Positions 1-44,199 of a DNA stretch of 44,199 bases are shown in pieces. Numbering within the stretch: position 1 is the first letter of the stretch; the number at the start of each line of letters is the position of its first letter. Location of the stretch: the IMG/VR virus record IMGVR_UViG_2734482531_000011; one strand, 5' to 3'. The position numbers and the translations under genes were made by a program. Below the pieces are notes generated by a model that ran no database searches, was not told where the DNA came from, and saw only the letters and a program-made list of their open reading frames with translations. Source of the DNA: a virus (lineage: Duplodnaviria > Heunggongvirae > Uroviricota > Caudoviricetes).

Positions 1-1236
1 CTACGATAACCGCGCATTCAACATGGCTACCTGTTCGTCGTTCATGTCATCAATCCACATACCGTAAATTTCATACACCATCTGCGCAGTTTCATGCCCC
101 ATCTGGCTGGCTATAAACGCCGGGTTCGCTCCTGCCGTCAACAGCCAGCAGGCAAAAGTATGCCGCGTATGGTACGGATTACGGCGGCGAATACCAGCAC
201 GTTTTACTGCTGCATTCCATCTCGCACCCAAACTGCTTACCGAGTAATAAGGTTTCTGTTTTCCGTTACACACTCTGGGCATGAAAACAAAATGCAGTTT
301 TTGCTTTTCGGTTCTGCCGTACTCCCGATGATAAAAAGTGATTTCGCTTTTGCGATGATGCCCGGTCAGTTTGTATTGCTCCTTCAGTGCTTCAAGAGCA
401 GGCTGCAGTAGTGTTACCGTCCGGATCCCCGCATTTGTTTTTGGGGGACCGAACATATCCAGTATCGTCAGGTTTCTTCTGACATTCACAACTCCCTTCT
501 CGAAATCCACATCCTCCCACGCCAGAGCAGCCAGTTCCCCGTGACGAAGCCCGGAGTATACGGCAAATTTCCACAAGTTCTGGCTCTGTCCTTTTTCACT
601 TTCCATTAATGCATTGAATTCTGTTTTAGATAACGGGTCAGGCTTTATTCTGTTTCTCTGTAATTTCTTTACTCCTTCAAATGGTTTGGTTGATATAAAT
701 CCCGACTGATACGCAAAACGTAACAACGAACAGAGCAGGGCGATATAGTTATCAACTGTGCGCACGGTTCTTCCTTTTTTGTTGGATCTTGGATTATCCA
801 GGTAAAGCGTTTCTCCATGCAGCAGTTCATTCCGGTAGTTTAAGATATCGCTATAACGAATATGCGATATCGGAGTACTCTCACAAATTATTATCCTGAG
901 TGTTTTTAATTGTGATTTCGTTTTCTTCATTGTGTTTGTTGTTAACTCTGTTTCTTTAATTTTTGTCCAGATATCACAAAGCTCCCCGAACGTTTTTATG
1001 ACCCTCGTTGTCACCATTTTTGCCCCAGTGCTGGACTGGGGAAAACGTCTTAAATACTCAAACTCACCGGAATTGATTTCATGAACTATCAACGCTCTTA
1101 AATTCCCGGCTTTTTTAATGTTACTGTTAGTAACCTCCCAGCCTTTCAATGTTTCCCGACATCGTTTTCCTCGAAACATGAACCAGATGCGAATGTATTT
1201 ACCTCGAATCTCGACACCTGTTGGTAATTTAGACAT
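1..1236 (-). CDS. intR: Tyrosine-type phage integrase (Rac IntR-like), 411 aa, complete; stop lies at window positions 1-3
   Basis: Full-length ORF; N-terminus MSKLPTGVEIRGKYIRIWF matches my recall of Rac IntR; C-terminal RHTFA...Y tyrosine recombinase signature; position at prophage end next to excisionase. Confidence 0.9.
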   Translation of the reverse strand: MSKLPTGVEIRGKYIRIWFMFRGKRCRETLKGWEVTNSNIKKAGNLRALIVHEINSGEFEYLRRFPQSSTGAKMVTTRVIKTFGELCDIWTKIKETELTTNTMKKTKSQLKTLRIIICESTPISHIRYSDILNYRNELLHGETLYLDNPRSNKKGRTVRTVDNYIALLCSLLRFAYQSGFISTKPFEGVKKLQRNRIKPDPLSKTEFNALMESEKGQSQNLWKFAVYSGLRHGELAALAWEDVDFEKGVVNVRRNLTILDMFGPPKTNAGIRTVTLLQPALEALKEQYKLTGHHRKSEITFYHREYGRTEKQKLHFVFMPRVCNGKQKPYYSVSSLGARWNAAVKRAGIRRRNPYHTRHTFACWLLTAGANPAFIASQMGHETAQMVYEIYGMWIDDMNDEQVAMLNARLS

Positions 1237-1237
1237 A

Positions 1238-1453
1238 TCATGAGTCTTTGATAAACTGATTTATCTTTGGATAGTTATACCAGATAATCCCTCGCTTACT
1301 GTCTGGCTTCCCTAAAGGAGATACTCGTTTGAAGTGGAAGCCTTCCACCCAACAGTTCTGGCGGTATGCTTCAATTTGTCTGGCCCCCAGACCAGTGCGA
1401 AGCATCAGGCCGTATTCAACCATCCACTCTTCATTAAAGATTACTTGTGCCAT
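1238..1453 (-). CDS. xisR: Excisionase-like protein (Rac XisR/YdaQ), 71 aa; alternative upstream start at 1477
   Basis: Small ORF immediately upstream of int on same strand; internal Met gives the 71-aa form [15 protein letters not shown]... recalled for K-12 YdaQ. Confidence 0.75.
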
Positions 1454-1552
1454 CGCATCACCTCTGGCAGGCGCCAATGTTAGACTTAAATTGACGCCCG
1501 ATGTTGATTATTAATAATCAGCTATGAAGTTTTAATTTGAATACAATGCAAT

Positions 1553-1753
1553 TCACGAGGACTGAAGTTTCTCGCAATTAAAATTTATCAGTTTTACTTT
1601 CTGCTCTCTGGAAACGCCTGCTTCTTTTTTACCTGAGAGCATTTTTTCGCATTCTGATTTCGTTAGTTTAGATTTTGAATATCTTGTCCAGTTAGTAGGA
1701 GTGCCACCTTCCTTTTCAATAGTGGCGGTAATTTTATACATGAACACCTCCAT
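1553..1753 (-). CDS. ydaC: YdaC-like small protein; start uncertain (1753 or 1813)
   Basis: ORF MEVFMYKITATIEKEGG...; start codon overlaps the ralR stop in a different frame as in Rac. Confidence 0.55.
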   Translation of the reverse strand: MEVFMYKITATIEKEGGTPTNWTRYSKSKLTKSECEKMLSGKKEAGVSREQKVKLINFNCEKLQSS

Positions 1754-1928
1754 TATTATTTCCAGTGGTTCGTTTATTTCATCGTTCGAGTGCTTCTTTT
1801 TCACTTCCACCATAACCGGTTCGGGATTCGCATCCGTTACACTTCGCTCGGTAATATCCTGAAATGGCTTTCACCGTTACTGATGGACAACCACAAAATG
1901 GACATGGTTTAACATTGTCATATCTCAT
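1734..1928 (-). CDS. ralR: RalR restriction-alleviation protein / type I TA DNase toxin, 64 aa (below the 60-aa ORF track cut-off frame listing)
   Basis: Reverse-complement translation read directly: MRYDNVKPCPFCGCPSVTVKAISGYYRAKCNGCESRTGYGGSEKEALERWNKRTTGNNNGGVHV; zinc-ribbon-like CxxC...CxxC. Confidence 0.8.
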
Positions 1929-1983
1929 AATTTTTCTCATAAAAATATTTCAAGTTGGCGGTGCATTACACCGCCAGGCTGAA

Positions 1984-2793
1984 TTATTCCTCTGAATTAT
2001 CGATTACACTGTATTCCCCGGTTAATACAGAGGAATCTGCAGGATCGATTGTCAGTGGTTCCTTTTCATCCATTGATACTGCACGCTGGATCTCAATTGA
2101 TACGGGCAGATATTTGAACAGGCGACGAATAGCCGTTTTCTTTGCCATTTCTTCCCAGTGAGTTACCCACGGCCCGTTATTACCAGCTTTACTCTGGCTG
2201 CGCACCAGCTCAATCTGTTTGCGCGTCATAACTTCAAACTGAGTACCTCCGTCTTTCAGTCTTGCGACAGCATAGACGTGGGTAACAGGGGCATCTTCGT
2301 TTTCTCCTGGGCGGTGTATTAACTTTTCATCAAGGCCAAATTCGAAATTAAACTCGTCACCTTCACGGACAACACGGGCTGACAGGCTGGCGATTTGACC
2401 TGAACGGCGAGCCAGATCAATCATGCCGCGATAGCCAATGATTAGCTGAACGTTTTTTTTACCGCTCTTTTCGTTTTTATTACCAAAAGGCAGTAAATAT
2501 GCATGACCGAGGGCGCTACCGGGCTCAAGTCCGAGCTGTGAACACTGTACGATTGCACTGACAAAACTCATAGTGTCACAGTTTCCTAACGCCGGAACTT
2601 TACGAATTTCTGTGGTGGCGATACGGATCATACGTTCAGCCGTCATATGGCGTGGAAGAGCTGCTGCCAGTTGCTCTTTCATTGATGGCTGGTTAATAAA
2701 ACTAATCACGTCGTTATTTTTAATTGCTGCTGGTGCACGGTTTCCCTGAGTTTTTTGCAGATCGGCTTTTGCGATTGGTGGTTGCTTAGTCAT
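1984..2793 (-). CDS. recT: RecT single-strand annealing recombinase, 269 aa (ORF track start at 2850 is an upstream in-frame extension)
   Basis: Sequence from [21 protein letters not shown]... matches my recall of K-12 RecT; 8-nt overlap with recE 3' end. Confidence 0.92.
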
Positions 2794-5386
2794 TTGCATA
2801 TTCCTTAGCCCAGCGGGGCAGTGATAACGTCTTAATAGCTGGCCATTCATCGGTATTGAGGCAGTCAGCCAGGGTTCGCAGATTGCGGTGATATTCCAGC
2901 TGACCTGCCAGTTTTGCTTCTTCGCCCATCATGAAAATTTCAACCGGATAACGTCCGCATTCAATAGTTGTGCTGGCAACCAGAAAAACGAAAGTTGGCT
3001 GCACTCCAAACTGTGCTTCATAACCGTCACTGTAGAATGCATCCTGAACGTGATAGCGGTAGTCGTAATAAGCGGTTTTGAATCGTTGAATATCCGCCGT
3101 AGTTTTCACGTCCATGATCCAGTGAAATTCAGGGATAATTTTGTCCGGACGGCACCGACACAAAATTGCTGTTTCAGGATCTTCCCAGTAAATTGATGAT
3201 TCAGCGTGTCCGGCGCTTTCAACAAGCCATTGCCCCAGCGGCAAAGCCATAACGCTCTGATACATGAGTTCAATTTTCCGGCCTTCTTCGGCAGTGATAA
3301 CCGTTTTTCCTGTGCTTGCGCATTCCCTCAGAAACGCTTTCTCTTCTTCTTTTCCGGAGTTTGTCCGGCGGTTAAATTCAGGTGCTACGATAAAGCGGTT
3401 ACTGAATTCTTCCGGCTCAAGTACCCGGCAGTGGAAAGCGGTTCCTAAATCGAGCGTTTTTGTCTTTGTGGTGTCCACGGGGGCATTTTTACGCCACAAA
3501 TACAGTGCCGGAGTATCAGCAATGTCATCGAGCTGAGACTTACTGACACCGGGACCCGCGTGGTAATTCTCATTCGAAATTCCGTAATAAATACCTGGCT
3601 CTATGTCTTCTACGATTACGGGATCTGCGACTTCGCCAGTTTCATCACTGCAATCGCGATGCGGATCGCTGCCAGCATTCTCATTGTGCGGATGTTCAGC
3701 GCCTTCCATTTCCTCCGGATCATTTTCCTTAGCTTCAACCTGACTCTCTTCATCGAATGTTTCCTGGTATGTTGCGTCGCCCATCACCGCACCACAGTCA
3801 GGGCAGTTATCCCCGCCAGTCTGGCCGCAGGCATTGCAGGCTATTTCCGGTTCCTGTTGCACTACTGGCTCAGGTTGATTCATATCCGGGCTGGTTTTTT
3901 CCGTTTCTGGCTGGTTCTGGTACACACAATCGCGAGTCTGGATCCCCTTTACCCATTTCGGATCGTTCGGGTCGCTAATTCCGTCAACAAATTCACCACG
4001 TGATGCAGCAAGCAATTTATCGGCATCGACAGGATTTTTTGATGGAATGTTTTTCCGGGCTTCATGGAGTTCTGCCCGCAGTTCCTGATATTTCGCATCA
4101 ACAGAATTTACCTGTGACTGAGCATCCAGCGGCTGCGTGTCCTGATGATGTTCAGTTGCGTCCGGTTCCATTGTTTCAGCCTCTCCCTGTTCAACTGCCG
4201 TTGTTCCAGATGGTTGCGGTTTTTCTTCATCATCCTGTTTTCCTTCTTCTGTTACTCGCTGCGGCATCGGGGCAGAGGAGCGACCGCAGGCAATATCCAC
4301 GATTTCCGGATCAGGGTTGGCATGATCGGTTTCAGTCAGTACTTTGTTCAGATATTCAGTGACGTGCGCGGGGATGACCTCGATCCCAATTGGTGCTTCT
4401 TTTACGGACGCAACCACGATGGCGCGGGAATAATCCAGCCCGCCAGGCATGGTGATGAATTTGTCGCGGAAAACAGAAAAGGGCGGTTTATTTTCAGCGA
4501 TAATTTCCTCAATGCGTTTAGCGTGTGCCGGATGAAGGTTATAGATGTCCAGATCCATTGAACGGGCCAGTACGCCAGTGGCTACGTCCCGCGCCAGTGA
4601 CGTCAGATCGTGTACGAAACCTTCGCCGCGATCGGTGAGGTTTCCGCCGCCAGCATTAGCACCGGAAGCCGTGCGAGTGATGTGTGAAACACGATTACCC
4701 TTCATCCACTCTTTTGTCAGCAGTCCTCGATCGGTGTAGTCAGCGTTCAGGTATGCTTCGAAAAAAGCAGTTATCAGTCCCAGGTTTGAATTACCAGGAT
4801 TAGGGAAAACTTTGTCAGTGTCACGAACCAGTTTGTGGAGTTCGCGAATTTCCAGCGGGTCGAGCAGGCTGGTTTTGTGGGAAACAGCCAGGGCAGTAAC
4901 AGCCGGTAGTTCTTCAGCCCGAGCAATGTGTAATGCCTGGAGTCCGTCGCGTGAAACGTGCGTTACCGGTTTTTCGCTGCCGTGTTGAGCAAGCCAACGA
5001 ATGGGCAGTTCCTGGCCAGAAATTGGGAGTAGCATATTCTCCTCAATCTCAGTCATGTCTTCGCCGTTGACGTTGGTATTGCCTTGATAGTGAGCGTTGT
5101 CTGGTGCTGCTCCCGGTTTTAGTTCCCATGTCATGGAGTCTTTGCTGAGTTGATAGCGTTCACTCCAGGTAAAATCGATCTCACCTTCAGCGGGCAGGTC
5201 ATTAACGACAGGAAAATTCGTGGCAACAGCTTTAAAATAGCTGCTCAGTTTTTTACCTGACTTAACGATCAGGTAGTCCAGAGTGGCACAGGTCGATTCA
5301 AAATCGTTGCTTGCCCACAGGACGACGTCAGGTTCACCGGATGATTTTTTCGCTTTCCGTAACAGGAAGAGTGGTTTTGTGCTCAT
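2786..5386 (-). CDS. recE: RecE exonuclease VIII, 866 aa
   Basis: 866-aa [27 protein letters not shown]...; acidic linker and C-terminal nuclease domain; recE-recT operon arrangement. Confidence 0.92.
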
Positions 5387-5487
5387 TGTTTTTTAACCTC
5401 AACTCAGATTAAAATTCGTTTTGTTCAGTGAATGATCTTGCCGGATACACACTGTTCATAGCCTGCGCCATACGCAGGCTATTTCTT

Positions 5488-5763
5488 TCAGATTTCACCT
5501 TTTAATTTCATTGCAATTAGAGTTGCCAGAAATTCGGCTTTTTTTTCTGCGGGCAGATTCTTTCCGATATGCACCAGGCACATTTTTTTGACACCTTCAT
5601 CAAGTGTTTTTACGTTGCCTGATGGACCATCGATATCAACCACAGTGAATGGGGTTTCTTTATTTTCTGTTTTAATTACGTAGCCAATGCGCTTTCCTTC
5701 CAGATTCACCTCGTGAACAATGTCATCGGTAGTTACAACAGTGGCTTCATAATTGGTAATCAT
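5488..5763 (-). CDS. racC: RacC protein, 91 aa
   Basis: Internal Met start MITNYEATVVTTDDIVHEVNLEGKRIGYV...; position between recE and ydaE/kilR as in Rac. Confidence 0.8.
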   Translation of the reverse strand: MITNYEATVVTTDDIVHEVNLEGKRIGYVIKTENKETPFTVVDIDGPSGNVKTLDEGVKKMCLVHIGKNLPAEKKAEFLATLIAMKLKGEI

Positions 5764-5837
5764 GTTTTTCTCCTTAATTAAGGTTGAGCGAATACCTGCC
5801 ATTTCTGGCATAAATTCAGTTTCGAATAGTCAATTAA

Positions 5838-6008
5838 TTAAAGTTCATGTGCCATCTGGTCTTTTTCGGCACAAGCTTCACTGCAATATTTTCTCGGTTC
5901 GTCTTTTGATAAAATCCCGTGCATGAAGTGAAGCATTCTTTCAATAGCTTTGCTTTCTTCAACGTCTTTTTTGCAAAGGTGGTAAGCACATTTTATTTTC
6001 TTAGTCAT
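5838..6008 (-). CDS. ydaE: YdaE small zinc-binding protein, 56 aa (too short for the ORF track)
   Basis: Reverse-complement reads [14 protein letters not shown]...DQMAHEL; start codon overlaps kilR stop by 1 nt (ATGA). Confidence 0.7.
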   Translation of the reverse strand: MTKKIKCAYHLCKKDVEESKAIERMLHFMHGILSKDEPRKYCSEACAEKDQMAHEL

Positions 6009-6229
6009 CACCATGACTCCGCCTTTACAGGTAAACCATCACGACCGAGGAAGACTTTAATCATGCGGTCAGTAATGCATGTTTTTGTGGTCAGGTTACG
6101 AATATATAGTTTTCGCTTTTTAATATTGTTTGCCGAGGCAATATATGTCCGGCCTTCATGAAGAACATAATCGCCAGGAGTCACACACTGACGTGGTATT
6201 TCATCAGTTCCGAAGTGATGTGCAATCAT
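6008..6229 (-). CDS. kilR: KilR cell-division (FtsZ) inhibitor, 73 aa
   Basis: [35 protein letters not shown]... from internal Met of the 77-aa ORF. Confidence 0.85.
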
Positions 6230-6670
6230 AATTATCTCCATTTTTACAAATGAACTTTGTTGATGCGGTGCCTGGTGCCTCCAGGTGACTGCAACCAGTT
6301 AACAATTACAGTCGGCTTTCCCACCCAAACCAATAAGGACTAACATGACTTTTAACTGTGCCACGTGCGCTTAGCCGCATTCACCGCATCACAAAATTCA
6401 CTTTAAAAAGGGCGGACATCAGCCGAACTTCAAGAAAAAAACTGATGCCGCCAGGACTACACACAGCAATGTCGTTATTTACAACCGGAGGCGCACTCCC
6501 ACCATTTAAATTTAACAGACAAGACCGACTCTTTATGGATATCGGAAATGCGCCTTCGTGTTGTGCCCGGTTTTATTTCACCACCTCCGGGCTTCGGTGG
6601 TCTCGGCTATACCCCTACAGCGAGAGCTTGTGTTAACATTTCAATACCCTTACAGTTGAGAGTTATTGAT

Positions 6671-7159
6671 ATGTTGGATGTATTTACTCCATTGTTGAAA
6701 CTTTTTGCTAACGAGCCACTCGAAATACTTATGTATACGATTATCATTTTTGGTCTCACTCTCTGGCTGATACCGAAAGAGTTTACTGTCGCATTCAATG
6801 CTTATACTGAAATACCTTGGCTCTTTCAGATTATCGTTTTTGCCTTTTCTTTCGTGGTCGCCATTTCCTTCTCAAGATTGCGAGCACATATTCAAAAGCA
6901 TTATTCATTACTACCAGAGCAACGAGTATTGCTTCGTTTATCTGAGAAAGAAATCGCTGTATTTAAAGATTTCCTTAAAACAGGAAATCTTATTATCACT
7001 TCTCCTTGCCGTAACCCGGTTATGAAAAAATTAGAACGGAAGGGCATCATTCAACATCAGAGTGATAGCGCAAACTGTTCTTATTATCTCGTCACCGAAA
7101 AATACTCCCATTTTATGAAGTTATTCTGGAACAGCAGGAGTAGACGTTTTAATCGTTAG
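6671..7159 (+). CDS. sieB: SieB superinfection exclusion membrane protein, 162 aa
   Basis: MLDVFTPLLKLFANEPLEILMYTIIIFGLTLWLIP... with hydrophobic N-terminal segments; internal Met of a longer ORF. Confidence 0.85.
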   Translation: MLDVFTPLLKLFANEPLEILMYTIIIFGLTLWLIPKEFTVAFNAYTEIPWLFQIIVFAFSFVVAISFSRLRAHIQKHYSLLPEQRVLLRLSEKEIAVFKDFLKTGNLIITSPCRNPVMKKLERKGIIQHQSDSANCSYYLVTEKYSHFMKLFWNSRSRRFNR

Positions 7160-7311
7160 CTTACTGTGTGCTTCTCCAACCATCGGCGCGCACCAGTTTC
7201 GGTTTTAAATGTTTTGCTTTTGGTATACGTCATGGCAGTGAACGTTCCATCCTGGTTGGGGAACACGCCGCACACCAGGGATTCGTTGTTGCCGAGGTCG
7301 ATTTTTTGCAT
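7156..7311 (-). CDS. ydaF: YdaF small protein, 51 aa
   Basis: Reverse-complement reads MQKIDLGNNESLVCGVFPNQDGTFTAMTYTKSKTFKTETGARRWLEKHTVS; convergent with sieB, stops overlap. Confidence 0.65.
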   Translation of the reverse strand: MQKIDLGNNESLVCGVFPNQDGTFTAMTYTKSKTFKTETGARRWLEKHTVS

Positions 7312-7321
7312 TTTGCGAATC

Positions 7322-7456
7322 TCACATCTTGTTGCTGTGTATAGCGACTTCTGCCTGCCAGAGATCCCAGTCGTTGCTGCGTAAAGCCTGCACAGCCTGG
7401 TTGTAAGTGATACCGCAACAATCCATCAAATACTGAACTACTTCGTAATGCACCAT
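7322..7456 (-). CDS. ydaG: YdaG small protein, 44 aa
   Basis: MVHYEVVQYLMDCCGITYNQAVQALRSNDWDLWQAEVAIHSNKM from internal Met of the 60-aa ORF. Confidence 0.7.
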   Translation of the reverse strand: MVHYEVVQYLMDCCGITYNQAVQALRSNDWDLWQAEVAIHSNKM

Positions 7457-7746
7457 CTTATCTCTCCCCTTAACGCCGGGTGGCGGAACTGAAACCTGCT
7501 GCACTGCAAAATCTGAACCCTGCCGTCATGTTCATACGCCTCGGGCTGGCTACTTAACCCCTGACCACTGCCTGGTAACTCGAAGTATTGCCCTGCGTTC
7601 TGTGGGGCGGGGTGGGTTGGTAGGTATATAATGTACTTTGTGTTCATTGATGTAAAGTACTATAAGTACATTTTGTGTGTAAAAAAATGAGATGGGATAA
7701 AGTGAAGCACAAACCCGGAGGGGGACGCTACCGGATTTATGCTGGT

Positions 7747-8166
7747 TTAAGAGGCTTTTTGTTTTTTCTTTCGTGCTAGCTCTTCGTAAATTGCATTGTA
7801 CTTCTGTTTTTTCTCCTCAAGAGTTTTTAAAAGTTCATCTGTCTCACTGTCAGGGAGCTCGTCCAGAAGGTCAATGATGATTTTTTGTCTTGGATTTAAC
7901 TCCTGATAGAAACGTACCTGTCCACTTTCTTCTGTATCCTCTCCCAAAAGATAGGTTGGTGTTGTTCCAATGAGTGTTGCTAATTCCCTTAATTTCTCTC
8001 GGCGAGGAATTGTTTCGCCATTAAACCATTTGCTAACCGCTTTTGGTGTTAATTTCATTCGACGGGCAATTTCTGCCTGCCTTCCATGTTGTTCATAACC
8101 AGCGTTTTCACAGGCTAGCGCAAGCCTACTGGCGAACTCTTTACGCGCTTTATCTTCATGAACCAT
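7747..8166 (-). CDS. racR: RacR-like prophage repressor (HTH, cI analogue); alternative GTG start at 8184
   Basis: HTH region QAEIARRMKLTPKAVSKWFNG; divergent from a cro-like gene; position in the Rac immunity region. Confidence 0.8.
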   Translation of the reverse strand: MVHEDKARKEFASRLALACENAGYEQHGRQAEIARRMKLTPKAVSKWFNGETIPRREKLRELATLIGTTPTYLLGEDTEESGQVRFYQELNPRQKIIIDLLDELPDSETDELLKTLEEKKQKYNAIYEELARKKKQKAS

Positions 8167-8245
8167 AAGTTCAATGATATTCACTCTTGAATGTACTGTC
8201 AGTTCTGTTATAGCATGTACTCAAAGTTCACATTGTGAGGGTGAT

Positions 8246-8500
8246 ATGAACCAGAAAACACTTGAAGATGTAATCAAAACTGTTCGCGTTTCTGTTGTGG
8301 CCGACGTTTGTGGTGTCAGCCAAAGAGCAATCTACAAATGGATGGATAACGGAAAATTGCCTCGCACAGAATATACCGGCGAAACAAATTACGCTGAAAA
8401 AATCGCTCATGCATCAAACGGATTATTTTCTGCTGATGTAATTTTAACTATTGGCAGAAATAAAACTACTACGAAAAAGCTGATGGGAGTTGATTCATGA
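8246..8500 (+). CDS. ydaS: YdaS Cro-like HTH protein; start at ATG 8246 preferred (RBS GAGGG 7 nt upstream) over the ORF-track start at 8174
   Basis: MNQKTLEDVIKTVRVSVVADVCGVSQRAIYKWMDNGKLP HTH; divergent from racR. Confidence 0.75.
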   Translation: MNQKTLEDVIKTVRVSVVADVCGVSQRAIYKWMDNGKLPRTEYTGETNYAEKIAHASNGLFSADVILTIGRNKTTTKKLMGVDS

Positions 8501-8919
8501 AAATCAAGCATGAGCACATCGAGTCAGTGTTGTTAGCCCTGGCAGCCGAAAAAGGGCAGGCATGGGTAGCCAATGCCATTACTGAAGAATATCTGCGCCA
8601 GGGGGGCGGCGAATTGCCCCTGGTACCAGGCAAGGACTGGAATAATCAGCAGAATATCTATCACCGTTGGTTGAAAGGTGAAACGAAAACGCAAAGAGAA
8701 AAAATTCAGAAGCTGATCCCAGCAATTCTGGCAATCCTTCCGCGCGAGCTGCGTCACCGACTCTGCATCTTCGATACCCTGGAACGCCGTGCATTACTGG
8801 CGGCGCAGGAAGCGTTAAGTACGGCAATTGATGCGCATGATGATGCAGTCCAAGCCGTTTACCGGAAAGCGCATTTCAGCGGCGGCGGGTCTTCCGACGA
8901 TTCTGTCATTGTTCATTAA
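8497..8919 (+). CDS. ydaT: YdaT CII-like / toxic protein, 140 aa
   Basis: 140-aa ORF overlapping the ydaS stop (ATGA); Rac gene order ydaS-ydaT. Confidence 0.8.
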   Translation: MKIKHEHIESVLLALAAEKGQAWVANAITEEYLRQGGGELPLVPGKDWNNQQNIYHRWLKGETKTQREKIQKLIPAILAILPRELRHRLCIFDTLERRALLAAQEALSTAIDAHDDAVQAVYRKAHFSGGGSSDDSVIVH

Positions 8920-8931
8920 GCAAAAGTTTCC

Positions 8932-9789
8932 ATGCTGTTTGTGCTTATTCTAAGCCACCGGGCAGCATCATACGGGGCAATTATGGCCGCATTACCATAC
9001 ATGCAACTGTACATAGCTGATTACCTGGCTGACACCATGCATTTGTCAGCAGAGGAGCATGGTGCGTATTTGTTGCTGATGTTCAATTACTGGCAAACAG
9101 GAAAGCCAATACCTAAAAACAGGCTGGCAAAAATTGCCCGTCTGACTAACGAGCGATGGGCTGATGTTGAACCATCCTTGCAGGAGTTTTTTTGCGATAA
9201 CGGCGAGGAATGGGTGCATCTTCGGATTGAGGAAGATCTGGCATCAGTCAGGGAAAAATTAACCAAAAAATCAGCCGCAGGAAAAGCATCTGTTCAGGCC
9301 AGAAGAAGCAGAAAGGAAGCAGATGTTCAAACAAAACAAGAGAGAAATTTAACAGGTGTTCAAACAGATGTTGAAGTGGTGTTTGAACATGATGTCAACA
9401 CAAAGGCAACTAATAAAGATACAGATAAAGATCTAAAAACAGATCCCCCCCTAAATCCCCCCCGGGGGAATCGAGGTGTCAAAAAGTTTGACCCTCTGGA
9501 TATTGCTTTGCCGAACTGGATTTCTGTCTCGCTTTGGCGTGAGTGGGTTGAATTTCGCCAGGCATTGCGAAAACCGATTCGAACGGAGCAGGGCGCTAAC
9601 GGGGCGATACGGGAGCTGGAAAAATTCCGCCAGCAGGGTTTTTCACCTGAGCAGGTGATTCGACACAGCATCGCCAATGAATACCAGGGCTTGTTCGCGC
9701 CGAAAGGTGTTCGACCTGAGACGTTACTCCGACAGGTTAACACCGTCTCGTTACCGGATAGTGCGATCCCGCCAGGCTTCAGGGGGTAA
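8932..9789 (+). CDS. ydaU: YdaU replication-initiation-like protein, 285 aa
   Basis: 285-aa ORF; position upstream of the DnaC-like ydaV as in Rac. Confidence 0.8.
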   Translation: MLFVLILSHRAASYGAIMAALPYMQLYIADYLADTMHLSAEEHGAYLLLMFNYWQTGKPIPKNRLAKIARLTNERWADVEPSLQEFFCDNGEEWVHLRIEEDLASVREKLTKKSAAGKASVQARRSRKEADVQTKQERNLTGVQTDVEVVFEHDVNTKATNKDTDKDLKTDPPLNPPRGNRGVKKFDPLDIALPNWISVSLWREWVEFRQALRKPIRTEQGANGAIRELEKFRQQGFSPEQVIRHSIANEYQGLFAPKGVRPETLLRQVNTVSLPDSAIPPGFRG

Positions 9790-9795
9790 CTGACC

Positions 9796-10236
9796 ATGAA
9801 AAATATTGCGACAGGCGACGTTCTTGAACGTATCCGCAGACTGGCCCCGTCACATGTAACCGCGCCATTCAAGACGGTAGCGGAGTGGCGCGAGTGGCAA
9901 CTTTCCGAAGGCCAGAAACGTTGTGAGGAGATCAACCGTCAGAATCGTCAGTTGCGGGTGGAAAAAATTCTGAATCGCTCTGGCATCCAGCCATTGCACC
10001 GCAAATGCTCGTTTTCGAATTACCAGGTGCAGAACGAAGCGCAGCGATACGCGTTGAGTCAGGCGAAATCCATCGCTGATGAACTGATGACCGGGTGTAC
10101 AAATTTTGCGTTCAGCGGAAAACCTGGTACCGGGAAGAACCACTTAGCGGCAGCTATCGGGAATCGCCTGCTGAAAGACGGTCAGACAGTGATTGTGGTT
10201 ACCGTGGCTGATGTTATGAGTGCCCTGCACGCCAGC
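9796..10236 (+). CDS. ydaV: YdaV DnaC/IstB-like helicase-loader ATPase, 5' portion only; the 3' end lies inside the N run
   Basis: Walker A FSGKPGTGKNHLAAAIG read directly; ORF continues into masked bases so the true end is not visible. Confidence 0.75.
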
Positions 10237-10570
10237 NNNNNNNNNNNNNNNNNNNNNNNNNNNNNNNNNNNNNNNNNNNNNNNNNNNNNNNNNNNNNNNN
10301 NNNNNNNNNNNNNNNNNNNNNNNNNNNNNNNNNNNNNNNNNNNNNNNNNNNNNNNNNNNNNNNNNNNNNNNNNNNNNNNNNNNNNNNNNNNNNNNNNNNN
10401 NNNNNNNNNNNNNNNNNNNNNNNNNNNNNNNNNNNNNNNNNNNNNNNNNNNNNNNNNNNNNNNNNNNNNNNNNNNNNNNNNNNNNNNNNNNNNNNNNNNN
10501 NNNNNNNNNNNNNNNNNNNNNNNNNNNNNNNNNNNNNNNNNNNNNNNNNNNNNNNNNNNNNNNNNNNNNN
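10237..10570. other. Run of 334 N (masked or unresolved sequence)
   Basis: Directly seen. Confidence 0.99.
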
Positions 10571-10594
10571 AATTTTTACCGGGAGGAAATTTTT

Positions 10595-11356
10595 ATGGAG
10601 ACTGTTTTTGACGCACTGAAAGCAATGGGAAAAGCCACATCCATAGAACTTGCTGCGCGACTTGATATCAGTCGTGAAGAAGTGCTGAACGAACTATGGG
10701 AACTGAAAAAAGCTGGTTTCGTTGATAAAAGCGCGTACACCTGGCGTGTGGCTGATAACAACGTTCAGCAGGAACAGCCAATGCAGGCAGAACTGCCGGA
10801 AGAAACCACCACGGCAACTGTAGTGAAAATCTCAGAGTGCGATTTAACCGCGACGATTGAACAACGCGGACCACAAACGGCGGATGAACTGGCTACGCTG
10901 TTCGGTACAACATCCCGCAAAGTTGCTTCAACGCTGGCAATGGCAATCAGCAAAGGACGCCTGATTCGCGTAAACCAGAACAGTAAATTTCGTTACTGCA
11001 TGCCGGGCGATAATTTACCAGCAGAGCCGAAAGCTGCATCGGTAGCGGAAACTGATGGTAAAGCCTTTCCTCAGCCAGCCGGTGTTGCGTTACCAGTACA
11101 GGAAGCGGCAACACAGGAAGATATTAAAACAGAAACTGTGGCGGACATTGTGCAGTCGCTGCCATCGTTTACTGAAACGCAAGCGGATGACCTAGTTTTA
11201 CCATCGCTGCATATGGCAAACCGCGAACTGCGTCGGGCGAAAAATCATGTCCAGAAGTGGGAGCGAGTCTGCGCCGCGCTGCGGGAGCTGAACAAGCACC
11301 GGGATATTGTCCGACAGATTGTCGATTCCTCCAGTCGTATTGTGTCGGAAAAGTGA
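10595..11356 (+). CDS. Hypothetical phage protein with N-terminal winged-helix-like segment, 253 aa
   Basis: ATG at 10595 preceded by GGGAGGA RBS; N-terminus [43 protein letters not shown] resembles a wHTH. Confidence 0.6.
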
Positions 11357-11371
11357 TTGCCGGAGGCGCTT

Positions 11372-11788
11372 ATGGCAAAAGTTTTTACACAGGAAGAGCG
11401 TGAAAAAATTAAGGAGCAGGTTGTTGAGTTGGTACGCCAGAGTGGGCGCGAGACGTTAAGGCAACTGGAGGCCAAGACAGGTGCGACAAGATATCTGATG
11501 AGCATTCTTGCCAGAGAGTTGGTTGCCAGTGGCGATGTATACAACTCTGGCTATGGGTTATTCCCGTCTGAACAGGCTCGTAAGGATTGGAAAAACGCCC
11601 GCAAAAAACTATCCAGGGCAAAGGTGAAAAAAACGGTTGTGGTTGATCCTGACCTTATCTGGTCATTACCAGACGGAGAAATACGCCGCTATGACAGGCG
11701 TCAGAACATAATCTGTCGCGAGTGCCGGAAGAGTGAAGTTATGAAACGTGTACTGGCATTTTATCAAGGAAATCTTCGGTATTTATAG
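11372..11788 (+). CDS. Hypothetical phage protein, 138 aa
   Basis: ATG at 11372 with GGAGG RBS; ORF track start at 11357 is a TTG extension. Confidence 0.55.
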   Translation: MAKVFTQEEREKIKEQVVELVRQSGRETLRQLEAKTGATRYLMSILARELVASGDVYNSGYGLFPSEQARKDWKNARKKLSRAKVKKTVVVDPDLIWSLPDGEIRRYDRRQNIICRECRKSEVMKRVLAFYQGNLRYL

Positions 11789-11923
11789 ACGTTACTAGAT
11801 CAAAGAGCATTAGTTCATATGTAAATTGACATTTTTCTGGCACAGGGGAGAGCTAGCGTGGTTGTCCGCTTTGTGCCAATAGCGGACATTGCTGGCTCAT
11901 GGTATGTTAGTTTAAGGAGGCAG

Positions 11924-11953
11924 GTTATGCCCTGTATTTCGCTGTGGTATAAT
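11924..11953 (+). promoter_or_regulatory. Candidate sigma70 promoter with extended -10 (TGgTATAAT at 11945-11953), weak -35
   Basis: Perfect TGnTATAAT; followed by AGGGAG RBS (11972-11977) and GTG at 11987. Confidence 0.4.
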
Positions 11954-11986
11954 AGTTGCGCAATTGATACAAGGGAGCGTTACATC

Positions 11987-12949
11987 GTGAAAATTGTTTT
12001 CGAGGTTAATGGAAAGAAAGTTCCACTAAAATCTTTAAAATACATAAGCAAAAAAGATCAACTCGAAGTAATGAAAAACTGGTTCTTTGAAAACTTTGAA
12101 GATCCGGCAAATGCTTGTCCGTATGAAAGTAGAGAAGGTGGCTATGCTTACATATATGGCGGGCCGTATGATGCGAGCGAAGAACTACAATCCATCTTCG
12201 GTCAATATGTTAAATCTGAGTATATTGAGGAATTAGTAGATGAATTACAAACACAATGTTTTGACTGGTCTGGAAACTCAAATAATATAGATGATTGGTA
12301 CGATGATGATATCTACGACGCTGTAACGTCTTCCGGTAATCCGTATTTAAAATTCATTGATAATATCGATAAAATAAAAAAACTTGCAAAAGATAAAACT
12401 GAACAACAGCAAAAAAACCACTTGCTTAGTTTGCTCTACACGAATGTTATTACAGCTTTGGAAACGCTTTATGTTGAGCTATTCATTAATTCTATAGAGA
12501 AAGATGATGTCTACATAGCCAATTGTATAGAAAAAGGTAAGACTGAATTTAAAGTAAGCAAAGATATTGCTGCGTTGCCTTTCAAGGGTGAACCCATCGA
12601 GAAAATTAGGGGAGAGCTAATCAGGTCAATCAAGGAACACTTGATCAGTGCAAGCTGGCATAGCACTAAAAAGGTAATCGACCGCTATGAAGCTACATTC
12701 GATATAAAAGTACAAAAAGACTGTCCGATAGAAGCTATTGAATTGGCAACCCTCAATCGAAATCACTTAGTGCATCGTGGTGGAAAGGATAAAGAAGGGA
12801 ACCTCGTAGTGATTACAGACCAGGATCTTGAAACGCTGATTGAAAATGCATCGAACCTGGCAATTATGCTCTACAACAGTTTAAATGTAGCAACGAATAA
12901 AACCACCATTTTGCAACCAGATGACAAACCGTTCATTCATGAATTTTAA
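11987..12949 (+). CDS. Cargo protein A, unknown function, about 320 aa; R-x4-H (RNHLVH) motif near C-terminus (possible HEPN-like); start could also be upstream (ORF open from 11858)
   Basis: Long ORF in an AT-rich segment; own promoter and RBS; 15-nt gap to next gene. Confidence 0.7.
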   Translation: MKIVFEVNGKKVPLKSLKYISKKDQLEVMKNWFFENFEDPANACPYESREGGYAYIYGGPYDASEELQSIFGQYVKSEYIEELVDELQTQCFDWSGNSNNIDDWYDDDIYDAVTSSGNPYLKFIDNIDKIKKLAKDKTEQQQKNHLLSLLYTNVITALETLYVELFINSIEKDDVYIANCIEKGKTEFKVSKDIAALPFKGEPIEKIRGELIRSIKEHLISASWHSTKKVIDRYEATFDIKVQKDCPIEAIELATLNRNHLVHRGGKDKEGNLVVITDQDLETLIENASNLAIMLYNSLNVATNKTTILQPDDKPFIHEF

Positions 12950-12964
12950 TAGCGCAGGTCATAC

Positions 12965-13966
12965 ATGGATATTCGCACACGAAAGACAAAATTTTTAGAG
13001 TCGTTAGATTCAACTGAAGTGATACGCAAAGCAGTAAGTCTCGCTATAGATTGCATTATTGATAATCATAATAGTAATGAAGATACCCCCTTAGTTATTA
13101 CCAGCTATGATGATCTCTGTAGAATCCAGGTGCTAAATTATGTACAGGAGTTTTGCGAAGCTGCATTCCCTGATATGGATGAATATTACTTTAGTCCTAA
13201 CATACTTCGCATCAACGGCAAGACTAGTGAAGAAGCTTGTATTAACTTAATTAAACTCTTAAGAAGTACAAAAGGCATGCTATTCTGGTCCGATGCCCCA
13301 TCGTGGTTCGCTAGCCTCCCCGACGGATTATTCCATGTTGTTAACATTGATCAAAAAATCGTTACTCGCGGCCTTAATAAGAAAAACTCTAAGCCGACAA
13401 TAATCAATAAAGATTACAGTGTAGATACACTACTATCAGAGCTATTTTTGAATGGCGCACACATGGAGCAACCCAACGTACACAACGTTTCTGAGGGAAA
13501 CATGAAGTTCTATGATGAATGCCATGCTGGATTAATCAGACCAATACCCGCTCCAATAGGCGCGTCATACGATGAAGAGATCACAATTAATTCTCCAGAT
13601 TGGCAAAAGCTCGCGTGTGTAGCTTTACGCCGCTATCAGTCGAAGGAATGTCATGACGGAATGCAATGGGATACAACCGATCATGGTTGGACTGATGTAA
13701 TCGCGTATCCATTCGTCGAAGAAATACAATCAATGGATAATAGTGGTTATCGACAATGTTTAGTTGGGCTGGTCACAATAAACAATTCAAATGCAAATTC
13801 TCCGTACCTATCTACCGTTTGGATACATCCATTTTATCGCAGGAGAGGGTTATTAAGTAAGTTATGGCCAAAATTACAAGAGTTATATGGAAGTAACTTC
13901 GAAATTGAGCGACCTAATGAAAATATGAAAGCATTTCTGAAAAGTGCGAAACACGCAGATTACTAA
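12965..13966 (+). CDS. Cargo protein B, unknown function, 333 aa; C-terminal segment VWIHPFYRRRGLLSKLW weakly resembles GNAT motif A
   Basis: Long ORF in AT-rich segment, co-oriented and tightly spaced with protein A. Confidence 0.75.
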   Translation: MDIRTRKTKFLESLDSTEVIRKAVSLAIDCIIDNHNSNEDTPLVITSYDDLCRIQVLNYVQEFCEAAFPDMDEYYFSPNILRINGKTSEEACINLIKLLRSTKGMLFWSDAPSWFASLPDGLFHVVNIDQKIVTRGLNKKNSKPTIINKDYSVDTLLSELFLNGAHMEQPNVHNVSEGNMKFYDECHAGLIRPIPAPIGASYDEEITINSPDWQKLACVALRRYQSKECHDGMQWDTTDHGWTDVIAYPFVEEIQSMDNSGYRQCLVGLVTINNSNANSPYLSTVWIHPFYRRRGLLSKLWPKLQELYGSNFEIERPNENMKAFLKSAKHADY

Positions 13967-14143
13967 TTTATGAATCAGTCTGTGGAGTTAGGGTTGGTGT
14001 GAACAAGTAGGGTAAGAGCCTCAACGTGATGCTATGCCGACCTGCTCCCTGAGAATTCACACAGAAGGCTGCTAGCAATGTCTGCAGATCGCTCAAAGCG
14101 GACTAAAATGTTGGCTTGTTTCTGACTTAGAGCATTTAAGGAA

Positions 14144-14368
14144 GTGCTGGTGGTGACTGGTTGTTGTGTTCCATTTCTACAGAATAAAATCACAGAAACT
14201 ATACCCAATAGTTGTATTGAATCACTGACGAGACAGCCTCATATTTATCAGGACTGGTGTGCGTCTAATACAGGGGGTTGTCGTGCTGGTTCTCAAATGT
14301 GCGCTGGCTATTGCGGCTGTAATGGCAATTTATTGTCTTGCTGTTGTTCTTATGGAGCGGCTTTCTGA
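14144..14368 (+). CDS. Candidate small Cys-rich protein, 74 aa, GTG start; speculative
   Basis: ORF with 12 Cys, C-terminal CRAGSQMCAGYCGCNGNLLSCCCSYGAAF; no convincing RBS spacing. Confidence 0.25.
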   Translation: MLVVTGCCVPFLQNKITETIPNSCIESLTRQPHIYQDWCASNTGGCRAGSQMCAGYCGCNGNLLSCCCSYGAAF

Positions 14369-14586
14369 TTGATTACATACTGGCTAGAAAAAAGGTGTTA
14401 CCTTGGTTTATCTTTGTCCGGCAAGGTGCGCTCATTAATCTTAAGTAAATTTATTGCTCAAGTATTCAGATTACTTCTTATGGTTGAAGTCTCCTGTCAA
14501 TGTAGAACCAATATATTTACAAAAATGAGACCCGTCGGGGATAGCCCTGCCGGGTCTGACTGTTAAAGCATTTTTAATATGATCAT

Positions 14587-14925
14587 CTATTTTTTGGTGC
14601 TATAGACTTTTTCGCCCGAAAAGTCTGGAGCGACCCAAAAGTTAATATTAAACTGAGCATCATCGCTTAGTTCAACACGGTGCCAGTATTGTGGTGGGCT
14701 TGTTGCAAAAGCGCCAGCATTAATGACTACTTTTATCTCCGGTTCAGTAGCATTCTCATCAGTAAAACCATAATATGTTACAGTGCCTTCCATTACGCAC
14801 AACTGCCCAAAAACACCTGCTGCTGTATTATGATGTGTTAATAACGCTGAAGGTACGTTCTCTTTTGTGAAGAACGGAGTTGAGCGTTTGATTACCCAAT
14901 CTTTAGGAATTCTCTTGTGTGTCAT
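14587..14925 (-). CDS. YeaR/DUF1971-like cupin-type protein (TehB-associated domain family), 112 aa
   Basis: Pattern RSTPFF...PA...GV...L.VM.G.V.Y.GF.DE...EP......AG.FA..PP..WH...L.DD..FNI.FWVAP matches my recall of E. coli YeaR; strong GGAGGAGG RBS before ATG 14925. Confidence 0.7.
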   Translation of the reverse strand: MTHKRIPKDWVIKRSTPFFTKENVPSALLTHHNTAAGVFGQLCVMEGTVTYYGFTDENATEPEIKVVINAGAFATSPPQYWHRVELSDDAQFNINFWVAPDFSGEKVYSTKK

Positions 14926-15738
14926 AACCACCTCCTCCAAAACATGCATTAAAAATGCATCTTTTGGAGGGTTATGTCAAGCTGTTATGAAACACATAAT
15001 TGATATGTTGATTAGAGGAGAAGATAGAATAAATATGGTTGTTTTTCGTATAACTATTTGTTTTACTTTTAGTTTATGCATTCTGTGTGTTAGGAATAAG
15101 TTATTAAAGTTTAATCAAAAAATCTCGATGTAGTCCACATAGATTACTGTTACTGAACCTTATTGTGTGTATTAGTTGTGTTCTGAAATTTCAGCTTAAT
15201 TATTTATGATGTATTTTTTAACGATAAATATTTTCCCAGGATACCTTTACTGTGTATATAAATAAATTATATACGCATAAATAATGTAAAGGCGTCCTTT
15301 TAGATATATCTTATCAAATGTTAATGACTTGAGTGGGAAATATGATTCCAGCAACTTATCATGTGGCTACTTTATAAAAATAATGCCCATATAAAACAAC
15401 AAGCGAAAAGGATTACGGATAAAAAAGGAGCGAGATGTGCGAACTTGTTATTTTCCATGTTTAACCACCTTAAATAATTGATGATGACGGGATGATTGCA
15501 TCTGTAATGCTTTTATTGAAATGTTATGATAAAAAAGAACTTTTGCATAACATTAAAATGTAATTTATCTAATCGTTTTTAATAATAAGTGTCGTATTTC
15601 TATCCTTGTACCAGCTATTTGATATGTAGTGTTTGTTCATGCTATGTGGGGCTTTACACCATAGCCAGTTTATTTATACTTTATTCGTCAGCCTGAACAA
15701 CTGGCATCTGCTGCGCTGCGCCATCGAGAGATTGAGAA

Positions 15739-16338
15739 ATGGCGCATATACAACTGGTCAAACAAACCTCTTCTGGTTTACTTCTCCCGGCGACGCCGGA
15801 GAGTTGCGATTTTCTGCATCAAATCAAAATAGGTGAGTGGATACACGCAGACTTTAAGCGTGTGCGTAACTACGCATTCCACAAGCGTTTTTTCAAACTC
15901 CTGCAACTGGGATTCGATTACTGGACTCCGGTCGGTGGGGCGATCACGCCTCGCGAACGAGAACTGCTGTCTGGTTTCGTTGATTACCTGTGCGAATCAG
16001 TTGGTCGGGAACACACGCCAGCCCTGAGTGATGCCGCAGAGCAATACCTTAACACCGTTGCGACTCGTAGAACCCGGGATACGGCGTTGCTAAAGTCGTT
16101 TGAGGCTTTCCGCGAGTGGGTAACCATTCAGGCCGGATTTTACACCGAGCATATTTATCCGGACGGTAGCCGTGGGCGTCGGGCAAAATCCATCGCTTTT
16201 GCGAATATGGACGAAGTCGAGTTTCAGCAGGTTTATAAATCTGTACTGAATGTGCTGTGGAACTGGATTCTGTTCCGTAAATTCTCCTCTCAGGAGGAAG
16301 TTGAAAATGTGGCCGCACAACTACTGGAGTTTGCGTAA
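15739..16338 (+). CDS. Phage protein of unknown function (DUF1367-like by recollection), 199 aa
   Basis: ORF in nin-like position upstream of the YbcO-like gene; stop overlaps next start (TAATG). Confidence 0.6.
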   Translation: MAHIQLVKQTSSGLLLPATPESCDFLHQIKIGEWIHADFKRVRNYAFHKRFFKLLQLGFDYWTPVGGAITPRERELLSGFVDYLCESVGREHTPALSDAAEQYLNTVATRRTRDTALLKSFEAFREWVTIQAGFYTEHIYPDGSRGRRAKSIAFANMDEVEFQQVYKSVLNVLWNWILFRKFSSQEEVENVAAQLLEFA

Positions 16339-16628
16339 TGGTGAATTTACGTAAAGCGGCTAAAGGCCAGATGTGCCAGATCAGAATCCCTGGCTACTGC
16401 AATCACAATCCCGAAACCTCTGTGCTGGCGCATTACAGGCTGGCGGGGACGTGCGGAACAGCGACAAAACCACATGATATGCAGGCGGCGATAGCCTGTA
16501 GCTCATGCCACGATCTAATCGACGGGCGGGTAAAAACCAGCGATTACACCAAAGAAGAATTGCGCCTGATGCATGCTGAAGGGGTTTTTCGCACACAAGA
16601 AATCTGGAGAAAGAAAGGTCATTTATGA
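16338..16628 (+). CDS. ybcO: YbcO-like putative nuclease (DUF1364), 96 aa
   Basis: Cys/His pattern CQIRIPGYCNHNPETSVLAH...CSSCHDLIDGR resembles DLP12 YbcO. Confidence 0.7.
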   Translation: MVNLRKAAKGQMCQIRIPGYCNHNPETSVLAHYRLAGTCGTATKPHDMQAAIACSSCHDLIDGRVKTSDYTKEELRLMHAEGVFRTQEIWRKKGHL

Positions 16629-17167
16629 TTTACCCAACGAATACAGGAAAAAGCGGAGAACACCTTCGCCTCACCACGCTGGAAAGTGTCTGGATTCAGG
16701 GAAAACTACGTATGTGGGGGCGCTGGTCGTATATTGGCGGTGGCAGGTCAGGGAATATGTTCAATCAGTTGTTGGCATCCAAAAAACTGACGAAAACAGC
16801 CATTAATGAAGCCCTGCGCAGAATGAAAAAAGCGGGAATAGAGAAAGCTGAGCTGGAAGCGTTTTTGCGAGAGATGATCAACGGCAAGCAAAAGAGCTGG
16901 CTGGCGCATTGTACTGATGCAGAGGCGTTATGTATTGATCGAGTCATAAGTGAGGTGCTGGCAGAGCATCCAGGATTGATTTGCATTCTCCGGCAACGCT
17001 ATGAAGGGCGGGGGATGACTAAGCGCAAAATGGCTGAATTGCTAAATGATGCACACCCAGAGTGGTGTTTTAGCACATGCGAAAAACGGATTGCTAATTG
17101 GTTAGCTGTTGCTGAGTATGCCCTATATATTCCCATGCGTGAATCATTTGCTGAGAAAATGGCTTGA
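16625..17167 (+). CDS. Putative late-gene antiterminator Q-like protein, 180 aa
   Basis: Called by position (last gene before terminators and lysis region) and size; sequence family not confirmed. Confidence 0.5.
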   Translation: MIYPTNTGKSGEHLRLTTLESVWIQGKLRMWGRWSYIGGGRSGNMFNQLLASKKLTKTAINEALRRMKKAGIEKAELEAFLREMINGKQKSWLAHCTDAEALCIDRVISEVLAEHPGLICILRQRYEGRGMTKRKMAELLNDAHPEWCFSTCEKRIANWLAVAEYALYIPMRESFAEKMA

Positions 17168-17247
17168 TTTCTTACGTATAAACTGCTTCAATTTTGCTAT
17201 GCTTCGCAAAGCTGTATCGCGAGGCGGATTGCAGACATGGACATCGT

Positions 17248-17276
17248 AAAAAAACCGCTTAATGCGGTTTTTTTAC
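17248..17276 (+). terminator. Rho-independent terminator (stem ACCGC/GCGGT, loop TTAAT, U-run)
   Basis: aaaaaaccgcttaatgcggttttttta read directly. Confidence 0.6.
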
Positions 17277-17594
17277 GTCAGGAAAGCAGGGGAGAATGCT
17301 GCTAGTTGGGCAACTGGTCTTTCTGCTCCAAATTATAACAGAGACCAGTTATAGTTTCGGTGCTGTGTTTTTTTTACAATATTGTGATAACACATTGCTG
17401 GCGGGAGTTTTGATATTTCTTGGCAGGGGCTGATGATGCGTTATCCTGATGTCGTCAACTCATATAAAATGAGATGAGAGATCATTGCAGGGTGGTTTGT
17501 AATTCGCTGTTTAGCGGGACAATATGTTGTCTGATACAAGACACCCGACGCCTCAGATTACTATAATAAAGACGAAGCATCCTTTGTATTGACC

Positions 17595-17620
17595 AACCGC
17601 CTGTTTAGGCGGTTCTTTTT
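17595..17620 (+). terminator. Second rho-independent terminator (stem AACCGCC/GGCGGTT, U-run)
   Basis: aaccgcctgtttaggcggttcttttt read directly. Confidence 0.55.
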
Positions 17621-18211
17621 GGGCTGGTTTATTGTATGCCAAATGATTATTAAAAAGGTTGTGTTAATAACAAGATCCGAAATAATATGCCTGCATATTT
17701 TTATCTTGCTTATATTCTGCATATTGTGCATAGCAGGCTCATCCCTGCAATCAAAACTGTATGATGAGTATTTTTTGTTTTCCTTTTTTCCAGTCATCTG
17801 ATGATGACCTGCTTCTTTTTAATCCGGATCGACATCAGTTTTTTAAGATAATTCCTGCGAGTTATATGCATAAATGCCACAAACTCCGCATTTTATGTGG
17901 TTGGGAGTTGCCGGGCGCGCAGTGAGTTTGCTAAGAAAACTCCTGCATGGTGAATCCCCCTGTGCGGTGGGGTGATACCATTAACCTTTTCTGTCGCCGA
18001 CAGGTATCACGAACATTTTGTTCACCGGGAGGCACCCGGCACCATGCACTTCAATAGATTCTCTCCACATTATGGATATTCTTTCAGAATATCCCACGCA
18101 GACTTTGTGTAAATGTTAACAAATGTGCGTTTTATTTGATCTGATTCGCTGTTTGAGCGTCCAAAACAACGGTATATATAATCCTTTACTATATGACATA
18201 TGTGAGGAAAA

Positions 18212-18640
18212 ATGGGTTTTCGTAGCGCATCAATTCTTACGTTGATTATTAGTGGGATTATTATCGGGTGCACTGATGCTGTATCGACAAATTATCATGA
18301 CCGTACATCATATTACTCCGATAAAGCAATAGAGACACAGTATGTGAGTTCATCTGAACGTACTTCTGATGTTAGTGAGGATATCCGTCTGTATGCCCAT
18401 CAAATCAAGAGCGCCATCGAAAAACAGTTCGGGGATGCGAGTAAGTATTCAGGAAAAGAGTGTACACTGAGAATGCATATGGCCCCGAATGGCCTTCTAC
18501 TGGAGGTTAAAAGAGAAAGTGGAGACCTCGATTTATGTCGTGAAGCGATGAATGCGATAAAGAATGCTGATATACCTGCCCCCCCTTCGCCGGAAGTATA
18601 TAAAGTATTTCAAAATGGGGTGCTGGATTTTAAACCCTGA
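18212..18640 (+). CDS. Lipoprotein with TolA C-terminal domain (domain III)-like region, 142 aa
   Basis: Signal peptide with lipobox IIGC; C-terminus YAHQIKSAIEKQFGDASKYSGKECTLRMHMAPNGLLLEV...IPAPPSPEVYKVFQNGVLDFKP closely resembles my recall of E. coli TolA C-terminus. Confidence 0.75.
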   Translation: MGFRSASILTLIISGIIIGCTDAVSTNYHDRTSYYSDKAIETQYVSSSERTSDVSEDIRLYAHQIKSAIEKQFGDASKYSGKECTLRMHMAPNGLLLEVKRESGDLDLCREAMNAIKNADIPAPPSPEVYKVFQNGVLDFKP

Positions 18641-18790
18641 TATTTATTGTTTTGTAATAAACGGTTTCGGCTTAGGTTTGTTCTGACACAGCTACGGCAC
18701 TGAGCTAAATTTAGCGGATAGTCAGCTCTGAGCCAGTGGCGGACGTAACAACTACTATTGCTGAGATTTTAATGGATTGAGGAGCAAGAA

Positions 18791-19186
18791 GTGGGATTAA
18801 AGAAAATCGTTATGTTGACTTTTTGGGTCGGTTTTGTTGCGGGATGCACACCTTTACACCCTTCAGATTGCCACAAAACTACTGCTACAGGTAGTTGCAG
18901 TTCAGGACGCTGGGATGATCAGGATGAATGGGGGGCGCAAGCGCGGGGAATCAGAGCTGCAATTAATGCCAAACTTGATGAGCCGCATAACTGGAAAGGG
19001 AAAAAATGCAGGTTGCATATGGAATTCTCTCAGGATGGCACGGCGTTAAAAATATCTACCAGTAACGGTGATAAAGCCTATTGCGAAGCGATAAAGTCCG
19101 CAGCTCATAAAGCCAAATTTCCGGCCTTCAACAATCCGGAAGTCTACAGAGATTTTCAGAAATCTGGCTTTGACATGCGAGGTTAG
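18791..19186 (+). CDS. Paralogous lipoprotein with divergent TolA-III-like C-terminus, 131 aa, GTG start
   Basis: Lipobox VAGC; KKCRLHMEFSQDGTALKIS...FPAFNNPEVYRDFQKSGFD aligns with the upstream paralogue; GAGGAG RBS. Confidence 0.7.
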   Translation: MGLKKIVMLTFWVGFVAGCTPLHPSDCHKTTATGSCSSGRWDDQDEWGAQARGIRAAINAKLDEPHNWKGKKCRLHMEFSQDGTALKISTSNGDKAYCEAIKSAAHKAKFPAFNNPEVYRDFQKSGFDMRG

Positions 19187-19311
19187 CTCTTCAATTACTA
19201 TATCTCATTCATAGCAAACTGACAGATTTGATGATGTTCTATATACGAAACCTGTGATGTCAAGTCTGAGCTAATACAAATAAACATAATATCAGAGAAA
19301 TACATTTTATT

Positions 19312-19336
19312 AGCTCGCTACGGCGAGCTTTTTATA
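19312..19336 (+). terminator. Rho-independent terminator upstream of the lysis cassette
   Basis: agctcgctacggcgagctttttta. Confidence 0.55.
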
Positions 19337-19437
19337 TTGCATCGTCTCCAGCATATATATCAATTAAGGCTCTGATTGATGTGTCTGAAAGCCTACACAT
19401 AATAACTATGCCATCCGTTCCGTGCGGAGGTGAGGCT

Positions 19438-19653
19438 ATGAAATCCATGGACAAAATTTCAACAGGCATTGCCTACGGCACCTCCGCAGGCAGTGCTGGC
19501 TACTGGTTTTTACAGTTGCTCGATAGAGTAACTCCGTCACAGTGGGCTGCAATCGGTGTGCTGGGTAGTCTGGTATTTGGCCTGCTGACGTACCTGACAA
19601 ACCTTTATTTCAAGATTAAAGAAGATAAGCGCAAGGCTGCGAGAGGTGAATAA
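19438..19653 (+). CDS. Phage 21-type pinholin S (dual-start MKSM motif), 71 aa
   Basis: [31 protein letters not shown]...KAARGE matches my recall of S21; GGAGGTGA RBS. Confidence 0.85.
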
Positions 19654-20150
19654 TGCCTCCATCATTACGAAAAGTCGTTGCTGCTGCTATTGGTGGCGGA
19701 GCAATTGCTATAGCATCAGTGTTAATCACTGGCCCAAGTGGTAACGATGGTCTGGAAGGTGTCAGCTACATACCATACAAAGATATTGTTGGTGTATGGA
19801 CTGTATGTCACGGGCATACAGGAAAAGACATCANNNNNNNNNNNNNNNNNNNNNNNNNNNNNNNNNNNNNNNNNNNNNNNNNNNNNNNNNNNNNNNNNNN
19901 NNNNNNNNNNNNNNNNNNNNNNNNNNNNNNNNNNNNNNNNNNNNNNNNNNNNNNNNNNNNNNNNNNNNNNNNNNNNNNNNNNNNNNNNNNNNNNNNNNNN
20001 NNNNNNNNNNNNNNNNNNNNNNNNNNNNNNNNNNNNNNNNNNNNNNNNNNNNNNNNNNNNNNNNNNNNNNNNNNNNNNNNNNNGCAATGGAAAGGTCTCA
20101 TGACTCGTCGTGAGATTGAGCGTGAAATCTGTTTGTGGGGTCAGCAATGA
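19653..20150 (+). CDS. SAR (signal-anchor-release) endolysin, R21-like lysozyme, 165 aa; central part masked by N
   Basis: N-terminus [36 protein letters not shown] (SAR domain) and C-terminus [21 protein letters not shown]; frame is maintained across the N run. Confidence 0.85.
19834..20083. other. Run of 250 N (masked or unresolved sequence) inside the endolysin gene
   Basis: Directly seen. Confidence 0.99.
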
Positions 20151-20611
20151 ACAGAGTAACCGCGATTATCTCCGCTCTGGTTATCTGCATCATCGTCTGC
20201 CTGTCATGGGCTGTTAATCATTACCGTGATAACGCCATTACCTACAAAGCCCAGCGCGACAAAAATGCCAGAGAACTGAAGCTGGCGAACGCGGCAATTA
20301 CTGACATGCAGATGCGTCAGCGTGATGTTGCTGCGCTCGATGCAAAATACACGAAGGAGTTAGCTGATGCGAAAGCTGAAAATGATGCTCTGCGTGATGA
20401 TGTTGCCGCTGGTCGTCGTCGGTTGCACATCAAAGCAGTCTGTCAGTCAGTGCGTGAAGCCACCACCGCCTCCGGCGTGGATAATGCAGCCTCCCCCCGA
20501 CTGGCAGACACCGCTGAACGGGATTATTTCACCCTCCGGGAACGACTGGTAATGATGCAGGCCCAACTTGAAGGTGCTCAGCAATACATAACCGAGCAGT
20601 GTTTAAAGTAA
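20147..20611 (+). CDS. Rz i-spanin, 154 aa
   Basis: [23 protein letters not shown] anchor then coiled-coil periplasmic domain; start overlaps endolysin stop (ATGA). Confidence 0.85.
20367..20552 (+). CDS. Rz1 o-spanin lipoprotein embedded in the +1 frame of Rz, 61 aa
   Basis: Lipobox LVVVGC and proline-rich mature part [15 protein letters not shown]. Confidence 0.8.
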
Positions 20612-20748
20612 AATCTTAACTACAATATGATTCATTTTGATGATTGTTTCATAAGGAACAGTGAAGTAAGATCTAAGAGGAGTTAAATTTTATACAGTAT
20701 AATCATAATATTGCAGCAAGGTGGTTATAATTGAAAGAATATTTAGAT

Positions 20749-22206
20749 ATGAATACATCTCATGTAAGAGTTGTTACTCATATGTGTGGGTTCCTGGTTT
20801 GGCTCTATAGTCTTTCAATGTTGCCACCAATGGTTGTAGCATTGTTTTATAAAGAAAAAAGCCTGTTCGTTTTCTTTATAACTTTCGTTATATTTTTTTG
20901 CATTGGTGGCGGAGCGTGGTATACAACTAAGAAATCTGGCATTCAATTACGTACCCGTGATGGGTTTATTATAATTGTAATGTTTTGGATTTTGTTTTCT
21001 GTTATTAGTGCATTCCCTTTATGGATTGACTCAGAACTTAATTTAACGTTCATTGATGCTCTGTTTGAAGGGGTTTCTGGAATAACAACAACAGGAGCAA
21101 CTGTAATTGATGATGTTAGTTCATTACCTCGGGCATATTTGTACTATCGGTCACAGTTAAATTTTATAGGTGGTTTAGGAGTTATTGTTCTGGCGGTTGC
21201 AGTATTGCCATTATTGGGTATTGGTGGTGCAAAGCTTTATCAGTCAGAAATGCCGGGGCCATTTAAGGATGACAAACTCACTCCCCGCCTGGCCGATACG
21301 TCACGGACACTGTGGATAACTTATTCTTTATTAGGTATTGCTTGTATTGTCTGTTATAGACTTGCAGGAATGCCTTTGTTTGATGCTATTTGTCACGGGA
21401 TTTCCACAGTTTCGCTTGGTGGTTTCTCAACTCATAGCGAGAGTATCGGATATTTTAATAACTATTTGGTTGAGCTGGTGGCTGGTTCTTTTTCCCTGCT
21501 ATCGGCTTTCAACTTCACTCTTTGGTATATTGTTATTAGCAGAAAAACGATAAAACCTTTAATCAGAGATATTGAACTTCGTTTCTTTCTGTTAATAGCC
21601 TTAGGGGTGATCATTGTTACCTCTTTCCAGGTCTGGCATATAGGTATGTATGACTTGCATGGAAGTTTTATTCATTCGTTTTTTCTTGCCAGCTCCATGC
21701 TCACTGATAATGGTTTAGCTACGCAGGATTATGCAAACTGGCCCACGCACACGATAGTGTTTTTGCTGTTGTCAAGTTTCTTTGGGGGATGTATAGGTTC
21801 AACCTGTGGTGGAATTAAGTCACTTCGATTTCTTATACTTTTCAAACAAAGCAAACACGAGATAAATCAGCTTTCTCATCCCAGAGCGTTGTTGAGTGTA
21901 AATGTAGGAGGGAAGATAGTTACAGATCGTGTAATGAGGTCTGTATGGAGTTTCTTTTTTCTTTATACTCTCTTCACGGTGTTTTTTATACTGGTGTTAA
22001 ATGGTATGGGATATGATTTTCTTACATCATTTGCAACAGTGGCTGCATGTATTAATAATATGGGATTAGGTTTTGGGGCTACTGCATCGTCATTCGGAGT
22101 GCTTAATGACATTGCAAAATATTTAATGTGCATAGCTATGATTCTTGGTCGCCTTGAAATTTATCCTGTTATTATATTGTTTTCAGGTTTTTTTTGGCGC
22201 TCCTAA
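20749..22206 (+). CDS. trkG: TrkG potassium uptake protein (TrkH family), 485 aa
   Basis: MNTSHVRVVTHMCGFLVWLYSL... multi-pass membrane protein matching my recall of Rac TrkG; AT-rich gene. Confidence 0.9.
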   Translation: MNTSHVRVVTHMCGFLVWLYSLSMLPPMVVALFYKEKSLFVFFITFVIFFCIGGGAWYTTKKSGIQLRTRDGFIIIVMFWILFSVISAFPLWIDSELNLTFIDALFEGVSGITTTGATVIDDVSSLPRAYLYYRSQLNFIGGLGVIVLAVAVLPLLGIGGAKLYQSEMPGPFKDDKLTPRLADTSRTLWITYSLLGIACIVCYRLAGMPLFDAICHGISTVSLGGFSTHSESIGYFNNYLVELVAGSFSLLSAFNFTLWYIVISRKTIKPLIRDIELRFFLLIALGVIIVTSFQVWHIGMYDLHGSFIHSFFLASSMLTDNGLATQDYANWPTHTIVFLLLSSFFGGCIGSTCGGIKSLRFLILFKQSKHEINQLSHPRALLSVNVGGKIVTDRVMRSVWSFFFLYTLFTVFFILVLNGMGYDFLTSFATVAACINNMGLGFGATASSFGVLNDIAKYLMCIAMILGRLEIYPVIILFSGFFWRS

Positions 22207-22343
22207 TATATGGCTGATTTATAATTGTGAGTTTAATATTATGTTGACTCACTCATTGATCCAATACCTAACTTTACCAGCAACACCTCCGCCCCCAGTA
22301 GCACTGGCTGCTGGGGTGCGTTTTATTCATAAAGCAAGGCTGT

Positions 22344-23132
22344 ATGAGCGAGAAATTAAAGATAGTCTATCGCCCATTACAAGAATTGTCACCGTATGCG
22401 CACAACGCCAGGACGCACAGTACTGAGCAGGTGGCACAACTGGTAGAAAGTATTAAGCAATTCGGCTGGACTAATCCGGTGCTGATTGACGAAAAGGGCG
22501 AAATTATTGCGGGTCACGGTCGTGTTATGGCGGCTGAAATGCTCAAAATGGATTCTGTTCCGGTCATTGTTCTGTCTGGCCTGACGGATGAGCAGAAAAA
22601 GGCGTACCGCCTGGCAGATAATCGCCTGCCGATGAATGCTGGCTGGGATGAAGATCTGTTGCGGATGGAGCTGTCGGACCTAATCAATGCTGATTTTGAT
22701 GTCTCCCTGACAGGCTTCATCCCGGCAGAAATTGATGAACTGTTGACGGATGTTTTGCCCGGTACAGGAAATGAGGAGGAGCCGTATACGACGAAAATTG
22801 ATACGCCTGTTTATGAGCCGTCAGGCGGTAAACCGGATATCAGTGAACTGTACGACGATACGAAAACTCAGGAGCTGATCAGCCGGATACGTTCGGCGTC
22901 CCTTGATCCTGATATTGAGAAATTCCTCCTGTGTGCAGCAGAACGTCACACGGTGTTTAATTTCAGCAGAATTGCGGACTATTACGCTCATGCCCCCGCT
23001 GAAATTCAGTGCCTTTTCGAGGAGTCGGCGCTGGTGATCATTGATTATCAGCAGGCTATTGAAAATGGATTTGTCCGAATGACGCAGCGCATGGTGGAGA
23101 TCATGCATGGCGGGGAGGAGGAATATGCGTGA
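22344..23132 (+). CDS. ParB-like nuclease domain protein, 262 aa
   Basis: ParB/Srx-like N-terminus: LSPYAHNARTHSTEQVAQLVESIKQFGWTNPVLIDEKGEIIAGHGRVMAA. Confidence 0.7.
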   Translation: MSEKLKIVYRPLQELSPYAHNARTHSTEQVAQLVESIKQFGWTNPVLIDEKGEIIAGHGRVMAAEMLKMDSVPVIVLSGLTDEQKKAYRLADNRLPMNAGWDEDLLRMELSDLINADFDVSLTGFIPAEIDELLTDVLPGTGNEEEPYTTKIDTPVYEPSGGKPDISELYDDTKTQELISRIRSASLDPDIEKFLLCAAERHTVFNFSRIADYYAHAPAEIQCLFEESALVIIDYQQAIENGFVRMTQRMVEIMHGGEEEYA

Positions 23133-24057
23133 TGATTTTTGCGCCTTTATTCTGACTCACGGGCGACCGGACAAAGTTCTGACTTACCGGACGTTGCGTC
23201 GTGCTGGCTATACCGGGAAAATTTTTATCGTTGTTGATGATGAAGATAAGACACGGCATCAGTACATGGCTGAATTTGGTGAACAGGTGCTGGTATTTTC
23301 CAAAGCCGATATTGCTAGTCGTTTTGACGAAGCCGATAATTTTAGTGACCGCCGCTCAATTTTTTACGCCCGTAATGCCTGTTTCGACCAGGCAAAACTG
23401 GTCGGGTGTAAATACTTCATTCAGCTCGATGATGATTATCACGAGTTCCAGTTTCGGGTGGATCGCAACTATGACCAGGCCTATTTCCCGATAAGGAAAC
23501 TGGATGAGATCCTTTCTGAAATGCTTGCGTACTACGAATCAATACCTGCTCTTTCCATCGCTATGTCGCAGGGCGGGGATTTTCTTGGTGACAATGGCGG
23601 CCATGCTTCGTGGGTGAAACGCAAGGCAATGAACAGCTTTATCTGTTCGGTTGATCGACCGTTCTCATTCATGGGGCGCATTAACGAGGATGTGAATACG
23701 TACACGAATCTCGGTCGCTGTGGTGAATTGTTTATGACGATCGGTGCTGTCCAGTTAGGGCAGAAACAGACGCAGAAAAACAGCGGCGGAATGACCGAGC
23801 TGTATCTGGATTCCGGAACCTACGTTAAAAGTTTTTACTCCGTCATGTATGCGCCGTCGTGCGTAAAAATCTCACTTATGGGTGCCAGTCATAAACGCAT
23901 TCACCATCAGGTCACCTGGAACAACGCTGCAGTAAAAATCCTTCACGAAAAATACAGGAAGAAGACACCCTGCATATCAATGGGGGTGACAAATGATTCC
24001 GTATTCGAAAGTCGAGTCTCTGGCAGCGTGCCGGATGACTGCACAACAAATCGCTGA
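23125..24057 (+). CDS. Hypothetical protein, about 310 aa, with acidic VVDDED and LDDDYHEF motifs (possible nucleotide-sugar transferase-like); function unknown
   Basis: ATG 23125 with GGAGGAGGA RBS overlapping the ParB-like gene stop. Confidence 0.55.
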   Translation: MRDDFCAFILTHGRPDKVLTYRTLRRAGYTGKIFIVVDDEDKTRHQYMAEFGEQVLVFSKADIASRFDEADNFSDRRSIFYARNACFDQAKLVGCKYFIQLDDDYHEFQFRVDRNYDQAYFPIRKLDEILSEMLAYYESIPALSIAMSQGGDFLGDNGGHASWVKRKAMNSFICSVDRPFSFMGRINEDVNTYTNLGRCGELFMTIGAVQLGQKQTQKNSGGMTELYLDSGTYVKSFYSVMYAPSCVKISLMGASHKRIHHQVTWNNAAVKILHEKYRKKTPCISMGVTNDSVFESRVSGSVPDDCTTNR

Positions 24058-24244
24058 CGTTCTGGATGTTGATCTGAACCGACTGAAAGAAAATCGGGAA
24101 GCAATGACAGATTTTTATGCGGCCATCCGTAAGGGCAGAGCGAAAGGTGAAGCCGAGTTACGAGCGGCATTGTTTAAGCTTGCCAGAAAAGGGGATGCCT
24201 TTGCTCTGCGCGAACTACTCAGGGTGGATAAAAATCAGGACTAA
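23993..24244 (+). CDS. Small hypothetical protein (possible HTH), 83 aa or shorter
   Basis: ORF upstream of the terminase small subunit gene; start uncertain, overlaps the upstream gene. Confidence 0.35.
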   Translation: MIPYSKVESLAACRMTAQQIADVLDVDLNRLKENREAMTDFYAAIRKGRAKGEAELRAALFKLARKGDAFALRELLRVDKNQD

Positions 24245-24247
24245 CTG

Positions 24248-25342
24248 ATGAGCAGACCGGACTGGGGGGCGTTGCAGCAGGAGTATATTGCTGAATACAC
24301 CCGCTCCGGTATATCTCCGGTGGCATGGTGTGAAGCAAGGGGACTGAATTACGCAACAGCCCGTCGTTACATCAAAAAAACTCCGAAAAATGCGCAGACA
24401 GAAATGTGCAAAACTGCGCAAAAAAGTGCGCAGAAAAAATCTGCGCAGACTGCACAAAAGCGGAACGAAAAATCTCAGGAAAAAAAGCCAGTATTCGATG
24501 CGGGCCTGAATGAGGGCGACGCGGAGGAATTTTCGTTCTGTCCCGATGAATTCGGCATTTCTGACCAGCAGGCTAAGTTTGCGATGCTTGTTGCTCAGGG
24601 TAAAAAGCCGACAGAGGCGTACCGACTAGCCGGTTATGAGGGGCAAGGTGCGACAGCTAACAGCAACGCCAGTCGTATGCTTAGAAATGCCAGGGTTTTT
24701 CGCGCTATCAGCTACTTCCGCAATCAGTACCAGAAACGCTATACCGCAGACCTGGATTTACTAGTGAGTCAGTTGATGGCTATTGTCCTGGCCGACCCCA
24801 ATCAGCTTGCACAATTTCGCCGTGTTAACTGCCGTTATTGCTGGGGCGAGAATCATCTCTACCAGTGGCGCGATATAGCAGAATTCGACAAGGCAGCGGC
24901 GCAGGCTTCCAGAGATGGCAAACCCGAACCGGAATATGGAGGCCTCGGCTTTGTTGATAACGCCATACCCAATCCGGACTGCCCGAAGTGCTGCGGTGAG
25001 GGAACGGGACAGCTTTATATGGCTGATACCACTCTGCTTGATGGGGATGCGCGGCAATTATATGCAGGGGCAAAATTCGGAAAATTCGGCGTTGAGATCC
25101 TGCTGGAGGATAAGGCTGCCGCCCGGCGTGAATTGTTGCGTTTGTTTTCTGCTGGCGGGGCTTTATGTGCAGATAAGCGGCTACGGGAACTGGAAATTGA
25201 ACGGCGCAGAATGGAAAACCAGAAGCTGCGCAAAGAGATCGAAACGGTGGAAGATAATGAACATCCCCAGCCTGTGGCGATCAATATTAATGTGGTTGAT
25301 GCCAGAGTAAGGAGTGATGAAGATGATCTCTCCGACGCTTAA
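24248..25342 (+). CDS. Putative terminase small subunit, 364 aa
   Basis: N-terminal HTH-like segment and position immediately upstream of the large terminase. Confidence 0.65.
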   Translation: MSRPDWGALQQEYIAEYTRSGISPVAWCEARGLNYATARRYIKKTPKNAQTEMCKTAQKSAQKKSAQTAQKRNEKSQEKKPVFDAGLNEGDAEEFSFCPDEFGISDQQAKFAMLVAQGKKPTEAYRLAGYEGQGATANSNASRMLRNARVFRAISYFRNQYQKRYTADLDLLVSQLMAIVLADPNQLAQFRRVNCRYCWGENHLYQWRDIAEFDKAAAQASRDGKPEPEYGGLGFVDNAIPNPDCPKCCGEGTGQLYMADTTLLDGDARQLYAGAKFGKFGVEILLEDKAAARRELLRLFSAGGALCADKRLRELEIERRRMENQKLRKEIETVEDNEHPQPVAININVVDARVRSDEDDLSDA

Positions 25343-26624
25343 TGTGCCTCAGGCGCGATTTCTTTCAATGCCCCATAAATTTAAAGCCTATATTGCTGGT
25401 TTTGGCTCGGGCAAAACATGGGTTGGGTGTGGCGGCATATGCAAGGGGATTTGGGAGCATCCAGGTATAAATCAGGGATATTTTGCGCCAACGTATCCCC
25501 AAATTCGCGATATTTTTTACCCTACAGTGGAAGAAGTTGCTGCTGACTGGGGATTGAACGTAAAAATTAATGAGGGAAATAAAGAGGTTCACTTTTATTA
25601 CGGACGCCAGTATCGGGGAACCACTATCTGCAGATCGATGGAGAAGCCACAAACGATCGTCGGTTTCAAAATTGGTAATGCGTTGGTGGATGAACTGGAC
25701 ATTTTGCCGAAGGAAAAAGCCAGAACGGCGTGGCGCAAGATAATTGCACGTATGCGTTATAAGATTGATGGACTTCGCAACGGTATTGACGTTACAACCA
25801 CGCCGGAAGGATTCAAATTTGTCTACGAGCAGTTTGTTAAAGCCGTGCGTGAAAAAACAGAGCTGGCCTCACTGTATGGTCTGGTGCAGGCATCTACTTT
25901 CGATAATGAAAAGAACCTGCCAGCAGATTACATTCCTTCGCTTCTTGAATCATACCCTCCAGAGCTGATTAAAGCCTATCTTCGAGGACAGTTTACTAAC
26001 CTGACAAGTGGTACTGTTTACCATCAGTTTGACCGGAAACTGAATAATTGCGAAGAAGTGGAGCAGCCAGGGGAGCCGATTTATATTGGGATGGATTTTA
26101 ACGTTGGAAAGATGGCGGGAATCGTCCATGTGCTGCGTTTGGGGCTTCCATGTGCGGTAACTGAAATCATCAATGCCTACGATACGCCGGATATGATCCG
26201 CATCATTAAAGAACGCTTCTGGCTGTATGATGGGAATGATTACCGGAAAGTGAGGGAAATTTATATTTATCCAGATGCTTCCGGGGATTCCAGAAAATCA
26301 AGTAACGCAAGTACGACGGATATAGCCCAGCTTAAGCAGGCTGGTTTTAACGTTGTGGTGAACAGCTCGAACCCGCCAGTAAAAGATCGCGTTAACTCAA
26401 TGAATGCAATGTTCTGCAATGCCAATGGTGAGCGTCGCTATAAAGTTAATGTGAAGCGTTGCCCGTTATATGCCGAATCTCTGGAGCAACAGGTCTGGGA
26501 TGAGAAGGGGGAGCCTGATAAAAAATCTGGCAATGATCACCCGAATGATGCCGGAGGTTATTTCATCGTTAAGCAATTCCCTATTGTCAAACCGACCGGA
26601 AGAGTCACATCACTTCGGATTTAA
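25314..26624 (+). CDS. Terminase large subunit, 436 aa
   Basis: Walker A-like YIAGFGSGKTWVG; size and position before the portal gene. Confidence 0.85.
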   Translation: MMKMISPTLNVPQARFLSMPHKFKAYIAGFGSGKTWVGCGGICKGIWEHPGINQGYFAPTYPQIRDIFYPTVEEVAADWGLNVKINEGNKEVHFYYGRQYRGTTICRSMEKPQTIVGFKIGNALVDELDILPKEKARTAWRKIIARMRYKIDGLRNGIDVTTTPEGFKFVYEQFVKAVREKTELASLYGLVQASTFDNEKNLPADYIPSLLESYPPELIKAYLRGQFTNLTSGTVYHQFDRKLNNCEEVEQPGEPIYIGMDFNVGKMAGIVHVLRLGLPCAVTEIINAYDTPDMIRIIKERFWLYDGNDYRKVREIYIYPDASGDSRKSSNASTTDIAQLKQAGFNVVVNSSNPPVKDRVNSMNAMFCNANGERRYKVNVKRCPLYAESLEQQVWDEKGEPDKKSGNDHPNDAGGYFIVKQFPIVKPTGRVTSLRI

Positions 26625-26626
26625 TT

Positions 26627-28033
26627 ATGGCTGATATATCAACACCCAACCTCGACTATAACGATATGCTGGAGGCGTGGGATATTAACGACGCACTGAT
26701 GGGCGGTACGCTTGAAATGCGCAGGCAGGGGGAAAATTATCTCCCAAAATGGCCTAACGAAGATGAAGACGCTTATAAAAAACGCCTGTCTGTGGCTACG
26801 CTACTTCCTGTGTATGAAGAAAGCATCAAGCAAAATATTGGGCGCATATTTGCAGAGCCGACAGTATTGAGTGAGGAAACGCCGGCAAAAATCAGGGAAT
26901 ATGCAGAAAATATCGACATGGAGGGGAGCCGACTGGATGTGTGGGCGCAGCAATTTTTCAGCCTCGCATTTCAGTATGGTGTGGCACATGCGCTGGTGGA
27001 CTATCCACGAACGGATATGAAAGAGATTCGGACAAAAGCCGATGAAAACGCGACCGGTGGTCGTCCGTACGTTACGATGCTGAATCCACGCCAGGTTATT
27101 GGATGGAAATCGAAAGTTGAAAAAGGGAAAGTTGTTCTCACTGATTTGCGTATAAAAGAGGTCATCATTATTGATGGTGATGATTTCGGGCAGAAGAAGG
27201 TGGAGCAGATCCGCCATATTATGCCCCGTCGAGTTGAAATTTATCGACGTAGCGAAGGCACTAATGGCGAATCTGTCTGGACGCTTCATGAGTCATGGAA
27301 TACCAGCCGTGATGATATTCCTCTGGTAACACTGTACACGAAGAAAACAGGATTTATGCGTGGTACACCGCCATTGCTTAATCTTGGCTTGCTGAATATC
27401 AAGCACTGGCAAAGCCAGAGCGAGCAGGACAATATTCTTCATGTTGCCCGCGTTCCATTGCTGGTGGCCTACGGGCTGGACAGGAATGAAGAACTGACGG
27501 TTGGTGCATCCACCGCTACGATTTTTGAGGACAGAACAAAAAATGGCCTCGAATATGTTGAACATAGTGGCGCAGCGATAGAATCTGGCGAAACATCACT
27601 TGAGAAGCTGGAAAATCAGATGCGTCATGCCGGCGCTAAACTTCTGCGTGCTGAAAATACATCCACCAAATCTGTTGATCAGACTAATGAAGAGCGAATG
27701 CAGGAAAACTCGCCGCTTTATACAATGGCGAACTCCCTCGAAGATGCCCTCGATAATATTCTCCAGATAATGGCGGAATGGATCGGAGAGAGTTGCGGTG
27801 GCAATGTGGATGTGCGCACTGAACTGGATGTATCTGCCCAGGTGTTTGACTCATCCTCCGCGCTGGCTGTTCAGTCATTGCGTCAGGGCGGTGATATACG
27901 TCAGATTGATGCGGTTCGGGTGTTGCAGGCGTTGAAATTTATCGATCAGGATTCCCGTCCAGAGGAAGTGATCGATGAATTAAAAAATCAGAGTGTAATG
28001 CTGATGGAAATCAATGATGCAAACCGTGAATGA
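26627..28033 (+). CDS. Portal protein, 468 aa
   Basis: Size and position after the large terminase. Confidence 0.75.
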   Translation: MADISTPNLDYNDMLEAWDINDALMGGTLEMRRQGENYLPKWPNEDEDAYKKRLSVATLLPVYEESIKQNIGRIFAEPTVLSEETPAKIREYAENIDMEGSRLDVWAQQFFSLAFQYGVAHALVDYPRTDMKEIRTKADENATGGRPYVTMLNPRQVIGWKSKVEKGKVVLTDLRIKEVIIIDGDDFGQKKVEQIRHIMPRRVEIYRRSEGTNGESVWTLHESWNTSRDDIPLVTLYTKKTGFMRGTPPLLNLGLLNIKHWQSQSEQDNILHVARVPLLVAYGLDRNEELTVGASTATIFEDRTKNGLEYVEHSGAAIESGETSLEKLENQMRHAGAKLLRAENTSTKSVDQTNEERMQENSPLYTMANSLEDALDNILQIMAEWIGESCGGNVDVRTELDVSAQVFDSSSALAVQSLRQGGDIRQIDAVRVLQALKFIDQDSRPEEVIDELKNQSVMLMEINDANRE

Positions 28034-29129
28034 ACGGCTGCGTGATGAATCAATTGCTCATGCAGTCTGGATATCCCGCTATAGCACTGGCGTGGCTGCC
28101 AGAATGGTGAAAATACTGAATGACAGCGATGCGGAACTTACTGCTCGCCTGCTGATAGCACTGGACAGCCTCGATCCAGGTAGTTTTACCGTTAAGCGCC
28201 TGGAGTCACTTCTGGCGAGCGTCAGAGAGGTTAACCGCACTGCTATTAACAGCATGTTTACCAGTCTCTCCGGAGAGCTGAACGAGCTGGCAATTTATGA
28301 GGCTGGTTATCAGTTAAGTCTGTTTGATTCTATGCTACCTGATTTTGTTGCTGATGTTCACCCTCTGGTTGGTATCTCTCCTGATGCACTTTATGCCGCT
28401 GCAATGGCGCGACCATTCCAGGGACGACTGCTCAGTGAGTGGGCCTCAGATCTTGAGGCGGATCGGCTCAGACGCATAACAAATACAGTGCGTCAGGGTT
28501 TTTTGCTGGGGGATACCAATGAGCAGATCGCAAGAAAAATTCGGGGACATGTCAGTAAGGGATTTCAGGATGGTGCATTGCAGATGAGCCGGGCTAATGC
28601 GGCCAGCATTGCAAAAACAGCGGTTGGACATCTTGCTGCTACTGCCCGTGAGAGTTTTGCCAGCGCGAATAATGATTTGATTAAGGGTAAGCAATGGTTA
28701 TCAACGCTTGATAATCGTACTACGCCACAATGTCGAATCAGGGATCGCCTCAAATATACGCTGAATAATAAACCTGTAGGTCACAGCGTGCCTTATTTGC
28801 AGGGGCCGGGAAAAATTCATTTCTGCTGCCGCTCAACGGAAACGTTCATTCTGAAATCAGCGAAGGAACTGGGTATTGATGTTCGCGATATTTCCCCGGC
28901 TGAGCGGGCCAGCATGGATGGCGTGGTGGCCGGAGATACAACCTACAGGGAATGGTTTTTGCGTCAGCCTTACACCAGACAAAAACAGATTGTGGGGGAA
29001 AGCCGAGCAAAGCTGATTCGGGATGGTGGTATGTCGCCAGATGAATTTTACACCGATAAAGGCGAATGGCTGACGCTGAAGCAGCTCCGTGAGCGTGATG
29101 CACAGGTATTCAGAAAAGCAGGGATTTAA
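28014..29129 (+). CDS. Head morphogenesis / minor head protein (Mu F / SPP1 gp7-like), 371 aa
   Basis: Position after portal; typical size. Confidence 0.65.
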   Translation: MMQTVNERLRDESIAHAVWISRYSTGVAARMVKILNDSDAELTARLLIALDSLDPGSFTVKRLESLLASVREVNRTAINSMFTSLSGELNELAIYEAGYQLSLFDSMLPDFVADVHPLVGISPDALYAAAMARPFQGRLLSEWASDLEADRLRRITNTVRQGFLLGDTNEQIARKIRGHVSKGFQDGALQMSRANAASIAKTAVGHLAATARESFASANNDLIKGKQWLSTLDNRTTPQCRIRDRLKYTLNNKPVGHSVPYLQGPGKIHFCCRSTETFILKSAKELGIDVRDISPAERASMDGVVAGDTTYREWFLRQPYTRQKQIVGESRAKLIRDGGMSPDEFYTDKGEWLTLKQLRERDAQVFRKAGI

Positions 29130-29149
29130 ATAAATCATTTATTACAACA

Positions 29150-29176
29150 GGCTACCTTCGGGTGGCCTTTTTTATT
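29150..29176 (+). terminator. Terminator-like hairpin with U-run after the head morphogenesis gene
   Basis: ggctaccttcgggtggccttttttatt (stem includes one G-U pair). Confidence 0.4.
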
Positions 29177-29233
29177 GCTGCGATCCGGATGGTGAGCAGC
29201 GTAACTGTCGGAAGACTTAAACCAGGTACTAAT

Positions 29234-29998
29234 ATGAAACTGAAAACGGTCGAGATTAACGGAAAACAATACGCAGAAATTGATACTGCTGGCCTGCCAG
29301 TTTATGTGCACGACGATGGTAAAGAAATTGGCTTCGATGCACCGCTGGCGACAAAAAAAATTACAGAGCTTAATGGCGAGGCAAAAAATCATCGCCTGGC
29401 TAAAGAAGCTGCAGAGGAAAAACTGGCTAAGTTTGCCGCTATCGAAGACCCGAAGAAGGCGATCGAGGCACTGGAAATGCTGTCAAAAATCGACCAGAAA
29501 AAGCTGCTCGATGCGGGACAGGTTGACCAGGTTAAGGCAGAAATTACGAAAAATTTTCAGCAGCAATTAGATGAAGAAAAGCAACGCTCTCAGATGCTGG
29601 AGAAGCAGCTTTACGATTCTATGATTGGCGGTAGTTTTGCGGGTTCAAAATATATTGCCGATAAAATTGCGATCCCGGCAGATTTATTACAAGCCCGCTT
29701 CGGGCAGGCATTCAAAGTGGAAGAAGGGAGGATCGTTGCTTATGACGCTTCCGGCAACAAAATTTATTCCCGCGCGAAGCCTGGCGAACTGGCGCAGTTT
29801 GATGAGGCGCTGGAGTTCCTTGTCGAAAATTACCCTCAGAAAGACTACATCCTGAAAGCCAGTGGCAACAATGGCGGCGGCTCCCGTCCGACACAGCATG
29901 ATATTGGTCAGAAAACGATGAAACGCTCTGCTTTTGATGCACTGGATGTTGCAGGTAAGCAAAACGCATTGAAAGACGGTATCACAATCGTTGATTAA
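29234..29998 (+). CDS. Putative scaffolding protein, about 254 aa; alternative starts at 29162 or 29189
   Basis: Charged coiled-coil-like sequence between head morphogenesis and major capsid genes. Confidence 0.55.
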   Translation: MKLKTVEINGKQYAEIDTAGLPVYVHDDGKEIGFDAPLATKKITELNGEAKNHRLAKEAAEEKLAKFAAIEDPKKAIEALEMLSKIDQKKLLDAGQVDQVKAEITKNFQQQLDEEKQRSQMLEKQLYDSMIGGSFAGSKYIADKIAIPADLLQARFGQAFKVEEGRIVAYDASGNKIYSRAKPGELAQFDEALEFLVENYPQKDYILKASGNNGGGSRPTQHDIGQKTMKRSAFDALDVAGKQNALKDGITIVD

Positions 29999-30096
29999 CA
30001 CATTTGTCAGCTTCCGGATGGGAGCTGGTGTCAGGGCTGGATAGCTCATTACTCCATCTATTCACAATTACGCAAATTTTTAAGGAATATTTAATT

Positions 30097-31236
30097 ATGG
30101 CTGGAAATACCCTGACCGGGTTGATCCCGACTATTTATACCGCCCTGGATGTTGTATCCCGTGAGCAGGTAGGTTTTATCCCTGCGGTAGCAAAAAACGC
30201 AAAAGCTGACGCCGCAGCAAAAGATCAGACGGTAACCGCGCCAGTTGCGCCTGAGGCGAAAACCGAAGATATCGTACCGGGGCCGTCAGCTCCGAATACC
30301 GGTGATCAAAATATTGGCACTGTTGATGTAAAAATTACTAAATCCAAAATGGCACCGGTTAAATGGAATGGTGAAGAACAACTGGCTCTTGGCCCTTCAG
30401 GGACTTACAACACCATTCTGGCTGATCAGTTCAAGCAGGCTTTTCGCGCCCTTGCAAACGAGGTTGAGGCTGATCTTGGTGCGTTGTATTTCGGTGCTTC
30501 CCGCGCCGTGGGAACCGCAGGGACAACGCCGTTTGGTGTTAAAGATGATCTTTCTGATGCTGCTCTGGCTCGTCAGGTTCTGGAGGATAACGGCGCACCG
30601 ACAACCGATCTGCAGATGGTGCTTGGCTCCACTGCCATTGCTAATTTGCGCGGAAAACAGTCTGTATTGTTTAAAGTGAATGAATCCGGCACTGAACAGC
30701 TACTGCGTGAGGGCGTGTTGGGGCGTCTGGAGGGATTCAATATTCACAGTTCGGCAGGTGTGAAACGAGCGCCAAAGGTTGCTGCAACTGGTTATCTCGT
30801 GAATGGAGAGAAAAAAGAAGGCGATGTTCTTATTTCCATTGATACTGGTTCGGGGAGTATTTCTGCAGGTCAGATTGTTACGTTCGCTGGTGATCCGAAT
30901 CAGTATGTTGTGGCAGCAGCGACCAGCAATCTGATTACTCTTGCAGCGCCCGGACTGCGTCAGGATCTGGCCGATGATACTGCCATCACAGTTGTTGGGG
31001 CCTTTACTGCAAATATGGCGTTTGATCGCAACGCGTTTCTGCTGGCATCCCGTACTCCGGCAATGCCGGAAGGTGGCGATAATGCTGATGATGTAATGAA
31101 TGTTACGGACCCGATTTCAGGGATTACGTTCCAGATTGCACTGTATCGTCAGTATCGCCAGGTGCGCTATGAAGTTGGACTGGCATGGGGTGTTTCATCA
31201 GTGAAGCCGGCACATGGTTGTCTGATTCTTGGTTAA
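30097..31236 (+). CDS. Major capsid protein, 379 aa
   Basis: ATG 30097 with AAGGAA RBS; position after scaffold; followed by a strong terminator. Confidence 0.8.
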   Translation: MAGNTLTGLIPTIYTALDVVSREQVGFIPAVAKNAKADAAAKDQTVTAPVAPEAKTEDIVPGPSAPNTGDQNIGTVDVKITKSKMAPVKWNGEEQLALGPSGTYNTILADQFKQAFRALANEVEADLGALYFGASRAVGTAGTTPFGVKDDLSDAALARQVLEDNGAPTTDLQMVLGSTAIANLRGKQSVLFKVNESGTEQLLREGVLGRLEGFNIHSSAGVKRAPKVAATGYLVNGEKKEGDVLISIDTGSGSISAGQIVTFAGDPNQYVVAAATSNLITLAAPGLRQDLADDTAITVVGAFTANMAFDRNAFLLASRTPAMPEGGDNADDVMNVTDPISGITFQIALYRQYRQVRYEVGLAWGVSSVKPAHGCLILG

Positions 31237-31246
31237 ACATTCAAAC

Positions 31247-31267
31247 GGGGCTTCGGCCCCATTTTTA
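31247..31267 (+). terminator. Rho-independent terminator immediately after the major capsid gene
   Basis: ggggcttcggccccattttta. Confidence 0.6.
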
Positions 31268-31278
31268 ATGGGGGGCAT

Positions 31279-31455
31279 ATGGCCGGATTAACTAAAGAGC
31301 AAAGAGCACAGCGTGAAGCCGCACAAAAAACGCAAATTGAGTTAGTGGTTATGGTGACCGATTATCAGATGTTTCCCGGCGCACCAACTATCGCTAATGT
31401 TCATCCTGATGAAGTTGACAACTGGAAGGCTATGGGCTGGAAAACTCAGGAGTAA
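31279..31455 (+). CDS. Candidate small protein, 58 aa
   Basis: Short ORF MAGLTKEQRAQREAAQKTQ... filling the gap between the capsid terminator and the next gene. Confidence 0.3.
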   Translation: MAGLTKEQRAQREAAQKTQIELVVMVTDYQMFPGAPTIANVHPDEVDNWKAMGWKTQE

Positions 31456-31458
31456 CAC

Positions 31459-31854
31459 ATGATCACTTACGTGACCTGTGATGACGTTGATAATGCGTTT
31501 GGGAACGCCTGGACGAGTGAGAACGCTAAAAATAAAGCTGTTTTAATGGCTAATGCCTGGCTTAATGGCTTCAACCTGAAAATTAACCCATCCCGTATTC
31601 CGGAAGAGGTAAAACTTGCGGGAGCATATGCAGCCAGAATTGCCTCATTCGGTAAGTTGTTTCAGCAGAAAAATGATTCTGGCGTTGTTATCAGTAAAGC
31701 CGTGTCGGCTGACGGGGTCAGTGTATCGAAATCATTTTCTGAGTTGCCAGCAAACAGCACTGCATTGCTTGAACCCGATTTACAGCTTGCGATAGCACTG
31801 CTGAAACCGTACGGACTTAGTCGCTCACAAGTCAGGGTTGTGAGGGGGGGATAA
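31459..31854 (+). CDS. Putative head-tail connector protein, 131 aa
   Basis: Position and size in the head-tail joining block. Confidence 0.5.
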   Translation: MITYVTCDDVDNAFGNAWTSENAKNKAVLMANAWLNGFNLKINPSRIPEEVKLAGAYAARIASFGKLFQQKNDSGVVISKAVSADGVSVSKSFSELPANSTALLEPDLQLAIALLKPYGLSRSQVRVVRGG

Positions 31855-32237
31855 TGGGGCTTCGTGAAGAGATTCAGTCAGAGGTTGCCGCTGCTTTTGA
31901 TGAGGATTTAGCGGACGCCGTGAGTGATTTTTCTGGTTCTTACGTTACGCACCGGCACTGGGATCCTGTGACGGAAACTGGCGGCGAATCCACCGCAATC
32001 TATACCGGGCGAGGCGTGTTGACACGTTATAAGCTGGGCAGAATTGATGGGATTAATATTTTGCATGGTGACCTTAAATTAACCGCTCTGGTATGCGAGG
32101 TTACGGATAAACCAGCTGTCGACCATATTATTGAGATTTATGATCCTGTATCAAGGCAGTTACAACGATACGAGGTAATTACAGCAAGTGTAGATCCTTC
32201 CGCATCAGTTTACTCTATCCAGTTAAGGAGAGCGTAA
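31854..32237 (+). CDS. Putative head closure / head-tail adaptor protein, 127 aa
   Basis: Position; start overlaps upstream stop (TAATG). Confidence 0.5.
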   Translation: MGLREEIQSEVAAAFDEDLADAVSDFSGSYVTHRHWDPVTETGGESTAIYTGRGVLTRYKLGRIDGINILHGDLKLTALVCEVTDKPAVDHIIEIYDPVSRQLQRYEVITASVDPSASVYSIQLRRA

Positions 32238-32618
32238 ATGGCAAAGGCATGGGATATAGAACCGTCAATATTTGCCGGGATGATTGAGGAAGATGTAGGG
32301 CTGAAGATTCGCTACATCGCTATGCAGATTCTTACTGCTATTGATATTGCTGCTCCGGTTGATACCGGACGTTTCAGAAATAACAACCTGGTGTCGTTAC
32401 AGCATCCCGATTTTGGTATATCTGATAACGTGGATCCGAACGGTACGATTGCTGTTCAGCGTGGGATCGGGGTTATTTCGAAAGCTGCAAATTACGGGGT
32501 TATTTATATCCAGAATAACCTTCCTTATGCAGAGGCTCTTGAAAACGGTCATTCACAACAAGCGCCAACTGGCGTGTATGCCAACGCTTTTCATGGTGTT
32601 TTACAGGCTTACAAATGA
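32238..32618 (+). CDS. Putative HK97 gp10-like head-tail joining protein, 126 aa
   Basis: Position and size. Confidence 0.5.
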   Translation: MAKAWDIEPSIFAGMIEEDVGLKIRYIAMQILTAIDIAAPVDTGRFRNNNLVSLQHPDFGISDNVDPNGTIAVQRGIGVISKAANYGVIYIQNNLPYAEALENGHSQQAPTGVYANAFHGVLQAYK

Positions 32619-33007
32619 AGTTTACTGAAATCAGAAATACGGTTATTTCCAGAATGACGGCACAGACGATTATTGATGGAAAAGACGTATTGTATCCGAA
32701 CGGGCCAACGTTCGATCCTTCCGGTAAGTTAATCTGGGCGCGGTTAAGTAATATTCCCGGGCAGGCTGGAGTTAATGAAATTGGCGCGGGGCCGGTTGTT
32801 TATCGCACGGGGATAATCATTATTCAGTTATTTGTCCCCGCAGGTTCTGGTTCAAAACTCATTACTGAGACAGCCGATAAATTGCGGGAACTGTTTGAGT
32901 TTCAGGATGACGATCGTCTCAGTTACCAGGCTGTTTCCTCAATAGCCGTTGGCGAAAAGAATGGCTGGTTCCAGCTTAATCTTCAAATTCCATATCGCGC
33001 GCTCTAG
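32615..33007 (+). CDS. Putative tail completion / tail terminator protein, 130 aa
   Basis: Position before the major tail gene; overlapping start (ATGA). Confidence 0.5.
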   Translation: MKFTEIRNTVISRMTAQTIIDGKDVLYPNGPTFDPSGKLIWARLSNIPGQAGVNEIGAGPVVYRTGIIIIQLFVPAGSGSKLITETADKLRELFEFQDDDRLSYQAVSSIAVGEKNGWFQLNLQIPYRAL

Positions 33008-33033
33008 CGCAATTAATGACATAGGAGGCTCCT

Positions 33034-33996
33034 GTGAGTTCAGGTGCAAAGGTTATCTCGGCATTTATCCGGGAGACGGTTGCAGGCACTACGCCAGCAA
33101 GTGGTGACTGGAGTTTATTAAAACGCACAAGCTGGGGAGTAAAACCCACCCAGAATAAAGGCGAAAATAATGAGATTGGTGGCTCCCGGATGGCTCAGGG
33201 GGCGACGCCTGGCACTGTGGATGTCGGCGGTGATGTTGGTACCAAATTTCGCTGGGGTCAACATGATGATTTTCTTGCATCCTGTTTCGGCGCGGAATGG
33301 TCAGGCGATTCTCTGACAATGGGGAATGAGCGAATAACATTTTCTCTGGCGACCTATGCGTCCGATGTCGGAATTGCCTCTGTCGTCAGAGGAGCGCAGG
33401 TTGGCTCATGGAAAATGCAGATCCCTAACGACGGCGATATTACAGCGACCGTAACCTTTGCCGGACTGGACTGGGAATCAAAGGCCGATGATACGAATTT
33501 TATCAAAGGCGAACCTGTGGATAGTGCAGGAAAGCTACGTTATTCGTTTAAGGAGGTTTCAGCAGTAAGCCTGAATGGTGTTGCCGGAGGTAACGGTTTT
33601 TGTATCGACAGTTTTGATATTCAGTTCGATAACAAACTCCAGACACAGCGTTGTATCGGGACTGGCTCGCCTTATGCAGGAGCAAATATTCCGACTACTT
33701 TTACACCGTCCGGTACGGTGACGCTTTCATGGTCTAAAGCCGCGTGGGAAATCTGGAGTAAAACACTGACTGGAGAAACAGTTCCGTTCAGCTTCACGCT
33801 TTCGAATGGAGAGGGGGCATACACTTTCAGTTTCCCGAAGGTTCAGGTGTCAGGTGAATGGCCTGATGGGGGTAATAGCGACATTATCCAGGTTCAATTG
33901 AGCATTACCGCAGCAGATGAAGCACCTACGATAACCAGAAAAAAAAATTCCCCGGCTGCCGTGATCGCAAAAGCCAGTGCTGAGGCGATTAGTTGA
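33034..33996 (+). CDS. Major tail protein, 320 aa
   Basis: Position immediately upstream of the G/G-T chaperone pair. Confidence 0.65.
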   Translation: MSSGAKVISAFIRETVAGTTPASGDWSLLKRTSWGVKPTQNKGENNEIGGSRMAQGATPGTVDVGGDVGTKFRWGQHDDFLASCFGAEWSGDSLTMGNERITFSLATYASDVGIASVVRGAQVGSWKMQIPNDGDITATVTFAGLDWESKADDTNFIKGEPVDSAGKLRYSFKEVSAVSLNGVAGGNGFCIDSFDIQFDNKLQTQRCIGTGSPYAGANIPTTFTPSGTVTLSWSKAAWEIWSKTLTGETVPFSFTLSNGEGAYTFSFPKVQVSGEWPDGGNSDIIQVQLSITAADEAPTITRKKNSPAAVIAKASAEAIS

Positions 33997-34044
33997 TTTT
34001 CCGTTATTCCTCCTGTGGTACTGCCCTACAGGGGGACGCATTGA

Positions 34045-34506
34045 ATGAGGTTATGGATGTTTATTCTTAATCAGAAAATTATCATTGGTGGAGAACGCTG
34101 GTTTACGCCAATGAAGGACTTAAAACCTGTAGACGGGTTAAAACTGTTGGTGGCAAGCAGCGATAACGATCAGTATCGCTCCCGTAATGCATTAATCCGT
34201 CGCCACATTGAGAAAATGGATGCCAGTTTGCACGTCGGAACGAAGGAGTTTGATATTTCAAAGGTTTCCGAGGTGGATTCTGTTGATGATTTACTCATTG
34301 ATAATGCCGCTCGTTATCTGCTGAAAGACTGGAAAGGGGTTGGTGAACTGGTTAATGGTGTTGAGGTTGCACTGGAATATACGGCAGAACGAGGGATCGC
34401 GCTGCTTAAGCAGAATCCAGAGTTGTACTGGCAGATCCTTGCAGAAGCAGCCAGCATCGCCCAGGGTAAAGAGCAGCAGAAGCAGGATACGATAAAAAAG
34501 CCATAG
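34045..34506 (+). CDS. Tail assembly chaperone (lambda G analogue), 153 aa
   Basis: Position directly before tape measure; ends just after an A_AAA_AAG slippery site. Confidence 0.7.
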   Translation: MRLWMFILNQKIIIGGERWFTPMKDLKPVDGLKLLVASSDNDQYRSRNALIRRHIEKMDASLHVGTKEFDISKVSEVDSVDDLLIDNAARYLLKDWKGVGELVNGVEVALEYTAERGIALLKQNPELYWQILAEAASIAQGKEQQKQDTIKKP

Positions 34507-34814
34507 CTGCCCAGCGGTGGTTATCGGAGTTCGGGGGAGAAAGGGGGGAAAAGGCAAGATGGAAGCGAGAAAAACTCAGGTTGCCACCGATACCGGAACC
34601 AGAAATAGACCCGGTGCTTAAGGAGTTGTTGTACGCCTATTCGGTAATATCCCGTGCCCGACGTTATGCTGGAATGGCTGGGGTGCCTTTGCCTTTATCT
34701 CTGACAGAGATAAATGAATATTTAGCCACTCATCCGGTATTGATTGAGCGCGATGAATTTGAAGCAGTGATCTTTGCACTGGATGACCAGTATTTTCAGG
34801 AGCAGTGTGTGTAG
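34045..34814 (+). CDS. G-T fusion tail assembly chaperone produced by -1 frameshift at 34494-34500 (lambda GT analogue)
   Basis: -1 frame continues ...IKK/AIAAQRWLSEFGGERGEKARWKREKLRLPPIPEPE... to stop at 34814. Confidence 0.6.
34494..34500 (+). promoter_or_regulatory. Programmed -1 ribosomal frameshift slippery heptamer A_AAA_AAG
   Basis: aaaaaag at 34494-34500, 4 nt before the G stop; the -1 frame is open from 34470 to 34814. Confidence 0.65.
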
Positions 34815-34935
34815 TTGTTAATTACGTACACTCTGTTACAGAGATGTGATGGTGTCTTTAATTAAATCGATGATGCTCCTGGAGAAAAGCATTGCGTGGC
34901 CTCGTAATCGCTATATCTACTATTATGTCGCCTGA

Positions 34936-34960
34936 AACCCACTTCGCGGTGGGTTTTTTG
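34936..34960 (+). terminator. Terminator-like hairpin with U-run immediately upstream of the tape measure RBS
   Basis: aacccacttcgcggtgggtttttt. Confidence 0.4.
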
Positions 34961-34979
34961 TTGTCAGGAGTTTTAATAA

Positions 34980-37900
34980 ATGGCAGAGCAAACCTCGCGT
35001 CTCGCAATAATTATTGATAGCACTGGAGCGAAAAATAATGCTGACAATCTGACCTCCTCATTAGTCAAAATGACGCAGGCTGGGGAAACTGCTGCAAATA
35101 GCGCAGGGAAAGTGACTAAGGCAACAGAAGATGAGAAGAACGCGCTCGCAAAATTAAAAGCAGCTATTGATCCAGTTGGTGCCGCAATTGATACTGTCGG
35201 TCGACGCTATTCTGAATTAAAGAAATTTTTCGATAAAGGGCTTATTGATAAAGAAGAATATGAATTTCTTGTCCGTAAACTTAATGAAACCACAGAGGAA
35301 TTGAGCGGGGTTGCGCAAGCGCAGAGAGAAGCCGAGAAGGCCGGAAAACTTGCTGCCGCCCAGCAGGAAGCGCAGGCTCAGGCCTTTCAAAGAATGCTGG
35401 ACAAGATCGACCCTCTGGCTGCGGCGCTAAGAAATCTTGAACAACAGCATGATGAACTTAATGCTGCGTTTGCATCCGGGAAAATAAATGGTTCTCAGTT
35501 TGAGAATTATAGCCGAAAAATACAGGAAACACGGCGAGAGCTTACCGGAGAGGCTCAGGCAGAGCGAGAAGCAGCAAAAGCGCATGATGAACAGGTTGTT
35601 GCTTTGCAACGTCTGATTGCTCAACTTGATCCTGTCGGAACTGCTTTTAATCGTCTGGTAGAACAACAGAAACAGCTCAATGAAGCAAAAGCTAAGGGGA
35701 TGCTTTCTCCTGAAATGTATGAGGAGCTTTCTGGAAAACTTCGTGCTATGCGGAGTGAGCTTGAGGTTACTCAATCACAATTAAGCAAAACCGGAATGTC
35801 GGCAAAACAAACGGCTTTTGCTATGCGCATGTTGCCTGTACAAATGACGGATATTGTTGTTGGGTTGTCCACTGGTCAGTCGCCATTTATGGTGTTAATG
35901 CAGCAGGGCGGCCAGCTAAAAGATATGTTCGGTGGGATTGGCCCGGCGATCAAAGGTGTAGGTTCTTATGTGCTGGGATTAATTAATCCTTTTACCCTGG
36001 CCGCAGCAGCCGTTGGGGTCTTAGGACTGGCTTACTATAAAGGCTCTCAGGAGCAGGACGAATTTAATAAATCTCTTATTCTTACCGGAAATCAGTTGGG
36101 GACAACCAGCGGGCAATTGGGCGATATAGCTCAACGTGCCGGGAATGCGGCTGATTCGACAACTGGTGCTGCGGCGGCAGTATTAAATCAGCTTGTGCGT
36201 TCGGGAAAGGTAGCGAGCAGTTCGCTGGAGCAAGTGACGACAGCGATAGTAAAAACGAGCGAAGTAACAGGAATATCAACCGAACAACTGGTTAATGACT
36301 TCAATGAAATTGCAAAGGATCCTGTCAGTGCCATATCAAAACTTAATGATCAGTACCATTTTCTGACACTTGCGACTTATAACCAGATTAAGGCGCTACA
36401 GGATGAAGGGAACCAGCAGGAGGCCGCCCGCATTGCGACAGAAGAATACTCATCCTCAATGATCCAGCGCACCAACCAGATTAAAGAAAATCTTGGTTAT
36501 CTTGAGACTGCATGGAAAGCTGTCGCAGACTCCGCAAAATGGGCATGGGATTCCATGCTGGATATTGGCCGTGAGGCCTCCCTTGATCAAAAAATCTCAG
36601 ATGTTCTCCGTCAAATTGATGAAATAGAAAAAAATACCCGACCCGGAGTTTTCGGGTTAGGTGGCATTGGAGATGGCGGAGCTCAAAATAAAAGGCTGGC
36701 ACGATTAAAGCAGCAATTGGGCGTACTTCAAGCAGAAAAAATTGCTCAGGACGTACTAAATTCATCAATAAACGATTACAACAAGCGACAACAGGAAGGA
36801 ATTGAACTCAGACAGAGAGCAGATGCCTTTTCAAAACAATATCAGACCCGGGAGCAGCAGAGAGCTAGTGAACTTGCAAAACTGGAAAAGCTAAAGAATC
36901 AGTATTCAAAGGAAGAATATAATAATCTTATCGCTCAAATAAATGAGCGTTATAAAGATCCAAAGCAACCAAAGGCGAAAGGTTATTCTGATGATGCAGC
37001 CCAACGAATGATTGATCATCTGAATCAACAGAATGCGTTACTAAGTTCACAAGCTGAGTTGACCGTTAAATTAAGTTCCTCTGAACAGGAACTGGTTAAG
37101 TGGCGTCAGCGGATTGCCGACCTAGAGTCACGACCATCATCGAAATTAACCCAGGATCAGAAATCGCTTCTCTTACACCGGGAAGAAATAACCACGTTGA
37201 TGGAGAAAAATGTTGCGATTGAAAAAAATAACAGGCTAATCAAGGAATCCGCCGAAATAACAGCATGGCGTGATTCATTGCAGGCTTCGATTGATAATCG
37301 TCAGCAGGGGTATGATATTCAGATTGCTGGTTATGGGGTTGGCGATAAAAATCAGCAACGCCAGCAGGAATTACTGCGGATTGAACATGGATATAACAAT
37401 CAGCGTCTGCAACTTGAACGTGACTATGCAGATAAATCCCGTGGAATGTCAGATCATGTTTTTCAAGAGAAAATGCAGGCTCTGAATGATGCTCTGGAAC
37501 GGGAAAAAGAAATTGTCAGACAGAAAAACGAGCAGCTCGATATTCAGGCAGGAGACTGGGTTAGTGGTGCCTCCCAGGGATTCAATAACTGGCTGGATGA
37601 CACTAAGGATATCAGTGAGCAGATAAAATCAACCACGACTCAGATGTTTGATGGGATGACCGATGCGCTGGGTGATTTTGTCACGACAGGCAAGGCAAAT
37701 TTTCGTTCTTTCGCTACTTCCGTGATTTCGGATCTTAGTCGAATAGCATTAAAGGCTTCAATTACTGGGATTTTCGACAGCATTAGTAACAGTTCTTCTG
37801 GGGGGATTTTAGGAACTATCGGGAGTGCTATTAGTAAATTTATTCCGAATGCAAAGGGCGGTGTTTATGAGTCTCCGTCATTGAGCACGTATTCGAACGG

Positions 37901-38213
37901 TATTTATGATTCCCCGCAATTTTTTGCTTTTGCAAAAGGGGCTGGTGTTTTTGGTGAGGCTGGACCGGAAGCCATTATGCCATTAACACGAACTTCCGAT
38001 GGTTCTCTTGGTGTCAGAGCTATTAATAGTAAAAGTGGTAATGGAGGCGGAGATATTACCTATGCCCCTGTATACCAAATCACTATTCAAAATGACGGCC
38101 AGAATGGAGAGATTGGCCCTCAGGCAATAAAAGCACTTATGGGGATGGTTGATCAGCGGGTGCAGGGCAATCTGTTAAATATGCGACGTGATGGGGGAAT
38201 GTTAAGTGGCTAA
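34980..38213 (+). CDS. Tail tape measure protein, 1077 aa
   Basis: Very long coiled-coil-rich ORF; CAGGAG RBS; follows the G/G-T pair. Confidence 0.9.
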
Positions 38214-38544
38214 TACGGAAGAATTTCACTGGTTACCAGAGGATGGAATGAAAACAGAAAATAAACCATCGATAAAAACTGTAAGATTTGGTGATGGTTA
38301 TGAGCAACGAAGTCCAAATGGACTTAATCATTCTCTGCGCGTTTTCACCTGTGATTTCAAAGTTGAGGCGAATGAACGTGATTCATTTGAAAAATTTTTA
38401 GCCCGGCATGAAGGCTATAAATCTTTTTTTTGGCGCCCGCCGGGTATTAACAGAAAAATCAGAGTGGTGTGTCGAACGTGGTCAGCGACAGAACATATCA
38501 CCTATACCGATTTTTCGTGTCAGTTTGACGAAGTGGTGATCTGA
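38206..38544 (+). CDS. Minor tail protein M (lambda gpM-like), 112 aa
   Basis: Position and size; lambda tail gene order. Confidence 0.8.
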
Positions 38545-39242
38545 TGCAGGACATACAACAGGAAACGCTGAATGAATGCATTCGTGCGGAGCAGTCGGCC
38601 AGCGTGGTGCTCTGGGAAATCGACCTGACCGAGGTAGGCGGGGATCGCTACTTTTTCTGCAATGAGCAGAACGAGAAAGGAGAGTCTGTCACCTGGCAGA
38701 GTCGGCAGTATCAGGCCTATCCCATTCAGGGGAGTGGATTTGAGATGAACGGCAAAGGTGCCAGTGCAAGGCCAACGCTGAAAGTCTCTAATCTGCACGG
38801 CATGGTCACCGGGATGGCGGAAGACCTGCAGAGTCTGGTCGGCGGAACGGTGGTCAGGCGTAAGGTTTACGCCCGTTTTCTGGATGCGGTGAACTTCGTC
38901 AACGGAAACAGTGACGCCGATCCGGAGCAGGAGGTGATCAGCCGCTGGCGTATTGAGCAGTGCAGCGAACTGAGCGCGGTCAGTGCCTCCTTTGTACTGT
39001 CCACGCCGACGGAAACGGACGGCGCTGTTTTTCCGGGGCGCATCATGCTTGCTAATACCTGCACCTGGACCTATCGCGGTGATGAGTGCGGTTATCACGG
39101 TCCGGCTGTCGCGGATGAATATGACCAGCCAACGTCCGATATCACGAAGGATAAATGCAGCAAATGCCTGAGCGGTTGTAAGTTCCGCAATAACGTCGGC
39201 AACTTTGGCGGCTTCCTTTCCATTAACAAACTTTCGCAGTAA
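38544..39242 (+). CDS. Minor tail protein L (lambda gpL-like), 232 aa
   Basis: C-terminal Cys cluster CTWTYRGDECGY...CSKCLSGCKF typical of gpL. Confidence 0.85.
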   Translation: MQDIQQETLNECIRAEQSASVVLWEIDLTEVGGDRYFFCNEQNEKGESVTWQSRQYQAYPIQGSGFEMNGKGASARPTLKVSNLHGMVTGMAEDLQSLVGGTVVRRKVYARFLDAVNFVNGNSDADPEQEVISRWRIEQCSELSAVSASFVLSTPTETDGAVFPGRIMLANTCTWTYRGDECGYHGPAVADEYDQPTSDITKDKCSKCLSGCKFRNNVGNFGGFLSINKLSQ

Positions 39243-39247
39243 ATCCC

Positions 39248-39991
39248 ATGACACAGACAGAATCAGCGATTCTGGCGCACGCCCGGCGATGTGCGCCAGC
39301 GGAGTCGTGCGGCTTCGTGGTGAGAACACCGGAGGGGGAAAGATATTTTCCCTGCGTGAATATTTCCGGTGAGCCGGAGGAGTATTTCCGGATGGCTCCG
39401 GAGGACTGGCTGCAGGCAGAGATGCAGGGTGAGATTGTGGCGCTGGTCCACAGCCACCCCGGTGGTCTGCCCTGGCTGAGTGAGGCCGACCGGCGGCTGC
39501 AGGTGCAGAGTGATTTGTCGTGGTGGCTGGTCTGCCGCGGGGCGATTCACAAGTTCCGCTGTGTGCCGCATCTCACCGGGCGGCGCTTTGAGCACGGGGT
39601 GACGGACTGTTACACGCTGTTCCGGGACGCTTACCATCTGGCGGGAATTGAGATGCCAGATTTTCATCGTGAGGACGACTGGTGGCGTAATGGTCAGAAT
39701 CTCTATCTGGATAATCTGGAGGCTACAGGGCTGTATCAGGTGCCGTTGTCAACGGCGCAGCCGGGCGATGTGCTGCTGTGCTGTTTTGGTTCATCGGTGC
39801 CGAATCATGCCGCCATTTACTGTGGTGACGGCGAGCTGCTGCACCATATTCCTGAACAACTGAGCAAACGAGAGAGGTATACCGACAAATGGCAGCGACG
39901 CACACACTCCCTCTGGCGTCACCGGGCATGGCACGCATCTGCCTTTACGGGGATTTGCAGCGATTTGGCCGCCGCATCGACCTTCGTGTGA
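39248..39991 (+). CDS. Tail assembly protein K (JAB/MPN + NlpC/P60), 247 aa
   Basis: JAMM-like VHSHPGG motif; lambda gpK-like order. Confidence 0.85.
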   Translation: MTQTESAILAHARRCAPAESCGFVVRTPEGERYFPCVNISGEPEEYFRMAPEDWLQAEMQGEIVALVHSHPGGLPWLSEADRRLQVQSDLSWWLVCRGAIHKFRCVPHLTGRRFEHGVTDCYTLFRDAYHLAGIEMPDFHREDDWWRNGQNLYLDNLEATGLYQVPLSTAQPGDVLLCCFGSSVPNHAAIYCGDGELLHHIPEQLSKRERYTDKWQRRTHSLWRHRAWHASAFTGICSDLAAASTFV

Positions 39992-40536
39992 AAACGGGGG
40001 CCGAAGCCATCCGGGCACTGGCCACACAGCTCCCGGCATTTCGTCAGAAACTGAGCGACGGCTGGTATCAGGTGCGCATTGCCGGGCGTGATGCAGGCGA
40101 AAATGAATTATCTGCCCGTCTTAATGAACCGCTGGCAAATGGTGCCGTGATCCACATCGTTCCGCGTCTGGCGGGTGCCAAAAGTGGCGGTGTGTTTCAG
40201 GCGGTGCTGGGTGCGGCGCTGATTGCGGTGGCATGGTGGAACCCTGTGGGCTGGCTGGGGGCCGCGGCTGTATCGGGTATGTATGCAGCAGGGGCCAGTA
40301 TGATCCTGGGTGGTGTGGCGCAGATGCTGGCACCGAAAGCCAGGACGCCCACGGCAGCCAGTACAGATAACGGCAAACAGAACACGTATTTCTCGTCACT
40401 GGATAACATGGTTGCCCAGGGTAATGTTCTGCCTGTTCTGTACGGGGAAATGCGCGTGGGGTCACGTGTGGTTTCTCAGGAGATCAGCACGGCAGACGAA
40501 GGGGATGGTGGTCAGGTTGTGGTGATTGGTCGCTGA
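39889..40536 (+). CDS. Tail assembly protein I (lambda gpI-like), 215 aa, overlapping the K gene 3' end
   Basis: MAATHTLPLASPGMARICLYGDLQRFGRRIDLRVKTGAEAIRALATQLPAF matches my recall of lambda gpI. Confidence 0.85.
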   Translation: MAATHTLPLASPGMARICLYGDLQRFGRRIDLRVKTGAEAIRALATQLPAFRQKLSDGWYQVRIAGRDAGENELSARLNEPLANGAVIHIVPRLAGAKSGGVFQAVLGAALIAVAWWNPVGWLGAAAVSGMYAAGASMILGGVAQMLAPKARTPTAASTDNGKQNTYFSSLDNMVAQGNVLPVLYGEMRVGSRVVSQEISTADEGDGGQVVVIGR

Positions 40537-40554
40537 TGCAAAATGTTTTATGAG

Positions 40555-40580
40555 AAACCGCCTGCGGGCGGTTTTGTCGT
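40555..40580 (+). terminator. Terminator-like hairpin between I and J
   Basis: aaccgcctgcgggcggttttgtcgttt. Confidence 0.4.
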
Positions 40581-40596
40581 TTATGGAGCGTGAGGA

Positions 40597-43500
40597 ATGG
40601 GTAAAGGCAGCAGTAAGGGGCATACCCCGCGCGAAGCGAAGGACAACCTGAAGTCCACGCAGCTGCTGAGTGTGATCGATGCCATCAGTGAAGGGCCGGT
40701 TGAAGGTCCGGTGGATGGATTAAAAAGCGTGCTGCTGAACAGTACGCCGGTGCTGGACAATGAGGGGAATACCAACATCTCCGGCGTCACGGTGGTGTTC
40801 CGGGCAGGTGAGCAGGAGCAGTCACCGCCGGAGGGGTTTGAATCCTCCGGCTCCGAGACGGTGCTGGGTACGGAAGTGAAATATGACACGCCGATCACCC
40901 GGACCATCACGTCGGCAAACATCGACCGTCTGCGCTTTACCTTCGGTGTACAGGCACTGGTGGAAACCACCTCAAAGGGAGACAGGAATCCGTCGGAAGT
41001 CCGCCTGCTGGTTCAGATACAGCGTAACGGTGGCTGGGTGACGGAAAAAGACATCACCATTAAGGGCAAAACCACCTCGCAGTATCTGGTCTCGGTGGTG
41101 GTGGATAACNNNNNNNNNNNNNNNNNNNNNNNNNNNNNNNNNNNNNNNNNNNNNNNNNNNNNNNNNNNNNNNNNNNNNNNNNNNNNNNNNNNNNNNNNNN
41201 NNNNNNNNNNNNNNNNNNNNNNNNNNNNNNNNNNNNNNNNNNNNNNNNNNNNNNNNNNNNNNNNNNNNNNNNNNNNNNNNNNNNNNNNNNNNNNNNNNNN
41301 NNNNNNNNNNNNNNNNNNNNNNNNNNNNNNNNNNNNNNNNNNNNNNNNNNNNNNNNNNNATACAGCGGTATCTGGGACGGAACGTTAAAACCAGCATACA
41401 GCAACAACATGGCCTGGTGTCTGTGGGATATGCTGACCCACCCGCGCTACGGCATGGGGAAACGTCTTGGTGCGGCGGATGTGGACAAATGGGCGCTGTA
41501 TGTCATCGGCCAGTACTGCGACCAGTCAGTGCCGGACGGCTTTGGCGGCACGGAGCCGCGCATCACCTGTAATGCGTACCTGACCACACAGCGCAAGGCG
41601 TGGGATGTGCTCAGTGATTTCTGCTCGGCGATGCGCTGTATGCCGGTATGGAACGGGCAGACGCTGACGTTCGTGCAGGACCGACCGTCGGATAAGGTGT
41701 GGACCTATAACCGCAGTAATGTGGTGATGCCGGATGATGGCGCGCCGTTCCGCTACAGCTTCAGCGCCCTGAAAGACCGCCATAATGCCGTTGAGGTGAA
41801 CTGGATTGACCCGGATAACGGCTGGGAGACGGCGACAGAGCTTGTGGAGGATACGCAGGCCATTGCCCGTTACGGTCGTAACGTCACGAAGATGGATGCT
41901 TTTGGCTGTACCAGCCGGGGGCAGGCACACCGCGCCGGGCTGTGGCTGATTAAAACAGAACTGCTGGAAACGCAGACCGTGGACTTCAGCGTGGGCGCAG
42001 AAGGGCTTCGCCATGTGCCGGGCGATGTCATTGAAATCTGTGATGATGACTATGCGGGTATCAGCATCGGCGGGCGCGTGCTGGCGGTAAACAGCCAGAC
42101 CCGGACGCTGACGCTCGACCGTGAAATCACGCTGCCATCCTCCGGTACCATGCTGATAAGCCTGGTTGACGGAAGTGGCAATCCGGTCAGCGTGGAGGTT
42201 CAGTCCGTCACCGACGGCGTGAAGGTGAAAGTGAGCCGTGTTCCTGACGGCGTTGCTGAATACAGCGTGTGGGGGCTGAAGCTGCCGACGTTGCGCCAGC
42301 GCCTGTTCCGCTGTGTGAGTATCCGTGAGAACGATGACGGCACGTATGCCATCACTGCCGTGCAGCATGTACCGGAAAAAGAAGCCATCGTGGATAACGG
42401 GGCGCACTTTGACGGCGACCAGAGCGGCACGGTGAATGGTGTCACGCCGCCAGCGGTGCAGCACCTGACTGCCGAAGTCACCGCAGACAGCGGGGAATAT
42501 CAGGTGCTGGCGCGCTGGGACACGCCGAAGGTGGTGAAGGGGGTGAGCTTTATGCTTCGCCTGACCGTGGCAGCGGATGACGGCAGTGAGCGGCTGGTCA
42601 GCACGGCCCGGACGACGGAAACCACATACCGCTTCACGCAACTGGCGCTGGGACGGTACACGCTGACAGTCCGGGCGGTAAATGCCTGGGGACAGCAGGG
42701 CGATCCGGCGTCGGTATCGTTCAGGATTGCCGCACCGGTAGCACCGTCGCGGATTGAGCTGACGCCGGGCTATTTTCAGATAACTGCCACGCCGCATCTT
42801 GCGGTTTATGATCCGACGGTACAGTTTGAGTTCTGGTTCTCGGAAACGCGGATTACCGATATCAGGCAGGTTGAAACCACAGCCCGCTACCTTGGCGCGG
42901 GGCTGTACTGGATAGCCGCCAGTATCAATATCAAACCGGGCCATGATTATTACTTTTATATCCGCAGTGTGAACACCGTTGGCAAATCGGCATTCGTGGA
43001 GGCCGTCGGTCGGGCGAGCGATGATGCGGAAGGTTACCTGGATTTTTTCAAAGGCAAGATAACCGAATCCCATCTCGGTAAAGAGCTGCTGGAAAAAGTT
43101 GATCTGACGGAGGATAACGCCAGCAGACTGGATGAGTTTTCGAAAGAGTGGAAGGACGCTAACGATAAATGGAATGCGATGTGGGGCGTCAAAATTGAGC
43201 AGACCAAAGACGGCAAACATTATGTCGCGGGTATTGGCCTCAGCATGGAGGACACGGAGGAAGGCAAGCTGAGCCAGTTTCTGGTTGCCGCCAATCGTAT
43301 CGCGTTTATTGACCCGGCAAACGGGAATGAAACGCCGATGTTTGTGGCGCAGGGCAACCAGATATTCATGAACGACGTGTTCCTGAAGCGCCTGACAGCC
43401 CCCGCCATTACCAGCGGTGGCAGTCCTCCGGTATTTTCCCTGACATCAGACGGAAAGCTGACCGCTAAAAATGCGGATATCAGTGGTAGTGTGAATGCGA

Positions 43501-44009
43501 ACTCAGGAACGCTCAACAATGTCACGATTAACCAGAACTGTACGATTAAGGGCATGCTGGAGGCGACCCAGGTCAGAGGGGATTTCGTTAAAGCTGTATC
43601 AAAAGCCTTCCCGAAAAAAGTCGGTACGTGGGGTAACACGGAAACACCAGACGGTACGGTTACAGTCACCATCAGCGATGATCATAACTTTGACCGCCAG
43701 ATTATTATTCCGCCCATTATTTTTAACGGTATAGCGTATGACGATCCGGGGAGCGGAAATAACCCGGGAGGCACGCGATACACGGGTTATGGTTTTGAAG
43801 TTCGCAAAAACGGCGTATTAATCGCATCCAGAGAAACTAAAGGGGCCATTCCCGGTAGTTACAGTGCAGTTATTGATATGCCTAGTGGTGGTGGTAGCGT
43901 CACTCTGGAGTTTAAGATTTTCCAGAAAGGCAATCAGGGGGCAGGCAATATCACCGACTGTACGGTGATTGTGACCAAAAAAGCGGCTTCCGGCATCAGT
44001 ATTCGTTGA
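40597..44009 (+). CDS. Host specificity / central tail fiber protein J (lambda gpJ-like), interrupted by an N run; the two visible parts are in different frames
   Basis: N-terminus [34 protein letters not shown] and long stretches after the mask match my recall of lambda J; the last ~150 aa differ. Confidence 0.8.
41110..41359. other. Run of 250 N (masked or unresolved sequence) inside the J gene
   Basis: Directly seen. Confidence 0.99.
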
Positions 44010-44031
44010 AATATTTATAACCCCAATAAAT

Positions 44032-44058
44032 GGCGTCAGGAATGACGCCTTTTTTATT
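44032..44058 (+). terminator. Rho-independent terminator after J
   Basis: ggcgtcaggaatgacgccttttttatt. Confidence 0.6.
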
Positions 44059-44079
44059 GCAGAAAAGCGAGAGGTAATT

Positions 44080-44199
44080 ATGCGTAAAGTTTGTGCCGCC
44101 ATTTTGTCCGCAGCCATTTGTCTGGCCGTATCCGGTGCGCCTGCATGGGCGTCTGAACATCAGTCCACGCTGAGCGCGGGGTATCTTCATGCCCGGACC
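44080..44199 (+). CDS. lom: Lom outer membrane protein, 5' 40 codons only (runs off window end)
   Basis: MRKVCAAILSAAICLAVSGAPAWASEHQSTLSAGYLHART matches my recall of lambda Lom signal peptide and N-terminus; GAGAGG RBS. Confidence 0.85.
   Translation, partial: MRKVCAAILSAAICLAVSGAPAWASEHQSTLSAGYLHART

Follow-up and report, generated by a model that had tools for sequence, protein, structure and literature searches.

The two-gene operon at positions 11924–13966 of the window (the whole 44,199-nucleotide stretch of viral DNA that was analysed) is already known: it is DS-33 of the DefensePredictor study from DeWeirdt and the Laub laboratory, published in Science in 2026 (PMC13092281). The best overall explanation, which is held with high confidence, is that DS-33 is an anti-phage defence system carried on a 2.2-kb prophage cassette, with the product of the first gene, protein A, as a HEPN effector. 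Gene A is necessary and, when gene B is deleted, sufficient for protection of 2–6 log10, and residue Arg258 of A is required. Protein B is neither the effector nor an obligatory antitoxin. The first-pass annotation had read the operon from raw sequence alone as an undescribed system, perhaps a defence system. In doing so it identified a genuine defence operon and assigned the folds of the two proteins correctly; its observation is confirmed, and its interpretation as a whole is partly supported.

Identity with DS-33 and published phenotypes

Table S6 of the DefensePredictor study lists WP_014639476.1 and WP_000354965.1 together as DS-33, with the entry defensive = TRUE and the working name 'GNAT' (PMC13092281). 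Protein A of the window is identical to the DS-33A sequence of Table S8 at 320/320 residues, and gene order and spacing are alike in the two loci. Protein B matches DS-33B (WP_000354965.1) at 332/333 residues; the pair tested in the published assays combined the identical A with a B allele carrying Leu289, and the pair in the window has Pro289. The operon is therefore not undescribed: it was listed and validated as DS-33 (PMC13092281), and with that publication dating from 2026 the window contributes no new system. The main text of the paper contains neither a mechanism for DS-33 nor a discussion of it, and a search for the accessions in the full texts of papers returned nothing, the DS-33 match being found only in supplementary tables.

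The published assays were performed with plasmids in MG1655, the transcription units being cloned with their native promoter regions (PMC13092281). In two replicates (Table S7), wild-type DS-33 gave log10 protection of 3.8/2.6 against T7, 3.3/2.4 against T3, 4.0/2.0 against Bas67 and 5.0/5.9 against Bas26, and T5 was barely affected, so that protection is phage-specific. Deletion of gene A (Delta-HEPN) or the mutation R258A reduced all values to ≤0.8. The Delta-HEPN strain, which retains B alone as the L289 allele, had no protection against any of five phages. The Delta-GNAT strain retained protection of 4.8/4.3 (T7), 3.3/3.3 (T3), 4.0/3.3 (Bas67) and 5.0/4.9 (Bas26). Anti-phage defence, which had been suggested from the sequence, is thus shown experimentally by others on an identical A protein (PMC13092281). 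The mean gain in defence on deletion of B, ∼+0.5 log10, is within the resolution of a spot assay and could be an expression effect.

A mobile cassette in a variable prophage slot

DS-33 is carried as a 2.2-kb mobile cassette, here in the accessory slot that follows DUF977 in a Rac-like lambdoid prophage. The minimal mobile cassette, comprising the promoter region, genes A and B and a 3′ tail of ∼75 nt, spans 11864–14040; it and the genes, domains, promoter element and Shine–Dalgarno sequence described below lie on the plus strand. These limits are exactly those of a match of 97% DNA identity in Serratia grimesii. In Serratia the cassette also adjoins McrBC, in an island outside prophages. A longer segment, 11362–14387, is common to the window and a Qin-like prophage of E. 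coli S88, and 205 of 5426 complete E. coli genomes carry the full cassette at ≥99% identity. The phage GenBank collection does not contain the cassette and matched only ∼90 nt of its upstream flank, and no Rfam RNA family was found within it.

The operon had been proposed to be mobile cargo, occupying a variable slot that separates the replication module from nin/Q. This was borne out, as other prophages have different genes there: a type II restriction–modification pair, AIPR, DUF5677 or QueH. In Yersinia, an A homologue adjoins an ApeA-like gene. In Rac- and Qin-type prophages the DUF977–hokD slot is a hotspot for defence genes, much like the HepS slot of Gifsy-1. An 8-bp inverted repeat at the left cassette boundary, read from the sequence (TGTCCGCT / AGCGGACA, 10-nt loop; 11863–11888), is kept in most diverged cassettes; it is not followed by a T-run and was not called in the terminator scan.

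The windowed calculation confirmed that the two-gene segment is AT-rich, with a GC content of 0.379 at 11924–13966 against 0.466 for the entire window, 0.492 for the left flank (9000–11860) and 0.421 for the right flank. A GC content at or below that of this segment is found in 1.5% of all 2043-nt windows, and the AT-richness runs on rightward past gene B.

Promoter, start codon and gene spacing

The two open reading frames are as first described: gene A at 11987–12949 (320 aa) and gene B at 12965–13966 (333 aa), separated by a 15-nt spacer (12950–12964). Among 48 cassettes, 43 have this 15-nt spacing and the others have 14–18 nt. Upstream of A lies the extended −10 element TGGTATAAT (11945–11953), and the pattern TGnTAYAAT is retained at this position in cassettes diverged to 84–87% protein identity. 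The element and its conservation uphold the promoter that had been proposed; the bare pattern TGGTATAAT does not, being found twice against 1.5 occurrences expected, which is not above chance, and TGNTATAAT alone is not above chance either. A scan for sigma-70 and terminator consensus called neither the extended −10 element nor a terminator after B, with counts equal to those in shuffled sequences. The sigma-70 scan missed TGGTATAAT because there is no −35 hexamer. The promoter call for gene A instead rests on conservation.

The Shine–Dalgarno sequence AGGGAG (11972–11977) stands 9 nt before GTG 11987. Every aligned copy, two loci that have A only (L005 and L006) among them, keeps AAGGAG or AAGGGAG 7–9 nt ahead of the start. 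Both the Shine–Dalgarno sequence and the GTG start are kept even in A homologues of 75% identity, and homologues are 310–320 aa long. GTG 11987, as first annotated, is therefore the right start for A; it is also the PGAP start, and in identical loci PGAP assigns the DS-33A accession. A 340-aa form of A from the in-frame ATG 11927, which has a stronger Shine–Dalgarno sequence, was rejected; this ATG is missing in several copies.

Protein A is a two-domain HEPN protein

Protein A (DS-33A, WP_014639476.1) is a predicted RNase in which a HEPN/RES N-terminal domain 1 (NTD1) precedes a HEPN domain of RiboL-PSP type, whose Rx4H site is invariant. Its AlphaFold2 structure has a mean pLDDT of 89.1 and is predicted to adopt the helical-bundle HEPN fold. 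The N-terminal domain (∼residues 1–115; 11987–12331) matches PF18870 at 22.2 bits (E = 1.9e-4; Pfam gathering threshold 27.4), and the family members P0112 (29.6), P0116 (28.7), P0115 (28.7) and P0117 (27.7) exceed this threshold. The HEPN domain (∼residues 120–305; 12344–12901) has no match to PF18735 at E ≤ 1 in A itself; homologues P0060, P0101, P0103 and P0112, which are 30–58% identical to A, score 28.5–39.1 bits against a cut-off of 28.4. As A falls below the Pfam cut-offs for both domains, the domain assignments rest on homologues and on the predicted structure.

The catalytic motif R258-N-H-L-V-H263-R264 (12758–12778) contains the RNHLVH stretch (Arg258–His263; 12758–12775) from which a HEPN active site had first been suspected. 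Arg258, His263 and Arg264 do not vary among 66 sequences with identities as low as 26%, and the mutation R258A abolishes defence. The N-terminal domain is the best-conserved region of the family (WFxxNFEDP and GGPY motifs), and in P0116 a PF18870-type domain is joined to a PIN_8 nuclease. Such domain shuffling makes the N-terminal domain a candidate sensor or regulatory module. With NTD1 also wired to PIN nucleases, A could be a model for the control of different RNases by one common sensor module.

Protein B carries a GNAT domain and a family-specific N-terminal domain

Protein B of the window (DS-33B-like, WP_000354966.1) is a GNAT-fold accessory protein: a putative acyltransferase with a unique N-terminal domain, co-transcribed with A. 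Its AlphaFold2 structure has a mean pLDDT of 89.9. The N-terminal α/β domain (∼residues 1–200; 12965–13564) matches nothing in Pfam, and an exhaustive phmmer search with it returned 21 matches in 1.84 billion representatives, all of them B-family proteins or fragments. The C-terminal domain (∼residues 205–333; 13577–13963) has a GNAT fold. It scores 19.9 bits against PF00583, for which the gathering threshold is 20.7, and the homologues P0164 (27.0), P0166 (26.2) and P0141 (22.0) exceed that threshold.

The stretch that had suggested a GNAT protein, VWIHPFYRRRG (residues 285–295), lies inside the region aligned to Pfam GNAT positions 42–91, and the suggested GNAT fold is supported. In this motif A region (W286-I-H-P289-F-Y-R292-R-R-G295; 13820–13849, with the Pro289 codon at 13829–13831), residues Trp286, His288, Pro289 and Arg292 are invariant in 44 B-family sequences. 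Set against the motif A consensus Q/R-x-x-G-x-G/A, B reads R292-R-R-G295-L-L; Gly295 is not constant across the family, and B lacks the second G/A. Pro289 is present in 50/50 B copies from the fetched loci and is the majority B allele, found on at least 1000 contigs, against 31 contigs for Leu289. The tested L289 allele may be defective, and it was with this variant, in which an otherwise invariant proline of motif A is replaced, that the GNAT gene was concluded to be dispensable.

Proposed mechanism and the role of protein B

Under the preferred explanation, A would be produced in the lysogen from its own extended −10 promoter and held inactive. Infection would be sensed via the N-terminal domain, a module joined to PIN or RES effectors in other proteins, and sensing would switch on the dimeric HEPN RNase site. 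Activated A would then cut host and/or phage RNA, either tRNA or mRNA, and this cleavage would stop phage growth, probably by abortive infection. The best guess for B, a tentative one, is that it may adjust or gate the activity of A, for instance by curbing self-damage or by allowing the home prophage to replicate; that B is separate cargo is about equally likely. A more specific form, which is unlikely, is that Pro289 B is an active acyltransferase controlling A by acetylating A itself or its RNA or tRNA substrate. If so, Pro289 B would set the activation threshold of A, or turn A off when the home prophage goes lytic. Such control would be an acetylation-based counterpart of HepT/MntA AMPylation, and a tunable brake, not an antitoxin.

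The A–B pair is restricted to an Enterobacterales/Aeromonas cassette. A stands directly upstream of B in 47 of the 51 loci in which B is ≥73% identical and enough upstream sequence is available. Sequence comparison places A in a large family of NTD1–HEPN proteins that spans phyla and normally forms a single-gene module: B is missing within 10 kb at 78 of 80 A loci from species genomes, and these 80 loci revealed no recurrent neighbour or alternative partner of A. B likewise occurs without A, at the loci L102, L103 and L124 and in all distant homologues, for which no conserved partner was found among 14 loci; three B copies of 86% identity have no A.

This distribution bears on a possible reading, short of being favoured, in which A and B are independent cargo travelling together, A being a complete one-gene HEPN defence and B a separate defence or fitness gene. 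The acetylation substrate of B might, for example, be a phage protein, small molecule or aminoacyl-tRNA, and its target range one that the five phages of the mutant assay missed. Both families stand alone in distant lineages with no partner in common, and lone B genes follow a P4/PICI-type primase (L103) or lie near AAA_13, a Tse2 toxin or a HerA-like gene. Deletion of B did not reduce defence, and the DefensePredictor log-odds are 9.45 for A and 1.08, weakly positive, for B (PMC13092281). However, 43 of 48 cassettes keep the fixed 15-nt spacer, with no promoter of B's own, co-inheritance of the pair extends to B identities of 73–78%, and B alone protected against 0/5 phages, albeit as the L289 allele.

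The first-pass annotation had implied the logic of a two-partner toxin–antitoxin or abortive-infection system, which is not borne out. By analogy with MntA, which AMPylates HepT, A might be a HEPN RNase toxin that B neutralises by acetylation until infection relieves the block, but this is now very improbable and largely refuted. The tight A–B bicistron, the closest solved folds of A (the type VII HEPN toxins 8xdj, 5yep and 7ae2) and the tendency of Delta-GNAT towards stronger defence would fit such a pair. Nevertheless, the Delta-GNAT strain was viable and could be plaque-assayed, keeping or raising defence with no reported loss of viability (PMC13092281), and the loci that have A without B include homologues of 75–76% identity in Yersinia and Aeromonas. 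A putative toxin encoded first and a B of 333 aa are both atypical. As the tested B may already be inactive, the viability of A with a defective B argues even more against a toxin–antitoxin pair. Equally remote is a benefit to the phage itself, in which A and B would act for the prophage, in superinfection control or in processing its RNA, and over-expression would have produced the plasmid phenotype as an artefact; the assays did use a plasmid in MG1655 and not a native lysogen (PMC13092281). Against this, protection is phage-specific and depends on catalytic Arg258, the Serratia copy lies outside prophages, and members of the A family are common in settings unrelated to phages.

Comparison with known systems

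PADLOC v2 (2023) gave no meaningful match for A, B or the 66 A-family members, so the system is later than that catalogue. NCBIfam holds nothing for A or B, PHROGs holds only families of 'unknown function' for them, and neither HEPN nor GNAT appears in a domain-centric operon screen (PMC13069673). All PDB sequences searched with a profile of A yielded no relevant match, and Foldseek of A against the PDB yielded none at E ≤ 0.001, in copies that may not contain HepS; a B-family profile against all PDB sequences gave chance matches only.

The type VII HepT/MntA systems have an MNT nucleotidyltransferase as antitoxin, whereas the neighbour of A is a GNAT protein that is dispensable, A being viable alone. 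Membership was rejected: the Pfam search of A and B matched no nucleotidyltransferase family, no MNT gene is adjacent, and pairing is not obligate. GNAT-toxin systems of the TacT/AtaT/KacT type, in which a small single-domain GNAT protein has an upstream RHH/DUF1778 antitoxin, were also rejected, as B and its surroundings do not have this arrangement. The Ribo L-PSP-HEPN family is distantly related to AbiD/AbiF (Anantharaman et al. 2013). These Abi_2 proteins are single-protein phage-resistance determinants whose N-terminal domain differs from that of A, and Pfam Abi_2 has no match to A.

The closest named remote relative of the A HEPN domain is the B subunit of PD-T4-2 (HHblits probability 96.1 over 55% of A; Table S8, PMC13092281). 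PD-T4-2 is a two-gene E. coli defence system (Vassallo et al. 2022), and its HEPN protein, like A, is of the RiboL-PSP-HEPN class. Its partner is a DUF262/ParB-like protein, whereas that of A is a GNAT protein, and A has NTD1. Membership in PD-T4-2 was rejected, as its PADLOC models matched neither A nor any of the 66 A-family members and there is no DUF262 partner.

HepS of the Salmonella prophage Gifsy-1 (Nature 2026, PMC13043305) resembles A in its location: both are encoded in a lambdoid prophage, in the accessory slot that follows the replication genes. HepS is a single, constitutively produced HEPN protein that both senses and executes with no partner or antitoxin, and it needs its Rx4–6H motif. 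This motif lies at Arg100–His105 in HepS and at Arg258–His263 in A; HepS is therefore a smaller protein of different architecture, and A has the added NTD1 domain. HepS is a tRNA anticodon nuclease that is triggered by the tail tip and acts on siphoviruses (PMC13043305), whereas A acts on T7/T3-type and Bas phages (PMC13092281).

A published defence system

The two-gene feature is real, and the first-pass annotation, which read it as an undescribed HEPN/GNAT defence operon, was largely correct, but the system is already known: it has been published as DS-33 (NZ_QOWT01000046.1, 6922–8901; products WP_014639476.1 and WP_000354965.1) and is listed as defensive = TRUE in the category 'Predicted novel defense gene' (PMC13092281). 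Protein A (gene 11987–12949) matches the printed DS-33 sequence at 320/320 residues, and protein B (gene 12965–13966) at 332/333. DS-33 is absent from the main-text discussion of PMC13092281, and neither protein accession was found in the text of searchable papers.

[quoted passage not shown] The wild type scored 3.8/2.6 on T7, 3.3/2.4 on T3, 4.0/2.0 on Bas67, 5.0/5.9 on Bas26 and 0.8/0.1 on T5. Across the same five phages, the Delta-HEPN construct gave −0.5 to 0.5 and the mutation R258A gave −0.3 to 0.8, while Delta-GNAT gave 4.8/4.3, 3.3/3.3, 4.0/3.3, 5.0/4.9 and 1.7/0.5, respectively (PMC13092281). These mutant phenotypes show that A and its HEPN arginine, R258, are required for defence and that A is sufficient without B. 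Without B, defence is if anything stronger, by a mean of ~0.5 log10 that falls within assay resolution. The proposed anti-phage function is thus borne out by published protection of 2–6 log10 against T7, T3, Bas67 and Bas26 with an identical A.

Domain architecture

In Pfam, A itself matches only HEPN/RES N-terminal domain 1, sub-threshold at 22.2 bits, and B has a marginal GNAT match of 19.9 bits against a cut-off of 20.7. For A, deep homolog searches returned 121 clusters; for B, they returned 66. Several A homologs exceed the curated thresholds for PF18870 and PF18735 (RiboL-PSP-HEPN), and several B homologs that for PF00583, which upholds the earlier GNAT-like call. The HEPN call likewise holds, given the PF18735 matches of homologs and the invariant Rx4H motif. 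A is shown here to have a predicted HEPN fold with a modular N-terminal domain. In the metagenomic protein P0116 (407 aa), this HEPN/RES N-terminal domain 1 is attached C-terminally to a PIN_8 nuclease, so that the same putative sensor module is wired to a different RNase class.

Gene structure and start region

Both the ORF list and the sequence bear out two co-oriented plus-strand genes: A is open from 11858 and, with GTG 11987, encodes 320 aa ending at 12949, and B runs from ATG 12965 to 13966 (333 aa) after a 15-nt spacer. The AT-richness described earlier is also evident, as GC content over 11924–13966 is 0.379, compared with 0.492 in the left flank, 0.421 in the right flank and 0.466 in the window; just 1.5% of windows of the same size are equally low. 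The AT-rich tract does not end at B and runs on rightward. Masked N runs (10237–10570, 19834–20083 and 41110–41359) artificially depress GC in the composition table, and upstream of the cassette (11864–14040) such runs interrupt two ORFs, DnaC-like and DUF1627. To its right, ~14950–15740 is very AT-rich (GC 0.29 at 15001–15500) between a DUF1971 gene (14587–14949, minus strand) and a DUF1367 gene; the identical FORC_081 record annotates no gene there, and Rfam gave no match.

Upstream of A lie an extended −10 element, TGGTATAAT (11945–11953, plus strand), and the Shine–Dalgarno sequence AGGGAG (11972–11977, plus strand). In the upstream-region alignment, diverged cassettes (84–87% protein identity) keep the GTG start, an AAGGAG-type Shine–Dalgarno and TGnTAYAAT. 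The GTG start, which PGAP also uses, and its ribosome-binding site are therefore confirmed. The proposed promoter is backed by this conservation; the pattern alone is not above chance (2 found versus 1.5 expected), and a consensus promoter scan made no call at 11945–11953.

The in-frame ATG 11927 was rejected as the start of A, being ATA in several diverged copies despite its stronger Shine–Dalgarno (AAGGAGG); A homologs are 310–320 aa long. A 340-aa isoform would start at this ATG, 20 codons upstream of the GTG (11927–11986); the large cluster P0001 (769 members) is annotated in that form. An 8-bp inverted repeat, TGTCCGCT / AGCGGACA, with a 10-nt loop (11863–11888) marks the very left edge of the cassette, is kept in most diverged copies and is followed by no T-run. 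Possible readings are a recombination scar, an RNA element and an operator.

Genomic setting

The window represents a Rac-like prophage inserted at ttcA, with long stretches identical to E. coli FORC_081. Its cassette follows a DUF977 gene, as in the S88 Qin-like prophage, where homology spans 11362–14387. The Serratia grimesii copy (97% DNA identity over exactly 11864–14040) lies outside a lambdoid prophage, with a RadC/CbeA/DUF4942 island module on one side and McrBC on the other. DUF977 genes occur in 3923/5426 complete E. coli genomes, the cassette in only 205. Of six other sampled prophages, two have QueH alone in the DUF977 slot; the remaining four have, respectively, QueH with a type II restriction-modification pair, an AIPR protein, a DUF5677 protein and small hypotheticals. 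These differing contents identify the slot as a variable cargo hotspot, often with defence genes, in line with the variability that the first-pass annotation had proposed checking in Rac-like prophages. Rfam matches at 1557–1735 and 17915–18101 are the RalA antitoxin sRNA (of the RalR/RalA type I toxin–antitoxin system of Rac) and the sRNA STnc100.

Neighbours of A-family genes include DUF4238-like genes (L017 12745–13731, L049 2579–3538 and L050 7996–9225), an ApeA-like HEPN gene in Yersinia (L006 8338–9696) and McrBC in S. grimesii (L004 12458–15585). Neighbours across phyla and genera suggest a defence-island setting for the NTD1-HEPN family as a whole.

Linkage and the role of B

Among 80 A loci, retrieved from one-genome-per-species contigs by means of the A alignment, B is present in just two, both near-identical copies. 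The other 78, from many phyla, lack B within 10 kb and show no recurrent neighbour; B-less loci include 75–76% identical homologs in Yersinia and Aeromonas. Among B loci with at least 73% identity and sufficient upstream sequence, A lies directly upstream in 47/51, and the spacer is 15 nt in 43/48 cassettes. B without A occurs at L102, at L124, at L103 (where it follows a P4/PICI-type primase) and in all distant marine homologs. In each of the diverged cassettes, B has diverged more quickly than A. Judged from these distributions, A is a complete one-gene module across most of its range, and the A–B bicistron is a lineage-specific combination.

In some E. coli prophages (L107 and P0147/P0148; 9 contigs), a ~3.2-kb deletion with a junction equivalent to window 10159/13363 removes DUF1627, DUF977, A and the N-terminus of B, joining B residues 133–333 to the N-terminal 119 aa of the DnaC-like replication protein; these are decayed copies.

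The sole difference between B in the window and the tested DS-33 allele is Pro289 versus Leu289 (codon 13829–13831), within the GNAT motif-A region WIHPFYRRRG. Pro289 is invariant in a 44-sequence B alignment and in all 50 copies from fetched loci, and an exact-sequence look-up gave 31 contigs with the Leu allele and at least 1000 with Pro. Given this invariance and rarity, the allele behind the published finding that the GNAT gene is dispensable may itself have been defective. Even so, A needs no B for defence or cell viability; that B is a classical antitoxin is very improbable. We tentatively prefer that B modulates or gates A, and it is about equally likely that B is independent cargo.

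In the proposed mechanism, A would be made in the lysogen from its own promoter and held inactive until its N-terminal domain senses infection. A would then cleave tRNA or mRNA as a dimeric HEPN RNase, with abortive infection as the probable outcome. Residual interest lies in the native B allele, the trigger and RNA target of A, and the breadth of the NTD1-HEPN family.

Comparison with known systems

The best remote relative of A in Table S8 is the RiboL-PSP-HEPN protein PD-T4-2_B (probability 96.1, 55% coverage; PMC13092281). PADLOC PD-T4-2 models gave 0 matches in the A family, and PD-T4-2 pairs HEPN with DUF262, unlike the HEPN and GNAT combination here. No homology between A and HepS, the HEPN protein of the Salmonella Gifsy-1 prophage, was found with a profile of A against PDB sequences or with Foldseek against PDB, where a HepS entry is unconfirmed. 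HepS, which works alone as a HEPN anticodon nuclease and responds to a tail-tip protein (PMC13043305), is the closest functional analogue of A and occupies an equivalent prophage slot.

Follow-up and report, generated by a model that had tools for sequence, protein, structure and literature searches.

What might two short genes that end in the head of TolA be doing between the late-gene regulator and the lysis genes of a resident prophage? The window, i.e. the whole stretch of viral DNA that was analysed (44,199 nucleotides, IMG/VR record IMGVR_UViG_2734482531_000011), is a Rac-type prophage resident in E. coli, and the segment carrying the two genes is presumably absent from the Rac element of E. 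coli K-12. All features described here lie on the plus strand. ORF1 (18212..18640, 142 aa) begins with ATG behind the Shine-Dalgarno sequence GAGGA, and ORF2 (18791..19186, 131 aa) with GTG behind GAGGAG, in agreement with the coordinates of a preliminary description made from the sequence. That description recognised in both a C-terminus like domain III of TolA (TolA-III), the head at which colicins and filamentous phages dock on entry, quoting the relevant segment of ORF1 exactly, and proposed that the proteins are lipid-anchored decoys.

The similarity to TolA-III is far above chance in both proteins. The Pfam TolA C-terminal domain (PF06519, gathering threshold 25 bits) matches ORF1 at 82.6 bits (E=2.4e-23, profile 4-96/96) and ORF2 at 54.6 bits (E=1.3e-14, profile 10-92/96), and a phmmer search against the TolA chains of the PDB aligns them without gaps to E. 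coli TolA residues 334-421 (ORF1, E=5e-28) and 341-419 (ORF2, E=5e-9), which bears out the likeness first noticed in the sequence. Identity to E. coli TolA is 52/88 (59%) for ORF1, where the domain occupies residues 55-142 (nt 18374-18637), and 27/81 (33%) for the diverged domain of ORF2, residues 46-131 (nt 18926-19183). Structure prediction, which the preliminary description had suggested as a check, gave AF2 models with domain pLDDT above 90 for both proteins, and the best Foldseek matches of these models are E. coli TolA-III, with ORF1 superimposing on 2x9a_B (rmsd 0.6 Å, TM 0.96) and ORF2 on 3qdp (1.1 Å, TM 0.92). The TolA disulfide C363-C388 is retained as C84/C109 in ORF1 and C73/C98 in ORF2, and is invariant in 19-21 homologs.

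Neither protein, however, is a TolA proper as defined by the TolA equivalog models (NF007065 / TIGR02794). ORF1 and ORF2 reach 107.8 and 53.7 bits with NF007065, below its cut-off of 213, with matches confined to the final ~95 profile positions. These short proteins contain no N-terminal transmembrane helix with the SHLS motif, while canonical TolA from the same search shows S..LH..L, and the long periplasm-spanning domain II is absent from both sequences. Nor is there a tol-pal operon context at the locus, where the neighbours are phage genes without tolQR, tolB or pal.

Both proteins begin instead with lipoprotein signals, as had been described, ORF1 with MGFRSASILTLIISGIIIG-C (signal peptide 1-19, lipobox IIGC, Cys20) and ORF2 with MGLKKIVMLTFWVGFVAG-C (lipobox VAGC, Cys19). 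Each has a basic n-region and a hydrophobic h-region ahead of a lipobox that fits [LVI][ASTVI][GAS]C, and the lipobox Cys is invariant in all homologs of the two proteins. Thr stands at +2 in both; by the E. coli sorting rule applied here, for which Asp must be absent from +2 in outer-membrane lipoproteins, the two lipoproteins are predicted to be anchored to the outer membrane on its inner leaflet. The linker from the lipidated Cys to TolA-III is 34 residues long in ORF1, where it is predicted to be disordered, and 27 in ORF2, where it carries a conserved Cys-x7-Cys-x8-Cys. A resemblance of the ORF2 linker SSGRWDDQDEWG to the colicin E9 TolB-binding epitope was considered and rejected, since the motif is lost in diverged subfamily members and W47 falls within modelled helix 1. 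PGAP starts ORF2 at ATG 18812. The GTG start of the preliminary description is favoured over this, the sequence block ahead of 18812 being conserved and an ATG occupying the position of the GTG in the IncI1 copy, and the PGAP start lies seven codons too late.

The two genes had been called tandem paralogues, the second a diverged copy of the first. They are indeed adjacent TolA-III genes but not a duplicate pair, since ORF1 has more identity with E. coli TolA (59%) than with ORF2 (29-31%), and a tandem duplication is accordingly rejected in favour of separate lineages. A neighbour-joining/Fitch count suggests at least three independent origins, on ~90 aligned residues that make this result indicative only. 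PGAP annotates ORF1 as a pseudogene ('incomplete; missing N-terminus'), a flag that would favour regarding both genes as non-functional relics, ORF1 a truncated tolA pseudogene and ORF2 a decaying copy. This is effectively refuted by selection analysis, in which dN/dS is 0.24 for the ORF1 domain and 0.04-0.08 for ORF2: both are functional genes under purifying selection. The ORF1 gene is moreover intact, its Shine-Dalgarno sequence, ATG and lipoprotein signal being kept in variants at only 66-91% identity, and ~780 complete E. coli genomes carry the ORF1/ORF2 pair at an identity of 99% or more. The flag arises because the comparison uses full-length TolA models; contrary to PGAP, ORF1 is not a pseudogene.

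The TolA-domain homology is itself already in public annotation. Identical genes in hundreds of RefSeq genomes and plasmids are named 'cell envelope integrity TolA C-terminal domain-containing protein', and ORF1 and ORF2 are full-length members (210 and 218 bits) of PHROG phrog_5772, labelled 'unknown function'; neither resource assigns them a function, and a full-text literature search turned up no study of what the TolA-domain lipoproteins of prophages or plasmids do. One candidate for expression data was discarded: EDL933_2012, 32-fold up with ciprofloxacin (PMC11125564) and tied to 'TolA', is a tail-fibre protein in the supplementary table.

The genomic setting bears on whether such proteins act in lysis. 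The slot is bounded upstream by a candidate Q-like late-gene antiterminator (16625..17167; Pfam DUF1133 356 bits, Phage_antitermQ 26.1 bits with GA 26) and downstream by a P21-type holin gene, named essD by PGAP (19438..19653; Pfam Phage_holin_2_1 119.9 bits). Behind this, and of interest as context only, follow the endolysin (rrrD-like) and Rz/Rz1 spanin genes (19653..20611, bases 19834-20083 masked as N), so that the Q-to-lysis placement proposed earlier is correct. So too is its comparison with stx-type cargo, as related prophages have an ORF1-type gene directly after tRNA genes, in the exact position of stx. The Q-to-holin interval of relatives holds other cargo, with the ORF1-type gene alone, with an esterase gene or with tRNA genes. 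As is characteristic of morons, the cassette differs in base composition from the flanking phage genes, GC3 being 36% in ORF1 and 43% in ORF2 against 47-52% in the Q-like, holin and Rz genes. It belongs to a mosaic module (17924-19654) that is shared at 97% with phage mEp460_ev081, where it stands behind another Q gene. The left edge of the module coincides with the 5' end of an STnc100-family prophage sRNA (17915..18101; Rfam RF02076, full length, 86.6 bits, GA 47), and essD is its right end. We considered STnc100 as a pR' leader, which is unlikely because the sRNA moves with the cargo behind two unrelated Q genes.

Within this module a consensus scan finds a sigma-70 promoter-like site (TTGAGC-18 nt-TATAAT, 10/12 matches, 18153..18182) ~30 nt 5' of the ORF1 start, and a terminator scan finds an intrinsic terminator (19312..19335; 7-bp GC-rich stem, loop UACG, U-run) that separates ORF2 from the holin gene. 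The terminator RNA folds at -13 kcal/mol (z = -3.4), a stability equalled by 0 of 200 shuffled sequences. On the reading preferred below, the genes would be expressed in the lysogen. Their place just 5' of the holin gene, with which they are co-inherited in block 17924-19654, and downstream of the Q-like gene could alternatively point to late expression by read-through from pR', the TolA heads then jamming Tol-Pal and loosening the outer membrane to assist the spanins or the release of vesicles or virions. We think such a lysis accessory distinctly improbable, as the cassette carries a promoter-like site of its own and is parted from the holin gene by the strong terminator, variable cargo intervenes between ORF1-type variants and the holin gene, and no lysis genes lie close to the relatives on plasmids, in chromosomes or in the nin region of a lambdoid prophage.

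The distribution of the ORF2 type leads in the same direction. Genes of this type occur in at least 13 Enterobacterales genera at non-syntenic chromosomal sites, one of them beside GmrSD/HEPN genes and others, in Enterobacter and Leclercia, quite ordinary. They are also found on plasmids, adjoining toxB on pO157 and lying directly 3' of the relaxase gene nikB, in the same orientation, on I-complex plasmids (IncI1/B/O and IncK2/Z). The presence of ORF2-type genes on I-complex plasmids, on pO157 and at scattered chromosomal sites unties their function from lysis, and the moron reading given in the preliminary description does not hold for this type, which is a widely dispersed Enterobacterales accessory gene and not specific to phages. 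Beyond these, about 50 clusters of diverged short TolA-III lipoproteins exist; the diverse short relatives whose context was looked up stand mostly on contigs of 1-3 kb that carry no neighbourhood information. A lipobox is present in at least 46 of 57 such diverged relatives, and Asp occupies +2 in 0 of the 46 in which it is recognised. Three relatives combine a lipoprotein signal with both a TonB_C and a TolA_C domain, and one of these is the nin-region protein mentioned above.

The position next to nikB raises the possibility of a role in DNA transfer, in I-complex conjugation or in phage DNA entry or exit, for example through an apparatus docked to Tol-Pal or to the recipient envelope. This is very improbable in our judgement, given that members of the family occur also on pO157, which is not conjugative, in prophages and at isolated sites in chromosomes, and we know of no established role for TolA in I-type conjugation. 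A more serious alternative, although still an unlikely one, is that the heads modulate the envelope by binding TolB or another conserved Tol-Pal partner, tuning Pal mobilisation, vesicle release or the stability of the envelope as a trait that serves physiology or virulence, with any tolerance to colicins or phages a side effect. ORF2 and its linker are extremely conserved over the 13 or more genera, as would fit a conserved endogenous partner, and the ordinary sites in the chromosomes of Enterobacter and Leclercia and the pO157 copy by toxB are in keeping with such a trait, as is the view, expressed in a review of Tol-Pal, that TolB interactions could regulate the production of outer-membrane vesicles (PMC7391070). 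The neighbourhoods are nevertheless non-syntenic and often of mobile or defence type, suggesting accessory cargo, the affinity of TolB for TolA is weak (40 uM), and the TonB_C+TolA_C fusions are harder to explain by the tuning of Tol-Pal.

The reading we prefer, at a likelihood we would place a little short of even, is that ORF1 and ORF2 are TolA heads tethered at the outer membrane that compete for the partners of TolA and so confer tolerance to Tol-dependent toxins and phages. Each lipoprotein would present domain III in the periplasm without the membrane anchor or domain II of TolA, and because these are missing the heads could not couple to the TolQR motor. They would bind the partners of the real TolA by beta-strand addition at the outer membrane, candidate partners being the segments of group A colicins that bind TolA, the g3p N1 domain of filamentous phages and/or the TolB N-terminal strand. 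Import through Tol would stall as a result, leaving the carrier tolerant to such toxins and phages.

Comparison of the ligand-contact surfaces, as defined for TolA (PMC3365938 and PMC4339652), suggests that the two proteins may differ in this respect. In ORF1 the beta3 edge strand to which g3p, ColN and TolB bind is GVLDFKP, compared with APLDFKP in TolA, the LDFKP being identical; the colicin A strand is mostly kept (LLEVKR compared with LLDIKP), as are two of the three cation-pi lysines. In ORF2 none of the three colicin A contact lysines is kept, E, S and H taking their place, and the beta3 strand, SGFDMRG, is unlike that of TolA. With the contact lysines lost and the edge strand altered, the ligands of ORF2 cannot be assumed to be those of TolA. 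ORF1 closely mimics E. coli TolA-III and is the stronger of the two candidates for a genuine ligand decoy, while ORF2, with its altered edge strands, constrained linker and conserved mobile family, probably has its own mode of binding to a conserved partner.

The decoy idea of the preliminary description is thus plausible and now better supported, the support being circumstantial. It comes from the beta3 strand and most of the colicin A strand being kept in ORF1, from purifying selection on both genes, from the promoter-like site of the cassette and its terminator, which shields the holin gene, and from relatives in which a TonB head and a TolA head are fused behind one lipid anchor. In the same vein, free TolA-III expressed in the periplasm reportedly made E. 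coli colicin-tolerant and leaky in the hands of Levengood-Freyermuth et al. in 1993. The pili of I-complex plasmids are the receptors of phage If1. The g3p of this phage uses TolA-III as co-receptor (PDB 2X9A), and the carriage of ORF2-type genes by these plasmids adds to the circumstantial case. Affinities are also favourable, as ColN binds TolA more tightly (1 uM) than TolB does (PMC4339652), implying that invaders could be captured with little disturbance of Tol-Pal.

Several observations weaken the decoy reading. At its ligand contacts ORF1 does not clearly exceed the 59% identity to TolA that it averages over the domain, giving no firm sign of interface-specific mimicry. The PADLOC-DB v2 defence models yield no match for ORF1 or ORF2 at E<=1, and of the 50,697 genomes in the phage GenBank collection only one, mEp460_ev081, has the genes. 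For ORF2 the lost contact lysines and different beta3 strand mean that it may not bind the known TolA-III ligands, and its conservation across genera is a better fit to a conserved host partner than to an arms race with variable toxins. A TolB-binding head could furthermore harm the envelope of its own carrier.

A wider proposal, which we advance with more doubt than conviction, is that mobile elements of the Enterobacterales carry an unrecognised form of single-gene protection in which unenergised TolA or TonB+TolA heads tethered to the outer membrane intercept Tol/Ton-dependent bacteriocins and filamentous phages where these enter and, on I-complex plasmids, shield pilus-bearing hosts from the TolA-dependent If1. 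The carriers would be prophages, I-complex conjugative plasmids, pO157 and small chromosomal islets. If the competitor role is correct, a tolerance factor against Tol-dependent colicins and filamentous phages is built into about 1/7 of sequenced E. coli genomes, by way of Rac, into many resistance plasmids of the I complex and into pO157 of EHEC. This would bear on colicin- and phage-based antimicrobials, on competition between gut strains and on attacking plasmid-bearing bacteria with male-specific phages. It would also provide a natural case in which the head of an energy transducer is mimicked at the molecular level, and a tool to dissect TolA-TolB-colicin interactions. At minimum the analysis corrects a systematic annotation error, in which ORF1 is called a tolA pseudogene and ORF2 is given a late start.

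Among known systems the closest is E. coli TolA-III itself (PDB 1TOL, 1S62, 3QDP/3QDR, 2X9A), whose fold and Pfam family are those of ORF1 and ORF2. ORF1 shares its C-terminal LDFKP end and disulfide and ORF2 its order of secondary structure, but where TolA has a transmembrane helix with SHLS, domain II and a tol-pal operon, ORF1 and ORF2 have a lipoprotein signal and a linker of 27-34 residues. In the laboratory, unpowered heads have been made to compete with native TolA in the way envisaged here. Free periplasmic TolA-III or g3p-N1 is reported to be dominant-negative, giving tolerance to colicins and phages together with leakiness (Levengood-Freyermuth et al. and later work), and by analogy this is a direct experimental precedent for the proposed competition. 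Those constructs are artificial, soluble and overexpressed, whereas ORF1 and ORF2 are natural, selectively maintained, predicted to be lipid-anchored and carried on mobile elements. Llp of T5, Cor of phi80 and N15 and TraT of the F plasmid are likewise small outer-membrane lipoproteins of mobile elements, often encoded by morons, that protect their carrier by masking FhuA or OmpA and so disabling uptake routes of competing phages or colicins. The likeness is one of functional analogy only, as none of these families is among the Pfam, PHROG or fold-search matches of ORF1 and ORF2. While Llp, Cor and TraT mask receptors in the outer membrane, ORF1 and ORF2 would mimic the periplasmic head of an energy transducer.

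Two small, intact lipoprotein genes on the plus strand of this Rac-type prophage, ORF1 (18212-18640, 142 residues) and ORF2 (18791-19186, 131 residues), each end in a copy of the C-terminal 'head' domain of E. coli TolA (TolA-III), as the preliminary description had noticed. Both score far over the 25-bit threshold of the Pfam TolA C-terminal family PF06519 (82.6 and 54.6 bits, respectively), and among PDB sequences every top match is an E. coli TolA-III chain (E=5e-28 for ORF1, 5e-9 for ORF2). The alignment to TolA is gapless, ORF1 with residues 334-421 (52/88 identical, 59%) and ORF2 with 341-419 (27/81, 33%); both proteins retain the cysteines of the TolA disulfide C363/C388. AlphaFold2 predicts both domains with pLDDT >90, the ORF1 model matching TolA-III 2x9a_B at 0.6 Å (TM 0.96) and the ORF2 model 3qdp at 1.1 Å (TM 0.92); residues 20-50 of ORF1, its linker, are predicted to be disordered.

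The N-termini are likewise as described, typical lipoprotein signal peptides, MGFRSASILTLIISGIIIG in ORF1 and MGLKKIVMLTFWVGFVAG in ORF2, each followed by Cys-Thr. Under the E. coli +2 rule Thr at this position directs sorting to the outer membrane, which is accordingly the predicted location of both proteins. ORF1 begins at an ATG behind GAGGA, and ORF2 at a GTG behind GAGGAG. The ORF2 start at 18791 is favoured over that of PGAP because the approximately 45 nt 5' of the gene, Shine-Dalgarno included, are kept across all contexts of its homologues (ORF2-type genes), and because an ATG occupies the position of the GTG in the IncI1 plasmid copy. The RefSeq/PGAP annotation of the identical sequence errs on both genes: ORF2 is begun at ATG 18812 (18812-19186), which loses the basic n-region of the signal peptide, and ORF1 (18380-18640) is labelled a tolA pseudogene 'missing N-terminus', because it was compared against full-length TolA equivalog models, when it is an intact lipoprotein gene under selection.

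Compared with the Rac prophage of E. coli K-12, the version in this window is fuller. Gene order runs from recET, kilR, sieB and ydaS/T-like genes through replication genes, hokD, DUF1367, YbcO-like and Q-like DUF1133 genes to ORF1 and ORF2, then essD holin, rrrD endolysin, Rz/Rz1, trkG and ynaK, and finally terminase, a P22-like capsid gene and tail genes, placing the pair in the proposed slot between Q and the lysis genes. The identity as Rac is confirmed by trkG (20731-22206, plus strand, 37.7% GC), a TrkH-family K+ transporter gene immediately 3' of Rz/Rz1 and classic low-GC Rac cargo. At ~8520-15356 the window loses colinearity with the Rac prophage of strain ECCHD184, to which it is otherwise nearly identical; ECCHD184 has BCCT transporter, DUF2254, LysR, gamma-glutamylcyclotransferase and MFS genes at the equivalent place. 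This stretch, which falls between the replication genes and hokD, appears to hold variable cargo. Masked N runs occupy 10237-10570, 19834-20083 and 41110-41359, the second taking out the core of the endolysin gene.

The ORF1-ORF2 block has a moron-like anatomy, with a putative promoter (TTGAGC-18-TATAAT, 18153-18182, plus strand) ~30 nt ahead of ORF1, a strong predicted intrinsic terminator (19312-19335, plus strand; -13 kcal/mol, z = -3.4) between ORF2 and the holin gene, and a GC3 of 36% (ORF1) and 43% (ORF2) against 47-52% in adjacent phage genes. In a lysogen this terminator would bar cassette transcription from the lysis genes. Just 5' of ORF1 lies a full-length STnc100-family sRNA (17915-18101, plus strand; Rfam RF02076, 86.6 bits), a family that a 2026 preprint links to the PasD sRNAs of Stx-type prophages. 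Approximately 370 nt 3' of the Q-like gene, a second promoter-like site (AAGACA-18-TATAAT) is followed after ~30 nt by a terminator-like hairpin and T-run (17595-17614); the pair (17538-17620, plus strand) is a candidate pR'/tR' for late-gene antitermination.

The two genes occur together, at ≥99% identity, in ~780 of 5,426 complete E. coli genomes; at least 152 IMG/VR contigs carry them too. Of the 50,697 phage genomes deposited, mEp460_ev081 alone has the pair; there the shared DNA (window 17924-19654), comprising the sRNA, ORF1, ORF2 and the holin gene, stands behind a different Q gene; the left boundary of this block coincides with the STnc100 5' end. Related prophages have an ORF1-type gene, 66% identical, alone in the same interval; it comes right after the tRNA genes that in Stx phages stand ahead of stx, which bears out the suggested likeness to the position of stx conversion cargo.

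The genes are not a diverged tandem duplicate pair, as had been supposed. Their identity is only 29% along the whole proteins and 31% across the domain, and the closest relative of the ORF1 domain outside its own subfamily is E. coli TolA (59%), other short proteins, ORF2 included, reaching at most 49%, which argues for different lineages rather than a tandem duplication. ORF1-type proteins were detected only in E. coli and Shigella, as variants at 91, 74 and 66% identity that diverge mostly in signal peptide and linker. ORF2-type proteins form >370 90%-identity clusters, 78-89% identical to ORF2, in Citrobacter, Enterobacter, Klebsiella, Raoultella, Serratia, Leclercia, Pantoea, Kluyvera, Yokenella, Buttiauxella, Pluralibacter and Rouxiella, with synteny only inside a genus. 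In Enterobacter the gene has one site amid housekeeping genes, and in Serratia marcescens (L004 5957-7736) it adjoins a GmrSD-family type IV restriction gene and a HEPN-domain gene, a small defence-island-like neighbourhood. It is also carried by ~600 PLSDB plasmids, lying between the relaxase gene nikB and trbC in I-complex conjugative plasmids (IncI1/B/O, IncK2/Z; L002 5995-6426, L019 3995-4426); on pO157, the virulence plasmid of EHEC, it is upstream of toxB (L018 4995-5426). Two ~8 kb MAG contigs labelled Lachnospiraceae and Treponemataceae (L101, L102), with nikA/nikB and an ORF2-type gene at 89% identity, are almost certainly mis-binned enterobacterial I-complex plasmid fragments.

Both genes are functional, as judged by Nei-Gojobori dN/dS: 0.24 for the ORF1 domain (against the 66% variant) and 0.04-0.08 for mature ORF2 (dS 0.5-1.1; against IncI1, Serratia and Enterobacter copies). 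In ORF2, linker and domain are equally constrained, and the linker keeps its Cys-x7-Cys-x8-Cys spacing in relatives ≤50% identical, which suggests a role beyond tethering. Searching 1.84 billion representatives with a profile yielded 588 matches, and ~70 of the best 150 are proteins of 115-160 residues aligned from the N-terminus on. Of these, 57 were retrieved; in at least 46 a lipobox, in no case with Asp at +2, precedes a variable linker and then a TolA-III domain, which usually ends ...LDFK(P/L). Three relatives (P0178, P0226, P0244) place a TonB C-terminal domain (PF03544, 47-67 bits) between lipoprotein signal and TolA domain and have no TM anchor, giving two force-transducer heads per lipid anchor; the gene for P0226 (L131 6001-6630) belongs to the nin region of a lambdoid prophage and is well away from the lysis genes.

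Neither the TM helix of canonical TolA, whose SHLS motif couples it to TolQR, nor its long domain II is present in ORF1 or ORF2, which are therefore not TolA functionally but unenergised heads, predicted to hang from the outer membrane. TolA-III binds ligands at two edges: g3p-N1, colicin N and the N-terminus of TolB dock on strand beta3 (A415-K420) and the beginning of helix alpha2, and colicin A on strand beta2 (L375-P380) plus K368, K379 and K396 (PMC3365938, PMC4339652, PMC7391070). ORF1 keeps LDFKP, identical to TolA, at the beta3 edge, and LLEVKR for LLDIKP with two of three lysines at the colicin A edge. The simplest reading, to which we give slightly less than even weight, is competition, in which the heads would bind TolA's obligatory partners without productive outcome, and Tol-dependent import would stall. 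Such a decoy could preferentially capture invaders, since TolA binds ColN at 1 µM and TolB at 40 µM (PMC4339652). The equivalent ORF2 edges are SGFDMRG and ALKIST, with none of the three lysines, and these alterations, with the very strong ORF2 conservation, fit at least as well a protein that binds a conserved partner such as TolB in its own way as one that captures toxins.

Free periplasmic TolA-III is reported to confer colicin tolerance in the laboratory, and the I-pili of I-complex plasmids are the receptors of phage If1. This phage is itself TolA-dependent (PDB 2X9A). Given this precedent and link, the TonB-TolA fusions and the several kinds of mobile element involved, we favour, on indirect grounds, a protective role over one in lysis. 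The decoy interpretation of the preliminary description is thus partly supported, plausible though functionally unproven.

The domain homology is already public in annotation: RAST names ORF1 'TolA protein', PGAP uses 'TolA C-terminal domain-containing protein', and both ORFs fall in PHROG 5772, of unknown function. Our literature search found no functional work on these TolA-domain lipoproteins, and PADLOC has no model for either. The genes are real, widespread and easily testable. In proposed function they come closest to Llp, Cor and TraT, entry-blocking lipoproteins that are not homologous to them, and to the artificial dominant-negative TolA-III, which is not a natural system.
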